59,939 nucleotides of DNA, taken from Nitrospira sp. (GTDB taxonomy: Bacteria > Nitrospirota > Nitrospiria > Nitrospirales > Nitrospiraceae). How positions within the stretch are numbered: position 1 is the stretch's first letter; the number at the start of each line of letters is the position of its first letter. Both the position numbers and the translations under genes were made by a program. A model generated the notes under the pieces. It ran no database searches. It was not told the origin of the DNA and was given only the letters and a program-made list of their open reading frames with translations. The DNA lies in the NCBI GenBank assembly GCA_035760745.1, contig DASTSI010000216.1:1-59939 (forward strand). Reading direction: 5' to 3'. This document shows positions 1 to 59,939 of this stretch, in pieces.

Positions 1-767
1 TGTCCAAGATCACCTTGGGCGATGTCATTGCCTTCTACGCCAAGGAATACGTGCCCGCTCAGGTGATCCTCACGGTGGTGGGGGATATTACCGCGGACCA
101 AGTCAATGGATTGGCACAGACGCATTTTGGTGCTTGGAAGAAAGCCGCTCCTCCCGCCCGGATGGCCAAAAAACCCGCCCCGATCGAAAAGAAGACGGTG
201 CAGTTGATCGAGAAGGATCTCACACAATCCAGCATTGTGCTTGGACACGGCGGCATTAGCCGCACGAACCCGGACTTCTATGCCGTAACTGTGATGAATT
301 ACATCCTCGGCGCCGGGGGATTCTCCTCCCGCTTGATGGATACGATCAGGGACAAGCAAGGATTGGCCTACGGCATCATGAGTCATTTTGATGCGCGGCT
401 TCTGCCCGGTTCGTTCTGGATCAATCTCCAGACGAAGAGTGAGAATACCAATCAAGCTATTGCCGGCGTGCTGGCGGAACTCAGGAACATCCGAGAGACG
501 CCCGTGTCGGATCAGGAACTCGCGGAGGCCAAATCCTTTCTGATCGGCAGTTTTCCTCTACGCCTCGACTCTACCGCGAAACTGGCACAAGTGCTGGCGC
601 AAGTCGAGTTTTATGGCCTGGGGTTCGAATACTTTACGCAGTATCCCAAGTGGATCGAGCGCGTGACAAAGGAGGACGTCCAACGCGTCGCGAAGCAGTA
701 TCTTGACCCGCAGCGCTACGCGCTGGTCGTCGTCGGCAACCTCGCCAAGTCGAAAGTCAAACATTGA
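1..767 (+). CDS. M16 family (pitrilysin-like) peptidase, C-terminal part; 5' end outside the window
   Basis: Peptidase_M16_C-type sequence including SSRLMDTIRDKQGLAY (conserved R/Y pair) and ERVTKEDVQRVAKQYL; frame open to the window edge. Confidence 0.85.
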   Translation, partial: SKITLGDVIAFYAKEYVPAQVILTVVGDITADQVNGLAQTHFGAWKKAAPPARMAKKPAPIEKKTVQLIEKDLTQSSIVLGHGGISRTNPDFYAVTVMNYILGAGGFSSRLMDTIRDKQGLAYGIMSHFDARLLPGSFWINLQTKSENTNQAIAGVLAELRNIRETPVSDQELAEAKSFLIGSFPLRLDSTAKLAQVLAQVEFYGLGFEYFTQYPKWIERVTKEDVQRVAKQYLDPQRYALVVVGNLAKSKVKH

Positions 768-776
768 CCTGACTCG

Positions 777-1610
777 ATGTCATCCCGAACCGACACGGCG
801 GATGAACAAGTCCCAAGCGACGGGCTCGAGCGGCTCCGTCGGATCCTCGGCGACATGGGTTCGGTGCTCGTTGCCTATTCCGGAGGTATCGACAGTGCGC
901 TTGTCTTGAAAGTGGCGCACGATACGCTCGGTTCATCCTCAATCGGTGTCACCGCGGTTTCCCCGACCTACCCTTCAGGCGAGTTAGAGATCGCGAAGCG
1001 TGTCGCCAGGGAAATCGGAGCCAGGCACGAAATTGTCGAAACCGATCAACTCGCAATCCCGGACTTTGTGGAAAATGACTCGATGCGATGCTTTCATTGC
1101 AAGACCGATCTCTACCGATTGCTGCAGGCGTTGCGCGAACCGAGGGCATGCCGTTGGGTGGTCGATGGGACCAATCTGGATGATCTCGGCGATGACCGAC
1201 CGGGAATCGCGGCGGCGCGGCGACTAAACGTCCGTAGCCCGCTGGTAGAAGCCCACCTTTCGAAGGCCGATGTTCGGTCCTTGGCGAAGCACCTTGGCGT
1301 CTCCATCTGGGACAAACCCGCTGCCGCCTGTCTGTCATCCCGAATCCCGCGCGGCGTGCCGATTACCATGGAAAGTCTCCGACGAGTCGAGCAAGCCGAA
1401 GCCGTCCTTCAACAAGAGGGATTACGGCAAGTACGTGTGAGAGACCACGGAGACATTGCGCGGATCGAAATCGCCGCGGAAGAGTTCGAGCACTTGTTTG
1501 ACCGCCCTGACCGGCGACGACGAATAAGCGAGCGCCTTCGGGCGGCTGGATTCCGCTTCGTGTGCGTGGACTTGGAAGGCTATCGGCCCGGGGGCGTCAG
1601 TCTGGGCTAG
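777..1610 (+). CDS. larE: LarE-family ATP-dependent sulfur transferase (PP-loop)
   Basis: PP-loop AYSGGIDS, CFHCK, DGTNLDD..DDRPG, ACLSSRIP, VRVRDHG..ARIE, DLEGYRPG. Confidence 0.85.
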   Translation: MSSRTDTADEQVPSDGLERLRRILGDMGSVLVAYSGGIDSALVLKVAHDTLGSSSIGVTAVSPTYPSGELEIAKRVAREIGARHEIVETDQLAIPDFVENDSMRCFHCKTDLYRLLQALREPRACRWVVDGTNLDDLGDDRPGIAAARRLNVRSPLVEAHLSKADVRSLAKHLGVSIWDKPAAACLSSRIPRGVPITMESLRRVEQAEAVLQQEGLRQVRVRDHGDIARIEIAAEEFEHLFDRPDRRRRISERLRAAGFRFVCVDLEGYRPGGVSLG

Positions 1611-1622
1611 GCCGTCACTCTC

Positions 1623-2129
1623 TTACTGCGACGAGGCCCGCGCCACGGCATCCAGTGCTTCGTCGGCAAGCCTGCGGTGGTCGGCATCGTTCAGCGTGCG
1701 CTGCACCACTTTCTCCGCCACCATCAAAGCTAAGTCGGTGGTCTGTGCACGGATCTCCTGAATCGCCTTGCGGCGCTCATGCTCGATTTCCCGCGTCGCA
1801 TCTCCCTTGATCCGTTCCGCCTCTGTCGTGAGCTTCTGCTCATTTTCCTCCAGCAGGCGTTGTGCGCGTTCTTTCGCAGCCGCCAAAATGCCTTCCGCTT
1901 CTCGGGATGCGGCATTGAGCTTGGCCTCATAGTCGCGCAACTTTCGTTCGGCCTCGGTACGATGGCGTTCCGCCTGATCGAGGCTGTCCCTGATTTTCTT
2001 TTCCCGTTCCTCCAACACGGCTAAAATGCCGGGGAACGCGTACTTGTAGAGCAAGAAGAGGAGAATCCCGAACGAAACCACTTCCCAAAAGATCAAGGAG
2101 GAAAAGAAGTGTGATTCAAACTGCGGCAT
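1623..2129 (-). CDS. atpF: F0F1 ATP synthase subunit b
   Basis: MPQFE start, single N-terminal TM helix, long charged coiled coil; directly downstream of atpE. Confidence 0.9.
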   Translation of the reverse strand: MPQFESHFFSSLIFWEVVSFGILLFLLYKYAFPGILAVLEEREKKIRDSLDQAERHRTEAERKLRDYEAKLNAASREAEGILAAAKERAQRLLEENEQKLTTEAERIKGDATREIEHERRKAIQEIRAQTTDLALMVAEKVVQRTLNDADHRRLADEALDAVARASSQ

Positions 2130-2213
2130 CTTCGTCTTCGCAAAACCATCACACAACGATCGCTAGACAGCGCTTCAAATGCGATCGACGAGTAAGGTTT
2201 TACGCTCCCTATT

Positions 2214-2444
2214 TCATTTCCGAAGACCCATGATGATGAAGGCAATGACCAACCCGTACAGGGCGATCGCCTCCACCAACGCAAAGCCGATCCACATGTA
2301 CTTGCCGACGCGGCCCTCCGCTTCCGGTTGACGCGCCACGGCTTCGATCATCTTGCCGAAAATGTAGCCGATCCCGACACCCGCACCGGCAAACCCTGCG
2401 GCGGCGAGACCCATACCGAGCAATGCTGCGGCTGCTGAATCCAT
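2214..2444 (-). CDS. atpE: F0F1 ATP synthase subunit c
   Basis: GAGVGIG glycine motif, ARQPE loop, ion-binding Glu in ALVEAIAL; RBS GAGGAG. Confidence 0.97.
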   Translation of the reverse strand: MDSAAAALLGMGLAAAGFAGAGVGIGYIFGKMIEAVARQPEAEGRVGKYMWIGFALVEAIALYGLVIAFIIMGLRK

Positions 2445-2593
2445 CGTGCTTCGCTCCTCTCTTGTTTAAAAACGTCCGCTACGGATGAGCGTTAAAACGC
2501 TTCACACGGCGAGACATAGCAATGAAATCCCGAGCACCGCGCGAGAAGCATTTCGTGACCGAGCCCCGCGCCGAAGGCCGTTGCGTTAACAGC

Positions 2594-3343
2594 TTAGTGC
2601 GCGTGGTCTTCCGCTCCATGCAAATGGAACGCATCCCCTAAATACACACACGTCAACACGGTGAAGATGTAGGCTTGTATGAATGCGATACCCACTTCTA
2701 AGCCGTTCATGGCGACCGTAAACGCAAACGGAAGCCAGCCGATCAGCAGCCCGCCACTTACCGCAAGCCCAAAGAGCACCCCGAGGATGACGTGACCTGC
2801 CGTCATATTTGCGAACAACCGGACGGCGAGAGAAATAGGGCGCGCCAATTGGCTGATCAGTTCAATGGGTACCATCAAGGGCAGAAGCCAGCCTGGTGTG
2901 CCTGGGGGAACGAGGATCCCGAGAAATTTTGACCCATGCAACACGAACCCCATGACGAGACTCAGCCCATAGACCGCAATGGCAAACACCGCAGTGACGA
3001 CGATCTGACTTGTCACGGTATAGGACCCGGGGATGAGGCCGATGAGGTTTGAAAACAGGATAAAAAGAAAAAGCGTCGCCACCAAAGGGAAAAACCTCAT
3101 GCCGTCCTTCCCCATGGTATCGAGGATGATCCCCCGGATGAAATCCACGAGCAGCTCCGCAAGATTCTGCAACTTGCCCGGAATGAGTTGCCGCGCTGAT
3201 GCTGCTTTCATCATCAAAAATGTTATCAGCGCGACGACGATCCACATGGTGATCACGGCCTTATTGAGGGAAATGTCGAGACCGCCCACCTGGATGGGGA
3301 AAAAGTTATGCAGTTCGAACGGATGAAGAGGACTGTCTTCCAT
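2594..3343 (-). CDS. atpB: F0F1 ATP synthase subunit a
   Basis: RPISLAVRLFANMTAGH and FIQAYIFTVLT signatures. Confidence 0.97.
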   Translation of the reverse strand: MEDSPLHPFELHNFFPIQVGGLDISLNKAVITMWIVVALITFLMMKAASARQLIPGKLQNLAELLVDFIRGIILDTMGKDGMRFFPLVATLFLFILFSNLIGLIPGSYTVTSQIVVTAVFAIAVYGLSLVMGFVLHGSKFLGILVPPGTPGWLLPLMVPIELISQLARPISLAVRLFANMTAGHVILGVLFGLAVSGGLLIGWLPFAFTVAMNGLEVGIAFIQAYIFTVLTCVYLGDAFHLHGAEDHAH

Positions 3344-3371
3344 GAGTTCCTGTCAGTTCAGTAAGCGGCTG

Positions 3372-3590
3372 TCACTTTGGCCAGCGTTGTGTGGACCGGT
3401 ATGCGTTTAGGACTCCGGCCGTCGCACCAAGCACGAGTCCCACCACCATTCCCCACGGCTCTGTTCCCAGCACATAGGTGTCGAGCGCCCACCCAAGGCC
3501 TCCGCCCACGATCAACGCAGCGAGCAGTTCCGTTCCAATACGAACGGCCTGACCGAGCCCCGCGTAAAACGGATCCTGTGAAGGGGGCAT
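3372..3590 (-). CDS. AtpZ/AtpI family membrane protein
   Basis: 72 aa, two TM segments, GWALD..GTEPWG motif, first gene of the atp F0 operon. Confidence 0.85.
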   Translation of the reverse strand: MPPSQDPFYAGLGQAVRIGTELLAALIVGGGLGWALDTYVLGTEPWGMVVGLVLGATAGVLNAYRSTQRWPK

Positions 3591-3690
3591 GGTTCGCCTA
3601 GGCTGAGGCGAGCACTTAACCAGCGACCCTACCGGTGGCAGGCGTGCAATTCAAACAGAATACTCGGGAATTTGTCAAGCGGACGTCCCT

Positions 3691-3719
3691 GTGAAAACGC
3701 CAAACCACTGGAGTATAGT
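3691..3719 (+). promoter_or_regulatory. putative sigma-70 promoter for the pabB-like gene
   Basis: GTGAAA-N17-TATAGT. Confidence 0.35.
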
Positions 3720-3761
3720 GAGCCGCAGCATGACCGCTTCACAGAGCTGTATAGGCCTCGC

Positions 3762-5246
3762 GTGTCAGATCGCGCCTTCTTGACCGGCCCACCCCAGCCA
3801 CTTGTCGTCACGCTGAGAGATGTCGTGCCTCTCGGCCCGCTGGATTTATACAGACGGATTGCTTCTCCTTCTCGTGCCTCGTTCTTGCTGGAGAGCGCGG
3901 GCAGCGGTCCCGGCAGCATCGGCCGCTACTCCTTCATCGGGAGCGGCCCCACTGAGATTGTCTCGATCAACCCGGAACTTGATCCCGCCGATCGGGACCC
4001 ATTTGCGCCGTTGAAGCGGTCGATCTCTGGCCCTATCTCCTGTCGACCCGGCCTCCCCCCATTTTTTGGCGGCGCAGTAGGATACTTCAGTTACGACTTT
4101 GCGCGTCGACTGGAGCGACTGCCTCAAAAACTGGATGACAACCTTGGAATACCAGAGGGCCAGTTCGGCCTCTTTGATCTCGTTATTGTCGTCGATCATC
4201 TCCTCGGACGGACCCAGATCGTGTTTTGCCCACCGCTCAACCGGTTCCTCTCAGAACCTCGGGAGAAACTCTATCGGGAGGGGTTAGATAGGGTCGCGGA
4301 GTGCGAAGCCAAGCTCGCCCAGCGACTCTCTCCGCTGGATATCCGGCCCCTGGAAGAGCCGATTGCGTTCGAACCGGAGCAAACCCGTGAATCATACCTC
4401 GAAAGCGTGCGTCGCTGTCAGGAATACATCCGAGCCGGGGACATCTACCAAGCGAACCTTTCCCACCGCTTCAGTTTTCCGATTTCCGCTCGGCATTGGA
4501 GCGCGGCCGAGCGCTTGCTGTATGAGCAATGTCTGTATCGGCAACTGCAGGCCGTGAATCCCTCTCCCTTTTCAGGACTCCTGCACTTCGACGATGTCTC
4601 ACTGATAAGTTGCTCTCCCGAGCGCCTCATCTGCCTACGCGGTTGCGTCGCTGAGACCCGTCCCATCGCAGGCACCAGGCGACGTGGCGGGAGCGCCGCC
4701 GATGACCGGCGACTGGTCGCTGAACTCTTGGCGAGCGAAAAAGAACGGGCGGAACATCTGATGCTGGTCGATCTCGCTCGAAACGATCTCGGACGGGTAT
4801 GCGACTGTGGGTCGGTAAAGGTTCAGGAGTTCTGTACCATTGAACAATACTCCCATGTCAGCCACATCGTGTCCAACGTGTCGGGCCGATTGCGGCTCGG
4901 CGCCACGCCGTTCGATCTGATTCGAGCGGTCTTTCCGGGGGGGACCATCACCGGCGTACCGAAATTTCGCTGCATGGAAGTGATCGACGAATTGGAGCCG
5001 GTCCGCCGAGGTCCGTATACCGGCTCGTTCGGGTATATCGGCTGGAGCGGTGATATGGACTTCAACATCATCATCAGAACCCTCGTGATGGCCCGGCAAC
5101 GGGGGCTGCTTCAGGTCGGAGCAGGCATCGTCTCGGATTCCAACCCGGGTCGCGAATATCAAGAGACGCTCGACAAGGCCCAGGCCTTTTTTAGTTCCTT
5201 CGCGTGCCGACCGCCATGTGGGTCTATCTCAACGATCGATTCGTGA
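3762..5246 (+). CDS. aminodeoxychorismate/anthranilate synthase component I family protein (PabB/TrpE-like)
   Basis: FLLES, GGAVGYFSYD, GDIYQANLS, SPERL, TRPIAGTRRRG, KERAEHLMLVDLARNDLGRV, FPGGTITGVPK; in-frame GTG at 3762 chosen, start uncertain. Confidence 0.85.
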   Translation: MSDRAFLTGPPQPLVVTLRDVVPLGPLDLYRRIASPSRASFLLESAGSGPGSIGRYSFIGSGPTEIVSINPELDPADRDPFAPLKRSISGPISCRPGLPPFFGGAVGYFSYDFARRLERLPQKLDDNLGIPEGQFGLFDLVIVVDHLLGRTQIVFCPPLNRFLSEPREKLYREGLDRVAECEAKLAQRLSPLDIRPLEEPIAFEPEQTRESYLESVRRCQEYIRAGDIYQANLSHRFSFPISARHWSAAERLLYEQCLYRQLQAVNPSPFSGLLHFDDVSLISCSPERLICLRGCVAETRPIAGTRRRGGSAADDRRLVAELLASEKERAEHLMLVDLARNDLGRVCDCGSVKVQEFCTIEQYSHVSHIVSNVSGRLRLGATPFDLIRAVFPGGTITGVPKFRCMEVIDELEPVRRGPYTGSFGYIGWSGDMDFNIIIRTLVMARQRGLLQVGAGIVSDSNPGREYQETLDKAQAFFSSFACRPPCGSISTIDS

Positions 5247-6091
5247 CGCAGGAAGAGGCCGTCGTGTCGGTCTTCGATCACGGCTTTCTCTACGGAGACG
5301 GAGTCTATGAGACCCTCCGCTCCTATGGACCCAGGATTTTCATGCTCGATCAGCATGTGGCACGCCTGAAGCGTTCTGCGGATGCGATCGGCCTACGGGT
5401 CCCGATTCCTGAGCGAGAGTGGCCTGTCCTTCTCCACGATGCGATGAGCCGAAATGACGTCGGAAACGAGCGGACCGATGCCTACCTGCGCATTTCGATA
5501 TCGCGGGGCGTCGGAGAGATTGGCCTGGACCCCGCCCTCTGCCGCTCCCCGACCGTTGTCATCATTGCCAAGTCTCTCACCCGACCCTCCGACGCAATGT
5601 ACCAAACCGGCGTGGATCTCATTGTCGCCAAGACCCGACGAAACTTGCCCAGCGCACTCGATCCTCGAATCAAGGCGACGAATTTTCTGAACAATATTTT
5701 GGCCAAGCGAGAAGCGATCGCCGCACGTGTTTTCGACAGCCTCTTGCTGAACTGGGAATCACACGTGGCGGAATGCACCGTCAGCAATATCTTTTTTGTC
5801 GCTGAGGGACGACTCTACACTCCTTCTCTGGCTTGCGGGATTCTCGACGGAATCACCAGGCAGATTGTGCTGACATTGGCGAACCGGGAAGGCATACCGG
5901 TGGAAGAAGGAAAGTTTGCTCCGAAAAGACTTCTCCAGGCCGACGAGTGTTTCCTCACGAATACGACCATGGAGGTCATGCCGGTGACCGAGGTGGATGG
6001 GCAGCCCATAGGAACCGGCAGACCAGGTCCCGTGACGACCAAGCTGCATCAAATTTTTGTCGCTAGCCGGCACGAATTCCTCGAGCCTTAA
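5216..6091 (+). CDS. class IV PLP aminotransferase (IlvE/PabC-like)
   Basis: DHGFLYGDGVYET, catalytic Lys in IKATNFLNNIL, ECTVSNIF, ILDGITR, ECFLTNT. Confidence 0.88.
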   Translation: MWVYLNDRFVTQEEAVVSVFDHGFLYGDGVYETLRSYGPRIFMLDQHVARLKRSADAIGLRVPIPEREWPVLLHDAMSRNDVGNERTDAYLRISISRGVGEIGLDPALCRSPTVVIIAKSLTRPSDAMYQTGVDLIVAKTRRNLPSALDPRIKATNFLNNILAKREAIAARVFDSLLLNWESHVAECTVSNIFFVAEGRLYTPSLACGILDGITRQIVLTLANREGIPVEEGKFAPKRLLQADECFLTNTTMEVMPVTEVDGQPIGTGRPGPVTTKLHQIFVASRHEFLEP

Positions 6092-6164
6092 GGACTCAAA
6101 CGTCCTACCCCCTTGTTATCCCAATCGCTTTTCATCATTTTACGGGCATGGCTTCTGCATTTCC

Positions 6165-6192
6165 TTGACAGCCGAATGCAGACTGCTATCGT
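6165..6192 (+). promoter_or_regulatory. sigma-70-type promoter of the lytic transglycosylase gene
   Basis: TTGACA-N16-TATCGT with extended -10 TG; in-frame ATG at 6200 lies at about the expected +1. Confidence 0.5.
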
Positions 6193-6199
6193 TGTCAGC

Positions 6200-6907
6200 A
6201 TGCCGATGCCCATTTCAAGCCACTACGCGACAGGGCCTAGGATCCGGTACCGGCTCGTCGTTGCATTCATGACCTCGGGCCTGGCGCTGCCCGTGCTGGG
6301 AGGAATCGGTTCTGCCGAGATCTATCAGTACATCGCTCCAAACGGAACGATCTCACTCACCAATGTCCCGTCGGACGGCCGCTACCGGAAGATCGACGTC
6401 GAATCGACGCGCTTCCATCAGGTGCTTTCCGAGAGAGAGCTGGAACCAGTTATTCGGCGGCATTCCTCCCAGAATCAACTTCACCCGGCATTGATCCGGG
6501 CCGTCATCAAAGCCGAGTCCGACTTCGATCCTCGTGCCGTGTCGCGCGCAGGAGCTGTCGGCTTGATGCAATTGATGCCGCAGACCGCGATACGGATGGC
6601 CGTGCGAGATCTGTACGACCCGGAGGATAACGTTGCGGGCGGAGCGAAATATCTTCGCCAACTCCTCGACCGGTTCCATGGCAACCTTCCGCTCGCGCTC
6701 GCCGCGTATAACGCGGGGGAGAAGATTGTGGAGCGGTACCAGGCTCTTCCACCGATCGACGAAACCCGGCAGTACGTCAAAAAGGTGCTGCGCTTTTATC
6801 GCAGCTTTTTAGTGCGGGACGGAGTGATTACCGAGCGGCCCGTGAGCCGTTACGGCCCTGAAGCGTCAGAAGCAGCCCCCGTGACCTCCGGTGTGTCTTC
6901 CCGCTGA
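6200..6907 (+). CDS. lytic transglycosylase (SLT domain) with N-terminal DUF4124-like segment
   Basis: AVIKAESDF, GAVGLMQLMP, LAAYNAG, ETRQYVKKV; IYQY..GTISLTNVP segment; start uncertain (6176/6200/6269). Confidence 0.9.
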   Translation: MPMPISSHYATGPRIRYRLVVAFMTSGLALPVLGGIGSAEIYQYIAPNGTISLTNVPSDGRYRKIDVESTRFHQVLSERELEPVIRRHSSQNQLHPALIRAVIKAESDFDPRAVSRAGAVGLMQLMPQTAIRMAVRDLYDPEDNVAGGAKYLRQLLDRFHGNLPLALAAYNAGEKIVERYQALPPIDETRQYVKKVLRFYRSFLVRDGVITERPVSRYGPEASEAAPVTSGVSSR

Positions 6908-8498
6908 ATCCCTGATCGATCGACAAGCGGCTGTGTTGATGCCATCCTGCCCGCTTGGCCTGCGGAAAATCAGAGCGATAATGCGCGCCGACACTGTTCT
7001 CTCTCCACAAAGCGGCCTCGGCGATACACTGGGCCACCTGAACCATGTTTTTCACCTCGAGCGCAGCTCTGTGCGAAAACGGCTGCGCCAGGAGCTGGGC
7101 CCAGCGAGACAATTGTGCGCAAGCCCGGATCAAGGACTCTCCGGAGCGAATCACGCCCACCTGCCCCCACATCAGACGCCGCAGTGAACTTCTGAGTTTT
7201 TCCGCATCATCCACTGACCCGAGGTGCTCGGTCTTAAGCGCCGCTTCATGGGCATGGAGAGATGGCAGCTCCTGTCGTTCGGCATAAGCGACGGCAGCCG
7301 CTGCCGCCCGCGCACCAAAGACCAGCCCTTCCAGCAACGAATTACTCGCCAGGCGATTTGCACCATGGACTCCGCTGCACGCCACCTCGCCGGCGGCGAA
7401 GAGTCCGGGAATCGTCGTCGCTCCGTTGATATCGGTCCACACGCCTCCCATCATGTAATGCGCGCTAGGCGACACTGGTATCCATTCTTCGGTGATATCG
7501 ATGTCGTATCTGAGACAGGTCGTGTAGATGGTGGGAAACCGCTGTTTGATGAACTCGGCACCGAGCTGCGTCACGTCCAAATACACGTGGCGTGATTTGG
7601 TAGCCGCCATTTCGGCCCAAATCGCGCGAGACACGATGTCGCGCGGCGCGAGCGCGCCCATAGGATGGTACCGGTGCATGAACAACTCCCCTTTGGTGTT
7701 TCGGAGTTGCCCCCCTTCGCCCCGCATCGCCTCGGAAAGGAGAAAGGGCGGGCTCGAAGGGAGATAGAGCGCGGTCGGATGGAACTGCACGAATTCCATA
7801 TCCTGCAGTACCGCTCCGGCTCGAAGCGCCATGGCCATGCCGTCTCCAGTGGCGCTGGGCGGGTTCGTCGTCCTGGCATAGACCTGGCCGGCTCCCCCGG
7901 TCGTCAAGATGACGGCGCGGGCTGGAATCAGGAATCGCCGTCCCGAATGCTCGTCCAAGACCAATGCCCCGCAACATCGGCCGGCCTCGAGGACCAGATC
8001 GACGGTAAAGTGATAATCCAATCGATGAATCGTGGGATGGCGCTGAGCTTCGGCGATGAGCACGCGGACCATTTCGTTGCCCGTGGCATCTCCGCGCGCC
8101 CGTAAAATCCGGCTTCTGCTGTGGGCCGCCTCTCGGGCGAACGCGAACTTTCCACCGGTCTTATCGAACTTGGCGCCCCACCTGATCAACTCCTGAATCC
8201 GCTCCGGTCCTTCCTCTACGAGGACTTGTACCGCTTCCTTCCGACACAGGCCGTGTCCCGCCTTCAGCGTGTCGGTAAGGTGGATCGTCACGTCATCTTC
8301 TTCGCTCATCGCGACCGCCACACCGCCCTGAGCGTAGATCGAACTGCTCTGAAGCGGATGTCCCTTGGTCAACATCACGACTTCGCCCGCGCGGCTAAGT
8401 TCAAGTGCGGCTCGCAACCCCGCCACGCCGCTTCCCACGACAAGAAAATCAGCCTTCGGGAGGCCGGAAAAGGATGATGTGTTGGTGCCGTTTGTCAC
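6828..8498 (-). CDS. nadB: L-aspartate oxidase
   Basis: GSGVAG FAD motif, SSIYAQGG, EAAHSRSRI, EFVQFHPT, LSEAMRGEG, LAPRDIVSR, HYMMGG, GVHGANRLASNSLLE. Confidence 0.95.
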   Translation of the reverse strand: MTNGTNTSSFSGLPKADFLVVGSGVAGLRAALELSRAGEVVMLTKGHPLQSSSIYAQGGVAVAMSEEDDVTIHLTDTLKAGHGLCRKEAVQVLVEEGPERIQELIRWGAKFDKTGGKFAFAREAAHSRSRILRARGDATGNEMVRVLIAEAQRHPTIHRLDYHFTVDLVLEAGRCCGALVLDEHSGRRFLIPARAVILTTGGAGQVYARTTNPPSATGDGMAMALRAGAVLQDMEFVQFHPTALYLPSSPPFLLSEAMRGEGGQLRNTKGELFMHRYHPMGALAPRDIVSRAIWAEMAATKSRHVYLDVTQLGAEFIKQRFPTIYTTCLRYDIDITEEWIPVSPSAHYMMGGVWTDINGATTIPGLFAAGEVACSGVHGANRLASNSLLEGLVFGARAAAAAVAYAERQELPSLHAHEAALKTEHLGSVDDAEKLRSSLRRLMWGQVGVIRSGESLIRACAQLSRWAQLLAQPFSHRAALEVKNMVQVAQCIAEAALWRENSVGAHYRSDFPQAKRAGWHQHSRLSIDQGFSGKTHRRSRGLLLTLQGRNGSRAAR

Positions 8499-8989
8499 TT
8501 CTTCAGCAAGCTCGGTGAATCGTCTGACGCTTGTCGTCCGGTGATACCAAAAGGCATGTCACCCTGAATGCCGCGAAGCAGGACCGCCTTCGTCCCAGCC
8601 CACTGAAGCCGGGAATGACCACGTTGGCGGACGCCCGGATCATCAGGGTCCTTTTTCCAAACGCCTTGCCAATGCACATAGACGTCGATCTCATCGCCTT
8701 CGATCATGATCCGTTCGATGCGAAAGTCCAACGCGATACTGGAGAACGTGCGGAAATCGACTTCCGCATCGCGCTGAACTCGCTCCAACGGTTCAGATGG
8801 AACCATCAACGCCGTCATCGCGGAAAGGTCCTTCTCCACATAGGCATGACGGAGAGACTCTACCGCCTTGTCGATGCGCAGATACCGCTCATGATCTTCC
8901 GGATACTGCAAGACTTTGGAACCGCACCCGAATGACAGAACGGAGAGGACAGCCAGGAAGACGACTGTTCGGAGCAATGAAGCGTGCAT
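8495..8989 (-). CDS. hypothetical lipoprotein (possible NTF2-like fold)
   Basis: Signal peptide with lipobox LSFG-C; stop overlaps the nadB start (GTGA); the longer ORF start is rejected because it would overlap the bS22-like gene. Confidence 0.7.
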   Translation of the reverse strand: MHASLLRTVVFLAVLSVLSFGCGSKVLQYPEDHERYLRIDKAVESLRHAYVEKDLSAMTALMVPSEPLERVQRDAEVDFRTFSSIALDFRIERIMIEGDEIDVYVHWQGVWKKDPDDPGVRQRGHSRLQWAGTKAVLLRGIQGDMPFGITGRQASDDSPSLLKK

Positions 8990-9001
8990 GGCGTCGCCTG
9001 G

Positions 9002-9031
9002 AGTATAGGAATCATGGACGAAACCGGTCAA
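9002..9031 (-). promoter_or_regulatory. sigma-70-type promoter for the lipoprotein-nadB operon
   Basis: TTGACC-N18-TATACT on the minus strand. Confidence 0.5.
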
Positions 9032-9046
9032 GGTTCGCGGCATGGC

Positions 9047-9075
9047 TTGCAATTTGGCGCTAACTCTCATAGACT
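9047..9075 (+). promoter_or_regulatory. sigma-70-type promoter for the small basic protein gene
   Basis: TTGCAA-N17-TAGACT followed by RBS AGGAGA at 9085-9090. Confidence 0.6.
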
Positions 9076-9098
9076 CCGCTTCGTAGGAGAGATGCCGC

Positions 9099-9194
9099 AT
9101 GGCTAGCGTCCTGAAAAAGCGCCGGAAGAAAATGCGCAAGCACAAATACAAGAAGCTGCGCCGGCGCCAAAAGTTCTTACGCCGCAAGAGCTAA
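9099..9194 (+). CDS. AURKAIP1/COX24 domain small basic protein (bS22/mS38-like ribosomal protein), 31 aa
   Basis: MASVLKKRRKKMRKHKYKKLRRRQKFLRRKS*; matches the SVxKKRRKxMxKHKxxKL family pattern; strong RBS and promoter. Confidence 0.9.
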   Translation: MASVLKKRRKKMRKHKYKKLRRRQKFLRRKS

Positions 9195-9225
9195 AATCCC
9201 GTTCAGATCCATCCGGGAGGCGCCT

Positions 9226-9444
9226 GTGCCGGAAGGCAAGAAGGTTCGCATTCGCGTCCGGACGGTGAACTGCGTGTATGTGGGAGATTTTCTCATCCCG
9301 CCGATGCGCCACCGCGTCTCCGATGCGATCAATGAGGAGCAGCGGTTGTTCATCAATCTTACCGACGTCGTTATCAACAACGACGATCGTTCCGACTTCG
9401 TCGCGCTCAACAAGAACCTGATCGAATCCATCGCCCAAATCTGA
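9226..9444 (+). CDS. small hypothetical protein (DUF6812-like)
   Basis: 72 aa, GGAGG RBS, GTG start; R(V)SDAIN..FINLTD..FVALNKNLI pattern recalled for this family. Confidence 0.65.
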   Translation: MPEGKKVRIRVRTVNCVYVGDFLIPPMRHRVSDAINEEQRLFINLTDVVINNDDRSDFVALNKNLIESIAQI

Positions 9445-9516
9445 ATCTGCTGCCCCGGTCCTCTCCGTTTCACTTGGCTTTCGGATCGCCCCTCCACTAA
9501 GATCGCGGCACCAATC

Positions 9517-11247
9517 ATGGCATCCTTCTCGAGATTCCTTCCCTTCCTGAGACCCTACTTGCCCCGAATGGGATTGGCCGGGCTGCTCGTCATGATCGTG
9601 GCCGGTATCAATCTGGCGCTTCTTCGCCTGGCAGGCACCGTCTGGGATGTGATTACCGTGCAGCATGACGCCGGCCGCATGAGCGATCTTATCGCGGTGT
9701 TCCTCGGACTCGTGCTGGCGCAGGGATTGTGCTCGATGGGGCACAGCTACCTGACCGCCTGGGTATCCCAACGAATCATGGCGGATTTCCGCAACCATCT
9801 GTTCTCGCATCTCCAGGCTCTCTCGGTCAGCTTCTTCGCGCGGCGCCGGACGGGTGAGCTGCTGTCGAGACTGATGAACGACGTCACGGTCATTCAATCG
9901 GTCACCACCGAGACGCCGATCGACAGCGCCAAGCAGCTCGTCACCTTGCTCGGCGGGATCGGGTTTCTGCTGGTCATGAACTGGCGACTCTGCCTGCTCA
10001 TCCTTGTGCTGCTGCCGCTGCTCGTGTTAGTGGCACGCGTGTTCGGTCGGAGACTCAAGGCGCTGTCGACCTCGATCCAGGATCAGACGGCGGCGCTCAG
10101 CACGCTGATCGAAGAAGTCATTTCCGGTATCCGGATCGTCAAATCCTTCGTGCAAAGCGGCCGGGAAGAACGACGGTTCGCCGAACAAGTCGAGCGCGGT
10201 CTCGCGCTTACGATGCGGCGGGCAGGCGTCATGGCGCTGTTCATTCCGATCATCAGTCTGTTGACCTTCTCGGCCGCGGCGGCGGTCCTTTGGTACGGCG
10301 GCCGGCAAGTGATCGACGGCACCGTCTCTCCAGGCGATCTGTTTGCTTTCGTCTTGTTCGCCGGCATCCTGATCGGTCCCTTCAGCTCGGCTGCCCGACT
10401 CTTCGCGCAAGTCAGAGAGGCGCAGGGTGCGACGGCACGTATATTTGAAATTCTCGACGCCCGCCCCGAAGTGTCCGATTCAAAACTGGCGGTACCATTG
10501 CAGCACGTCAAAGGGTCGCTCCGGTTCGAACAGGTGACCTTCGCGTATGACCCTCGGCGGCCGGTGCTCAGCAATATTTCGTTCGAGGTCGATCCGGGAG
10601 AACTCATCGCGATCGTGGGTCCGACCGGTTCCGGAAAATCCACCCTGATCAACCTCTTGCACCGGTTCTACGATCCAACCGAGGGAAGAATCACTGTTGA
10701 CGGCATTGATTTACGGGATGTCGCGCTGGAGAGTTGGTACCGACAACTTGCCCTGGTCCCGCAGGAAACAGTGCTCTTTGGCGGCACGATTCTCGAAAAC
10801 ATTCGGTATGGCGACCCCCGGGCCGATCACGAGGCCGTCCTCGCCGCCAGCCGAGCCGCTCACGCGCATGATTTCATCACCGGGCTGCCGGACTCGTACG
10901 AGACCGTGATTGGAGAAAAGGGAGTGAACCTCTCGGGCGGGCAGCGCCAACGGATCGCGATTGCGCGAGCCATCTTGAAGAACCCCCGGATTTTGCTGCT
11001 GGACGAAGCAACGTCTTCTCTCGACAGTGAATCGGAACGGCTCGTTCAAGACGCGCTCGAACGCCTCATGACCAGGCGTACGACATTCGTCGTGGCGCAT
11101 CGCCTGACGACGATACAGCGCGCGGACCGCATCATTGTGCTGAACCAAGGCAGGCTCGTGGAGTCGGGCACGCATGGAGAGTTGATGGAACGAAAGGGAC
11201 TCTACCACTATTTGTATACGATCCGCCTGAATGAAGTACCGTCGTAG
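9517..11247 (+). CDS. ABC exporter, fused TMD-NBD (MsbA-like)
   Basis: Hydrophobic N-terminal TM domain, Walker A GPTGSGKST, LSGGQRQR, LLLDEATS, AHRL. Confidence 0.92.
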   Translation: MASFSRFLPFLRPYLPRMGLAGLLVMIVAGINLALLRLAGTVWDVITVQHDAGRMSDLIAVFLGLVLAQGLCSMGHSYLTAWVSQRIMADFRNHLFSHLQALSVSFFARRRTGELLSRLMNDVTVIQSVTTETPIDSAKQLVTLLGGIGFLLVMNWRLCLLILVLLPLLVLVARVFGRRLKALSTSIQDQTAALSTLIEEVISGIRIVKSFVQSGREERRFAEQVERGLALTMRRAGVMALFIPIISLLTFSAAAAVLWYGGRQVIDGTVSPGDLFAFVLFAGILIGPFSSAARLFAQVREAQGATARIFEILDARPEVSDSKLAVPLQHVKGSLRFEQVTFAYDPRRPVLSNISFEVDPGELIAIVGPTGSGKSTLINLLHRFYDPTEGRITVDGIDLRDVALESWYRQLALVPQETVLFGGTILENIRYGDPRADHEAVLAASRAAHAHDFITGLPDSYETVIGEKGVNLSGGQRQRIAIARAILKNPRILLLDEATSSLDSESERLVQDALERLMTRRTTFVVAHRLTTIQRADRIIVLNQGRLVESGTHGELMERKGLYHYLYTIRLNEVPS

Positions 11248-11248
11248 T

Positions 11249-11764
11249 CTAGTCGACCCACTGCACATCCTTGTCGGCCGATGCAGCCTGGAAGTGGTGA
11301 GGCTCGACGGGAGGGCCGGCCAACGCCTCGGCGACCGAGCTCAGCAAGAGGTCCTTGCTCAGCGGCTTCGGGAGGAATCGCGCGGGGTCCAGGGCGATCC
11401 CCTGTTTGGCTAGGTCCGAGTGCGACCGTGCCGACATGTACAGGACCCGGACCGCCTTTTTGACCGTCAACATCTGCGACACCAATTCGTGGCCGTTGAC
11501 CCGGGCATAACGCTTGTCCCCAGACGCCAATTGAAAATCCGGCGGCGGCAAGAAGATATCGACCAGCGCCACGTCGAACGAATCTGCCCCGTCCGCACCG
11601 TCCGCACCGGACGAGCAGAGCTCCATCGCCTCCGGGCTCCCTTCCACTGTCCGGACTTGAAATCCCGATTCACGGAGAACCTTCTCGCAGAACAACCTGA
11701 CGGTCGCATCATCATCGACCACCAAGATTTTGACGCGTCGGCCCGGGGTGTTTGAATCGGTCAT
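11249..11764 (-). CDS. single-domain response regulator with insertions
   Basis: ILVVDDD, phosphoacceptor ALVD, LYMS, FLPKP. Confidence 0.8.
   Translation of the reverse strand: MTDSNTPGRRVKILVVDDDATVRLFCEKVLRESGFQVRTVEGSPEAMELCSSGADGADGADSFDVALVDIFLPPPDFQLASGDKRYARVNGHELVSQMLTVKKAVRVLYMSARSHSDLAKQGIALDPARFLPKPLSKDLLLSSVAEALAGPPVEPHHFQAASADKDVQWVD
11589..11609. repeat. 9-bp tandem repeat (CCGTCCGCA x2.3) encoding GADGADGAD
   Basis: Read directly from the sequence. Confidence 0.8.
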
Positions 11765-11800
11765 GACAGTCTTGCGAGATGGTCGCTGCCTTTCTCATCC

Positions 11801-11828
11801 ATATCGGCCGGTTCCTTATTGCCCTTAA
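11801..11828 (-). promoter_or_regulatory. sigma-28 (FliA)-type promoter of the response regulator
   Basis: TTAAG-N15-GCCGATAT. Confidence 0.7.
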
Positions 11829-11856
11829 GCCGAGTTCTGTCCCTGGCGCTCTTCGC

Positions 11857-11884
11857 TCAAGCCGATCATTGCGATTTCCGACAT
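11857..11884 (+). promoter_or_regulatory. sigma-28-type promoter of the REC-HDOD gene
   Basis: TCAAG-N15-TCCGACAT. Confidence 0.55.
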
Positions 11885-11909
11885 AGACGGGATGTCAGGC
11901 CACTGAAGG

Positions 11910-12932
11910 ATGCCGATGAAAAGACTCCTCGTCGTCGACGATGATCCAGGAACCTTGCCGCTGCTTCGCGGCATGTTGTCCGACATTTCGGAAGACTGGA
12001 CCATCGAGGCAGCCGCCACGCCTGAAGAGGCGCTAGAACGGCTCTCCTCCACGTCGTTCGACGCCGTACTTTCGAGCACTCACCTCAATGGAGGAGGCGG
12101 CATCCAACTGCTCTCCGATGTCAAAACCCAGGCGCCTGACGCGGTGAGGATCGCGATGGATTGCGCGGCGCATCGATCAGCCATCCTTCGCGCACTTGAG
12201 GTCGCCCATCAGTTTCTGCCCAAACCTCTCGACCCCGCAGGACTGAAGGCCGTGCTCGCCCGGGACAGGCCTCGTGCGAGACCGGATGACGAACGACTCG
12301 ATTCGCCGCCTGATCGCCGAAGTCCGCACCCTTCCCAGTCTTCCGGCGATCTACCGAGAATTAGTGGACGCCCTCGAATCTCCGCAGGCCGCGGTCGACA
12401 CAGCCGCACGGATCATTTCCAAGGACATGACGATGGTGAGCAAGATCCTCCAAGTCGTCAACAGCTCCTATTTCAGCTTTCAGCCTCCGGCGGACCATTT
12501 CCAGCCCTGGTCACGCCACGCCATCGCATTGCTGGGGATTGAAACGATAAAGTCCCTGGCGTTGGCCCTGCACGCCTTCTCGGAATCCAGCCAGCGTACG
12601 CTTCCCGTTTCCGCGGATACGCTCTGGACGCACGGGAGGAGGTGGGCACCACCGCTCGGGCCATCTCCGTTTCGGAACGGCTCGGCGACAGCATAGTCGA
12701 AGCCATCACCCATCATCACACCCCAGCAGCCGCAACACGAAACGAATTTTCCCCGCTGACTGCCGTCCATGCCGCGGATGTCCTCCACGAAGAAGGCGAT
12801 CGGTCGATGGCCCCGAGGCAGCGAACGTCGCTCGATATGGCGCATCTCACGGCCTGCGCCCTCGCCGACCATGTCGCACCATGGCGGAACGCCATCCCGA
12901 AGACTGTGTCAGGGAAGAGCGCGTGTTGCTAG
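11910..12932 (+). pseudogene. REC-HDOD domain response regulator, frameshifted and internally deleted
   Basis: REC in ORF 11910, HDOD N-part (LPSLPAIY, ILQVVNSSYF, LLG) in ORF 12274, HDOD C-part (IVEAITHHH, VHAAD) in ORF 12642; the LLHDIG..HAExG core is missing. Confidence 0.8.
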
Positions 12933-13288
12933 CAGTTCCGACCCGCCTCGAGGGCTTCGCGGAGAGCCTTTTCGAGCTCATCCAGTCGAGTTTCCAGGGC
13001 GGGCCTCAGCGCGGAAGCCGAAGTAAGATCGCCCTGCCGGCACAACTCTTCCGTCCGCCTTACGATGTCGACTGCCATGAAAGCGCAGAACTGCATGACC
13101 GATCCTTTCAGCCGATGCGCCACCGAGGCCGCGGATCCCCGCTCGGCCCTGTGAAGCGCGGCCCGAAGCGTCTCGACGTCTTTCCTGTATTCCTTGAGGA
13201 ACAAGGCCGCGAGCTCCCCGAACAGTTCTCGATCCCCGTCGAGGCGAGTCAGGGTCTCTTCCAGATCAAAAACCGGGTCAGCCGCCAT
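12929..13288 (-). CDS. stand-alone Hpt phosphotransfer protein
   Basis: RLDGDRELFGEL..FL, AHRLKGS. Confidence 0.88.
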   Translation of the reverse strand: MAADPVFDLEETLTRLDGDRELFGELAALFLKEYRKDVETLRAALHRAERGSAASVAHRLKGSVMQFCAFMAVDIVRRTEELCRQGDLTSASALRPALETRLDELEKALREALEAGRNC

Positions 13289-13320
13289 ACGCCATGCTCC
13301 GAAATCCCGACGTCATCGTC

Positions 13321-14601
13321 TCAGCTTGAACGTTCGCCCCGCGGCATCCCGAAAGTGGCTTGTGGCGAGCCGGAGTCGGCGTCCGTCGCCTCGCTCCTCT
13401 CCAAACCGACCAAGGCGGCATCATCGTCAAAATGTTTCGCCTGCTGCCAGGCTCGTGATTCCTTGAGGCAGCGGTCGATCACCATGTCGAGCGGCGCGGC
13501 CGCGGTTTGCTCCAGGAGGTGCTGGAGACGTTCTCGTCCCCACAACTCCCCGCTCCCGGACATCGTTTCGTACAGCCCGTCGCTCATCATATAGATCCGG
13601 TCGTGGGGACGGACCCTGCAGACACCCGGGGCAAAGGCTGCATCGGGCATGAAGCCCAGCGGCATGGCCGGCTGCGTCAGCCAGATCGACGCGTGTCCGG
13701 GACGACAGAGAATGGCGCCGGGATGCCCGGCTGACACCCAGGAGAGCGTCCATGTTTTCAACTCAAGCGTGGCGATCCAGAGGGTGAAATAATGCCCTTC
13801 GCTTGTCATCGGAAATCTTCGGTTCGCCTCGGCGGCGATCGCCGCGGGATCGTATGAGCCGACGACTCGGATTACTTGTTCAGGATGCAGGAAGGTCGCC
13901 ATGGCGGCCGCCCGCAGAGCCGCGGACACCCCATGGCCCGACGCATCCAGCATGTACAGGCCCAGACGGTCGGTTCCCCATCGACTGACGCCGAATAGAT
14001 CCCCGCCGAGCGCGAGCGAGGGCAAGTAACGATAGGCCATGCGCAGGCCCGGAGCAGGGCTGCCTTGCTCCGGAAGGAGCGATTCGACGAACTGCGCCGA
14101 AGAGGCCAGGTCTTCATCGAGAATCTGCTGCTTGGCCAATAACTCTTGTCGAGATCGGTCCAGGCGGTCTCGCGTATTTTCCAGTTGCCGCACGAGCGCA
14201 TGAGTCCGTAAGGCGGCGCGCACGCGAGCCACGATCTCTTGAATTGAGGCCGCCTTGCTGAGGAAGTCGTCCGCGCCGCGAGCCAACCCCTCCGCGATCT
14301 GATCCGGCTGATCGTGGGCGGTCATCATGATGATCTGGCTGGTGGCCAATAGCGGATCCACTCGCACCGCTTCGCACAATGTGGGTCCGTCCATTTCCGG
14401 CATCATCCAATCCACAATCACGAGGTCCGGCCGCAAATCCCGCATCCTCTGCAGTCCTCGCGCTCCGTCCGGCGCCTCGTGGACGGCATATCCGAGCTTC
14501 GCCAACCGTCTCGCCAGACTGTGCCTGGCTACCGGCTCGTCGTCGATCACCAGGATCGTAGCCGATGGTTCGCACGACGCTGCGGAAGAGGGATGAGACA
14601 T
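13321..14601 (-). CDS. REC + PP2C/SpoIIE serine phosphatase (RsbU/RsbP-like)
   Basis: REC IVDWMMP; PP2C motifs GGDLF, DASGHG, AGHP, SDGLYE, DDAAL. Confidence 0.92.
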   Translation of the reverse strand: MSHPSSAASCEPSATILVIDDEPVARHSLARRLAKLGYAVHEAPDGARGLQRMRDLRPDLVIVDWMMPEMDGPTLCEAVRVDPLLATSQIIMMTAHDQPDQIAEGLARGADDFLSKAASIQEIVARVRAALRTHALVRQLENTRDRLDRSRQELLAKQQILDEDLASSAQFVESLLPEQGSPAPGLRMAYRYLPSLALGGDLFGVSRWGTDRLGLYMLDASGHGVSAALRAAAMATFLHPEQVIRVVGSYDPAAIAAEANRRFPMTSEGHYFTLWIATLELKTWTLSWVSAGHPGAILCRPGHASIWLTQPAMPLGFMPDAAFAPGVCRVRPHDRIYMMSDGLYETMSGSGELWGRERLQHLLEQTAAAPLDMVIDRCLKESRAWQQAKHFDDDAALVGLERSEATDADSGSPQATFGMPRGERSS

Positions 14602-14610
14602 GTCGGGAGA

Positions 14611-14952
14611 TCAGGCTACCGAGGTGGAAGCGAGTGCTTCGGATTCCGAGCCGAAAATCGGGATCAGCGCAGAAATATTGGCTAACATCATGATTTCTCG
14701 GACATAACTTTGCGGCTGGACGATGCTGAATTGCATCTTGCTGAGCTTCAGGCTCTGGGACAGGAGGGCGAGAAGACCGAGCCCCGCGCTGTCCAGGAAC
14801 TGCACCTCTTCCATGTTCAAGACGAGATGGCGACAAGCGGTCTGCTTCACCTGTTCGACGGCGGCTTTGAACGTCGCGCGGTTGTCATACGTCAAATCCC
14901 CCTTGAGCGCGAGGATCGTCGCCTCCTTGCATGTTCGTTGAGTGATGTGCAT
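14611..14952 (-). CDS. STAS domain anti-sigma factor antagonist 1
   Basis: LKGDL, VQFLDSAGLGLL with phospho-Ser. Confidence 0.9.
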   Translation of the reverse strand: MHITQRTCKEATILALKGDLTYDNRATFKAAVEQVKQTACRHLVLNMEEVQFLDSAGLGLLALLSQSLKLSKMQFSIVQPQSYVREIMMLANISALIPIFGSESEALASTSVA

Positions 14953-14983
14953 CTGTCCCCTTTCACGAAGCCCTTGGCGGCGG

Positions 14984-15355
14984 TCAAGGGACCGTACACC
15001 CGATCGCCTCGCGTTCGGAATGATAAATCGGAACGATTTTCGGGATCCCGGAGATCATCAGCAATTTGGAGACCTGCTCCGTCGGCATCAGCAGGCCAAA
15101 CTCTCGTTGACAAGACTCAAGGCGCCGATACGTGAGTGCAAGCAGGCCGAGTGCGACGCTATCGATGAAATGGACGTGACGGAGATCCAGAACCACCCTC
15201 GCGCATCCCGCATCGAGCGAGCGATCCACGGCGGCGACCAATTCCGCCCGATCTTGATAACGCAGAGCGCCGCGAAGGGACACCAGCGAACAGTTGTCAT
15301 GAAGAATCATGTCGGCAATCACACCGGCTTCCCTCCTGCGCCGCTGCGCGTTCAT
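14984..15355 (-). CDS. STAS domain anti-sigma factor antagonist 2
   Basis: LRGAL, VVLDLRHVHFIDSVALGLL; start either ATG 15355 (ATGA overlap) or GTG 15322 after AGGAGG. Confidence 0.85.
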   Translation of the reverse strand: MNAQRRRREAGVIADMILHDNCSLVSLRGALRYQDRAELVAAVDRSLDAGCARVVLDLRHVHFIDSVALGLLALTYRRLESCQREFGLLMPTEQVSKLLMISGIPKIVPIYHSEREAIGCTVP

Positions 15356-16044
15356 CGCCCTGTCGCCGCCGCTTTCGGCATCTCGGAAGCCGCGGCACCG
15401 GCCTGGGGAAGACGAACCACGGCTGTCACTTCGCTTCCGTTTTGCCGGTACTCCAGCCGGGAGAAGCTCGTGAGAAGGGCGGTCGCGATACCCCGGCCGT
15501 GGCTGTCGAGCATGCGTTCGGGGCCAAACTCCAGATACGGACGCCAATCGAATCCGGGTCCCTGATCCGTGATCGTCAGGATCACTTCATTTGGCATTCG
15601 TTCCACTCGCACCGCGGCATAGCGAGCGGCATATTTGGGCAACAGCAAACGGCGGGCGACTTCCCGTTCCAGCTGGTTGGCCAGTACGAGCCGGGTCTTT
15701 TCTTCGTAGCCGATCTCCAAGTTCCCGTGTTCGACGGCGTTCAGAAGCAATTCTCCGATGCCGACCGCGGCACGGGCGGAATCGGGGCACATCGCCGCGA
15801 GGAAGGTCGTCAGCTGCGAAGCCTCTTCCGGCGTCCGGAACGCAAATCGGACTTCACGCAACAGATGCAGCGAACCGAGCAGGTCATGCGCGGCCGCCTC
15901 GGCACGGTTTGCGACTTGGCACAACAAGTCCATCATCCCGCCCCTGCCTCCCCCGCTCCCGGCCTTCCAGTCAACGGTGCCATCCCCGGCCAGTTCCCGA
16001 ATTTGAAGCGCAATGGTCTCCAGCACGCTCACGGGGTCCGGCAC
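15352..16044 (-). CDS. HATPase_c anti-sigma factor / serine kinase (RsbW/SpoIIAB-like)
   Basis: ELLLNAVEHGN, ITDQGPGFD, HGRGI, GSEV. Confidence 0.85.
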   Translation of the reverse strand: MPDPVSVLETIALQIRELAGDGTVDWKAGSGGGRGGMMDLLCQVANRAEAAAHDLLGSLHLLREVRFAFRTPEEASQLTTFLAAMCPDSARAAVGIGELLLNAVEHGNLEIGYEEKTRLVLANQLEREVARRLLLPKYAARYAAVRVERMPNEVILTITDQGPGFDWRPYLEFGPERMLDSHGRGIATALLTSFSRLEYRQNGSEVTAVVRLPQAGAAASEMPKAAATGR

Positions 16045-16075
16045 CTCGACTCCTCACCGTCTCAGTCCAAGCGAA

Positions 16076-16903
16076 TCATTGATCACGTCCCGACCTCGGG
16101 AACAGGTTCGGAGGAACCGAACGCGGTGCGGCTTCACCACCGGTCGCTTCGCTTCCGTTCCACCGCGACATCGGATTCATTTCCGCCGTCGGCCGCCGCT
16201 CCGCAAGCACGATGATCTCCACGCGCCGATTTTTCGCCCGGTGCTCGGGCGTGAGATTGTCCGCTTTGGGAAGGGAATCGGCCCGTCCCACCGCGCTGAG
16301 GTGGCTGGGCGGCACACCATAGAGTTCCGTCATGACGCGCAGCGCGGTCACCGCCCGTATGGCGGACAGCTCCCAGTTCGAGGGATATTGCGTCGTGCGG
16401 ATCGGCACGTTGTCCGTGTGGCCCTCGATCCGGATTTCTCTGTCCAGTTCAAGCAAGATTTCCGACAGCGCTTTCAGGAATGGCAGCGCGTCAGAGCGCA
16501 GATTGGCCTCTCCGCTGTTGAACATGACATGCTCCGGCACGGTCAGGACGATCTCGCCGGTTGAATGTTCCTCCATTTCCACGAGCTCGAGCCCGGTCGC
16601 TTCCTTCAATGAATTCATGATGGCTCTGAGCCGGCGTATGACCGGTTCTTTTGCGTCAGCCGGCGCGTGCAAGACGGAGGGCTTCGCTGTGCCGACGGTA
16701 AAGGCCAACTTGGAAGCCGGGGCGCTCACGACCGGATTCAGCGCCGCTCTGATCGACTCGCTGACCGTCCGGTATTTCCCCTCATTGACCGACGAGACCG
16801 AATACATCACGACAAAGAAGGCAAACAACAGAGTGATGAAATCCGCATAGGACACCAGCCACCGTTCGTGATTCTCATGATCTTCATGCTTCGGCTTCTT
16901 CAT
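16076..16903 (-). CDS. motB: flagellar stator protein MotB
   Basis: WLVSYADFITLLFAFF, EGHTD, NWELSAIRA, NRRVEI. Confidence 0.95.
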   Translation of the reverse strand: MKKPKHEDHENHERWLVSYADFITLLFAFFVVMYSVSSVNEGKYRTVSESIRAALNPVVSAPASKLAFTVGTAKPSVLHAPADAKEPVIRRLRAIMNSLKEATGLELVEMEEHSTGEIVLTVPEHVMFNSGEANLRSDALPFLKALSEILLELDREIRIEGHTDNVPIRTTQYPSNWELSAIRAVTALRVMTELYGVPPSHLSAVGRADSLPKADNLTPEHRAKNRRVEIIVLAERRPTAEMNPMSRWNGSEATGGEAAPRSVPPNLFPRSGRDQ

Positions 16904-16986
16904 GCTATTCGCGAGCGACCATACCGAGCGCGCAGGCCGTGCCTGCCCTCACCGCGATTCACCATTATGGACCCTGCACGCGCTCT

Positions 16987-17757
16987 TTACTTCTTCGATT
17001 CCGTCGTCCGCTCGGAATGCGGGAGGAAGCTTTCCAGCTTCTCTTGGAGCAGCCGAGGATTTTCTCCCTGTGCCAGTCCGACCAGTCCCATGATCATCAT
17101 GGTCCGGAGGGCGGCCTCTTGCTTGAGCTTGAATTTGATCTTGTTGGCAATCGGCAGAAACAGAAGGTTCGCCGCGCCGACGCCGTACACGGTCGCCACA
17201 AATGCCACGGCGATCCCGCCTCCCAGCTTCGTGGGATCGGCAAGATTTTCCATGACGTGAATGAGCCCCAGGACCGCGCCCAGGATGCCGACGGTCGGCG
17301 CATACCCGCCCGCCGCCTCCCAGACCTTGGCGGCGGCGAGCCCATCTTCCTCCTGGTGTTCGATTTCGATCTCCAAGATCTCATGAACGGCCTTCGGATC
17401 GGTGCCGTCGACGATCAACTGCACGCCCTTGGCCATAAACGCGTCGCCGATGTCTTTGAGCTTGGCTTCCAGGGCGAGCAGGCCCTGCTTCCTCGACACA
17501 TTGGCCAATTCGAGGATGAGCCGAATCGTCCCCTTCGTGTCATGGCTCGGGTTGCCGATCGCAAGAGACAGCTTGCTGAAGGCGCGAATCACCACCGGCA
17601 AGGGATTTTGGACGCAGCAGGCACCGATCGTCCCGCCGATGACGATCACGAAGGCGGTGAGTTGCATGATTGAACTCAAATGCCCGCCTTCGAGGTGCTG
17701 CCCTCCGACGATGGAGCCGATCGCAATCACAATCCCGAGTATCGTTGCAATATCCAC
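16987..17757 (-). CDS. motA: flagellar stator protein MotA (MotC-like)
   Basis: RKQGLLALE, GVQLIVDG, YAPTVGILGAVLGLI, AFVATVYGV. Confidence 0.95.
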   Translation of the reverse strand: MDIATILGIVIAIGSIVGGQHLEGGHLSSIMQLTAFVIVIGGTIGACCVQNPLPVVIRAFSKLSLAIGNPSHDTKGTIRLILELANVSRKQGLLALEAKLKDIGDAFMAKGVQLIVDGTDPKAVHEILEIEIEHQEEDGLAAAKVWEAAGGYAPTVGILGAVLGLIHVMENLADPTKLGGGIAVAFVATVYGVGAANLLFLPIANKIKFKLKQEAALRTMMIMGLVGLAQGENPRLLQEKLESFLPHSERTTESKK

Positions 17758-17797
17758 GGCGTTTGTTCCCTTTTCCGCGGCTGCAGCGGATCATGGC

Positions 17798-18376
17798 TTA
17801 CACCGAACGTGGCCCATGCTGAACCGCACCGCCGTCGAGCGCCGCTTGTTCGTGGGGCATGAGCAAACGGTTCAAGTCCAGCACGATCAGCAGCCGGTCC
17901 TCGATCCGCCCGACCCCCTGCGTGAATTCTGCGCCCGCAGAGCTTCCGACGGATGGCGGGGGCTCGATGGCCGATTTCGGAATGCGAAGCACCTCGACCA
18001 CTTCATCGACAATGAGCCCCACCATGCGCTGTCGGACGAGCACCACCATGATCCGCGAGTCGTCCGTCTGATCGGCGGGTGGAAGTCCGAACCGCCGGCG
18101 CAAGTCGAGCACCGGGATGATGCGGCCGCGCAGGTTGATGACGCCCTCCACGAAGAAGGGCGCCTTCGGAACCCGGGTCACTTCGACCATACGATTGATC
18201 TCCTGCACGCTCAGCACGTCGAGCGCGAATTCTTCGTGCCCGATGCGGCAGGTGACGAACTGACAGAGGTCGTCACCGCCCGCCGCCTCCTTGCCGCCCT
18301 GCCTCGCTCCGGCCGCCGCCACCCCCGAACCGGATGCGGCGCCCGTTTTTTCTTCGACGATCATCGGCATCTCCAT
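17798..18376 (-). CDS. cheW: chemotaxis coupling protein CheW
   Basis: VQEIN, TRVPKAP, GVINLRGRIIPVLDLR, GLIVDEV; start uncertain (18376/18370/18364). Confidence 0.93.
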   Translation of the reverse strand: MEMPMIVEEKTGAASGSGVAAAGARQGGKEAAGGDDLCQFVTCRIGHEEFALDVLSVQEINRMVEVTRVPKAPFFVEGVINLRGRIIPVLDLRRRFGLPPADQTDDSRIMVVLVRQRMVGLIVDEVVEVLRIPKSAIEPPPSVGSSAGAEFTQGVGRIEDRLLIVLDLNRLLMPHEQAALDGGAVQHGPRSV

Positions 18377-18389
18377 CTCTGGTCCATGA

Positions 18390-20075
18390 TCAGACCTTGA
18401 ATGCACCTACGATGCCTTGCAGTTCGACCGCCAGCTGACTCAGATCGTGGCTGGCTTTGGCCGATTCGTTCGCGCCCGACGCCGAATCCTTCGTGACCTT
18501 GGCCACGTTCTCGATGTCGTTCGCAATCTGCTGCGTGGCGACCGATTGTTCCTCGGATGCCACGGCAATTTGGCGGATCATGTCGGCGCTCTCGGACACC
18601 ATCTGTACGATCCGAGTCAAGGCCTCGCCGGTCTTGTTGACCAACTCGACGCCGCCCGACACTTTCTGGGTGCCCTGCTGCATCGATTCGACGGCGCCGC
18701 GAGTATCCTGCTGGATTTGGCGGATCATATCGCCGATTTCCTTCGTAGCTTTCGTCGTACGCTCCGCCAGTTTCCTGACTTCGTCGGCGACGACCGCAAA
18801 CCCGCGCCCCTGCTCGCCGGCGCGCGCCGCCTCGATCGCGGCGTTCAGGGCCAGCAGGTTGGTCTGGTCGGCGATGTCCTCGATGACCCGGACGATCTCG
18901 CCGATCTGATCCGACGACTTGCCGAGCTCGGCGATGATGGTCGCGCTGTTGGAGACGGCATCCGACAATTGCTGCATGCCGGAGATGGTGTCGGACACCA
19001 CCGACCCTCCGTCCTTGGCGGTTTTGACCGTCTCCTGAGCCAGCGTGGCGGCCTTGCCCGAATTTTGCGCGACTTGGCTGACCGTCGCATTCATCTCCTC
19101 GACCGCCGCGGCAGTTTGTGAGGCGCGGGAGGTCAAGGTATCGGTGCCCTTGGAAATTTCTTCCGCCGTGGCGGACAGTTCGACGGAGGCCGACGCCACT
19201 TTATCGGTGACGTGCGCGACCTTGCCGATCATCGCCTGCAGTTTCTCGATGAATTGGTTGAAGTACCGGCTGAGTTGCGAGATCTCGTCGTTGCCCGTCA
19301 CCGGCACGCGCTTCGTCAGGTCGCCCTCGCCCTGCGCGATGTCCTTGGTGATCCCCGTGACATGCGCGAGGGGCTTCAGCACGATGGTGCGCAGCATTAA
19401 GTACGTCGCCGTGGCGAGGATGAGGACAATGGTGGCCATCAGGGCGCCCGTGTTGAACAGGGACTTGTCGGCCGCCTGTTTCGCCAAGGTCATGCGGGTA
19501 TTGATCACCAGCGCGCCGAGCGTATCTCCCACCTGCTTGTCGGTATGGCAGCCGATGCAGGCGGTGGAGACGGCTTTGTCCGGCGTGGCGCGGCGATAAA
19601 ACAGCGTCCCGTTCATGTCTTCTTCACGGCCGAAGCTTTCCGCGCCATTGGCGATCGCCTTGAGAGCCTCCGCCTCGAAGGCATCTTTCGGGCTGTTATT
19701 CGGGTTGAGTGGGCTTTGGCTGATCAGCCGGATGTTGAAGAACCCGCCTCGCAGCGCCTCTTCGCCGATCTCCCGCATGGCGGTGGCCGGAAAGGGAATG
19801 GCTTCGGGATTGTTCGCATGCTCTTTGGTGACCGTAATCTCCGAGCCGGCCTTCGCCTTTTTCACCTTCGCGACGTAATTCTGTGTGATGTACGCGCGGG
19901 TGATACTGGCCATGCCTTCCACCGTCTTGGCACGCAACATCATGGCCTGTTCCAGCTTGGCCTCCTCCTGGTTATAGAGGACGACCATGCCGACGGCCAT
20001 GACGAGCACCGCCATGGCGCAAATCGAGACGATAAATTTAGGGCCGATATTCAGACTCTTGAACAACGCGCTCAT
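18390..20075 (-). CDS. methyl-accepting chemotaxis protein with periplasmic heme-c (DUF3365/Tll0287-like) sensor
   Basis: TM1, sensor with [10 protein letters not shown] and CIGCH, TM2, [42 protein letters not shown]. Confidence 0.93.
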
Positions 20076-20124
20076 AACTCCTCCTATGCCTCCGGTTGAC
20101 TAAACGTGCTCGTCACTGCCCGCT

Positions 20125-21192
20125 CTACACCATGTTCAAAATTTCCCCGACCACTCCAAACAGCGGAATCACCTTGTCGGCATAGCCGGCTTCCGCCACC
20201 GCCTTCGGCATGCCGTACACAATACTGGTCGCCTCATCTTGGGCGATCGTTCGTCCGTTGACGGCCTTGACGGCCCTCATGCCGTCCAGCCCGTCGTGCC
20301 CCATACCCGTGAGGATGACGGCGATTCCACGCTCTTCGTAGACGTCCGCGACCGATTGCATCATGACGTCCACGGACGGCGCATGCAGGTGCCGTTCGAA
20401 ATTCGGGCTCAGGGCGACCACGTTGGACATGATCGACTTGCGTTTCACGCGGCATTGGAGGCCTCCGGGGGCGATCAAAATGCGGCCCGGCTTCAGCTCG
20501 TCGCCGTCCGCCGCTTCCTTCACTTCAAGACTGCAGATCGAGTTCATCCGTTCCGCAAACGGCTTCGTGAAGGTCTTCGGCATGTGCTGCACGATGAGGA
20601 TGGGGGCCGGAAAGTCGGACGGGAATCCGGGCAGCACCTCCAACAGTGCCTGCGGACCGCCGGTGGAGCAGCCGATCGCCACCAGGCGGGCGCCGCGCGT
20701 GACACTGACGGAGTGCGCGGTCAACGCGGTCCGGGGCCGAGGGGCGGAACGGCCGGGAGCCGTCGCCCAGGCACGCACCTTCTCTCCGGCCTGGCTCACG
20801 GCGATGATTTTCTCGATGAGCTCATCGTGGATGCGCTCAATTTTCGTGGCCACGCCGTCCAGCTGCTTTGCGATATAGTCCACCGCTCCCAATTCCAAGG
20901 CCTTCAACGTGTCGCCGGCGCCCTCCGTCGTCAGCGAACTGACCATGACGACCGGCACCGGATGCTCCGCCATGATCCGCTTGAGCGCCTCGAGCCCGTT
21001 CATGCCCGGCATTTCGACGTCCATCGTGACGACGTCCGGTCTAAGCGCATGGACCTGCTGCAGCGCTTCCTCCCCGTTACGCGCCATGCCGGCAATCGCA
21101 ATGCGCCGGTCCGACGCAAGCATGGTGGACAGGCTCTTGCGCATGAACGTCGAGTCGTCGACGACGAGTACTTGGATTGCCCTTCCCATCAT
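20125..21192 (-). CDS. cheB: chemotaxis methylesterase CheB (REC + CheB)
   Basis: VTMDVEMP, GCSTGGP, VQHMP, LTGMGHDG. Confidence 0.95.
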   Translation of the reverse strand: MMGRAIQVLVVDDSTFMRKSLSTMLASDRRIAIAGMARNGEEALQQVHALRPDVVTMDVEMPGMNGLEALKRIMAEHPVPVVMVSSLTTEGAGDTLKALELGAVDYIAKQLDGVATKIERIHDELIEKIIAVSQAGEKVRAWATAPGRSAPRPRTALTAHSVSVTRGARLVAIGCSTGGPQALLEVLPGFPSDFPAPILIVQHMPKTFTKPFAERMNSICSLEVKEAADGDELKPGRILIAPGGLQCRVKRKSIMSNVVALSPNFERHLHAPSVDVMMQSVADVYEERGIAVILTGMGHDGLDGMRAVKAVNGRTIAQDEATSIVYGMPKAVAEAGYADKVIPLFGVVGEILNMV

Positions 21193-21217
21193 TTCCCGTT
21201 TCCGGCGAACCGCATTC

Positions 21218-22171
21218 TCAGTTGATGTAGAGGCGAATTTTTTCCGCAAAGAGCTTCGGATCGAATTTCGTAATGTAATCCGTCGCGCCGACTTGCCGTC
21301 CTTTGTCCTGATTGCAGGTCCCGGTCAGCGAGGAATGCAGGACGACGGGAAGGTGCGCGAGCCGCGGATCCGCGCGAATGTGCTTCGTGAGCGTAAACCC
21401 GTCCATGTCGGGCATTTCGATGTCGCTCAGCACGAGATTGACACTCTGGACTTGGCTCAAGCCCTCATTGACGGCCTTTTCCGCGAGCTGCTGCAGATAG
21501 TCCCACGCTTCTTTCCCCGTCGTGGTCTGCACGAACTGCACGCCGACCCGTTCGAGGGCTTTCCGGATCTGCGTGCGGGCGACCGTCGAATCGTCGGCAA
21601 ACAACACATGCTTGACGCGGAGCTCCGGTACCGGCGTCACGCCCGCATACACCTCTTCGTCGGGACGCGGGCAGATATCGCTCAGCAGTTTTTCGACGTC
21701 GAGAATCAGAACCATCCGCCCGTCCTCCAGCATCGTGACCGCCGTGACCGCGCCCTTGTTGTTCTCGCGCACCAGCGCAGGCGGCGTCTTGATCTGCGCC
21801 CATGAGGTCCGGATGATCCGATCGACCGCCGAGACGTGAAACGCCTGAAGGCTTCCGTTGTACTCCGTGATGATGAGAATGCCCTGTTCCGTGGCATCCG
21901 GCTTTGTCGCATCGAACTCTGGCTCACCGAGACCCAGACTTCGTTTCAGCGCGATGACGGGGACCATCGTGCCTCGAATGTTAGCCATGCCGACGACGCG
22001 GCTGTCCGCTTCCGGCACGCGGGTGAGCTGGGGCAGCTTCATGACCTCGCGGACTTTGAACACGTTGATGCCGAAAATCTCCGGCGTGCCGAGGTGGAAC
22101 AACAGCAATTCCATCTGATTGGCTCCGGCCAAGCGCGTGCGGGCGTCGATTTCATTGATCAAGGTGGACAT
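21218..22171 (-). CDS. cheV: CheV (CheW + REC)
   Basis: NQMELLLF, FGINVFKVREV, C-terminal REC VLSDIEMPDMDG. Confidence 0.93.
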   Translation of the reverse strand: MSTLINEIDARTRLAGANQMELLLFHLGTPEIFGINVFKVREVMKLPQLTRVPEADSRVVGMANIRGTMVPVIALKRSLGLGEPEFDATKPDATEQGILIITEYNGSLQAFHVSAVDRIIRTSWAQIKTPPALVRENNKGAVTAVTMLEDGRMVLILDVEKLLSDICPRPDEEVYAGVTPVPELRVKHVLFADDSTVARTQIRKALERVGVQFVQTTTGKEAWDYLQQLAEKAVNEGLSQVQSVNLVLSDIEMPDMDGFTLTKHIRADPRLAHLPVVLHSSLTGTCNQDKGRQVGATDYITKFDPKLFAEKIRLYIN

Positions 22172-22187
22172 CGTTCTTCTCCTCGCT

Positions 22188-24065
22188 TCACGCTGCGTGT
22201 GAGGCGGCCGCCGGCGCGGCGCCCTGCCAGGCATGAGCGTTTTCGACCAATTCCGAAATGTCGAGGATCAGCACGACCTTGCCGTCGCCGGTAATCGTCG
22301 CGCCGCTTATGCCTTTGATGCTTTCCAAGTAGTCCCAAATCGACTTGATGACGACTTCTTCCTGCGAGCGCAGCTCATCGACGATCACTCCGATGCGCCG
22401 GTCGCCGAGGGCCGCCACGACGACGTTGAACCGCTCCCGTTTGGGATCCACGGGAATCTCGAATTCCTGCGCCAGTCTGAGCAACGGGAGCACGCGGTCG
22501 CGGAGATGGAGGACTTCGCGGCCGTTGATCGTTTTGATGTCCGATTTGGTAATCCGCACGGCTTCGATGACCGAGCTGAGCGGGATCGCGAACGTCGCCC
22601 GCTCGACCTCCACCATCAGCGCTTGAATGATCGCGATCGTGAGCGGGAGCTTGATGGTGATCAAACTGCCTTTGCCCTGCTCCGACTCGATCTCGACCGT
22701 GCCGTTCATCTTCCGGATATTCGTTCTGACCACGTCCATGCCGACGCCGCGGCCGGACACGTCGGTCACTTTCTCCGCCGTGCTGAACCCGGGCAAGAAG
22801 ATGAGATTGACGATCTCGCGCGGCTCCATGCCGGCCAGTTCCGCCTCGCTGATCAGCCCTTTCGCCAGGGCTTTCCCCTTGACCTTGTCCAGGGGAATGC
22901 CTCGCCCGTCGTCTTGAATGCGAATGACGATGCTGTTCCCCTCCTGACTGGCCGCAATCCGCAATGTTCCCTCAGTCGGCTTGCCCTTTTCGTGGCGCTC
23001 CGTCGGCATTTCGATGCCATGGTCGATGGCGTTCCTCACGAGGTGGACCAAGGGATCCCCGATTTCGTCGGCGACCGATTTGTCGAGTTCGGTCTCCTCC
23101 CCGTGGGTTTCCAGGCGGACTTGTTTCCCGAGCTTCTGCGACAGATCGCGGACCATCCTCGGCAACTTGGCGAGCACCTTCTTGATCGGCAACATCCGCG
23201 TCTTCATGACCGCCAATTGGAGATCCGTGGTCACCAGGTTGAGCTGCGTCAGCGTCTCGCCCAGCGCTCTGACTTGCGGATCGGATTCGTGGTTCTGCTC
23301 CAGAATGCCCCCGATCTTGAGCAGACGATTGCGCCCCAGCACGAGCTCGCCGACGAGATTCATCACCGAATCGAGCCGCCGGGTTTCGACGCGGATCGTA
23401 TGATCCTCCTCGGTCGCCTTCGATTGTTTCTCCTGCTTGTGCAGGGCTTGATCCAATGCGCGCTCGGTAATGGCCTTGGCTTGGACGAGAATTTCCCCAA
23501 GCGGCTGCTTGGGCTCCGGTTGCTTGTGTTGTTGAGTCAGGGCGTCGAACACCTGTTCCTTGGTGGCCAAGCCGTCCTGCACCAGAATTTCACCGATCGT
23601 CGGCGGGGCGGCCGCTGCGTGAGCCGATTCGGACGGAGGGGACGCCGCCGTAATTCCCGCCGCCGCGGCTCCCACCTTGCCGGCGAGCACGTCATCCAGC
23701 TTTTGCGCCATTGCCGCGACGGGGACGTTGGCGTCGGACCCGGTTTGGCGGATGTCGGCCATGATCGCCTTCACGACGTCGACGGTCTCGAGGATGACGT
23801 TGATCACCGCCGGCACGACGGCCATCTCTCCCTGTCTCAGCTTGTTGAGGATGCTCTCCGCGCGATGCGTGACGTCCACGAGCCGGTTGAAGCCCAAGAA
23901 CCCCGCAGAGCCCTTCATGCTGTGCATGGCGCGGAAGATCTCGTTGAGCAGGTCCACGTTGTTCGGATCGGATTCGAGGGCGATGAAGCGCTGGTCGAGG
24001 ACCTCGATCATTTCCGTGGATTCCGACAGGAAGTCATTCAAAATTTCCTGCATTTCATCACTCAT
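22188..24065 (-). CDS. cheA: chemotaxis histidine kinase CheA, with an MshEN-like insert instead of P2
   Basis: P1 IFRAMHSMKG, TIRVE..LD..MNLVGELV, HLVRNAIDHG, DDGRGI, PGFSTA, GRGVGMDVV, C-terminal CheW domain. Confidence 0.96.
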   Translation of the reverse strand: MSDEMQEILNDFLSESTEMIEVLDQRFIALESDPNNVDLLNEIFRAMHSMKGSAGFLGFNRLVDVTHRAESILNKLRQGEMAVVPAVINVILETVDVVKAIMADIRQTGSDANVPVAAMAQKLDDVLAGKVGAAAAGITAASPPSESAHAAAAPPTIGEILVQDGLATKEQVFDALTQQHKQPEPKQPLGEILVQAKAITERALDQALHKQEKQSKATEEDHTIRVETRRLDSVMNLVGELVLGRNRLLKIGGILEQNHESDPQVRALGETLTQLNLVTTDLQLAVMKTRMLPIKKVLAKLPRMVRDLSQKLGKQVRLETHGEETELDKSVADEIGDPLVHLVRNAIDHGIEMPTERHEKGKPTEGTLRIAASQEGNSIVIRIQDDGRGIPLDKVKGKALAKGLISEAELAGMEPREIVNLIFLPGFSTAEKVTDVSGRGVGMDVVRTNIRKMNGTVEIESEQGKGSLITIKLPLTIAIIQALMVEVERATFAIPLSSVIEAVRITKSDIKTINGREVLHLRDRVLPLLRLAQEFEIPVDPKRERFNVVVAALGDRRIGVIVDELRSQEEVVIKSIWDYLESIKGISGATITGDGKVVLILDISELVENAHAWQGAAPAAASHAA

Positions 24066-24157
24066 GCGAACCTCCGCGTGAAGCACGGGGGCAGCGGCGA
24101 GGCAACCGAACCTGCAGACGGCCCAAGTGCCGCGTCGACGCCTTGCCCCGAGCGGTG

Positions 24158-24811
24158 TCAATCAAATCCAAACTGCTTCAGGATTTCGTCCGCCAGATCC
24201 TGGCTCATCGCCGAACTTTTGGACGCCTCCAACTGCTTCAACATCTCCGTGGCCTTGCCGGCTTCCCCAGCCGACGCTCCCTTGGTATACGGACCAAAAA
24301 CGACGACGAGTTCGAGCAACTTGCGTTCGACTTCGTCGACGATCGTGACCAGTTTGTTGACTCGCTGCGCGACCAGGTCTTGGAATGACAAGGCCGTGAT
24401 GATGTCGACGAGCAGTTTCTCTTCGTGCAGCAAGCCCGCCTTGATTTCACGGATTGCCTCCTCGGGGTGCGCGTCAGCTCCGGTCTCTGCGCCGCCCCGT
24501 TCGAGTGTTCCGAATCGCTCGAGCCATCGACCGTGATTCCCTTGAATCACTTCGACCAGCTGCAACACTTTGTGCGAGCCGTCTTCGGTCAGCCGCTTCA
24601 AGTCGAGAAGGTGCGTCACGGCCTCGGGAAGTTGCTCCGTGGTCGCGCTCATGGGATCGCGAAATTGCGTGATGGTCTTGAGCGTCGTATCGATGAAACG
24701 CGCCAATTCGCCGAGCTGCTCATAGATTTGCGTGTCGATTGGCGCTCCCTCCGGATCCACCCGGGTGTGGGAGCGCAGAACGCGATCGGCGGCTGATGTC
24801 CGAAGGCTCAT
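24158..24811 (-). CDS. cheZ: CheZ-family phosphatase
   Basis: LSFQDLVAQRVNK (DxxxQ) and C-terminal SQDLADEILKQFGF peptide. Confidence 0.85.
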   Translation of the reverse strand: MSLRTSAADRVLRSHTRVDPEGAPIDTQIYEQLGELARFIDTTLKTITQFRDPMSATTEQLPEAVTHLLDLKRLTEDGSHKVLQLVEVIQGNHGRWLERFGTLERGGAETGADAHPEEAIREIKAGLLHEEKLLVDIITALSFQDLVAQRVNKLVTIVDEVERKLLELVVVFGPYTKGASAGEAGKATEMLKQLEASKSSAMSQDLADEILKQFGFD

Positions 24812-24825
24812 GACGGCGTTCCTTC

Positions 24826-25209
24826 CTATTTATTGAAGATCTTCCCGATCTTCTCCTGCATGGTTTCCGCCGTGAACGGTTTCACAATGTAGTTGCTGAC
24901 GCCGGCCTGGATGGCTTCGATCAGGTTTTCTTTCTGAGCCTCGGCCGTGACCATGAGCACCGGAATATGTTTCAGCTTCTCGTCGGCCCGGATTGCCCTC
25001 AACATGGCGATGCCCGGCATGACGGGCATGTTCCAGTCCGAGACGACGAACCCGAACGTGTCACTCCGCAGCTTCTGAAGCGCTTCCTCACCGTTTTCCG
25101 CCTCGTCAAGGTTGGCAAATCCCAACTGTTTCAGGATGTTTTTGACGATCCTGCGCATCGTCGACATATCGTCCACCACGAGGATCTTCATGTTCGGATC
25201 GGCCGGCAT
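24826..25209 (-). CDS. cheY: chemotaxis response regulator CheY
   Basis: [31 protein letters not shown]. Confidence 0.96.
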
Positions 25210-25222
25210 GGTCGGAACCTCC

Positions 25223-26080
25223 CTAGAGTTTTTGGTACATCACGGAACGACCGGCATGGAGCGGGCGAAACAGATTGGCCATGTCGGCCAGCGTTTCTGA
25301 GAACCCAATCACGAGATACCCGTTCGGCCTTAACGTCCCGTGCAAATCCGTCACGATTTGTCGCTTGGCCTTGTCGTCGAAATAGATGAGACAATTGCGG
25401 CAAAAGACCACATCGATGCCGCGAACCAGCTTCAACCTGAAGCGGTCATACAGGTTCAAATGCATGAACTTGACCCGTGCTTTGACGGCCGGAACCAAGG
25501 CGAAATGGCCCTTGTGCTCGACGAAGTATTTTCGCTTCAGCTCTGGCGGGACATGCCGCAACGTATGGGATCCGTACAGGCCCTTTTGGGCCTGACCCAA
25601 CACGGCTTCGCTGATGTCCGTCCCCAGGATCTCGACGTTCCAACCCATCAGCGGCAGATGCTCAAGCAGCATCATGGCCAGCGTGTACGGCTCGTCACCG
25701 GTAGAGCAGGCCGCGCTCCAGATCCGCAGTTGTTTTGAGTCCTTGTTAAATGCCATGGCGGCGGGGACCACGGTGGTGATAAAGGCCTCGAGTTGCGGCA
25801 TGTCGCGGAAAAAGTACGTCTCGTTCGTCGTCACCAACTCATAGAGCGCGCCGAGCTCTTTGTCGCGATAAGTGTCGAAGCGGAGGAAGTTGTAGTACTC
25901 CTCGAACGTCTTCAGGTTGTGGGCCTTCAGGCGCGCGGTGAGACGGCTCTCCAGCAGATATTTCTGATTGTCTTGGAAGGCGATCCCGGTGAGTTCGTAG
26001 ACGAAATCGCGCAACTGCCGGAACACGTCCTCGGGCATCCGGGGCGGAGGAGCTATTGACTTCGTCGTCGCCTGGCTCAT
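25223..26080 (-). CDS. cheR: chemotaxis methyltransferase CheR
   Basis: [37 protein letters not shown]. Confidence 0.95.
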
Positions 26081-26185
26081 TCACACCTTCGCTTCTTGCG
26101 GTCGACAAGGCACCCATGGCGAGTGCGGCGGCTCAGGATGCGACCCGCCGCATCCCCTCGCAGACTCGGATGTGTCCCGCTGCGC

Positions 26186-26416
26186 TTACGCCTGTTGCGA
26201 GCGGCTGTGCATCCAGTCGTGAATGTCGCGGCGAAGAAACCGCCAGTGCTTTCCGATCTTCGAGGCCGGCAGTTCTCCGATGCGCGCGAGCTTGTACACG
26301 GTCGACTTCGGCACCCGGAGGAAACGGGCGACCTCCATGACCGTCAAAATCTCGCTGTCCGCTGGCGACAAGTCCTGTGGATGACGAATCGTTGTTGCAG
26401 GCACGGCATTGTTCAT
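26186..26416 (-). CDS. small excisionase/MerR-like helix-turn-helix protein (HTH_17, BldC-like)
   Basis: LTVMEVARFLRVPKSTVYKLARIGELPASKIGKHWRF. Confidence 0.85.
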   Translation of the reverse strand: MNNAVPATTIRHPQDLSPADSEILTVMEVARFLRVPKSTVYKLARIGELPASKIGKHWRFLRRDIHDWMHSRSQQA

Positions 26417-26426
26417 AGCGAGTGTC

Positions 26427-26454
26427 GTATCGGCGTCGTCGATGAGGAACTTGA
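26427..26454 (-). promoter_or_regulatory. sigma-28-type promoter of the HTH-che operon
   Basis: TCAAG-N15-GCCGATAC. Confidence 0.75.
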
Positions 26455-26537
26455 GCACCGGCTTGCATTCGTTGGGGGAGAGATGTCCCGGGTGGTGCTC
26501 GACTGGAGCCGTTAGCGGCCTTCAGATTTTGCGGAGA

Positions 26538-26564
26538 TCAACCGAGAAGAAGCCAAACCGATAC
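26538..26564 (+). promoter_or_regulatory. sigma-28-type promoter of the FlhG-like gene
   Basis: TCAAC-N14-ACCGATAC, 12 nt before the ATG. Confidence 0.5.
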
Positions 26565-26576
26565 GAACCACCAACA

Positions 26577-27494
26577 ATGGCGTGCATCGTTTCAGTGGCG
26601 TCGGGAAAGGGCGGTGTGGGGAAAAGCGTTGTCGCGAGCAACCTTGCCCTGCTGCTCGCCAAGCAAGGATACCGCGTCGTTTTGGCCGACCTGGACGTCG
26701 GCGGGGCCGACTGCCATGTGCTCTTCGGTTGTTTGCGCCCGTCCCATACGCTGAGCGACTTCATCGAGCGGAGGCTCGAAGGACTGGGCGACGCTGTTCA
26801 GCCACTCAGCCTCCATCCCCGGCTGGGGCTCATTGCCGGGACGGGAGAAACGCTGGCGACGGCCAATATGTCGTACGCGAAAAAGAAACGGCTCGTCCGT
26901 CACCTTCGCGGATTGGATACCGACGTCGTTGTGGCGGATATCGGAGCGGGAACGGGGTATCATGCCTTGGACTTCTTTTTGATGGCCGACCTTCACCTTC
27001 TGGTGGCCACGCCGGACCCGACGTCGGTGCTCGATCTGTACCGCTTCGTGAAACTTGCGGCCGTCAGGCTCGTGCTCTCCCACTTCGTGGCGCATGGAGC
27101 CGTCGCCGAAACGCTCGCGGAGCATGATTTTACGGCTGTGGGCCAGGTCCTGGAGGCGGTCGGGAAAATTGACGAGGAGGGACGGCAGACGGCCCAATTC
27201 GTGCTCGCCGATTTAAAGCCGGCCCTCGTGTTGAATCGCGTGTCGGGACGAAGCCGGGTGAATGTCGGACAATTGCAGCAATTGCTCGCCCGCTACATCG
27301 GCGGATCCCTGTCTCTGCTGGGCGAGATTCCCGACGATGACGCCGTCGGGCAATCGATCAGACACTACTTGCCGGTGGTCGAGCGGGCACCCGGCTCGCC
27401 TTCGGCGAAGGCATTGGCTGCGATGTCGGAGTCCTTGGCCGAGCTCTTGCGTCGCTCCGCGGATGCCGTCAGGCTTGTGCGGGCCCCGGCGTGA
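26577..27494 (+). CDS. MinD/FlhG (FleN)-like P-loop ATPase
   Basis: Deviant Walker A SGKGGVGKS, ADLDVGG, DIGAG, TPDPTS, LVLNR. Confidence 0.85.
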   Translation: MACIVSVASGKGGVGKSVVASNLALLLAKQGYRVVLADLDVGGADCHVLFGCLRPSHTLSDFIERRLEGLGDAVQPLSLHPRLGLIAGTGETLATANMSYAKKKRLVRHLRGLDTDVVVADIGAGTGYHALDFFLMADLHLLVATPDPTSVLDLYRFVKLAAVRLVLSHFVAHGAVAETLAEHDFTAVGQVLEAVGKIDEEGRQTAQFVLADLKPALVLNRVSGRSRVNVGQLQQLLARYIGGSLSLLGEIPDDDAVGQSIRHYLPVVERAPGSPSAKALAAMSESLAELLRRSADAVRLVRAPA

Positions 27495-28115
27495 TCAGCG
27501 GAGCGGGGAGGCGCCGGCACGTCTCGCCCTGAGACGCTCCGCTTGCGTCGTCAGGATATGCCGAATGAGGGCTTCCTGATCGTCAGGATTGATCGCGACG
27601 AATTCGGTGCCGATCTCGAACCCCGCGCCGGCATCCCGGCACGCCGTCACGCGAGTGATCCGTGCCGTCGTCTGAATCGGCGTGAAGGGGGGCAGAATGA
27701 GCTTCAGCGCGAGATCCTGCCCGACCTCGAGCTTGCGTGTGGTGACGAATGAGACGCCGCCGCCGCTGAGGTTTACCGGCATGACGCGCGCCATCGGCAC
27801 TCGTCCGGGATTCGACGCCGCCAAGGTCTTGAGGGTCAACTCCAACAGCCAGTCGATCTTCTTCAACCACGGAACCAGCAGCGAGTCCTGTAGGGCGTCG
27901 CCTGAGCGAGCCAACAACTCGGCAGTCGGCTTGGCAATCGACAGGGTGATCGACTCCGGCGTCGCTCGAAATTCCTCGGGGATCGGCGCATCCGTTGGCT
28001 CGGTGGTCAATCGATATTCGAGCAGGACCTGATCGTCGATGCGCAGCCATTCCCGGCGATCGTCTGACGGACCCGCCACGTTCTGATGGGGCATCGCGTT
28101 CACGAGGGAACCCAT
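27495..28115 (-). CDS. PilZ domain protein
   Basis: RREWLR (RxxxR) and NLSGGG motifs separated by a helical insert. Confidence 0.85.
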   Translation of the reverse strand: MGSLVNAMPHQNVAGPSDDRREWLRIDDQVLLEYRLTTEPTDAPIPEEFRATPESITLSIAKPTAELLARSGDALQDSLLVPWLKKIDWLLELTLKTLAASNPGRVPMARVMPVNLSGGGVSFVTTRKLEVGQDLALKLILPPFTPIQTTARITRVTACRDAGAGFEIGTEFVAINPDDQEALIRHILTTQAERLRARRAGASPLR

Positions 28116-28149
28116 GGAATCCGGTCGCCGTCGCGCACTGGTCCGTCCC

Positions 28150-28476
28150 TTATGAACGCCTGCTGATCGCCGCAGGCCATACGGCAGCCGCCCCCTCCAG
28201 GGTCGCGCGCAGGCGTGCAAACGCCCGCCTCGCGGTGATCGCCTCGTGGAGGAGCGCTTGGGCTGCTGCACGGGCGACAGCGGCCATTGATTCGATTTCG
28301 CGATCGAGAACGGCCAGCCTGACTGCGATGGCCTCGGGAAGCTGAACGCGACCGATCCACGCCTGGCGCCGGGCGTAATACTCGCCGACGTCGGTCCATC
28401 GTCCTTGACGCGCGGCTTCTTTCGCTCTCCCCGCCGCGGCTTCCCAGTCGGCCGGAATGCCCATCGATGCCCTCAT
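28150..28476 (-). CDS. hypothetical protein, FliT-like position
   Basis: Helical 108-aa ORF coupled to fliS by ATGA overlap; function from synteny only. Confidence 0.55.
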   Translation of the reverse strand: MRASMGIPADWEAAAGRAKEAARQGRWTDVGEYYARRQAWIGRVQLPEAIAVRLAVLDREIESMAAVARAAAQALLHEAITARRAFARLRATLEGAAAVWPAAISRRS

Positions 28477-28874
28477 TTCCCTGCGGCGGCAAGGGACGCC
28501 TCTTGCCGTGCGAGCGATTGCCAGCCTTCGCGGAGAGTGACCAGGCATTTCAACGGCCCTTCCAGATGACGCGGATTGTTGCGGAGGTTGGCCCGCAGCA
28601 GCTCGGCCAGCATGTAGTCGTAGAGCCGATAGAGCGACTGTGCGATCTCGCCGCCTTTTTCAAAATCGAGAACGTTCGACAGCTCCGTGACGATCGCGAC
28701 GGCTCGACCCAGAAAACGCGCCTTCTCCTCCGCCTTGCCGTTCTGCATGCCCTCGCACGCGAGCTCCAGCGATTGGATCGCGGAATCGTACAGCAGCACG
28801 ATCAGTTGTACGCGGGAAGTCGTCAGGACGTGCGTCTGCTGGTATTGCCGGGCACCATAGTCGATCGTCATCAT
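28473..28874 (-). CDS. fliS: flagellin chaperone FliS
   Basis: YQQT, LIVLLYD, LDFEKGGEIAQSLYRLYDY, LREGW. Confidence 0.93.
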   Translation of the reverse strand: MMTIDYGARQYQQTHVLTTSRVQLIVLLYDSAIQSLELACEGMQNGKAEEKARFLGRAVAIVTELSNVLDFEKGGEIAQSLYRLYDYMLAELLRANLRNNPRHLEGPLKCLVTLREGWQSLARQEASLAAAGK

Positions 28875-30295
28875 CGGGAGGCTCCAGACGTGGTTGCCAA
28901 CGAGCCACCGCTTTGGGCGTTGGCATTGGCGGTCAGAAATCCCATCTGCCCTTGAATGGTGTTGAGAAGGCTGTCGAGCTGCGCGTATTGGAGTTGAAGG
29001 CGCTGTTGATACTGGTTGATGTATTCCTGTTGGGTGGCGATGCGATCGGTCAAATTTTTGATCTGATCCGTGAGCGAATTCTGCTTCAGGGTCACCGCCC
29101 CCCCTTCCACATCGTCCAATGAGTCCACCGCGGCACTCACCTGCCGGGCGATGCCCGGATTGTCGAGCTGTCCCACGAGGAGGGCCTTCACGTCGGCGTA
29201 GTTCGAATTCAGCGCTGCGGTGAGCGCCGCCTCGTCGATGGTGACCGTGCCGTCGCGGTTCGTTTTGAACCCAAGCTGGCCGACGGTGGCATAGACCGCC
29301 GTTCCGGATACTGTTCCGTTCAGGGCCTGCCGGAGCCTGCCCAAGACCGTCCCCGGCGTGCCTTCGGCGAAGAACGTTCCACCCTGGCTGGTCCGAGCAT
29401 CATAGGTGTTCTTGCTGTTGATGAAGGTCACGACGTCGTTGTAGGCAGTGACCAAGGCTTTGATCTTGGTTTGCACGGCGCTCGGATCCTGTGTCACGCT
29501 GATGTTCACGGTCTCAGGACCCGTCGGCTTTGTCAGCGTCAACGTGACCCCGGGGAGCACGCCCGAGATCGTATTGCTGCCGCGCGTCACGGTGATGGGA
29601 TTCAACGCCGGATCGCCGATCTGTATTTTCGCATCCTGAGCCGCCTGCAGCGTATCAACCCCTCCGGTAAAATTGAGCCCGGTCCCGTCGCTCGTAATGG
29701 TGATGGCATTGCCGGTCCCGGTGCTCGAGGCGGTCAAGATCAGGCGATAGGCAGGCGCCGATTCGCTGCCGGTGTTGACGACAGAGGCGGTCAGGCCGGC
29801 TCCGAGGTTGTTGATGCCGTCGGCCAAGTCCTGGATGTTGGCTCCGGAACTCAACGTGACGGTTTGCACCGAGCCCGCACCGACTTGAAAGGAAAAGACG
29901 GCCGAAGCTCCGCTGACGATGCTGGCCGTTGTGCTGGACACCGCCGTCTCGGCTTTGTTGGCCAGTTGGTGAGCTTGGGCGATCTGCGAAATCCCGACCG
30001 TGTAGTTGCCAGCCGGCACCGTGGATGCGGCCGTGGCCGTCAGAGCGGTGGGATCGCTTACGGTGGCCACGGAACTGTCGTAGCTTCCGATGCCCAAGGC
30101 GCCGGTCGCCGTTTGTAACGCCTGGAGCTTGCCCGTCAGAGTCGTATAGTCCGCGGATTTGGCTGAAAGAGTATTTTGTTCCTGGGTCAGCCGGTTGAGA
30201 GGCGCGGACGCGGCCTGGACCAGCGCATTGATGACCTGCGAATAGTCAAAGCCGTTGCCCAGCCCTCCGAAGCTGACGGTCGGTGAAGTCGTCAC
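28871..30295 (-). CDS. fliD: flagellar filament cap protein FliD
   Basis: GGLGNGFD..VINAL, AAQDA, SNTISGVLPGVTLTL, VTAYND, LQLQYAQLDSLL. Confidence 0.92.
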   Translation of the reverse strand: MTTSPTVSFGGLGNGFDYSQVINALVQAASAPLNRLTQEQNTLSAKSADYTTLTGKLQALQTATGALGIGSYDSSVATVSDPTALTATAASTVPAGNYTVGISQIAQAHQLANKAETAVSSTTASIVSGASAVFSFQVGAGSVQTVTLSSGANIQDLADGINNLGAGLTASVVNTGSESAPAYRLILTASSTGTGNAITITSDGTGLNFTGGVDTLQAAQDAKIQIGDPALNPITVTRGSNTISGVLPGVTLTLTKPTGPETVNISVTQDPSAVQTKIKALVTAYNDVVTFINSKNTYDARTSQGGTFFAEGTPGTVLGRLRQALNGTVSGTAVYATVGQLGFKTNRDGTVTIDEAALTAALNSNYADVKALLVGQLDNPGIARQVSAAVDSLDDVEGGAVTLKQNSLTDQIKNLTDRIATQQEYINQYQQRLQLQYAQLDSLLNTIQGQMGFLTANANAQSGGSLATTSGASR

Positions 30296-30304
30296 GCACG
30301 CTCC

Positions 30305-30649
30305 TTACGCATGTTTCTTGACCAGCAGTCCGTTCAAGCTTTTCAGCTGCTTGGCCAAGTTCACCAATTCTTGCTCGGGAATCTGCCGAATGAGCTTTCC
30401 CGATTCTCTGTCGATGACCTTGACAATGACTCGCCCCAAGTCGGAATCGACCTCCATCTGCAATTGGGGGCCCGCCTGCTGCAATGCTTCCGACACACGT
30501 TTGATGACCTCGCTGATGTCCTTCTGAGCAACTGCTGCAGGCGCTTGCTGACGCCCGGCGGCAGGGCGCGCGGCTTCGCTGGATGGCACCGGCCTTCGGG
30601 ACTCGGCGGGAAGAGGCAGGTCCGGCTTCTGCGTGACGTCCTGGACCAT
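30305..30649 (-). CDS. flaG: FlaG protein
   Basis: VIVKVIDRESGKLIRQIPEQE; located between fliC and fliD. Confidence 0.9.
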   Translation of the reverse strand: MVQDVTQKPDLPLPAESRRPVPSSEAARPAAGRQQAPAAVAQKDISEVIKRVSEALQQAGPQLQMEVDSDLGRVIVKVIDRESGKLIRQIPEQELVNLAKQLKSLNGLLVKKHA

Positions 30650-30667
30650 TTGGCGTTCCTGTTAGAG

Positions 30668-30695
30668 CGGCCCTCCCCGCTTCCGAGGAGGGCCG
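30668..30695 (-). terminator. stem-loop after fliC (no U-tract; weak terminator or mRNA stabiliser)
   Basis: CGGCCCTCCTCG-GAAG-CGGGGAGGGCCG, 12-bp stem with one G-U pair. Confidence 0.6.
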
Positions 30696-30710
30696 GAGTC
30701 GTGCGTCGCG

Positions 30711-31538
30711 TTAGCCTCTGAGCAACGCCAGCGCCTGCTGCGGCAGCGCGTTGGCCTGCGCCAGCACCGCGATGCCGGACTGTACGAGCACCTGATTCTT
30801 CGTGAATTGCGACGTCTCGTATGCCACGTCCGCGTCCTGAATGCGCGAGACGGCTGCGGTGAAGTTCTGACTCGTCACCTGCAAGCTGTCGATCGTGGCC
30901 GCAAAGCGATTCTGCGTCGCGCCGTACGTGGCGCGCGCGGACGCGACCGCGCTGATGGCGCTGTCGAGGTTCCCCAGCGCGCTCTGCGCGTTGGCGGACG
31001 TGGACACGTTCACGGATCCGATGCCCAACGATCCGGTGTCGAGCGCGGCCAAGGTCAGCGACAAGGTGTCGTTTGCGCTGCTCTGATAGCCGACCTGAAT
31101 GCTGAAGCTCAGGGTGCTGCCGCTCAACAAGGCCTGGCCGTTGTACTTCGTCACGTTCGCGATGCGGTCGATTTCGGAACGGAGTGCGACGAACTCCTGA
31201 TCGACGAAGGACCGCTCCGTGTTGCCGAGCACGCCGCTCGCCGATTGCGACGCGAGCTCCCGCATGCGGGTCAGCAGATTGTTGATCGTTCCGGCGACGC
31301 CGTCGGCCACTTGCGTCAAACTGATGCCGTCGTTCGCGTTTCTGGTCGCTTGGTTGATGCTCACGATCTGCGAGTTCAACTTCGAGGCGATGCCCAATCC
31401 GGCGGCGTCGTCGGCGGCTCTGGTGATCCGAAGACCCGACGACAAGTGCTCCACCGACCGGGTCAGCTGGTCGGTGTTCCTCGCCAAGTTGAGCTGCGCC
31501 GCAAGCGATGCGGTGTTGTTGTTCACGACAATGGCCAT
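30711..31538 (-). CDS. fliC: flagellin (275 aa, minimal, no D2/D3)
   Basis: LSSGLRITRAADDAAGL, RNANDGIS, GATQNRF, SRIQDADVA, LAQAN. Confidence 0.97.
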   Translation of the reverse strand: MAIVVNNNTASLAAQLNLARNTDQLTRSVEHLSSGLRITRAADDAAGLGIASKLNSQIVSINQATRNANDGISLTQVADGVAGTINNLLTRMRELASQSASGVLGNTERSFVDQEFVALRSEIDRIANVTKYNGQALLSGSTLSFSIQVGYQSSANDTLSLTLAALDTGSLGIGSVNVSTSANAQSALGNLDSAISAVASARATYGATQNRFAATIDSLQVTSQNFTAAVSRIQDADVAYETSQFTKNQVLVQSGIAVLAQANALPQQALALLRG

Positions 31539-31587
31539 AGCCCCATCCTCCTTGAAACAAACGACTGACTGGTTGAGAACGCCTCAA

Positions 31588-31597
31588 GCATCCGTGC
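31588..31597 (-). promoter_or_regulatory. putative CsrA-binding hairpin in the fliC leader
   Basis: GCA-CGGA-TGC (ANGGA in a loop); further GGA motifs including the SD AAGGAGGA. Confidence 0.6.
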
Positions 31598-31680
31598 CGA
31601 GGAGCATCGGCTGAGACCCGTGTGGTGACTGGTAGCTCCTAGTCTTCCCCACCCTGTCCCAGCAATCCTTCTGACTGCTC

Positions 31681-31708
31681 TTATCGGTCGCGCCCCAGCG
31701 TGACTTGA
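31681..31708 (-). promoter_or_regulatory. sigma-28-type promoter of fliC
   Basis: TCAAG-N15-ACCGATAA. Confidence 0.85.
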
Positions 31709-31768
31709 GTCCGTCAGCCGCGACGCTCAGCGAGTGCCAACGGACACAAACGGACTGGGTCTGCGCCT

Positions 31769-32296
31769 TCACGAAGCGAGGCGGGGCAACAATTCATACT
31801 CCAACAGGTCGGCCATCCGCACACAATCACGATGGGTGCGGGCGTCCATGAGATGCTCGACCCAGGCACTCAGTCCGGCAGAGTGAAAGCCTGGAATCCG
31901 GTGCGCAGCCCCTCGTTCGGTGATCTCCATGTAGTCCGCAAGTTGGCCAAGCCATTGATCGAGGTCCGACAGCGCCAATGCGCCGGTCCGCAGGACCTGC
32001 GTGATGCGTCCGCCTTCCGCTTTCAGCTGCGCCCCGTACTGCGAAACGGCGTCTTTCGCCCCGGACAGGAGATCCGCGGTGGTCGAAGAAACCGCCTCCA
32101 CGGACCCGGCGTCTTTTCCCTTCCGGGCGAGCAGCGAAGGGATCAAGTCCCGGTCGGTGTGAATCCGTCCGCCGATTTTCAACTCGGTGACGATGCGTCC
32201 GCGGCCTCGCGCCTTGTCGCTGACCTGCGCCAGCACTTCCAGCAGCGAAAGATCGTCTCCGACGGTCCAGTGCTCCGAGTCCAGCGTCACCTGCAT
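31769..32296 (-). CDS. hypothetical protein upstream of flagellin
   Basis: 175 aa, RBS GGGAGGAG, C-terminal ADLLEYELLP. Confidence 0.75.
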   Translation of the reverse strand: MQVTLDSEHWTVGDDLSLLEVLAQVSDKARGRGRIVTELKIGGRIHTDRDLIPSLLARKGKDAGSVEAVSSTTADLLSGAKDAVSQYGAQLKAEGGRITQVLRTGALALSDLDQWLGQLADYMEITERGAAHRIPGFHSAGLSAWVEHLMDARTHRDCVRMADLLEYELLPRLAS

Positions 32297-32340
32297 CTTG
32301 GCTCCTCCCTTTCTTTTGCCGATCGGCGGCGGCCCGCGTG

Positions 32341-34008
32341 CTACCGCATGGCGAGCGATGTCGGTCTCGCGGCCGTGCCACGGCCATCTTCAGCCGCCGT
32401 CCTGAGGCGGTCCGCAACCAGCCTCAGCCGGCCCTCCCAGGCCCGATAGGCTTCGAAGTGGCGGCGGGCCATCTGTGCCAGCCCCTCCGCGTCGTTGTTA
32501 TGGACCTCGCGTAAAAACGCCGCGGTCACCGGTGCCAGGAGGGGCATCGTCATGGCCACGGCCACTGCCGCTTGTTGCCGCGTCTGCAGTTCGGCATGGA
32601 GTCGTTGGACTTCCCTCACCGGAACCGGATGCCGGCGACAGAGACTGTGGAGCGTCGCCGACGCAGCGAGGAGGTCCGTGACCGCCGGCACCAACAACTC
32701 CTGAAGTGTCCGGCTTGCGGCCTCGCAATCGGGCGGCGCGCCCTGAGGAGCGGCGGCGAGCGAGGGGCTATTCGTGAACGTTTCGTACCAGAAGCGCCGC
32801 CAGAAGAGCCCGTACCAGTCGGTGCTGGCATCGTCCCTCCCCCGCCGAAGCCTGAACGAACCCAATCCGTCTTCATCAACCGTGGACTCGTAGATCCTCG
32901 CCCCGCCCCGGCACTCCGGCAAGGGACGGGTGCCGAGCGCGTGAAGGCAGAGCGCGGCCACATCCTCGCAAAGCACTTGATCTTTGCAAGCCTGGTGAGG
33001 ACAGACCATATCGAACCCGCAGGGCGCGCAAACCAGCTCAGGCTGAACCACCCAATGACCCTTTCCATAAGGACCGGTTTCCCAAAAGTTGACGTGACCA
33101 ACCGACAAATCGACGACCGGAGTGCCGGCGCCGACCGCTAAATGCATCGGCCCGGTATCGTTCGTGAGCAGGAGCTGGCATTGGGTGAGCAAAGCCGTCA
33201 ACTGCGCCACGGTCGTTCGCCCGAGAGCCTCGCACCAGGGAGCGGTTCCGCCGGCGGCGCGGTACGCGGCCTTCGCCTGTTCCATGGCCGCGGTTTCTTC
33301 CGTCGTTCCGATGAGCAGAAAGCCGACAGCCGAGCGGCGGCTCAGGCATGCCAGCGTCTGTCCAAAATATTCGGGCCGCCAGGCCTTCATCACATCGCTG
33401 GCCCCCACTTGCACGGCGATCCGGGTTCGAACCTTCTGCAACTCGGGCTGCAGGAACGCCGTCGCCCATTCAACCGCTTCCCGCGGCACGTGCAGCGAAA
33501 GGGACACGGCGGGGCCAGGCCCGCTCCCGCCTAAGGCATAGATGTCCACCAAGTTGAACCGGTTGAGCTTCCGAAACGCGTGACAGTCGGTGAAGTAGGA
33601 CAGCCAGGGGTTCCTCACCACGAGCGTGCCGTCGGAAGCCGAAACCACGCCCCGAATGTCCGGCGCATCGATGTAGCCGGCAAGCAAGGCGCTGCGCCGG
33701 TCGAACGTCAAATTGATGATCCGATCGTATCTCGTCTCGACGAGCCGCTTTGTCCACAGTTCCATGTCGCGATAGAAGGCGACGACGTCCTTGACCCTCG
33801 CCCTTGTTTCATCGATGAGCGCGTGGAAATCATAGGCGATCACATGCCGGATGCCGGGCAGCAGGGACGCGACGGACGCGAAGCGCTGGTCCACGATCAC
33901 ATCCACCGATGCGCCGGGCCATTCCTGGTGGAGGCGAGACAGGAGCGCGCCCATCTGCACCAAGTCCCCCATGCGGGTGATATTGAGGATGAGCACCTGG
34001 CGGGTCAT
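32341..34008 (-). CDS. glycosyltransferase family 9 protein with C-terminal extension
   Basis: ITRMGDLVQ, LLTNDTGPMHLA, WETGPYG, CAPC...CPH..C. Confidence 0.88.
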   Translation of the reverse strand: MTRQVLILNITRMGDLVQMGALLSRLHQEWPGASVDVIVDQRFASVASLLPGIRHVIAYDFHALIDETRARVKDVVAFYRDMELWTKRLVETRYDRIINLTFDRRSALLAGYIDAPDIRGVVSASDGTLVVRNPWLSYFTDCHAFRKLNRFNLVDIYALGGSGPGPAVSLSLHVPREAVEWATAFLQPELQKVRTRIAVQVGASDVMKAWRPEYFGQTLACLSRRSAVGFLLIGTTEETAAMEQAKAAYRAAGGTAPWCEALGRTTVAQLTALLTQCQLLLTNDTGPMHLAVGAGTPVVDLSVGHVNFWETGPYGKGHWVVQPELVCAPCGFDMVCPHQACKDQVLCEDVAALCLHALGTRPLPECRGGARIYESTVDEDGLGSFRLRRGRDDASTDWYGLFWRRFWYETFTNSPSLAAAPQGAPPDCEAASRTLQELLVPAVTDLLAASATLHSLCRRHPVPVREVQRLHAELQTRQQAAVAVAMTMPLLAPVTAAFLREVHNNDAEGLAQMARRHFEAYRAWEGRLRLVADRLRTAAEDGRGTAARPTSLAMR

Positions 34009-35822
34009 GCGAGATCCCGCGTTTGAACGCGATATTCGTCCAACATGAGGATGAGCAGCTCCTGGCGCGAGAGCCTCGCCGTCGGTCCGCGCCGGCGTAT
34101 CGCGCCGGCGACATGCTCGAGTTCCACCCGCTGGGCAGCGGGAAACTGACGCAGCAGGGGAACCAGTTCCGGCGCGTCTCCGCATCGCTCGCGAAGAGCA
34201 CCGGCGTTCCGATCGCCGCGCAGCAGGGCGCCCACCCGGTCGGGCTGGCTCATCCCGACCCGCGTGAGGAGGTCCTTCATCCGATGGACATACGTATGCT
34301 CCTCGAGCACGCGCCGCCTGGCCGCTTGCGCCATGGTTGCGCGGAGCTCCGGTTCGCGCAGCGCGGTCCGGATGCGCGGTACAAGCTCCTCTGCATCCTC
34401 AAACGTCGCGATCTCATCTCCCGTGAAATGACCATCCAGGAGGGAGCGCCGATCAACCAGCTGGTATGCGCCGCAGGCGGCGAGCTCGAAGGTCCGCGGA
34501 TTCACAAAGTCAGCCTCCGGGTCGAGCCCTTTCCCCGTGTGGGAGTGCAGGTTGAGGTTGACGGTCGTCGCGTTAAAGACTTTCACGCAAGTCTCCGTAT
34601 CGATCCGCACCCCGCGTCGTTGGAGCACCGGCGCCAGCGCGCCGGGCTCGTCCCATTCGTTTCCCCACAACTTAAAGACCCACTCCCGGCTGATGAGGCG
34701 CGGCAGGATCTCCCGTCGGTTGGCATAGCCCGCGCCGACGAATGACACATCGGCGAGGAATTCCGTCTGTTCGGACGGCGTGAGCGCCAGCGGACGATGC
34801 ACGGACGGATCCGCGGCCATGGGCAAATACTCGACTTGTTTCGCACCGGCACGGCGCAGGGCGTCGAGGCACCCGGCTTGTTGAATCACGAACCAAAAAT
34901 CGAAGCCCAGCGCCATCTGCTGCCAGTAGGTCAAATGCCGGTAGTTCTCGACGAACCACATCGCCGTCACGAACTGTTTTTTCCGCAGATGCTCGAGGAC
35001 CGGCAGCGTCATGGGCGCTTGCGCCATCGCGAGCACCAGATCGGGCGGCCGCTCGGCCAGCCGCACGAGGGTCAACTGGCTCAAATAATCGGCGAACTTA
35101 CTCCGCATCACCTGCTGATGGCGCGATTCCTTGAGAACGCCCAGCGAATGGTAGCTCGCGGCATGCGCGCTGTGGTCAATCCAGTCGACGTCGTGCCCGA
35201 GTGACCGCAAGGCAGCGACGACGTATCCGGTGACCGGTAACGAGCCGCCGTAAATAGGGCCGATGACGGCGATTCGAAGCTGTCCTCCGGCTTCTCGTGC
35301 GGCATCACGCCGTATCGCCTGCTCCACGGCGCCGTAGCAATCTCCCTGTATTTGAACCGCCGGGTCATAGCTCACGATCGTGATCGGCTTGCCCGTTGCC
35401 AGGATCTGACGCGCCATGGAGCGGGGCTCGCCCCAAACCCAATTGATGCGCGTCGCCCAAGCCCCCCAGGGTCGGGCTGCACAGGCATCATGAAACTCAG
35501 CCAAATTAGGAACCGCGACGTGGATCTGCGCCGCCGAGGGAAGCGTGCGGCACAGCATTTCGACATGGTAGAGCAGGCCGACGCCGAAAACGACGATGGC
35601 CTCGTCATCCCGGCAAGCAGGCCGATGGGCCTCCGACCACGTCCCCGCCTCTTTGATCGGATCATAGGCACTGTGAACGAACCGGCCCTGCACACGGGCT
35701 GACGGGAGACCGGATTGAGCCGGCGTGATTTCCAGGTATCCGCCTCCGGCGTTTCGCACCGCGGCCAGAAAGGCCGGCCCGGCGCCAGCGACGAGCCGAA
35801 GGTTTGATTCGAACGTATTCAT
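34005..35822 (-). CDS. CgeB-type (Glyco_trans_1_2) glycosyltransferase with Maf-like N-terminal domain
   Basis: VHSAYDPIKEA..VFGVGLLYH N-terminus; YLPMAADP, DVSFVG, NPRTFELAACG, EHTYVHRM. Confidence 0.82.
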   Translation of the reverse strand: MNTFESNLRLVAGAGPAFLAAVRNAGGGYLEITPAQSGLPSARVQGRFVHSAYDPIKEAGTWSEAHRPACRDDEAIVVFGVGLLYHVEMLCRTLPSAAQIHVAVPNLAEFHDACAARPWGAWATRINWVWGEPRSMARQILATGKPITIVSYDPAVQIQGDCYGAVEQAIRRDAAREAGGQLRIAVIGPIYGGSLPVTGYVVAALRSLGHDVDWIDHSAHAASYHSLGVLKESRHQQVMRSKFADYLSQLTLVRLAERPPDLVLAMAQAPMTLPVLEHLRKKQFVTAMWFVENYRHLTYWQQMALGFDFWFVIQQAGCLDALRRAGAKQVEYLPMAADPSVHRPLALTPSEQTEFLADVSFVGAGYANRREILPRLISREWVFKLWGNEWDEPGALAPVLQRRGVRIDTETCVKVFNATTVNLNLHSHTGKGLDPEADFVNPRTFELAACGAYQLVDRRSLLDGHFTGDEIATFEDAEELVPRIRTALREPELRATMAQAARRRVLEEHTYVHRMKDLLTRVGMSQPDRVGALLRGDRNAGALRERCGDAPELVPLLRQFPAAQRVELEHVAGAIRRRGPTARLSRQELLILMLDEYRVQTRDLA

Positions 35823-37027
35823 GAGGCCACCCTCGCAACGGCCTTCGCTGCTTGCGGGTCACCCATACAATCCCTCCATACCTGCTCGCGTTCCGCTCGC
35901 GAAGAATCCCGTTCACCGGCCCGGCTGTAGGAGGCCCCCCATTCATCGACGTGCCCCTTCCACAGTTGCCACCCGTCGCGGAGGGAGGCCTCGGGCACGT
36001 CGGAGTGTTCCTCGGAGCGTTCGAGGACCAATGAGACACTTTCCACCACGGGCCACGTCGCAGGAGCATAATCGGGTGCCTGCCAGATCCAGTGCCCTTC
36101 CCCGTAGGGACCGGTTTCGTGAACCCGGGCCCGAGCAAAATAGAATCCCATCGTCCTGGTTCCCACTGCAGCGGCAAGATGCAACGATCCTGTGTCGCTG
36201 CCCGTCACCCACTGGCATCGCCCAAGGAGCGAGGCGAGCTGCAGCAGGTCGGTGCGTCCGCTGGCGTCCCACAAGCGTCCGAGGAGCAGCGGCGGCAGAC
36301 CCTCTCGGATCGCGCGAGCCCGCGCAAGCTCTCCGCCGGTCCCGATCAAGACGACTCGGCAGTCGGGATCCGCGTCGAGCAAGCGGGTGATCCATTGCGC
36401 CCAAACCAGAGGAGGCAGACAGCGGGCCAGATCTCCCGCTCCGACGATCACGCCGATCCATCGCGCATTGCCGTCTCCGATGCAGCCGAGGTCAGAGGGC
36501 AATTCGACGGCCGGCCGCGACAGTGTCGGGGACACGCCCGGAGGCCTGACCCCGCACATCCCACAGAAGATGTCTGACAAATGGACGTGGTTGGGACGCC
36601 GCTCGCGGGCGACTTGCCTGAGATAGCGGTGCCAGGCAGGGAGATCTTCACTGATCGGTCCGGCGTAGCCCGGTCCGACGACCATGCCGGCGAGCAAATG
36701 AGCGGCCAGTATGGCGCGTGGATGTTGATTGAGATTGTAGGCCCTGTCGTAGCTCGCCGACGCGCTGATCTCGCGAAGATACGCCTCTCCCGCGGCAAGA
36801 ATCGCCGCGGGTCTGCTAGGCCAATCGCCGACCCAACGGCGCCATCGATCGGCATCCCAGGGCAGCACCCGGTCGATACCCGGGAAGAGGGAGACGATGG
36901 CGGCCAAGGCGCCGCCGCACAGCAGGTCGAGCGTCTCGTGCGGCTTCCGTGCACCGAGAGACGCAATGGCAGGGAGGGTCTGCATCAGATCGCCCAGCCG
37001 CGCGAGTTGAATGACGAGTGACTTCAT
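35819..37027 (-). CDS. glycosyltransferase family 9 protein
   Basis: QLARLGDLMQT, GRTDL, SDTGSLHLA, HETGPYG. Confidence 0.85.
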   Translation of the reverse strand: MKSLVIQLARLGDLMQTLPAIASLGARKPHETLDLLCGGALAAIVSLFPGIDRVLPWDADRWRRWVGDWPSRPAAILAAGEAYLREISASASYDRAYNLNQHPRAILAAHLLAGMVVGPGYAGPISEDLPAWHRYLRQVARERRPNHVHLSDIFCGMCGVRPPGVSPTLSRPAVELPSDLGCIGDGNARWIGVIVGAGDLARCLPPLVWAQWITRLLDADPDCRVVLIGTGGELARARAIREGLPPLLLGRLWDASGRTDLLQLASLLGRCQWVTGSDTGSLHLAAAVGTRTMGFYFARARVHETGPYGEGHWIWQAPDYAPATWPVVESVSLVLERSEEHSDVPEASLRDGWQLWKGHVDEWGASYSRAGERDSSRAEREQVWRDCMGDPQAAKAVARVAS

Positions 37028-40000
37028 GAGGCGCTGCTGTAAACTGGCGGTTCGGACGGGAGCATCCCCGCTTCGCTGTCCAGCAAGCGGCCGAGTTCCG
37101 CGAGTCCATCGTAGGCCGGAGCCAGTGTCCGGAGATGCAGATATTCTTGTCGAGCTTCCTCGATCCGTTCCGCCCGGAACAGCACGCCAGCCAAGGCAAA
37201 GCGAACCGACAAATCCCCCGGATTCCGCATCAGGTACCCCCGCAGATGCCGGCTCAGGTCGACCCAACGGTTCTCGGCCGTTCCCGCTCGCAAGAGCCAA
37301 TGGACGGCTTCGGGGTCGTCGGGATGTTTCGACGCCACTTGTAAAAAGCGATCCCATCCTTCCCGAGCGGAGCCCAGCCCCATCGACGCCATTCCCATCC
37401 CCATTAGACATTTGCGCTGGTCGGCGCCCTGCTCCAAAGCCGAGGCGAACGCGTGACCGGCCTCACGGTACTGTTCGCGCTGCATGGACAAGACGCCGCG
37501 AAGCAAGAGCCCCTCGGGGTGTTGGGGAAAGCAGGTCAGGAGTCGTTCGAGATGGGCCTCGGCGTTCACGAGGTCGTTCTGCTCGATCGCGGCATGAATC
37601 CGCATCACCCTGACGGAGGGATCCTCTTGCTTTCTCAGGTAGCGGTCGAGGAATGCGGCATGAAGATCGGGAGCCTGTACCTGCTGGCTGACTTCCGCCG
37701 CCCAGAGCAGCGCCAACGGTTCATCCGGCCATGCGTCAACCGCGCTCAACTCGGTCCTCGCGGCGCCCCAATCTTGGTGGAGCGCCGCGGCTTGGGTGGC
37801 AGCCACATGTCGCCAAGCGTCTCGATCGCTTGCGTCGGTGAGCGGAACGAGGTGCCGGGTCACCTGGCCCTCCTGCTCCTTTCCAACCGCTTTATAGCCG
37901 TCGGCGTAATAGTGAAGATCTTCATCCCCGATCCGGCAGTGATCCTTCCAGCGCTTCTCGAGGACTTGGATGTTATGGTGCTCGTGGTCCTTTCGACCCG
38001 GCGTTTGACTTTCAAGATGATAGAGCGCGCTGCGAGGTTGATAGACCACGCGCAGCCCAAGCGACCGAATCTTGAGGCAGAAGTCGATGTCCTCGAATCC
38101 GTTGCGGAACTCTTCGTCGAACCCTCCGACTTTCTTGAACGCCTCTTGTCGGACGAGCATGCAGGCGGCGGTGACCGCTTGAAACTCCCGCCTTCGGTTG
38201 ACGGCGGGAGAGTCGGCCGGGAATCGGCGATATGCGTGATAGGGACAAAGGCCGGAACGCCGAAATACGATGCCGGCATGCTGGACGGTATTGTCGGGAA
38301 AAAGCAGCTTGCTGCCCACGACGCCGACGTCAGGATGCTCTTTGACCTCGTTGAGCATGGCGTTCAGCCACCCGTTCAGCGGGATGGTGTCGTTGTTCAG
38401 GAACACCAGATATCTTCCGCGGGCGACCTGCGCGCCCTGATTGCACGCCTTCGCAAAACCCAGATTGTCCTGGTTGCGGAGAATGCGGACGTCGCCCTGC
38501 AAGGAGGAGAGGAACGCCGGCGTCTCATCCGTCGAATGATTGTCGACGACGATCAGTTCCCACGCGAGCCCTTCGGTCGTGTTCGCCAGCTCGGCGAGGC
38601 ATTGTCGGGTCAACTCGCAACGATTCCAGACCGGAATGATGACGGAGCAATCGTAGGTCTTGTTCTGATTGTGCGGCGGTGGTGGTCCGGACATCGCTCC
38701 GGCCGTGGCGTAAGTCGTCCGCAGGCGGCGCTCTTCCGGCTCGGTGATCCCCCGACGATTCGAGAGTCCCTCCGGCGAGCGCCAATACAGGCCTGTCACG
38801 ACAGGAATATGGAGAAGCTGATGGACGGCTCCCACCCGAATCCAGAAATCCTGGTCTCCCAGGGCCACATAGCTTTCATCGAAATAGCCCACCGTGCGGT
38901 GGACATCCCGGCGCCACATGGGATGCGGCCCGACGCAGCAGGAGTTGAGCAAGAATTCATACCGATAGTCAGGCCATCGCCACATCCCCACGCGATCATG
39001 CCGTTCGAAGGTTTGATGGGGCGTCGCGGTCAGGTACGTGTCGCCGTACACCAAGGCGACATCGGGCCGTTCCTCCAATGTTCGGGCGAGGATCTCGTAG
39101 GCCTCGCGGCGTAAGCGGTCGTTCGTGCTGAATGGGGTGACATAGCGCCCTTTGGCAAGCTTGATGGCCATGTTCCATGCCGCATAGACGCCGATACGCG
39201 TGGGGGTCCGAAGATAGGAGATGTTCCTGTAGCGCTCTTGAAACTCGCGTACGACCGCCCCTTCCTGCTCGGGAGAAGCGGCGTCTATGACGATGATCTC
39301 GATCCGGTCCGCGATCGTCTGATTCTCGAGATCGGTCAGGCATTCCCTCATGAAGGCTTCCGCGCCATAACTCGAGACGATCACCGACACCAGCGGCGGG
39401 GCCGTATCGGAACCAAGCGCCTTCGGCGGCGGTGCCGGCCGGCTGATCCGGCGATTGAGAAACAGCGCATTCCCATGCGTGGGGGAATCAGGACCGAGCG
39501 GAGCGAACGACAGGAGGTCGTGATCGCATCGCAACACCTGCTTCAAGTCGTCCAGGCACTTGGCACCGGCATAGACTTCTTCGAGGCTCGCCTCGACGTA
39601 GAGAACCAGCAGGCGGGCTTTGAGCTCGGCCGAGAGGGACGACAGGATTTGATACTCCGCCCCTTGGACGTCGAGGACCAGCATATCGGGCTCCAAGAGC
39701 TGTTCGTCTTGGATGATCGAGTCCAGCGTACGGCAGGTCACCTGAATGGAACGAACCTCACGGACGTGCGGGAAGATCTGCTGGTGTGTCCCCAATCGAA
39801 GCAGCGAGCTCGATTCGCCGTCGTTGTTCGTGAGGAAGAAGTCGCGTGCGCCGTTCCCATCCGACAAGGCACAGCAAAAGACCTTCACCCGCGAGTCCAT
39901 CCGTTCGAACCGGCGCAGGAAATCCGCCAGCTCGGGGATGGGCTCGAACAGATAGATCCGCTCCAGGTTGGGAAAGAGCTGATCGAACAAGGCCCGTTCC

Positions 40001-41238
40001 TGAAATCGATGCGCGCCGCCGACATAGAGGGTTCGAATCTGCTTGGCGATCTCGGTGCCGGCGAGCGCCGACAACAAATCGTGCTGACCCGGCATGGCGG
40101 TTGGCGCGGCAGGGACGGCCTGAGACGCGGCCGCGGCATGGGCTTCCTTGGGTTGCTGAAGCCCCGCAGTCGCGGAGCGCCGTACGCCGTCCGCCGCGTC
40201 ATCGATGAGCTGATCGGAACAGTAGGCCTCCCACCGTGCGTTGAGTGCGATGATCCGGCGGGCGCAAACCGCGTTCGTCAACTGCGCCCGTCGCGACCGG
40301 TGCGCAAGCATGGTGAGGGACGGCGGGACCGTCAACGGATCTTCCAGACCCCATCCGGCGTCCGGAACGATGGTCCGGAGAGTCCGATACGCATCGGCGA
40401 GCGCTTCGGCGTACGGAACGAAGCAGTGCTCCAGGCTCGCCAAGGTCAACGGATAGTGCGAATGCGCGACCGGCCAGGCAGCGTCGAAGCCGGCCGATTT
40501 GAACGAGTGAAAATGGTAGAAGATCATCGGCCGTCCGTCGACGCGCACGACACCGTCCGCTGTCCGGTTGATCGCGTATTGATCATGGTTCCACGGTCCG
40601 ACACCCGCGCCGACATGCTCGAGCACGACCACACCGGGGAACCGCTTCGGCCAATCGTTGAGATAGAGTTGATCGCCCATCTTTCCCTGCTCGTACCGGG
40701 CAAAGCACCACTCGAGACAGCGTTCCCGCCACCACCGGAGCGCCTTGAGGCCGTCATGGTCCCGGCGAAAAGCGAGCAGCCCCACGTTAAATCGGCCGTT
40801 GTGTGCCGCCAACTCCTGCTGCCGGGGGGAAAATCGATGCTCGTGGATCAAGACCGACCCCTGTCCCAACTCCTCGAACAGCGGTTGGGCGGAAGAGAAA
40901 AAGAAGAGGTCTGCGTCCAGATACGTGAGGACGTCGATGTCACGATGCCGCTCCAGGATCCGCAAAATGACCGTCGGCGTCAGCGTCCAGTAATACTCGA
41001 CCAGGCTGCGCTCGGGCTTGACAGCCAGCAGCGCCGCGTCTCTCGCTTCGATCTCATGCAGCGGAATCAGGCGGACGTTGGACAGACCGAGTCGGTCAAG
41101 CACGACACGAGTTGTTTCGTCCATGCAGACGACGAAGATCGTCCAATCCGGCGGCTGCGTCCTTCGCAAGGATTCGATCAACGCCACGCCTTTGGCCAGA
41201 TACTGACGATCGAAGTAGGTGCAGTAGTACCGCCTCAT
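37024..41238 (-). CDS. multidomain protein: GT-A + FkbM methyltransferase + GT2 + GT2 + TPR
   Basis: YLDADL; FEPIP..LDVQGAE; [15 protein letters not shown]; [28 protein letters not shown]; helical C-terminal repeats. Confidence 0.88.
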
Positions 41239-42398
41239 GAGTCCATCCTCCGGTTCGGCTGAGACCCGTTGACCCTGCTGCCCGAAGGATCGATCCAGGT
41301 ACCCAAGGCCCGGCAAATCTGTTCGACCTGTTCCTCGTGGAGATCCGGATGACAGGGAATGGTGGCGATCCGGCGGTACAGGGATTCCGTCACCGGCAGT
41401 TCCGCGCTTCGAATTCTCCCCGCGTAAGCCGGTTGTCGATGGACAGGGATCGGGTAATGACGAGCGCTGGCAATGCCGGCCTCCCGAAGGTGCTGGGCCA
41501 GCGCGTCGGGGAACTCGCTTTCGACCACGAAGAGATGCATCGCGTGCAGCGTGCCCGGCACGACCGGTGGCGGGGTCAGCCCCGTCCCGGCCAACGCGGT
41601 CCGATACCGTCGCGCGATCGCCCGGCGTCGTTCGTTCCGTGCATCGAGCGCGGGCAATTTGAGCCGCAAGATGGCGGCCTGCAGTTCGTCGAGACGGGAA
41701 TTGCCGCCGGGCGTCTCGCTGACATACCGCTCTCTCCAGCCGTACTGCCGGAGCGCGCGAACGCTTTCCGCGACCTCAGCATCATTGGTCACCACCGCCC
41801 CGGCGTCGCCGGCCGCTCCCAAGTTTTTCGTCGGATAAAAGCTGAACGCGGCCGCGGCCCCGAACGTGCCGACCTTGCGGCCGTTGATCTCGGCGCCGTG
41901 CGCCTGCGCGCAATCTTCGACGACTTGAAGTCCATGCGCGGACGCGACGGCGAGAATTTCTTCCATTGGAGCCGGCTGTCCGTAGATATGAACCGCAACA
42001 ATGGCGCGTGTCCGGGTCGAGACCATTGCATGAATCTTCTTGGGATCGAGGCATCTGGTCAGGCGCTCGATGTCCGCAAACACCGGGACTGCGCCGATCT
42101 GCTCGATTGCCGCAACGGTCGCCACCGCCGTATGCGACACCGTCACCACCTCATCTCCCGGCCGAACGCCGACCGCCTTCAACGACAGCGCGACGGCATC
42201 CGTGCCGTTGGCAACCCCGACGCAGTGCCCCGCTCCGAGATACGAGGCCCATTCCCGCTCGAATCCCGCCACTTCTTCCCCGAGAATATAGGCGCCCTTC
42301 ATGAGCACCCGCTCGACGGCGGACAAGAGCGCCTCGCGGTCGGCCACGAGGCCCGCGCACGGATCAGCCACCGGAATCAGCCTAGGCGGCGACGGCAT
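41235..42398 (-). CDS. DegT/DnrJ/EryC1/StrS sugar aminotransferase
   Basis: [40 protein letters not shown]. Confidence 0.93.
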
Positions 42399-43407
42399 GA
42401 GGCCAATAGTGTTCGCGATGTCGCGCATAGTACTCCAGCGTCCGGCTCAACCCCTCGCCGAGCGGCGTGGTCGGCTTCCAGCTCAGGGACGATCCGATTT
42501 TGCGATAATCACCGTAGTAATCCCCGATATCGATTTGTTTGCGCTCGGCCGGAAACGGAACCAGTTGATAGCGTCCGCCGGGGACCAATCGCACCAGGCG
42601 CTCGGCCGTGTCTTTCAAGCTGACCGGATGTTCGTCGCCAAGATTGAACACTTCCCCCGCCGCCCGGGGTGACGACGCGGCGAGCAGCAGCGCCTCGACG
42701 ACGTCGTCGACATAGTTGAAGTCGCGGATCTGCCGGCCGTCGCCATACACGGAAATCGGCAGCCCCTCCAGCGCCTGTCTGATCCAGATTCCGAGAAAGG
42801 TTTGTCTGGCATCGACGACCCGCATGCGAGGACCATAGGTGTTCGTGAGGCGAAGCACGGTCGTCCGGATGCCGTGGATCTCGTGATACAACCGGTGGTA
42901 CATCTCGCCGGCCAGCTTATTGACGCCGTTCACATCGACCGGCTGCAGCGGATGCGCCTCATCCACGGGCAAATAGTGGGGTCTCCCATAAATCTGCCGC
43001 GTGCCCGCAAAGACCACGTGCACATCCCGGTTGTACCGGCGGCAGCTCTCGAGGATCGACAGCTGCGCCCGCGCATTGATCTCCAAATCTGGAAAGGGAT
43101 TGTCCATGGAGTCGAGATGGCTCGTCTGGCCCGCCAGATTGAAGAGGTAGTCGCGCCCGCGCAGCAGATACTTCATCGCGTGCTCGTCCCGGACATCGGC
43201 GATGTTCACCTCCACGTCGTTCCGCACCGGCTGAAGATTCCACTGGTTGCCGCCGTATTCCGGGATCATGCTGTCGACGACCGTGACGAGGGCGCCCTCG
43301 CGCACCAGGCGGATCGCGAGATTCGACCCGATAAATCCGAGCCCTCCGGTGATCAGGACCCGCGCCCCGTGAAACGGCCTAGCGTGACCGTGCTGTAGCG
43401 AAGACAT
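42382..43407 (-). CDS. NAD-dependent epimerase/dehydratase (extended SDR)
   Basis: [29 protein letters not shown]; start uncertain. Confidence 0.88.
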
Positions 43408-46192
43408 AAGTGGTCTCGAATTCGTCCTGATCCGCCTGCTCGACATAGGTCAGCGCGGCTCGCAATTCCAATCCCGCCGCCTCGCACAGGCCCAGAATCT
43501 CCGATTCGCTGAAACGGAGCTCGAACGTTTCCACGCCGTAGGCGAATTTTTTGAAATGGCGGGTCGGCGAACGCCGGGCGACGGGCGTGCGATGAAGCAC
43601 GACGTGTTCCAACGCGACACGCGCGGCTTCCGCAATGTGATTGGGATAGTCCTGGGCATGCAGCAACACGCATGACGAGACGACCACGGGAATGGACTGA
43701 TCCCGGAACGCGAGGGCCGCGCCGTCCCCGACCTCGAAATGGGCTTGCGGGTAGCACGTACGGGCCATCCGGATCATGGCCTTGGAAAAGTCGACACCGA
43801 CATAGGCCGGCTTGACGGCGAGCAAGTAGGCCAGGACTTCGTAGTAGTAGCCGCTGGCACAGCCGATCTCGAGGATGGTGCTTTGCGGGTTGACGATCGG
43901 ACGAAGCGCCTCGGCCAACACCCGGAACACGACGGGAGGCCTTCCCCGGTACAGGTCGTCCAGCTCTCGCTGGACCAGGCTTCGCTGTTTGAGGGGTAGG
44001 AGATCCGAGCGCCAGGATTGAGCCAACTCCGCCGTCACTTCTTCCGGCCGAATCACCGTCCGACCATACGACACGTTGAGATCCGGCTCGGGAAGCCGGT
44101 GGTTCCCGATTTTTCGTTCGAGCTGCCCGGCTAAGAACTCCGCCGTCTGGCGCATCCGCGCCTGATAGGTGTGGTGGTGAAGCGTTCGTTCCTGGCCGCG
44201 CTTCGCGATCAGCGCCGCTTCGTCCTGATGAGTCAGGAAATAGCTCACCAAATCCCGGCATTCGTCGGGCGAGCGATAGGCGACGACTTCCGACCCGATG
44301 TCGAACAGGTCGCTGAGATTGTCCTTGTAGTCCGTCACCAGCAGCGCTCCGCAGCCGGTCGCCTCGAACAGGCGCATGTTGTTGGCGTTCATCTCGGCGA
44401 CGTCGATATGGTGATTGACGGTGATGACGGATCGCGCGAGCACCGAGAACATGTCGAGCCCCCACGCGTCGCCGTGCAGGCGGCTTGCTTCCACCCCTTG
44501 ATGCTCGAGAATCCCGGTCCCGTATCCCCAAACGTGCAGCGGCAACGATCCGCTCAACGCCGTCAGGAGTTTCTTCCGCTCCCGATGAGCGGGCGAAAGC
44601 CCGCCGACAAAACTCAATGGAATGTCGCGCCCGTGGCTGCCGAGTTTCTGGAGCACGCGGGGCTCGAACGCCAGAGGCTGGTAGTACGCGGTCCGCCCCT
44701 GCCGTCTAAAGGCTTCGACGAAGTGCGGAAACGAGGAAATGAGGAGATCGAACCCGTCAAGATCTGCCGCCGGAGGCACGGGCGACGCGATCTGTCCCAC
44801 GATCAGGTCGGCGTAGGGACGAACGGCCGCGAGAAACGCCTTCGTGCCGACCCCCAAATCCTGCAGATAGAGCACCTGCGGGCGAAGGCGTTTGATCTGC
44901 TCCACGGCGATTGTGAGCAAGGCCTCCTGAGGATCGACATCCTGTTCTTTCGCCCATTGCTGCTGGAGCGGCCGGCAATTGAGAATGATATCGGAGGCCT
45001 GCCAGCCGGCATGGCGCAACGCCGTTGAATAAAAATCGCTGTCACCGAAACACGCAGCCTGGAGCGATTCATGCTGGCGGGCATACGAAGCACCCGCCAG
45101 CGTTGGATCTCGCTGGTAATGGTGGTCAAGAAAACCGGCGTAATAGGTATTCAGAAATACGCAATGATGGCCTGCTGCCAGGGGCGTGGGCTTGGGCTCC
45201 ATCGGGCGTCGTTCCAACCGGACCTCCCGCGGTCCGGCGTTCGTCCCATCCTCGACGCGCGGCGCGATCGGGAGGGCGGACTCGTGACGACGGCTGGTGA
45301 GAAGCAGTTGCTCGTGCCATTGCCGTATGGCCGGCGACGCTTCTGAACGGCACGTCCCGCACAAGAGCCCTTTTCCAATCCATCGGATGCCGTCCCACTC
45401 CACGTATCCCAATCGGCTCCAGGAGTCCGCCGTCTCCAATTCACTATCTCGAAGCCCGTCATCCAGATAGATCGACGCATGGGGCGCCAGGTACTTTCGC
45501 ACCAGCGGAACAGTCCCAAAGCGGATGCCGTGCTCCCCCGCGGGACCGTCGATCACCACCATCTCAGGGCGCCGGTCGCCGAAAAATCGCGCGAGGTCTC
45601 CCGCCGAAAGGTCATAACAGCGAGCGGAAATTGCTCCGATGGTGTGGAATACCAGATCGGCATGGAGAAGCCGCACGTCGTCGAGCAACCCGTGGGAAGC
45701 AAGCAGGTTCTTGGTCCTGGAGATGAATTCGGGCGATTGATCGATGCTGAACACGTACGGCTTCGCCGAGGCTCCGTGTACCCGCCTCATCGCCCAGGCC
45801 AGCGCGAGCGAGCTGATCCCGCTGCCAAACTCCAGGACAGCCGAGGGTCGTCTCAGGAGAATCGCCGCCACCAGAAAGTCGATCGTTTCCCCGTTCAGTG
45901 CCCATCCGCCGAGTGACCCGACGTCAATGAGGTGCCGCAATTCCTCTGTGGAAAGATGTTCCGGACGCGGAGAAAGGACACGGAAGGCGTTCGTGAGCGG
46001 ATCGGATGAGGGTGCTGCTGACGTCATCGCCGCCCGAAGAGCAAGACAGGATTGGAGCGGCATCGGCGTGTCGCGAAACAGATGGGCCGCCTCTTCCACA
46101 AGCTCATACGCCGGTTCACCGCTCGCGGGGACACCATGATCCTTTTCCGCCGTCCGCAATCCGGAACTCAACAGCATTAGAGATCCGCGCAT
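43379..46192 (-). CDS. multidomain protein: SAM methyltransferase + CgeB-type glycosyltransferase + SAM methyltransferase
   Basis: VLEFGSGISS..VIDGP; LSFVG..NNMRLFEATGCG..HTYQARM; LEIGCASGYY..GVDFS; start uncertain. Confidence 0.82.
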   Translation of the reverse strand: MRGSLMLLSSGLRTAEKDHGVPASGEPAYELVEEAAHLFRDTPMPLQSCLALRAAMTSAAPSSDPLTNAFRVLSPRPEHLSTEELRHLIDVGSLGGWALNGETIDFLVAAILLRRPSAVLEFGSGISSLALAWAMRRVHGASAKPYVFSIDQSPEFISRTKNLLASHGLLDDVRLLHADLVFHTIGAISARCYDLSAGDLARFFGDRRPEMVVIDGPAGEHGIRFGTVPLVRKYLAPHASIYLDDGLRDSELETADSWSRLGYVEWDGIRWIGKGLLCGTCRSEASPAIRQWHEQLLLTSRRHESALPIAPRVEDGTNAGPREVRLERRPMEPKPTPLAAGHHCVFLNTYYAGFLDHHYQRDPTLAGASYARQHESLQAACFGDSDFYSTALRHAGWQASDIILNCRPLQQQWAKEQDVDPQEALLTIAVEQIKRLRPQVLYLQDLGVGTKAFLAAVRPYADLIVGQIASPVPPAADLDGFDLLISSFPHFVEAFRRQGRTAYYQPLAFEPRVLQKLGSHGRDIPLSFVGGLSPAHRERKKLLTALSGSLPLHVWGYGTGILEHQGVEASRLHGDAWGLDMFSVLARSVITVNHHIDVAEMNANNMRLFEATGCGALLVTDYKDNLSDLFDIGSEVVAYRSPDECRDLVSYFLTHQDEAALIAKRGQERTLHHHTYQARMRQTAEFLAGQLERKIGNHRLPEPDLNVSYGRTVIRPEEVTAELAQSWRSDLLPLKQRSLVQRELDDLYRGRPPVVFRVLAEALRPIVNPQSTILEIGCASGYYYEVLAYLLAVKPAYVGVDFSKAMIRMARTCYPQAHFEVGDGAALAFRDQSIPVVVSSCVLLHAQDYPNHIAEAARVALEHVVLHRTPVARRSPTRHFKKFAYGVETFELRFSESEILGLCEAAGLELRAALTYVEQADQDEFETTYVFATARSR

Positions 46193-46393
46193 CAATCCGA
46201 ACCCTACCTCATATCCCTGCGTTGGCCGACGTGACAATTCAGGGAGGCCCTGTGCGCGGCTTTCCAAGGAGCGTGCCAACCCGGCGCGATCGATCGCTCG
46301 CCCGGAAGGCCTGCAATCCAGAGATGTTTCTCGCGGTCTCGATCGGCGAATCGGCAAGATTTGCCGGGGACAGGAAGGATTGGCCTCCTACGA

Positions 46394-47116
46394 TCAGCCG
46401 AGCGGCGATCGGCCGGACTTGCTGTCGGGTCCCTTCTGCATCGTCCATTGCTCAAGCGCATGCTGCGCCGAGCCTCCCCACCCCCGAAATTCGATGTATT
46501 CCATCTCGTTGAAGCGAAATTCAATTCCGAGGAGATATGTCTCGGCTTCCTCTTGAAGATTTTTCACGATGCCGCTGAGGTTGATGATGCGTCCTATGCC
46601 CGGCAGTGAAAACTCGACCTTCAGCCACGTCCCGTGGGTGACTCCCGGAGGCAACTGGGCGAGCTTGACGCTGCAGCCGCCCGCACTCAGATCGTGAAGC
46701 AAGCCGCCGATGAATTGGCTCCTCGAAGAACGAGCGGAGGGGCCGGCCATCTGCATCACGAGCATCGGCTCATGGCTGGGGACCCGCACGTGCTTTCGAA
46801 GGACGAGCTCCTCCACCGTCGCGGGGAATGCGAGGAAGAGCAGCGGCGCCGGAAGCGCCTGTGTCTCCCGGACCTCGCTGCGGTACCCGATCAACCTGCC
46901 TTCGTACAGATAACTCACCAGACAAGGAGTCCCGACCGTGCAGACGACGTCCCGTTGATCATGAAGCGGCCATTCGCAAATCAACCAGGCGTGGTCCTTC
47001 CATCCCAGCAGCGAAGAGCCGCACACGATTTTGTCTTTTCCGGTCTGAAAAGACAGCTTCAGAGGAAGTCCGACGGAAAGAAATGACGACGGAGGGGGCG
47101 TGACATCAGGCTTCAT
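46394..47116 (-). CDS. YcgR-like flagellar brake PilZ protein
   Basis: N-terminal PilZN-like domain, RKHVR and DLSAGG motifs. Confidence 0.85.
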   Translation of the reverse strand: MKPDVTPPPSSFLSVGLPLKLSFQTGKDKIVCGSSLLGWKDHAWLICEWPLHDQRDVVCTVGTPCLVSYLYEGRLIGYRSEVRETQALPAPLLFLAFPATVEELVLRKHVRVPSHEPMLVMQMAGPSARSSRSQFIGGLLHDLSAGGCSVKLAQLPPGVTHGTWLKVEFSLPGIGRIINLSGIVKNLQEEAETYLLGIEFRFNEMEYIEFRGWGGSAQHALEQWTMQKGPDSKSGRSPLG

Positions 47117-48360
47117 GGGTGCTCCGCATCCAGATAGAGAAAGGGATCAACGCCGGCCGCCTCGGGAGCCACGACCGCATGAATGCGTCGCCGAGGCCTT
47201 CGGGTTTGATTGGCCAAGTCCACCGGCTCCGGCCGTGCCATCGATGCATTGCCGGCGCTCTTCACGATGAGGATGTGAGGATCCAGCGGTCCGTGGTGAC
47301 TGAGCTGCCGGACCAGCGCGGTCTCTCCCGTGTTCAGCAGGACGCAGGAGCCGACGGGATAGACGCCCACGACCCGCACGAACCGCTGAAGCAACTTGTC
47401 ATCGACGTGACCCCGCTGGTTCAGTTGGTAGAGATACTGCAGCGCCTCATGCGCCGGCTTCGCCTTGTGATAGCACCGGTCGCTCGTGACGGCGTCGTAG
47501 ATGTCGACGATCGCGGCGATGAGGCCGAACTGACTGAGCTCGGTCCTTTTCCGGCGGTGGGGATACCCGCTCCCGTCCACCCGCTCATGATGCTCGAGTG
47601 CGGGCCTCATTGATTCGTCGGCCAGTGCCGTGCCCGCCAGCAGCTCCACTCCGCGCAGGACGTGCTGCTGCACGACTTCGAACTCATGCGCTTCGAATCG
47701 GCCCGGCTTGTTCAAGATCTCGACCGGGATGCGGGTTTTCCCGATATCGTGCAGCAGCGTTCCCACGCCGAGCCGGTGGAGCGCCTCGCGCGAGAATCCG
47801 ACGCTCCGGCCGAGCGCGATTCCGAGCAGAGCGGTGTTGACGGAATGGTAAAACGTGTACTCGTCGAATCGCTTTAGCCGGGAGAGGCTCGTGAGCGCGT
47901 CGGGATTTCGCAGCACGCTGTCCGCCATGGCAGCCACGGCCTGATTGACGGCCTCCATGTTGATGTCCCGGCCCATGCGGGCGTCCCCCATGGCCTGTTG
48001 GATCACGGCTTTCGCCGCCCGATAGGCTTGCCGGGCGGCGGGCAGTTCCTCATCAAACGAAGCGGGGCTCAGCGGGACGCGCTCGAGGGGCACCGAGGAC
48101 GCCTCTCCGGCTTTCGCCGTCAGGGCCTGGATGGGGGGCTCCGGAATGGTTTCTTCGCCGCGGCCGACCATCGGTTGGTCGGCCGCGACCTCCACGTCCA
48201 CTTCGAGTTGCCGGACGCCGCACGCCCTGAGCGCCTCGATTTGCTCGGCCGCCGTCACACGCATGCGATGGCGCAGAAACGGGGTTTCCGCCCAGGACTT
48301 GTCGAGCGTGATGATTTTCATTCCGACGGCCAGCTGGTCGATGGAGATCTGCTTCCTCAT
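47113..48360 (-). CDS. HD-GYP c-di-GMP phosphodiesterase with DUF3391-like N-terminus
   Basis: EYTFYHSVN, HDIGK, HHERVDGSGYP, VDIYDAVTSDRCY. Confidence 0.92.
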   Translation of the reverse strand: MRKQISIDQLAVGMKIITLDKSWAETPFLRHRMRVTAAEQIEALRACGVRQLEVDVEVAADQPMVGRGEETIPEPPIQALTAKAGEASSVPLERVPLSPASFDEELPAARQAYRAAKAVIQQAMGDARMGRDINMEAVNQAVAAMADSVLRNPDALTSLSRLKRFDEYTFYHSVNTALLGIALGRSVGFSREALHRLGVGTLLHDIGKTRIPVEILNKPGRFEAHEFEVVQQHVLRGVELLAGTALADESMRPALEHHERVDGSGYPHRRKRTELSQFGLIAAIVDIYDAVTSDRCYHKAKPAHEALQYLYQLNQRGHVDDKLLQRFVRVVGVYPVGSCVLLNTGETALVRQLSHHGPLDPHILIVKSAGNASMARPEPVDLANQTRRPRRRIHAVVAPEAAGVDPFLYLDAEHP

Positions 48361-48423
48361 CGTGCAATCGCGCCCAACGGAGTCCAAGGCGTCCTAAAAC
48401 GCAGCAACCGACGCTGATGAACT

Positions 48424-48450
48424 CTATCGGAGAAGACGCGCAGAACTTGA
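48424..48450 (-). promoter_or_regulatory. sigma-28-type promoter of HD-GYP1/PilZ
   Basis: TCAAG-N14-TCCGATAG. Confidence 0.65.
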
Positions 48451-48519
48451 GCGGAAACCGGCCGATGCAAGCAGCCTTGCAGCATCCGCGGCGGACGGGA
48501 TGTCTCGAAGAGCAAAGAG

Positions 48520-48547
48520 TCAAGTCGGACGTTGATGAGGCCGATAC
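48520..48547 (+). promoter_or_regulatory. sigma-28-type promoter of HD-GYP2/hybrid kinase
   Basis: TCAAG-N15-GCCGATAC. Confidence 0.75.
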
Positions 48548-48654
48548 AACGCTTGGGGACCGTCTTCGAGAACAGCCGCCCGGCCACGGGTCTGGTCCAC
48601 GAAGACCGGTGACAGCTTCCACCAGCGAGGTTGGCCTTGGAAGAACACGATGCC

Positions 48655-49914
48655 ATGAAAACGAAGAAGCGGATTCGGGTGGAGCAGTTGAAACCGGGGA
48701 TGTACGTCGTCGGGATGGATCAACCTTGGTACAAGACCCCCTATCTTGTGCATCATTTTCTGGTGCAGTCGGATGATACCGTGGCGGACCTCATCCGACA
48801 CGGGGTACGCGAAGTCAGCATCGACCCGACGAAAGGCCTCGACGTGCCCGACCCGGATCAGCCCGGCCCGGCTCCGACCCCACAGGCACAGGACCAAGCG
48901 GGGGAAGCGGCATCCCGTCCGATGCACGAGCCAGTCGCCCGCTGCGGCCGGATCACCAAACAGGATCGGAAGCTGTACCAGGAGGCCGAGGTCGCCGTCG
49001 AGCGGGTGCTCGAGGACGTCCATGGGGGACGGATGCCCAGTGTGCCGGCTCTTGCATCGATTGTCGGGGGATTCTTCGAGCGGGTCTTACAAGATCGCGC
49101 GGCGATGATGACGCAAGTCTTGCTGCGGCAAATGCGGCGCTTCGATCGAAGCCTGGCCGCTCATGCGATCGACACCTGCGTCCTCTCACTGGTGTTCGCG
49201 ACCGAGCAGGGCGCGAGCCCGGAGGAGATCGAACAGATCGGGATCGGCGCCCTCTTGCACGACGTGGGCTACGTCCGGCTCCCCAGAAATCTGTACCGGG
49301 CGCGCCTCCAATTGGCTCCTCACGAGCAGGAGCTGATGCGCCAGCATCCCCGGCTCGGCAAGACGATACTGGCCCAAGTGCCGGACTTGCATGAGACGGC
49401 GCGCCGCATCGTCCTCGAGCATCATGAACGGATCGACGGGTCGGGCTATCCCGCGGGCTTGAGGGGTGCGGCATTGCTTCCGGCCGGACAGTTGGTCGGT
49501 CTGGTTGACACCTATGAGTCGCTCATCACGCCGCGAGCCGGCCATTTGCCGCTGTCTCCGTTTCAGGCCATCCGGCATCTCTTCATGCTCGGAGAAAAAC
49601 GCACCTTCGACAAGGCGCTCGTCGAAATTGCGATCAAGTGCTTGGGCGTCTATCCCATCGGCAGTCTCGTCAAGTTGAACACGGGTGAACGCGCGATTGT
49701 CGTGGCCATTAACGCCGACCACCGGCTGAAGCCCGTGTTGAAACTGATTCTCGGCGAGCACGGCGAGCCCTATGGCGACCCGCCGCTCGTGGACTTGGCT
49801 TCCCCCGACCAGACGGGCCCCGTCCGCACTATCCTAACCGCGTTGGATGCCGCAGCCGAGCAGGTGAACGTGGCGAGATATCTCGACCCGACGCCTGAGG
49901 AGCAGGCCGCGTGA
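48655..49914 (+). CDS. HD-GYP domain protein (partly degenerate) with DUF3391-like N-terminus
   Basis: LKPGMYV..W..TPY, HDVGY, HHERIDGSGYP, VDTYESL. Confidence 0.88.
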   Translation: MKTKKRIRVEQLKPGMYVVGMDQPWYKTPYLVHHFLVQSDDTVADLIRHGVREVSIDPTKGLDVPDPDQPGPAPTPQAQDQAGEAASRPMHEPVARCGRITKQDRKLYQEAEVAVERVLEDVHGGRMPSVPALASIVGGFFERVLQDRAAMMTQVLLRQMRRFDRSLAAHAIDTCVLSLVFATEQGASPEEIEQIGIGALLHDVGYVRLPRNLYRARLQLAPHEQELMRQHPRLGKTILAQVPDLHETARRIVLEHHERIDGSGYPAGLRGAALLPAGQLVGLVDTYESLITPRAGHLPLSPFQAIRHLFMLGEKRTFDKALVEIAIKCLGVYPIGSLVKLNTGERAIVVAINADHRLKPVLKLILGEHGEPYGDPPLVDLASPDQTGPVRTILTALDAAAEQVNVARYLDPTPEEQAA

Positions 49915-52736
49915 ATCGCCCGGTCCGCGTTCGTCGGCCTCGGACGGAGCCAGAGGACTGGTCGGCGTACCTCTTGCTCGACGCCCTCCCGGTCGGTGTG
50001 TGCGTGCTCGACGCCCGGAACCATGTCCGGTGGTTGAACCGGGCCGCCTCGAGAATCCTCGGCCGATCGCACGGGCGCTGTCTTTCAATTTCGGTCGAAG
50101 ATCTGCTCGGCTGGTCGAAGCGGGGCGACGACGAAGCCGCAGGGACGAGCCTCTCCTCATTCGGCGTCATCCCGGTGGAAGGCACCGCGTCCATCGCCGT
50201 GGACGACGGCGGTCAGACGCTGGTCGCCTGGACCTGTTCTCCCATCGAGGGACATCAGGAAATGAAGGCGCTTCTGAGCTTCCGGGACCTGACCGAAGAG
50301 CAGGCCGTGCAGGACGACCGGGACAGGCTCGCCCGCATCGCGGAGGAATCTCCGGCCGCGCTGGTCGAGCTCGACATGGACGGCAACCTGCTCTATGCCA
50401 ATCCGGCGATGACGCAACTCCTTCAGCGGTTTGGATACTCGGAGTGCGGATTTCCGCAAGTCCTTCCCGACAACCTGCCGGACATCGTGCATCGCTGCCT
50501 TACGACCGGCCGCACGTCTCCGCACATCGAAGTGTCCCTGTCCGGCTTCAACTATGCCTGGACCTTTTGTCCCGTGCCGTCCCACCGCCACGTACGCGGC
50601 TATGCGATGGATCTCACCGACGTCCGAAGCACCCAGCGCCAGTTGGAGGAGGCGACGGCCCGCCTCGAACGGGTGAACCGGGAGCTGGTCTCGGCGCTGC
50701 AGCAAGCGCAGGAGGCAGTCCGCGCGAAAACGACCTTCTTCGCCACCATGAGTCACGAGCTCCGCACGCCGATGAACGGCGTCATCGGCATGGCCGATCT
50801 GCTGCGGGATTCTGCCCTCTCGGACGAGCAACGGTCCTGCGTGGACACGATCCACCAATGCGGCGAAGCGCTGCTTTCGATCATCAGCGATATCCTGGAC
50901 TGCGCCAAAATCGAGTCGGGCAAACTGGAGTTGGAGTGCATCGACTTCACGCTCCAAACGACGGTCGAGGACGTGCTGGCGCAGTTCGCCGAGCGGGCCC
51001 AGCGGAAAGGAATCGAAATCACCGGGTATGTCCATGCCCGGGTTCCCAAATCCCTGCGGGGCGATCCCGCTCGGCTCCGGCAAGTGCTCACGAACCTCGT
51101 GGCCAACGCGGTCAAGTTTACTGAACAGGGTGAAGTGACGCTGCAAGCGTTTCTGGCGGAGGACTTGCCCCAGGAGGCCGTCGTGCGGTTCGAGGTCCGC
51201 GACACGGGCATCGGCATCCCGCCCGAGCACCAGCGGCGGCTGTTTACCCCCTTCACCCAGACCGACAGCTCGATGACAAGACGATATGGCGGCACCGGGC
51301 TCGGTCTCGCGATCTGCAGGCAACTCGTGGAGCTCATGGGAGGAGCGATCGGAGTGGACAGCATCCCGGGCCGGGGCAGCACGTTCTGGTGCACCGTGCG
51401 CCTGGGCAAGCCGCTGTCACCGGCGAAGACCGAAGCCAGGCAGCTGAGCCTCGTGGGGCGGCGGGTGCTCATCGTGGACGACAACGAATCGCATCGCGTG
51501 ATCCTTCACCACTTCGTCACCGGTTGGGGCATGCAAGACGACCGTGCCGAAGACGCGGACCGCGCGGTCGCGCTGGTCGAAGAGGCCGCCGCCCAGGGAC
51601 GGCTGTATGATGTCGCGATCCTGGACATGATGATGCCGGGAAAGCATGGGTTGGCGCTCGCGAAACTGCTCAAGACGCACCCGGTCGGGCGGCAGATCAG
51701 GCTCGTCCTGCTCACGTCGCTGATTCAGCGCGGCCAAGCCGAGCAAGCTCGGCTGGCCGGCATTGAAGTGTACCTCACCAAACCGGTCCGCCACGATCAA
51801 TTGTATGACAGCCTGTGCCGGGCCTTGGGGTACGTGCTGCTCCCCCCGCTCCCGAGCGACCAGGCCTCGCCGGAGAGAGCCATGATGCCGTCGGCGCGCG
51901 TCCTGATCGTGGAGGACAACGCGGTCAACCAGAAGCTGACGGCTCGCTTGCTCGAGAAACTCGGCTTTCAGCCCGACGTGGCGCCGGGCGGTCAGGAAGC
52001 GCTCGATGCCCTCGCACGCGGCTCGTACGATGCTGTACTGATGGATTGCCAAATGCCTGGAATGGACGGCTTCGAGGCGACGACCGCCATCAGACAACGG
52101 GAACAATCCGGCACGAGCGGCCACCGGAACGGCCATATTCCAATCATCGCCCTGACGGCGAATGCCATGCCGGGAGACCGGGAGCGATGTCTGGCGGCGG
52201 GCATGGATGACTACCTGTCCAAGCCGGTGAGATCCGAAGAATTGCGGTCGGCCTTGCTTCGCTGGCTCCCGCGATCAGGAGATGCTCCGGCATCTGTCTT
52301 GGCCTCATCCACGCCGGATGCTGAACGGGAAGTCGGCAAATGCTCCCGCAAGGTCGGAAACGGCGCCCGGCAGGATACCGCGCCTTCATTCGACCCCCAG
52401 GCGGTATTGGACAACATCGGCGGCGACCGCGAGTTCTTCACGCAGCTGTTGACGATGTTCCTCGACCGCTCCGCCGGGATGGTCGATCGCATCGCGTACT
52501 CGCTCGAGCAGGGAGACGCCCAAGCTCTGGAGCAGTCCGCGCATCTCCTCAAAGGCACGGCGGTCAATTTGTGCGCGAGAGCCGTCGCTCTGCTGGCGAG
52601 CCAGCTGGAGGCCATGGGCCGGAGCGGCCGTTGGCAGGACGCACACCCGGTGATGCACGATCTTCGTCGCGCGGTGGCGAGGCTCCGCGACGAGATGCAG
52701 GCGGTTCTCGGGTTACGCGGGCTCGATGAAGCCTGA
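49911..52736 (+). CDS. cytoplasmic unorthodox hybrid histidine kinase (PAS-like x2, HisKA, HATPase, REC, REC, Hpt)
   Basis: MSHELRTPMNG, NAVKFT, DTGIGI, GGTGLGL, ILDMMMP, LMDCQMP, AHLLKG; no obvious TM segment. Confidence 0.92.
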   Translation: MNRPVRVRRPRTEPEDWSAYLLLDALPVGVCVLDARNHVRWLNRAASRILGRSHGRCLSISVEDLLGWSKRGDDEAAGTSLSSFGVIPVEGTASIAVDDGGQTLVAWTCSPIEGHQEMKALLSFRDLTEEQAVQDDRDRLARIAEESPAALVELDMDGNLLYANPAMTQLLQRFGYSECGFPQVLPDNLPDIVHRCLTTGRTSPHIEVSLSGFNYAWTFCPVPSHRHVRGYAMDLTDVRSTQRQLEEATARLERVNRELVSALQQAQEAVRAKTTFFATMSHELRTPMNGVIGMADLLRDSALSDEQRSCVDTIHQCGEALLSIISDILDCAKIESGKLELECIDFTLQTTVEDVLAQFAERAQRKGIEITGYVHARVPKSLRGDPARLRQVLTNLVANAVKFTEQGEVTLQAFLAEDLPQEAVVRFEVRDTGIGIPPEHQRRLFTPFTQTDSSMTRRYGGTGLGLAICRQLVELMGGAIGVDSIPGRGSTFWCTVRLGKPLSPAKTEARQLSLVGRRVLIVDDNESHRVILHHFVTGWGMQDDRAEDADRAVALVEEAAAQGRLYDVAILDMMMPGKHGLALAKLLKTHPVGRQIRLVLLTSLIQRGQAEQARLAGIEVYLTKPVRHDQLYDSLCRALGYVLLPPLPSDQASPERAMMPSARVLIVEDNAVNQKLTARLLEKLGFQPDVAPGGQEALDALARGSYDAVLMDCQMPGMDGFEATTAIRQREQSGTSGHRNGHIPIIALTANAMPGDRERCLAAGMDDYLSKPVRSEELRSALLRWLPRSGDAPASVLASSTPDAEREVGKCSRKVGNGARQDTAPSFDPQAVLDNIGGDREFFTQLLTMFLDRSAGMVDRIAYSLEQGDAQALEQSAHLLKGTAVNLCARAVALLASQLEAMGRSGRWQDAHPVMHDLRRAVARLRDEMQAVLGLRGLDEA

Positions 52737-52753
52737 GCGCCCAGAGGGACGGC

Positions 52754-53230
52754 TTACGGGCAGGCGGCGGCGTGCATGCCGGCGACCGATTCACCAGCGG
52801 AAGCCCCGGTAGGAAATACCGGATGGCGCGTTGGATACCCGTCGGCGAGAACAACCTGCTTCCCGAGCCTCGTGCGGCGATTCATGACCAAGGGTCCACG
52901 CAGGTTCGCGGTCACCGCGGCTGGATCTTCTGAGGGAATCGTCAGAATCACCGCGACCGAAAGCGGATCCTGTTCTGTCGCATGGATCTCCGCCAGCGTC
53001 TCCGGCAGGAACTTGATGGAGTAGCCGCTCGCTACATCGGCAGGATCGATGATCACGAACGCCAATCCCGGCTCGTCCACGGACTGGAGCCATTTGAACG
53101 GTGCATCGGTATCGTGATCGAGAATCACGTAGCGTCGCTGGTCCAAGAACCCGAGCAGTCCGGACGGGAAGGTCACAATGCTCTCCTCGTTGACCTCGAA
53201 CCGGCCGAATCTCGTCGACGTGCAGATCAT
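52754..53230 (-). CDS. fliW: flagellar assembly factor FliW
   Basis: TRFG, FPSGLLGF, WLQS, TANLRGPLV, GKQVVL. Confidence 0.93.
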   Translation of the reverse strand: MICTSTRFGRFEVNEESIVTFPSGLLGFLDQRRYVILDHDTDAPFKWLQSVDEPGLAFVIIDPADVASGYSIKFLPETLAEIHATEQDPLSVAVILTIPSEDPAAVTANLRGPLVMNRRTRLGKQVVLADGYPTRHPVFPTGASAGESVAGMHAAACP

Positions 53231-53242
53231 CGTCTCCCCCCT

Positions 53243-53488
53243 TCATGATGCCTGACGGCGCTTCGGGCCGTGCAAGCGTTTGAAGGCCTCAATCGGCACG
53301 AGCTGCGTTTGCGAGGCCAGTCGATTTTCTTCCTGGATCCGGGCGTAGATCTCGTCACGATGGACGCCGATCGTGGGCGGGGCCTCAATGCCGAGGCGGA
53401 CCTGTCCGCCTTTTGTCTCAAGTACGATGATGCGGATATCCGGGCCGATTGTGACGCCTTCTCCGCGTCGGCGTGTGAGTACGAGCAT
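53243..53488 (-). CDS. csrA: carbon storage regulator CsrA (long, FliW-associated type)
   Basis: MLVLTRRRGEGVTIG..VRLGIEAP..VHRDEIY..IQEEN. Confidence 0.96.
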   Translation of the reverse strand: MLVLTRRRGEGVTIGPDIRIIVLETKGGQVRLGIEAPPTIGVHRDEIYARIQEENRLASQTQLVPIEAFKRLHGPKRRQAS

Positions 53489-53564
53489 GTCAGGCCTTCC
53501 CTGGCCTCTCCGTGAAGGCGCGATGCTGGAGTGTCGCAATCTACGCAATGCCTACAACGGGCCC

Positions 53565-55331
53565 TCAGGACAGCGGCAGATAGTTCAAGAGTGAATTTTG
53601 AAATACTCTCGCCAGGGTGGCGCTTGCCGCCTGCACGGCATATTGCTGCATGGTGAGGTCCGTGATGGCCTTCGTCAGATCCACGTCCTGACTATGGGAC
53701 AGCGCGTCGGTCAGGAACGTCTGTGCGTCCTGCAAGCTGCTGGACGTCGAGGTCAGCCGGCCGGTCAAGGCCCCCACGTTTCCTTGCGCCGCGGTGATCT
53801 GCTCGATACTCTTCGCACTGTCCGCAATGCCGCCCGCTATGCCGCCGCCATAATTCCCCCGCAGCGCCGTCGCCAGACGCTTCATCGCGTCGAATATGTC
53901 GATGTCGGGCCCGCCAAAGGCCTGACTGCCTGGGATATTGGTCTGCAACGTCTGCCCTGGGCCGATCGGAATGGTTTGCATCGAGCCGTCGCCTTGGTAC
54001 TGAGTCCCGGTGACGACAATGAAACGGTCCCCCGCGCTGGGAGCCCCCGTCTTGTCGGCGATGGAACACACGATGCCATCGAAGCCGATCGCATTTCCCG
54101 AGGTATAGCTCTGGTTCGCGAGTACGATCCGGGGCTCTAGCGAGACAGAAAACGTGTCTCCCGTTTGCGGTCCGCCTCCCTGGCCGTTCGCCAAGGTCAC
54201 CTGAAGGCCGTCGAAGGCGATGGCTTGTCCCGGCACATAGGTGTTGCCGCTCGACAGCGTTGTCCCCGCCGTCGTGTCCACGATCGAATATTGCGTCGCG
54301 GACGTGAACTGTATTTGATAGTCGTGCAAGGTGAGCCGGGAGCTATCGATGACGCCCGCATCCGTCTTCGTTCCCCGGCCGGTGTTCGAGGCCCCCGGCG
54401 TCACGCCGATGGGTGCTGAAACATCGAGCACGTCGTAGGTCGTCGCCGAACTGAACCGGATCATGTAGTCGTCCAGCGTCACTCGACTGGGGTCCGATAC
54501 TCGGCCTTGGGAAATGCCCGCACCGCCGGAATTCGTCCCGGCCGACTGGGTCGTGGCCGTGAGGGCGAAGGGCTCCGTGCCGGTGGTCGTGCTGCCCCCG
54601 TTCAAACCCAGCGTCGAAAGGCCGCTTCCGCCGACGACTTCCACCGACGAGGTCGGTCCATAGGCATTCGACATGATGACCAAATGATCGGTCTCAAAGG
54701 CGACGGTCACCGTCTTCCCGGACGCCGACAAGGCGGGGTCGGAGTTGATCTTGGCCTGGAGCAACGCGGCCAGCGCCGACCCGCCCAACGTGCCGGACCC
54801 AAGACTGATGGGACCCGACGTCACGCCGTCCACCGTGAGCGCAAGGGAATCGTTCACTCCCGCCGTCAACGTCGCCGGCACGCCGACGGAAAGGCCGGTC
54901 GCTCGTCCGTGCGTACTCGTCCCCCCGAACACCGCGTGGCCGTTATAATCGCTGTTGGCGATCTGCCGGAGCTGCCCGAAGATCTGTTGAACCTGCTGAG
55001 CGCCTGCCGCCCGGTCGGATGGCGTGTTCGTGTCGCTGCGGAATTGCACGGCCAGCTGCTGGGCTTGCGTGAGGCTCGATGTGACGCTGCTCAGCAGCTG
55101 ATCCGTGAGGCTCAAGCGCCCTGTGCTGAAGTTCACGTTCCGCAGATGTTGCGCCACCATGGTGAGCGAGGTTTGGTCCAGCGTGATTTGATGAAACGCA
55201 CTGGGGTCATCGGAGGGAAGCGCGACACGAATGCCCGTCGAGACCTGCCGCTGCATCTCCAACAGCCTGCTTTGCGCACGCTGAAGATCGTTGGCCAGGA
55301 CGCTGAAGGCCTGCTGCTCGGTCACACGCAT
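53565..55331 (-). CDS. flgL: hook-filament junction protein FlgL (enlarged)
   Basis: MRVT, STG..PSDDP, ANSDYNGHAVFGGT, YQGD, DVDLTKAI, SLLNYL. Confidence 0.92.
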   Translation of the reverse strand: MRVTEQQAFSVLANDLQRAQSRLLEMQRQVSTGIRVALPSDDPSAFHQITLDQTSLTMVAQHLRNVNFSTGRLSLTDQLLSSVTSSLTQAQQLAVQFRSDTNTPSDRAAGAQQVQQIFGQLRQIANSDYNGHAVFGGTSTHGRATGLSVGVPATLTAGVNDSLALTVDGVTSGPISLGSGTLGGSALAALLQAKINSDPALSASGKTVTVAFETDHLVIMSNAYGPTSSVEVVGGSGLSTLGLNGGSTTTGTEPFALTATTQSAGTNSGGAGISQGRVSDPSRVTLDDYMIRFSSATTYDVLDVSAPIGVTPGASNTGRGTKTDAGVIDSSRLTLHDYQIQFTSATQYSIVDTTAGTTLSSGNTYVPGQAIAFDGLQVTLANGQGGGPQTGDTFSVSLEPRIVLANQSYTSGNAIGFDGIVCSIADKTGAPSAGDRFIVVTGTQYQGDGSMQTIPIGPGQTLQTNIPGSQAFGGPDIDIFDAMKRLATALRGNYGGGIAGGIADSAKSIEQITAAQGNVGALTGRLTSTSSSLQDAQTFLTDALSHSQDVDLTKAITDLTMQQYAVQAASATLARVFQNSLLNYLPLS

Positions 55332-55335
55332 GGCG

Positions 55336-57372
55336 TCACGCTCCCGTCCGCTGCGACAGACTCAGGAGGGTCTGAATCATGTCGTCGGTCACCGCGATCA
55401 ACCGGGACGCCGCTTCGAATCCGCGTTGAAACTTCAAAAGATTGACGAGCTCGTCGTCGATCGACACCCCGGACACCTGGGATCGAAACGTGTTGATCTG
55501 ATCCTGCAGGACGTTCTGGCCTTCGAGCTGCTGTGCCGCAGTCTGAGCGGCCAATCCCACCGTGGCCGCCGTGTTCGAATACGCATCGTTAAACGTCGCG
55601 GCATTCAGACCGGCGAACTGACGCTGTTGCAGGTCGACCATCGCCAGGATTTGGCCGTTATCCCCCGGCCTTCCCTGCAATGTGGACGAGGCGGCGACCT
55701 GCATTCCGTTCGAGAGCGCCACCGCAATGGACGTCGCCGCCTTGGCATAAGAGTTGACACGGAACACGTCGTTTGCGGCCGGCGTGCCGGCGAGCGACAC
55801 GCTGAGGCCGTCAAAGGCGAGCGTTTGCGTAGCGGTGTACGTCCCTGTCGCCGCGGTGCTGATCCCGGCGGACAGCCCCAGCGCAGCCCGCGCTGTGCCG
55901 CCGGTGACGACCACCGAGGAGGGGGAGCCGCCCGAGTTTGACGTGAGGACGAAACGGTTCGTCGTCCCGTCGTAGGAGACGGTCACGGAGCGTCCCGCCG
56001 CTTGCAGCGCGGCGTCGGCATTAACGGCATTCTCCAGGGCTTTCGCCAGCGATGCGCCCGACGAATAGGCCTGTCCGGGAACGACGGCCCCCGGGACGGT
56101 AATCGTTCCGGACGCGACGCCGTCGACGGACAAGGTCAGCGTATCATTCGTCCCGGTCACGATCGCAATCGGCGCCTCGGAGGTCGGAGGGCTGATGGCG
56201 GTGCCGACATAGTTGCCTTTGATCGTCGATCCCGTCGTCGTATCCACGATCGCGTACGCGGTCGGCGAGGAGAATCGGATTTCATAGTCATGCAGGGTCA
56301 GCAGGCTGTTCGCCGCGACCGTCGCGCCCGCGATATTCGCGCTCCCCTGGTTCGCCTCGCCGGCGGCGCTCGTCACCGTGAGCGGAGCGAAGAAGTCGAG
56401 TCCGGTCGACCCGTCCAGACCGTACCCTTGTCGGTGCAACTGGTTCACTTCGTTGACCAACGTGGCCGCAATCCGGTCGAAGGACTGCTGAACGGCCGGG
56501 ATGATCGCATCCCGAACGTCGAGCAGGCCCTTGAGGCGACCATTGGTGATCAACGAAGAGATGCTCAACGCCCTCGTGCCGCCGGTATTGTAGCCGACGT
56601 CGAACAAGCCGTCGTTGTCCAGAGACGGCACGGTCGCAAGAGCGCGCGTCGTGTTGCCTTGTACCAACATCTGGCCCCGTGCGGCGAACACGGACAGAGA
56701 ACCGGTCGAGGATTCGATCGTCGAGACATCGATATCCTGAGCCAATTTGTTCAGGACCAGATCACGCTGATCGCGAAGGTCGTTCGCGTTTTGTCCGGTC
56801 GCTTCGGCGGAGACGATGCGGTCGTTCAAGTCGGCGATCTGCTTGGCGTAGGTATTGATCTCGTTCACCGTCTGTTGAATCTGCTGGTTCAAGTTGAGGC
56901 GCTGCGTCGCAAGCGCAGTCGCATCCTGATTCAGCGTCGCCGCCAATGTCGAGGCCCGCTGCAACAGCACGGACCTCGGCGTGCTGTCCGCCGGATTGGC
57001 CGCCACATCTTGCAACCCGGCAAAGAAATCGTTGAGCTTCGTGTTGATGTCCTGATCGGTGGTGCTGTTGAAGAGTTGTTGAACCTGCGCCAGTTGATCG
57101 CGCGTGCTGTTCAGATTGCCGAGGCTTTGCTGGACGTCGGTCAATTGGCGGTTGACGAATTGATCGATGACCCGACGAATCTGGGTCGCCTGCACCCCGG
57201 TGCCCATCATCCCCGGCTGTCCGTTCAGCGGCGGCCGTTCCGTGAGAACCGTATCCTGTCTCGAATACCCCTCGGTGTTGACATTGGCGATGTTGTGCCC
57301 GGTCACGGTGATCACGGTTTGCGAGGCGGCGAGCGCGCTTCGAGCGATGTCGAATAACCCGTTGAGGGACAT
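55336..57372 (-). CDS. flgK: hook-associated protein FlgK
   Basis: GHNIANVNTEGYSRQ, NDLRDQRD, SGVSIDDELVNLLKFQRGFEAAS. Confidence 0.95.
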   Translation of the reverse strand: MSLNGLFDIARSALAASQTVITVTGHNIANVNTEGYSRQDTVLTERPPLNGQPGMMGTGVQATQIRRVIDQFVNRQLTDVQQSLGNLNSTRDQLAQVQQLFNSTTDQDINTKLNDFFAGLQDVAANPADSTPRSVLLQRASTLAATLNQDATALATQRLNLNQQIQQTVNEINTYAKQIADLNDRIVSAEATGQNANDLRDQRDLVLNKLAQDIDVSTIESSTGSLSVFAARGQMLVQGNTTRALATVPSLDNDGLFDVGYNTGGTRALSISSLITNGRLKGLLDVRDAIIPAVQQSFDRIAATLVNEVNQLHRQGYGLDGSTGLDFFAPLTVTSAAGEANQGSANIAGATVAANSLLTLHDYEIRFSSPTAYAIVDTTTGSTIKGNYVGTAISPPTSEAPIAIVTGTNDTLTLSVDGVASGTITVPGAVVPGQAYSSGASLAKALENAVNADAALQAAGRSVTVSYDGTTNRFVLTSNSGGSPSSVVVTGGTARAALGLSAGISTAATGTYTATQTLAFDGLSVSLAGTPAANDVFRVNSYAKAATSIAVALSNGMQVAASSTLQGRPGDNGQILAMVDLQQRQFAGLNAATFNDAYSNTAATVGLAAQTAAQQLEGQNVLQDQINTFRSQVSGVSIDDELVNLLKFQRGFEAASRLIAVTDDMIQTLLSLSQRTGA

Positions 57373-57374
57373 GT

Positions 57375-57881
57375 TCAGCCCCGCTGCTCCACGAAGGCGG
57401 CACCGCCGAATCCCCGTCGCCCGCCTGCCAGTGAGTACAGCCCATCGGCTGGCGCCGCATCCGTCCAGGCGGAGAGCACGTGCGCGATGAACCCTTGGAC
57501 CGTCTCGATCAAACGTGCATTGAAGGCGATCTCTTCCCGGACCGTGCGTAGCGTTTTGGCGAGTCGAACGAGGCGTTGGTCCAAGCCGGGCGCGGCCGAC
57601 TCCTTCAGCCGCTCCGCGAGAACCTGCAGCGTCAACTGCTGCTCCGAGAGCCCCCAGGCTGCGGCGGCACGCCCGAGGACCGTCCGGCGCTCTCTCTCAA
57701 GGCCCTCCAGCTGACGAAGGATGACCAGACGCTGGTCATTGATGGTTCCGAAGTCCTGGATTGCGAGGCGGCGGATCGCGGCGCGCTCGCGATGCACCGT
57801 GGCCAGCAACTGTTCGCAGGCCGCTTCTTCGCGGGTCAAAACCTCGGCCAGTTGCGGAAGAATAGAAGAAGTGCCGGTCAC
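57375..57881 (-). CDS. flgN: flagellar export chaperone FlgN
   Basis: Helical protein with LERER..WGL..LTL and N..LI; lies between flgM and flgK. Confidence 0.8.
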   Translation of the reverse strand: MTGTSSILPQLAEVLTREEAACEQLLATVHRERAAIRRLAIQDFGTINDQRLVILRQLEGLERERRTVLGRAAAAWGLSEQQLTLQVLAERLKESAAPGLDQRLVRLAKTLRTVREEIAFNARLIETVQGFIAHVLSAWTDAAPADGLYSLAGGRRGFGGAAFVEQRG

Positions 57882-57951
57882 CTGATTCTCCCCTCGAGAG
57901 GTGTTGACATGGTACGGCTCGCCGCCCGGTTCGTCAGGGAGGGCCGGCCGC

Positions 57952-58260
57952 TCATAGAACCGATTCGGTCAACGCATGTCGGATCAACGCGTCGCCGATG
58001 CTTCGGCCGTCGATGCTGTAGGTTCCATTGTCGATGGCGCGCTGCAGCCGTTCCAATCTTTCCGCCCGCACCGGATCCGCTTCTTTCGTCAGCGAGGTGA
58101 TGCGCCGAAGTTCCTTGGCCTGATCGGATATCTGAACCCGATCGCCCTGCTGCTGCGATTTGCTCCGAGGCCTGCCGGCTGCCGGCCCGACTTCCTGCAC
58201 GCCGAGCAGAAGTTTCGCGAGCTCCGCCGCTCTGCCTCGTCCGGAAATTTCCATGGTCAT
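57952..58260 (-). CDS. flgM: anti-sigma-28 factor FlgM
   Basis: DRVQISDQA, RAERLERLQRAIDNGTYSID. Confidence 0.92.
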   Translation of the reverse strand: MTMEISGRGRAAELAKLLLGVQEVGPAAGRPRSKSQQQGDRVQISDQAKELRRITSLTKEADPVRAERLERLQRAIDNGTYSIDGRSIGDALIRHALTESVL

Positions 58261-58652
58261 GTCCTCCCCTGATCCGTCTTCATGTCGCCAGGGCGGGGCG
58301 CCTCGTGACTTTTCGCCTCACCGGATCCGTTATCGGACGGGGGCGAGGAAAACTTGAGTCCGGTTTTACCCATCCATCCCTGTTGTTGCTCAATATACAT
58401 TTCGACCATGGCTCCGAGGCCGAAGCCGCCGGCCCGCGCAGAGACCCGTCCGATCTCCTGATCGTAGAAGCTATAGAACATCTGGCCGGCTTCGTTCTTG
58501 ACTAGGCCGGTATGCACGGTTTCTCTCATGGTTTTCAGGAGATAGGAAATGAAATACCCCTCGAACTCTTGCGCGGCCTCGCGGATTCTGGCCGCATCCG
58601 GCTGGACGAAGGTCCCGGCGGCAGGCCCCGGCGCGGCAGCGGGCGACACCAT
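58257..58652 (-). CDS. flgJ: FlgJ, rod-binding domain only
   Basis: AAQEFEGYF..LLKTMRETV, YDQE, GFGLG; no muramidase domain. Confidence 0.85.
   Translation of the reverse strand: MVSPAAAPGPAAGTFVQPDAARIREAAQEFEGYFISYLLKTMRETVHTGLVKNEAGQMFYSFYDQEIGRVSARAGGFGLGAMVEMYIEQQQGWMGKTGLKFSSPPSDNGSGEAKSHEAPRPGDMKTDQGRT
58330..58357 (-). promoter_or_regulatory. sigma-28-type internal promoter of flgM (within flgJ)
   Basis: TCAAG-N15-TCCGATAA. Confidence 0.8.
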
Positions 58653-59789
58653 TTATATGACCTCCAACGAAGCCTGAAGCGCGCCTGCCGCCTTCAGGGC
58701 GGAGAGGATCGCCACGAGGTCCCTCGGGGTCACCCCCACCGCATTGAGCGCCTTCACCACTTCTCCGAGCGTGACGGTCTCATCGACCACGACCAGCCGC
58801 GCCTCCTGCTCTTTCACGTCCGTCTGGACGTCGGGGGTCACTGTGGTTTGTCCCCCCGTGGACCCGATCAACGGAGCCGGTGGCTGCGACACGTTGAGCG
58901 TGTTCTTCACGGAGATCGTCAGGTTGCCGTGCGAAATCGCGCAGGTCGAAATCCGAACATGCTCGCCAAGCACGACCGTGCCGGTCCGCTCGTTGACCAC
59001 CACCTTGGCCGGAGCATCGACTGCGACGTCGAGACCTTCCATCGTCGCGATGTATTCAACCACTCGTCCCTGAAACCCGGCCGGGATGGAAGATTTGATC
59101 AACCCCGCGTTCACGGGCACCGCGGTCCCCTTTCCAAAGACGTGGTCGATGGCCTCGGCGGCGCGGATCGACGTCGTGAAATCGGCCTGACGGAGGAGAA
59201 TCGAGACGGAGTCCCAATTATCGATGTTGACAACCACTTCTTTTTCCACCACCGCTCCGCCCGGGACCACGCCAGCCGCTTGATGGTTCTTCGCCACCGT
59301 CGCACCGCCGGGCCCTCCTACGCCTCCGAGGAAGCCTCCGATGGACACCGGGCCCTGCGCGACGGCGTATACCTGCTGGTTGGGAGCCTTCAACGGCGTG
59401 AGCAGCAATGTGCCGCCCTGCAGACTTTTGGCGTTTGCCATGGACGAGACCACGACGTCGAGCGTCATCCCCGGTTTCGTGAAGGCCGGCAGCTTGGCGG
59501 TGACCATGACCGAGGCAATGTTTCTGGTCAGCAATTGAATCGGATCGATCACCAGGTTGATGCCCATCTTGTTCAGCATGGACATCATCGCTTGGATCGT
59601 GAACTGACCGCCGATCACCTGATCGCCGGTCCGGTCCAGCCCCACCACCAGGCCGTAGCCGATCAGTTGATTGTCGCGGACGCCTTCGATGGCGCCGATG
59701 TCCTTGATGCGCACGGCTTCAGCGGGGCACGACCAGCCGAGGATCGCCAGCGTAAGGACGACGGAAGCAGCTACGGTTGCTCGGGTCAT
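58653..59789 (-). CDS. flgI: flagellar P-ring protein FlgI
   Basis: Signal peptide, RIKDI..GVRDNQLIGYGLVVGL, SLQGGTLL, VVNERTGTVV; alternative start 59807. Confidence 0.96.
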   Translation of the reverse strand: MTRATVAASVVLTLAILGWSCPAEAVRIKDIGAIEGVRDNQLIGYGLVVGLDRTGDQVIGGQFTIQAMMSMLNKMGINLVIDPIQLLTRNIASVMVTAKLPAFTKPGMTLDVVVSSMANAKSLQGGTLLLTPLKAPNQQVYAVAQGPVSIGGFLGGVGGPGGATVAKNHQAAGVVPGGAVVEKEVVVNIDNWDSVSILLRQADFTTSIRAAEAIDHVFGKGTAVPVNAGLIKSSIPAGFQGRVVEYIATMEGLDVAVDAPAKVVVNERTGTVVLGEHVRISTCAISHGNLTISVKNTLNVSQPPAPLIGSTGGQTTVTPDVQTDVKEQEARLVVVDETVTLGEVVKALNAVGVTPRDLVAILSALKAAGALQASLEVI

Positions 59790-59939
59790 CTCGTCTCCCT
59801 GCTTCATTCAGTCATGGATTCCAATGAACCGGCCCAGCGCCTTCATCGTCCGGCGGCTCATGCTCTCGATCGACGGCCCGAAGCAGCATTCCTCGCGGCC
59901 TCGATCCCGCAAGGGGACGAAATAGGCCCGTCGAGGCGG

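Follow-up and report, generated by a model that had tools for sequence, protein, structure and literature searches.

A partner-switch module in Nitrospira with a serine kinase predicted to carry a degenerate chemoreceptor tip

The serine kinase of a five-gene partner-switch module in Nitrospira appears to carry a degenerate chemoreceptor tip as its N-terminal 60 residues, a feature that the original prediction for this locus had missed. Few signalling sequences are as conserved as chemoreceptor tips, yet here a tip seems to have been given a new use at the N-terminus of a serine kinase. This fusion is the new part of the system; the partner-switch logic is already known from Pseudomonas and Shewanella. 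A literature search, with most subscription journals outside its reach, found no report of the tip-kinase architecture, and no paper describing the Nitrospira module was found. We lean toward a model in which a conserved partner switch, with an ungated kinase bearing a worn tip, is controlled at its Hpt-fed phosphatase and likely tunes sigma-28-dependent flagellar output. In the nitrite-oxidising Nitrospira, the module is a partner switch that occurs across the family and is probably tied to motility.

The window (the entire 59,939-nucleotide stretch that was analysed) carries the module as five minus-strand ORFs directly behind motB, coding for a kinase, STAS2, STAS1, REC-PP2C and Hpt. The intergenic gaps from motB to Hpt are, in order, 31, -4, 31, 9 and 32 bp (Table 1). 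All five co-directional ORFs and their key residues can be read from the sequence, as had been predicted, and the expected lack of an adjacent sigma factor also holds: a Pfam scan of the 28 window proteins showed none, and none of the 11 sigma-region-2 matches in the genome lies on this contig. The gene order is kept in four other genomes of the genus, which argues against a chance arrangement. Parts of the region, kinase codons 27-107 included, recur at 99-100% identity in short contigs assembled from public runs; these contigs might come from the source sample, and so the match is not independent.

Table 1. Positions of the module, its neighbour and the associated flagellar elements in the window.
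Feature	Position	Strand	Basis or remark
motB, upstream neighbour	16076-16903	-	Pfam, synteny
Kinase, whole ORF	15352-16044	-	230 aa; GTG start; GAGGAG site upstream
Kinase residues 1-60, predicted degenerate 34H MCP hairpin tip	15865-16044	-	Profiles, AlphaFold, Pfam MCPsignal in relatives
Kinase domain, anti-sigma-type (Bergerat/GHKL) Ser kinase, LvrC family	15352-15864	-	Pfam, structural matches, motifs
STAS2, second anti-anti-sigma-type protein	14984-15322 (longest ATG ORF from 15355)	-	Pfam STAS, NCBIfam
STAS1, conserved anti-anti-sigma-type protein	14611-14952	-	Pfam STAS, NCBIfam
REC-PP2C, receiver-gated SpoIIE-type phosphatase	13321-14601	-	Pfam Response_reg and SpoIIE
Hpt, stand-alone phosphotransfer protein, H58	12929-13288	-	Pfam
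Sigma-28-type promoter-like site	26427-26454	-	Heads the co-directional run down to Hpt
flgM, candidate target of dephosphorylated STAS1	57952-58260	-	Pfam FlgM; own sigma-28-type site 58330-58357

By sequence and comparison, one conserved block encodes an intact serine kinase and two serine-bearing STAS proteins together with a receiver-PP2C and Hpt. Both STAS proteins score above the NCBIfam cut-off for an anti-sigma factor antagonist. STAS1, whose closest solved relative is SpoIIAA, has a predicted phosphoacceptor, S55, that is invariant in all 27 aligned orthologues. STAS2 keeps a serine within its DS motif and is variable across the family, being present at 11 of 20 loci. Its start is more likely to be the GTG at 15322 than the codon at 15355, which would give a protein of 112 aa, the length of its relatives, with AGGAGG located 9 nt upstream. 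REC-PP2C, for which 3EQ2 is the closest solved relative across the full length (E 8e-40), contains the receiver residues D20, D21, D64, T94 and K116, with Lys-Ala replacing Lys-Pro, and the phosphatase residues D201, D219, D341 and D393/394. Hpt retains H58, and the genome encodes just one other free Hpt protein. Very probably, the kinase would phosphorylate S55 of STAS1 (and also STAS2), and PP2C would remove the phosphate once D64 is phosphorylated via H58 of Hpt, the source being one or more hybrid kinases that have no Hpt of their own.

This five-gene composition bears out the predicted analogy with the HptB-HsbR-HsbA system of Pseudomonas (PA3345-PA3347; PP_4362-4364 in P. putida), the kinase and the phosphatase being encoded separately here. 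Both systems have an Hpt protein, a receiver-gated PP2C, an anti-sigma-type serine kinase and a serine-bearing STAS protein. In the module the Hpt is adjacent, stand-alone and equipped with its histidine, and the antagonist is a STAS-only protein with its serine. The STAS protein of the Pseudomonas system binds FlgM when dephosphorylated and an HsbD-type cyclase when phosphorylated. The P. putida system also lies inside a flagellar cluster, according to the available part of 10.1101/2021.08.29.457346. However, HsbR combines REC, PP2C and kinase in one polypeptide, whereas the module distributes them over separate genes, has two STAS proteins, and uses an LvrC-family kinase with a putative chemoreceptor tip. 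The Bacillus switches RsbU/RsbV/RsbW-SigB and SpoIIE/SpoIIAA/SpoIIAB-SigF likewise keep kinase, phosphatase and STAS protein separate, but here the input is by Hpt phosphorelay and no SigB/SigF-type sigma factor was seen among the 11 sigma-region-2 matches of this 95% complete genome. NCBIfam types three of these matches as RpoS-like, FliA and RpoD-like, and the others were judged by eye to be RpoD, RpoH and ECF factors. The notion that the module arose by a split finds no support as a description of an evolutionary event. About 10 relatives of the kinase are fused to both REC and PP2C, and the three that were read have the order REC-kinase-PP2C rather than the REC-PP2C-kinase of HsbR; the one PP2C compared is 25% identical.

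The kinase domain matches Pfam HATPase_c_2 (E 3e-5, slightly below the gathering score), and the motif residues E98, N102, H106, D160-G162-G164 and H182-G185 are present. The best match in both sequence and structure is Leptospira LvrC (PDB 9QIH; Foldseek top, E 3e-8), including a helical insertion after the N box that aligns between the two; SpoIIAB is matched structurally as well. The accessible text of PMC13269768 presents LvrC as a Rec-Bergerat putative anti-sigma factor. Like LvrC itself, 148 of 160 related loci carry a receiver at the N-terminus, whereas the window kinase gives no Response_reg match and has a helical hairpin, the putative receptor tip, instead. The long LvrC-related loci lie beside a histidine kinase in 60 of 83 cases and beside a STAS gene in 6 of 83. 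Homologues of the window kinase number 2271, mostly REC-kinases among the 120 matches listed.

At this locus other Nitrospira use a pseudo-receiver kinase, whereas the genus represented by the window uses the LvrC-family kinase. None of 21 receivers of these canonical pseudo-receiver kinases keeps the full Asp-Asp/Asp/Thr/Lys set, whereas 25 of the 26 phosphatases at related loci retain the receiver Asp-Trp motif, which speaks for control at the phosphatase. Because the tip replaces the receiver, the kinase itself likely lacks gating, and the likely point of control is the phosphatase fed by Hpt.

The tip covers about 60 residues in register with MCP proteins (N-helix, turn, C-helix) and starts at the same register in all ten homologues aligned. 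Pfam MCPsignal (PF00015) matches five of the eight tip kinases scanned, namely P0002 at 34.7 bits (gathering cut-off 34.6) and P0003, P0004, P0005 and P0007 with E values of 4e-8 to 1e-4. The window kinase has no PF00015 match; it scores 5.7 bits against an MCP-tip HMM and E 0.24 in a leave-one-out HMM search. With 500 shuffles for comparison, eight of ten N-termini score above all shuffles against the MCP-tip HMM, P0015 above all but one, and the window protein above all but two. For the tip, hhalign gives E 3e-7, and an HMM of the kinase N-termini found only the two MCP tips in a search of 34,449 genome ORFs. The P0002 tip, from the best relative, is identical to 34H tips at 28 of 61 positions (46%), versus 21 of 61 for other tips.

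Nine of the ten tip kinases form one clade nested among Nitrospira REC-kinases. The best trees place the window kinase domain outside this clade, but a single clade is not rejected (p-AU 0.17). The fusion was found solely at this locus. Descent of the hairpin from the 34H receptor tips of a second chemosensory cluster is well established for the clade and, we judge, quite probable for the window protein. In this course of events, the tip replaced the receiver of an LvrC-type kinase, which itself replaced the pseudo-receiver kinase of other Nitrospira.

AlphaFold models the tip as an antiparallel helical hairpin (helix 4-20, loop, helix 34-61), with pLDDT by block of 60-84, or 44-70 with a tip-only alignment. 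Compared with an MCP signalling tip (PF00015), it has no methylation helices, HAMP or sensor, is fused to a serine kinase, and has lost the docking residues. In Tsr numbering, F373, L377, L380, N381, F396, V399 and R404 are kept in none of the ten homologues, and A379, A382, A397, A400, L406, A407 and S410 are kept in eight to ten. The spacing agrees with PMC6681711, whose accessible part assigns the CheW/P5 contact to the N-helices and a trimer contact to N381. Helix-packing residues are retained and those for array docking and trimer formation lost, with the greatest erosion in this genome. The tip is probably now just a structural hairpin, a packing or dimerising element from which CheA/CheW docking would be gone.

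It is improbable, in our estimation, that the tip still docks and ties the serine kinase to arrays (CheW, CheA-P5, receptor trimers), which would put STAS phosphorylation under the direct control of receptor state or polar location. We give the same low standing to a kinase that mimics a receptor, inserts into the array or takes its gating from it, and relays receptor state directly to a flagellar-gene STAS switch, bypassing CheA-CheY. Docking would fit a tip that derives from receptors of the same cluster that the module follows and that keeps one register in its homologues. It would also fit the purifying selection on the tip in the sole unsaturated pair, which is from a cluster-bearing lineage (dN/dS 0.23, Fisher p 0.001), but such selection is also compatible with a structural role. 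Tip scores are lowest (5.7 and 9.7 bits) in the two genomes that lack the donor cluster, as expected if function relaxed after the loss, yet these genomes still have the tip kinase, and G010 retains the cluster with an equally weak tip (9.8 bits). Moreover, the exposed N-helix and trimer residues are gone in all ten homologues, cluster-keepers included, and the donor cluster is missing from this genome. The relatives preserve a natural series of tips, from 46% identical to barely detectable, with P0002, P0004 and G024 the least eroded. This series opens to experiment both the role of an MCP tip outside the array and the connection between non-chemotactic F7/F8 clusters and their STAS partner switches.

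The module lies behind flagellar-motor genes in most flagellated Nitrospira and is not peculiar to the window. Of 371 family genomes, 213 encode a STAS1 orthologue, and within the genus 5 of 33 genomes have the module. Among 20 loci from other genera, chosen by STAS1 match, all have STAS1, REC-PP2C and a downstream kinase, and 19 have Hpt. STAS1 orthologues usually sit after a second chemosensory cluster (STAS-McpA-like-cheY-cheA-cheW-34H MCP), which we take to be F8-like from its gene order. The module is within a CheD-containing chemosensory cluster at 14 of these 20 loci and in G010, G019 and G024, and in relatives keeping the second cluster motB is relocated with the kinase to behind cheB2. 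Historically, the module is the tail of this cluster. The Shewanella CrsR-CrsA switch (che1, F7 locus) similarly lies beside cheA-cheY-cheW-cheR-cheD-cheB, as in most Nitrospira relatives, and an RpoS-like sigma factor is available there and here. However, CrsR unites three domains in a single protein, the Nitrospira cluster resembles the F8 class, and CrsR-CrsA lies in a CheD-containing cluster whereas this genome has lost its own: neither CheD nor CheA2 was found in the 95% complete assembly.

Given this loss, the module here could be a decaying remnant of the second cluster, which we consider very improbable. The adjoining REC-HDOD gene is frameshifted in this genome and absent in G022, the tip dN/dS is near 1 in a saturated comparison with G022, and the kinase branch is long in trees. 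Nevertheless, the five ORFs are intact with their catalytic residues, the kinase domain shows a dN/dS of about 0.2 in comparison with the six relatives that allowed the calculation, and the module persists without an adjoining second cluster in G140, G087 and G091.

Concerning output, the proposed sigma-28 promoter finds support in a sigma-28-type site that heads the co-directional run HTH-cheR-cheY-cheZ-cheA-cheV-cheB-mcp-cheW-motA-motB-module. Equivalent sites lie upstream of cheR/cheY in four relatives (G022, G010, G216 and G105), and in G024 and G140 such a site immediately precedes the STAS genes. The window has four such matches versus 0.09 expected, for a pattern set after the sites had been seen. 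The module and FlgM occur in the identical five of 33 genus genomes, whereas an RpoS-like sigma factor is encoded in 30. Across the family, 190 genomes have both STAS1 and FlgM, 23 have STAS1 only (at least eleven of them at least 90% complete), 35 have FlgM only, and 123 have neither. The module thus appears to track FlgM and not the RpoS-like sigma factor, but linkage within a single flagellar region would by itself lead to co-occurrence with FlgM, and related genomes do not count as independent cases. Tentatively, dephosphorylated STAS1 might sequester FlgM and free FliA, and since the operon appears to be sigma-28-driven, this would close a positive loop. The available part of 10.1101/2024.11.25.625174 reports that the orthologous HsbA of P. 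putida has no effect on FliA.

An unlikely but credible alternative is that the switch controls the RpoS-like sigma factor, which the kinase would sequester until displaced by dephosphorylated STAS protein. This genome encodes such a factor (best NCBIfam matches RpoS; gene cut by a contig end), and the kinase fold resembles the anti-sigma factors LvrC and SpoIIAB. As far as the accessible texts go, HsbR and CrsR regulate RpoS (PMC6482189), and CrsR-CrsA occupies a che locus (PMC9855816), like the module in 14 of 20 relatives. The far wider distribution of the sigma factor within the genus argues otherwise, as does the swapping in of a non-orthologous kinase, which would be easier if STAS-kinase activity alone matters. 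It is also rather unlikely that the STAS proteins are themselves the output, acting without a sigma factor on cyclic-di-GMP enzymes or another partner in the manner of HsbD/CfcR, SiaD or SypA. In the portions of the sources available to us, the cyclase HsbD is a binding partner of HsbA in P. aeruginosa (PMC6482189), and in P. putida HsbA acts as an inhibitor of CfcR. Among the window genes are two for HD-GYP-type proteins and two for PilZ-domain proteins, but none of the four GGDEF matches in the genome is on this contig, where no cyclase gene occurs.

The favored flagellar switch is most likely thrown by hybrid kinases via Hpt and the phosphatase, and 26 of the 28 hybrid kinases in the genome have no Hpt of their own. 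The hybrid kinase at 49911, initially proposed as the input, differs from these 26 in carrying its own Hpt with H878 intact, which makes it a weak candidate. Among related loci, G087 has Hpt and REC-PP2C in a single ORF. In support of input from hybrid kinases, the Hpt of G108 forms part of such a kinase, and in G091 a hybrid kinase lies between PP2C and Hpt.

Five minus-strand ORFs follow motB, with successive gaps of 31, -4, 31, 9 and 32 bp, and Pfam and NCBIfam assign to them HATPase_c_2 (slightly below the cut-off), STAS, STAS, REC plus SpoIIE, and Hpt domains. All catalytic and phosphoacceptor residues expected for the module proteins can be read intact from the sequence. These results bear out the original prediction of a kinase, STAS2, STAS1, REC-PP2C and Hpt on one strand after motB with key residues preserved, and the predicted absence of an adjacent sigma factor also holds, since none of the 11 sigma-region-2 matches in the genome lies on this contig. 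A close homologue of the window kinase carries the name Nitrospira sp. KM1, in keeping with a genome of Nitrospira type. A terminator scan yielded 15 candidates versus 13.1 expected, a chance-level result that is uninformative on operon limits, and no sigma-70 promoter was found. The REC-HDOD gene, which converges on the Hpt gene, is broken by two frameshifts. Genomes G010, G019 and G024 have both of its parts in one frame; G022 has no such gene at this position. The breaks might be assembly errors, because no DNA contig from the sequencing run bridges them.

Judging from sequence, the kinase is probably a lineage-specific fusion of a degenerate chemoreceptor (MCP) hairpin, here called the tip, to a kinase domain. 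This fusion was found here only at the module locus and is probably structural in this genome. Pfam MCPsignal covers the first 60-79 residues in five of eight tip kinases scanned, and one of these matches exceeds the gathering score. No MCPsignal match was obtained for the window protein or for homologues P0009 and P0015. An HMM of ten tip-kinase N-termini, searched against 34,449 six-frame genome ORFs, matched, apart from the kinase itself, only the tip regions of the two MCPs (E 5e-7 and 5e-5), and when it was built without the window protein, that protein ranked third over positions 1-60 (E 0.24). With an HMM of 15 MCP tips and 500 shuffles, eight N-termini outscored every shuffle, P0015 outscored 499 and the window protein 498 of them, and hhalign gave E 3e-7. 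In the AlphaFold model (mean pLDDT 84.9), two helices form a hairpin that continues into the first kinase strand; with an alignment restricted to tip kinases, the mean falls to 74.8 and the N-terminus is low-confidence. Foldseek lists histidine kinases with a DHp-like hairpin at lower rank, but the hairpin carries no conserved His and this identity was rejected.

The best tip matches among related loci are 34H receptors of a second, F8-like chemosensory cluster, at 46-51 bits versus 30-31 for other receptors, and the tip of homologue P0002 is identical to 34H receptor tips at 28 of 61 positions. An McpA-like gene, considered as donor because of a tipless 165-aa copy in G010, is disfavored by its 30 bits. 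In this copy the tip is deleted in frame, leaving the N- and C-terminal helices, and its DxxxQ motif is presumably CheZ-like. Similar ORFs of 175-180 aa occur at loci L101, L102 and L145.

With 2271 homologues, the family of the catalytic domain is large; its member of known structure is Leptospira LvrC (PMC13269768). Among 160 family loci, the N-terminus is a receiver at 148, truncated or unclear at eight, and tip-type at four; all four lie inside the same STAS-PP2C block, and one is a duplicate of G019. A histidine kinase is present at 60 of the 83 family loci of at least 12 kb, and a STAS gene at only six. When 1.84 billion representatives were searched with a profile, 4804 matched, and only three of the best 150, all from this genus, align from the first position. 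The five module-bearing genomes of the genus lack the canonical REC-kinase and have another kinase preceding STAS2. None of 21 canonical kinase receivers has the full active-site set, and 25 of 26 phosphatases have the receiver Asp motif.

In quick trees that omit seven kinase rows, nine of the ten tip kinases form a clade nested within the Nitrospira REC-kinases, so the tip replaced the receiver. L110_12925 proved to be another protein. The window kinase domain falls outside the tip clade on a long branch, and its constraint inside the clade is not rejected (p-AU 0.17). Seven of the ten, including the window protein, have Cys at the R404 position, and this derived residue, together with common position and length, would favor a single origin of the tip kinases. 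At kinase residue 42 of the window protein, Cys replaces a conserved receptor-tip Arg and might, speculatively, be an exposed regulatory thiol. Among loci L060, L061, L062 and L064 and homologues P0122-P0240, the same kinase domain is joined to many other inputs: PAS/GAF, dCache-PAS and MHYT-PAS in Nitrospira, cNMP-binding domains in spirochaete-named proteins, and in others a REC-kinase-PP2C arrangement.

None of the ten tips keeps F373, L377, L380, N381, F396, V399 or R404, but small and hydrophobic packing positions persist in 8-10 of them. We assume Tsr residue numbering, and the spacing is consistent with E385, R388, F396 and N381 of PMC6681711. That paper locates the CheW and CheA-P5 contact on the receptor N-helix. 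Mean identity is 37% for the tip and 65% for the kinase domain. For the only unsaturated pair (G019 and locus L152), dN/dS is 0.23 for the tip and 0.11 for the kinase, indicating purifying selection on the tip; pairs with this genome, all saturated, give 0.36-1.1 and about 0.2. The simplest reading is that the tip is a retained helical bundle for packing or dimerization and stands in for a receiver that, in the canonical kinase, was no longer active. Erosion of the tip is strongest in the two genomes that lack the donor cluster, so an earlier or remaining role in the array is conceivable, although G010 keeps the cluster and has an equally weak tip.

The module was proposed as the best candidate for an undescribed system, but it is ordinary within Nitrospira, with STAS1 orthologues in 213 of 371 family genomes. 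Among 20 loci from other genera, which were selected via their STAS1 hit, STAS1, REC-PP2C and a downstream REC-kinase are present at all 20, Hpt at 19 and a second STAS at 11. The block follows cheB of the second chemosensory cluster at 14 of these loci and lies at most one gene from motB, like the window arrangement, at three. G134, G324 and G105 show the full gene order: che1 core, motA, motB, small STAS, McpA-like, cheY2, cheA2, cheW2, 34H receptor(s), cheR2, cheD, cheB2, module. CheD and CheA2 are absent from this genome and G022, and therefore the position after motB is most likely the outcome of a second-cluster deletion.

Loss of chemotaxis cores within the genus is reciprocal: this genome and G022 keep CheA1, and G010 and G024 keep CheA2 and CheD without CheA1, suggesting that in G010 and G024 the motor may be driven by the F8-like cluster. 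These two retain cheY1-cheZ despite the absence of CheA1. In G024, an N gap creates a spurious cheB2-motB fusion ORF. The STAS-REC-PP2C pair is tandemly duplicated in G324, which has both kinase types.

Kinase, PP2C and STAS are often encoded by separate genes (PMC9239204), and the predicted separation here stands. Descent from a split HsbR is unsupported. It was set aside after a comparison with fused relatives of the kinase: the three examined have the domain order REC-kinase-PP2C, and PP2C identity, measured for one of them, is 25%. Shewanella CrsR-CrsA are encoded in the che1 locus (PMC9855816), much as the Nitrospira module follows a chemosensory cluster, and P. putida hsbA-hsbR-hptB lie in a similar setting inside the flagellar cluster (10.1101/2021.08.29.457346). 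The partner-switch logic is already known; the tip-kinase fusion is lineage-specific. A literature search, with subscription journals and supplements outside its scope, found no paper that describes the Nitrospira module or a fusion between an MCP tip and a kinase of the anti-sigma type.

The hybrid kinase at 49911 had been suggested to feed the module. This is less likely, since it bears its own Hpt with H878 intact, and 26 of the genome's 28 hybrid kinases have none. Two free Hpt proteins are encoded, and the module Hpt would more likely be fed by some of those 26. In G091 a hybrid kinase is inserted after PP2C and before Hpt, or in the reverse order, and in G108 another is fused to Hpt; both arrangements support a hybrid-to-Hpt relay in this module.

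A sigma-28-type site stands at the head of a 13.5 kb co-directional gene run whose last member is Hpt, and similar sites precede flgM, fliC and HD-GYP genes. The shuffle expectation of 0.09 for this pattern is optimistic because the pattern was defined with the sites already known; independent support comes from the same site in four relatives and from sites directly before STAS genes in G024 and G140. The real start of the overlapping HTH_17 gene is probably further down. Of 33 genus genomes, the same five carry the kinase, STAS1 and FlgM, with flagellin in four and CheD in three of the five, and an RpoS-like sigma occurs in 30 of 33. Across the family, where many genomes are incomplete, 190 have STAS1 and FlgM, 23 STAS1 only, 35 FlgM only and 123 neither, a co-occurrence that linkage and kinship could produce.

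Precedent is mixed across Pseudomonas species. In P. aeruginosa, FlgM is a binding partner of HsbA and RpoS is under the control of HsbR (PMC6482189; PMC8256260), and in P. putida FliA is unaffected by HsbA, which acts on a cyclase (10.1101/2024.11.25.625174). STAS1-FlgM co-folding, with an own alignment for each and without controls, scored 0.00, a value that counts neither for nor against binding. We tentatively regard FlgM/FliA as the likeliest output, though at less than even odds; RpoS is less likely, and cyclic-di-GMP or other partners are about as likely as RpoS.

Coordinates of features in the window and in related genomes
Feature	Source	Position	Strand	Remark
Kinase to Hpt	window	12929-16044	-	
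Kinase Cys codon	window	15919-15921	-	
REC-HDOD gene	window	11910-12932	+	frameshifts near 12270, 12640
Sigma-28-type site	window	26427-26454		
HTH_17 gene	window	26186-26458	-	small, excisionase-like; heads chemotaxis operon; site overlaps longest-ORF start
Back-to-back sigma-28-type pair	window	11828/11857	-/+	precedes REC and REC-HDOD genes
Back-to-back sigma-28-type pair	window	48450/48520	-/+	precedes two HD-GYP genes
FlgM	window	57952-58260		
Tipless McpA-like protein	G010	L047:1728-2225	-	
STAS-REC-PP2C duplication	G324	L050:0-3028	-	
FliA/WhiG-family sigma	G108	L110:16605-17528	-	~4 kb from module
Stressosome-like cluster	this genome	G000:C215:14737-17669	-	

Residues 3-22 of Nitrospira FlgM, near its N-terminus, are unusually well conserved, with ten invariant columns in 30 sequences, and are a candidate partner-binding site. 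G108, in which the FliA/WhiG-family sigma lies near the module, has no FlgM match. A separate group of RsbR-, RsbS-, RsbT- and RsbX-like genes, which we take to be a stressosome-like cluster, is flanked by hybrid kinases, and no SigB-type sigma was seen in the genome.
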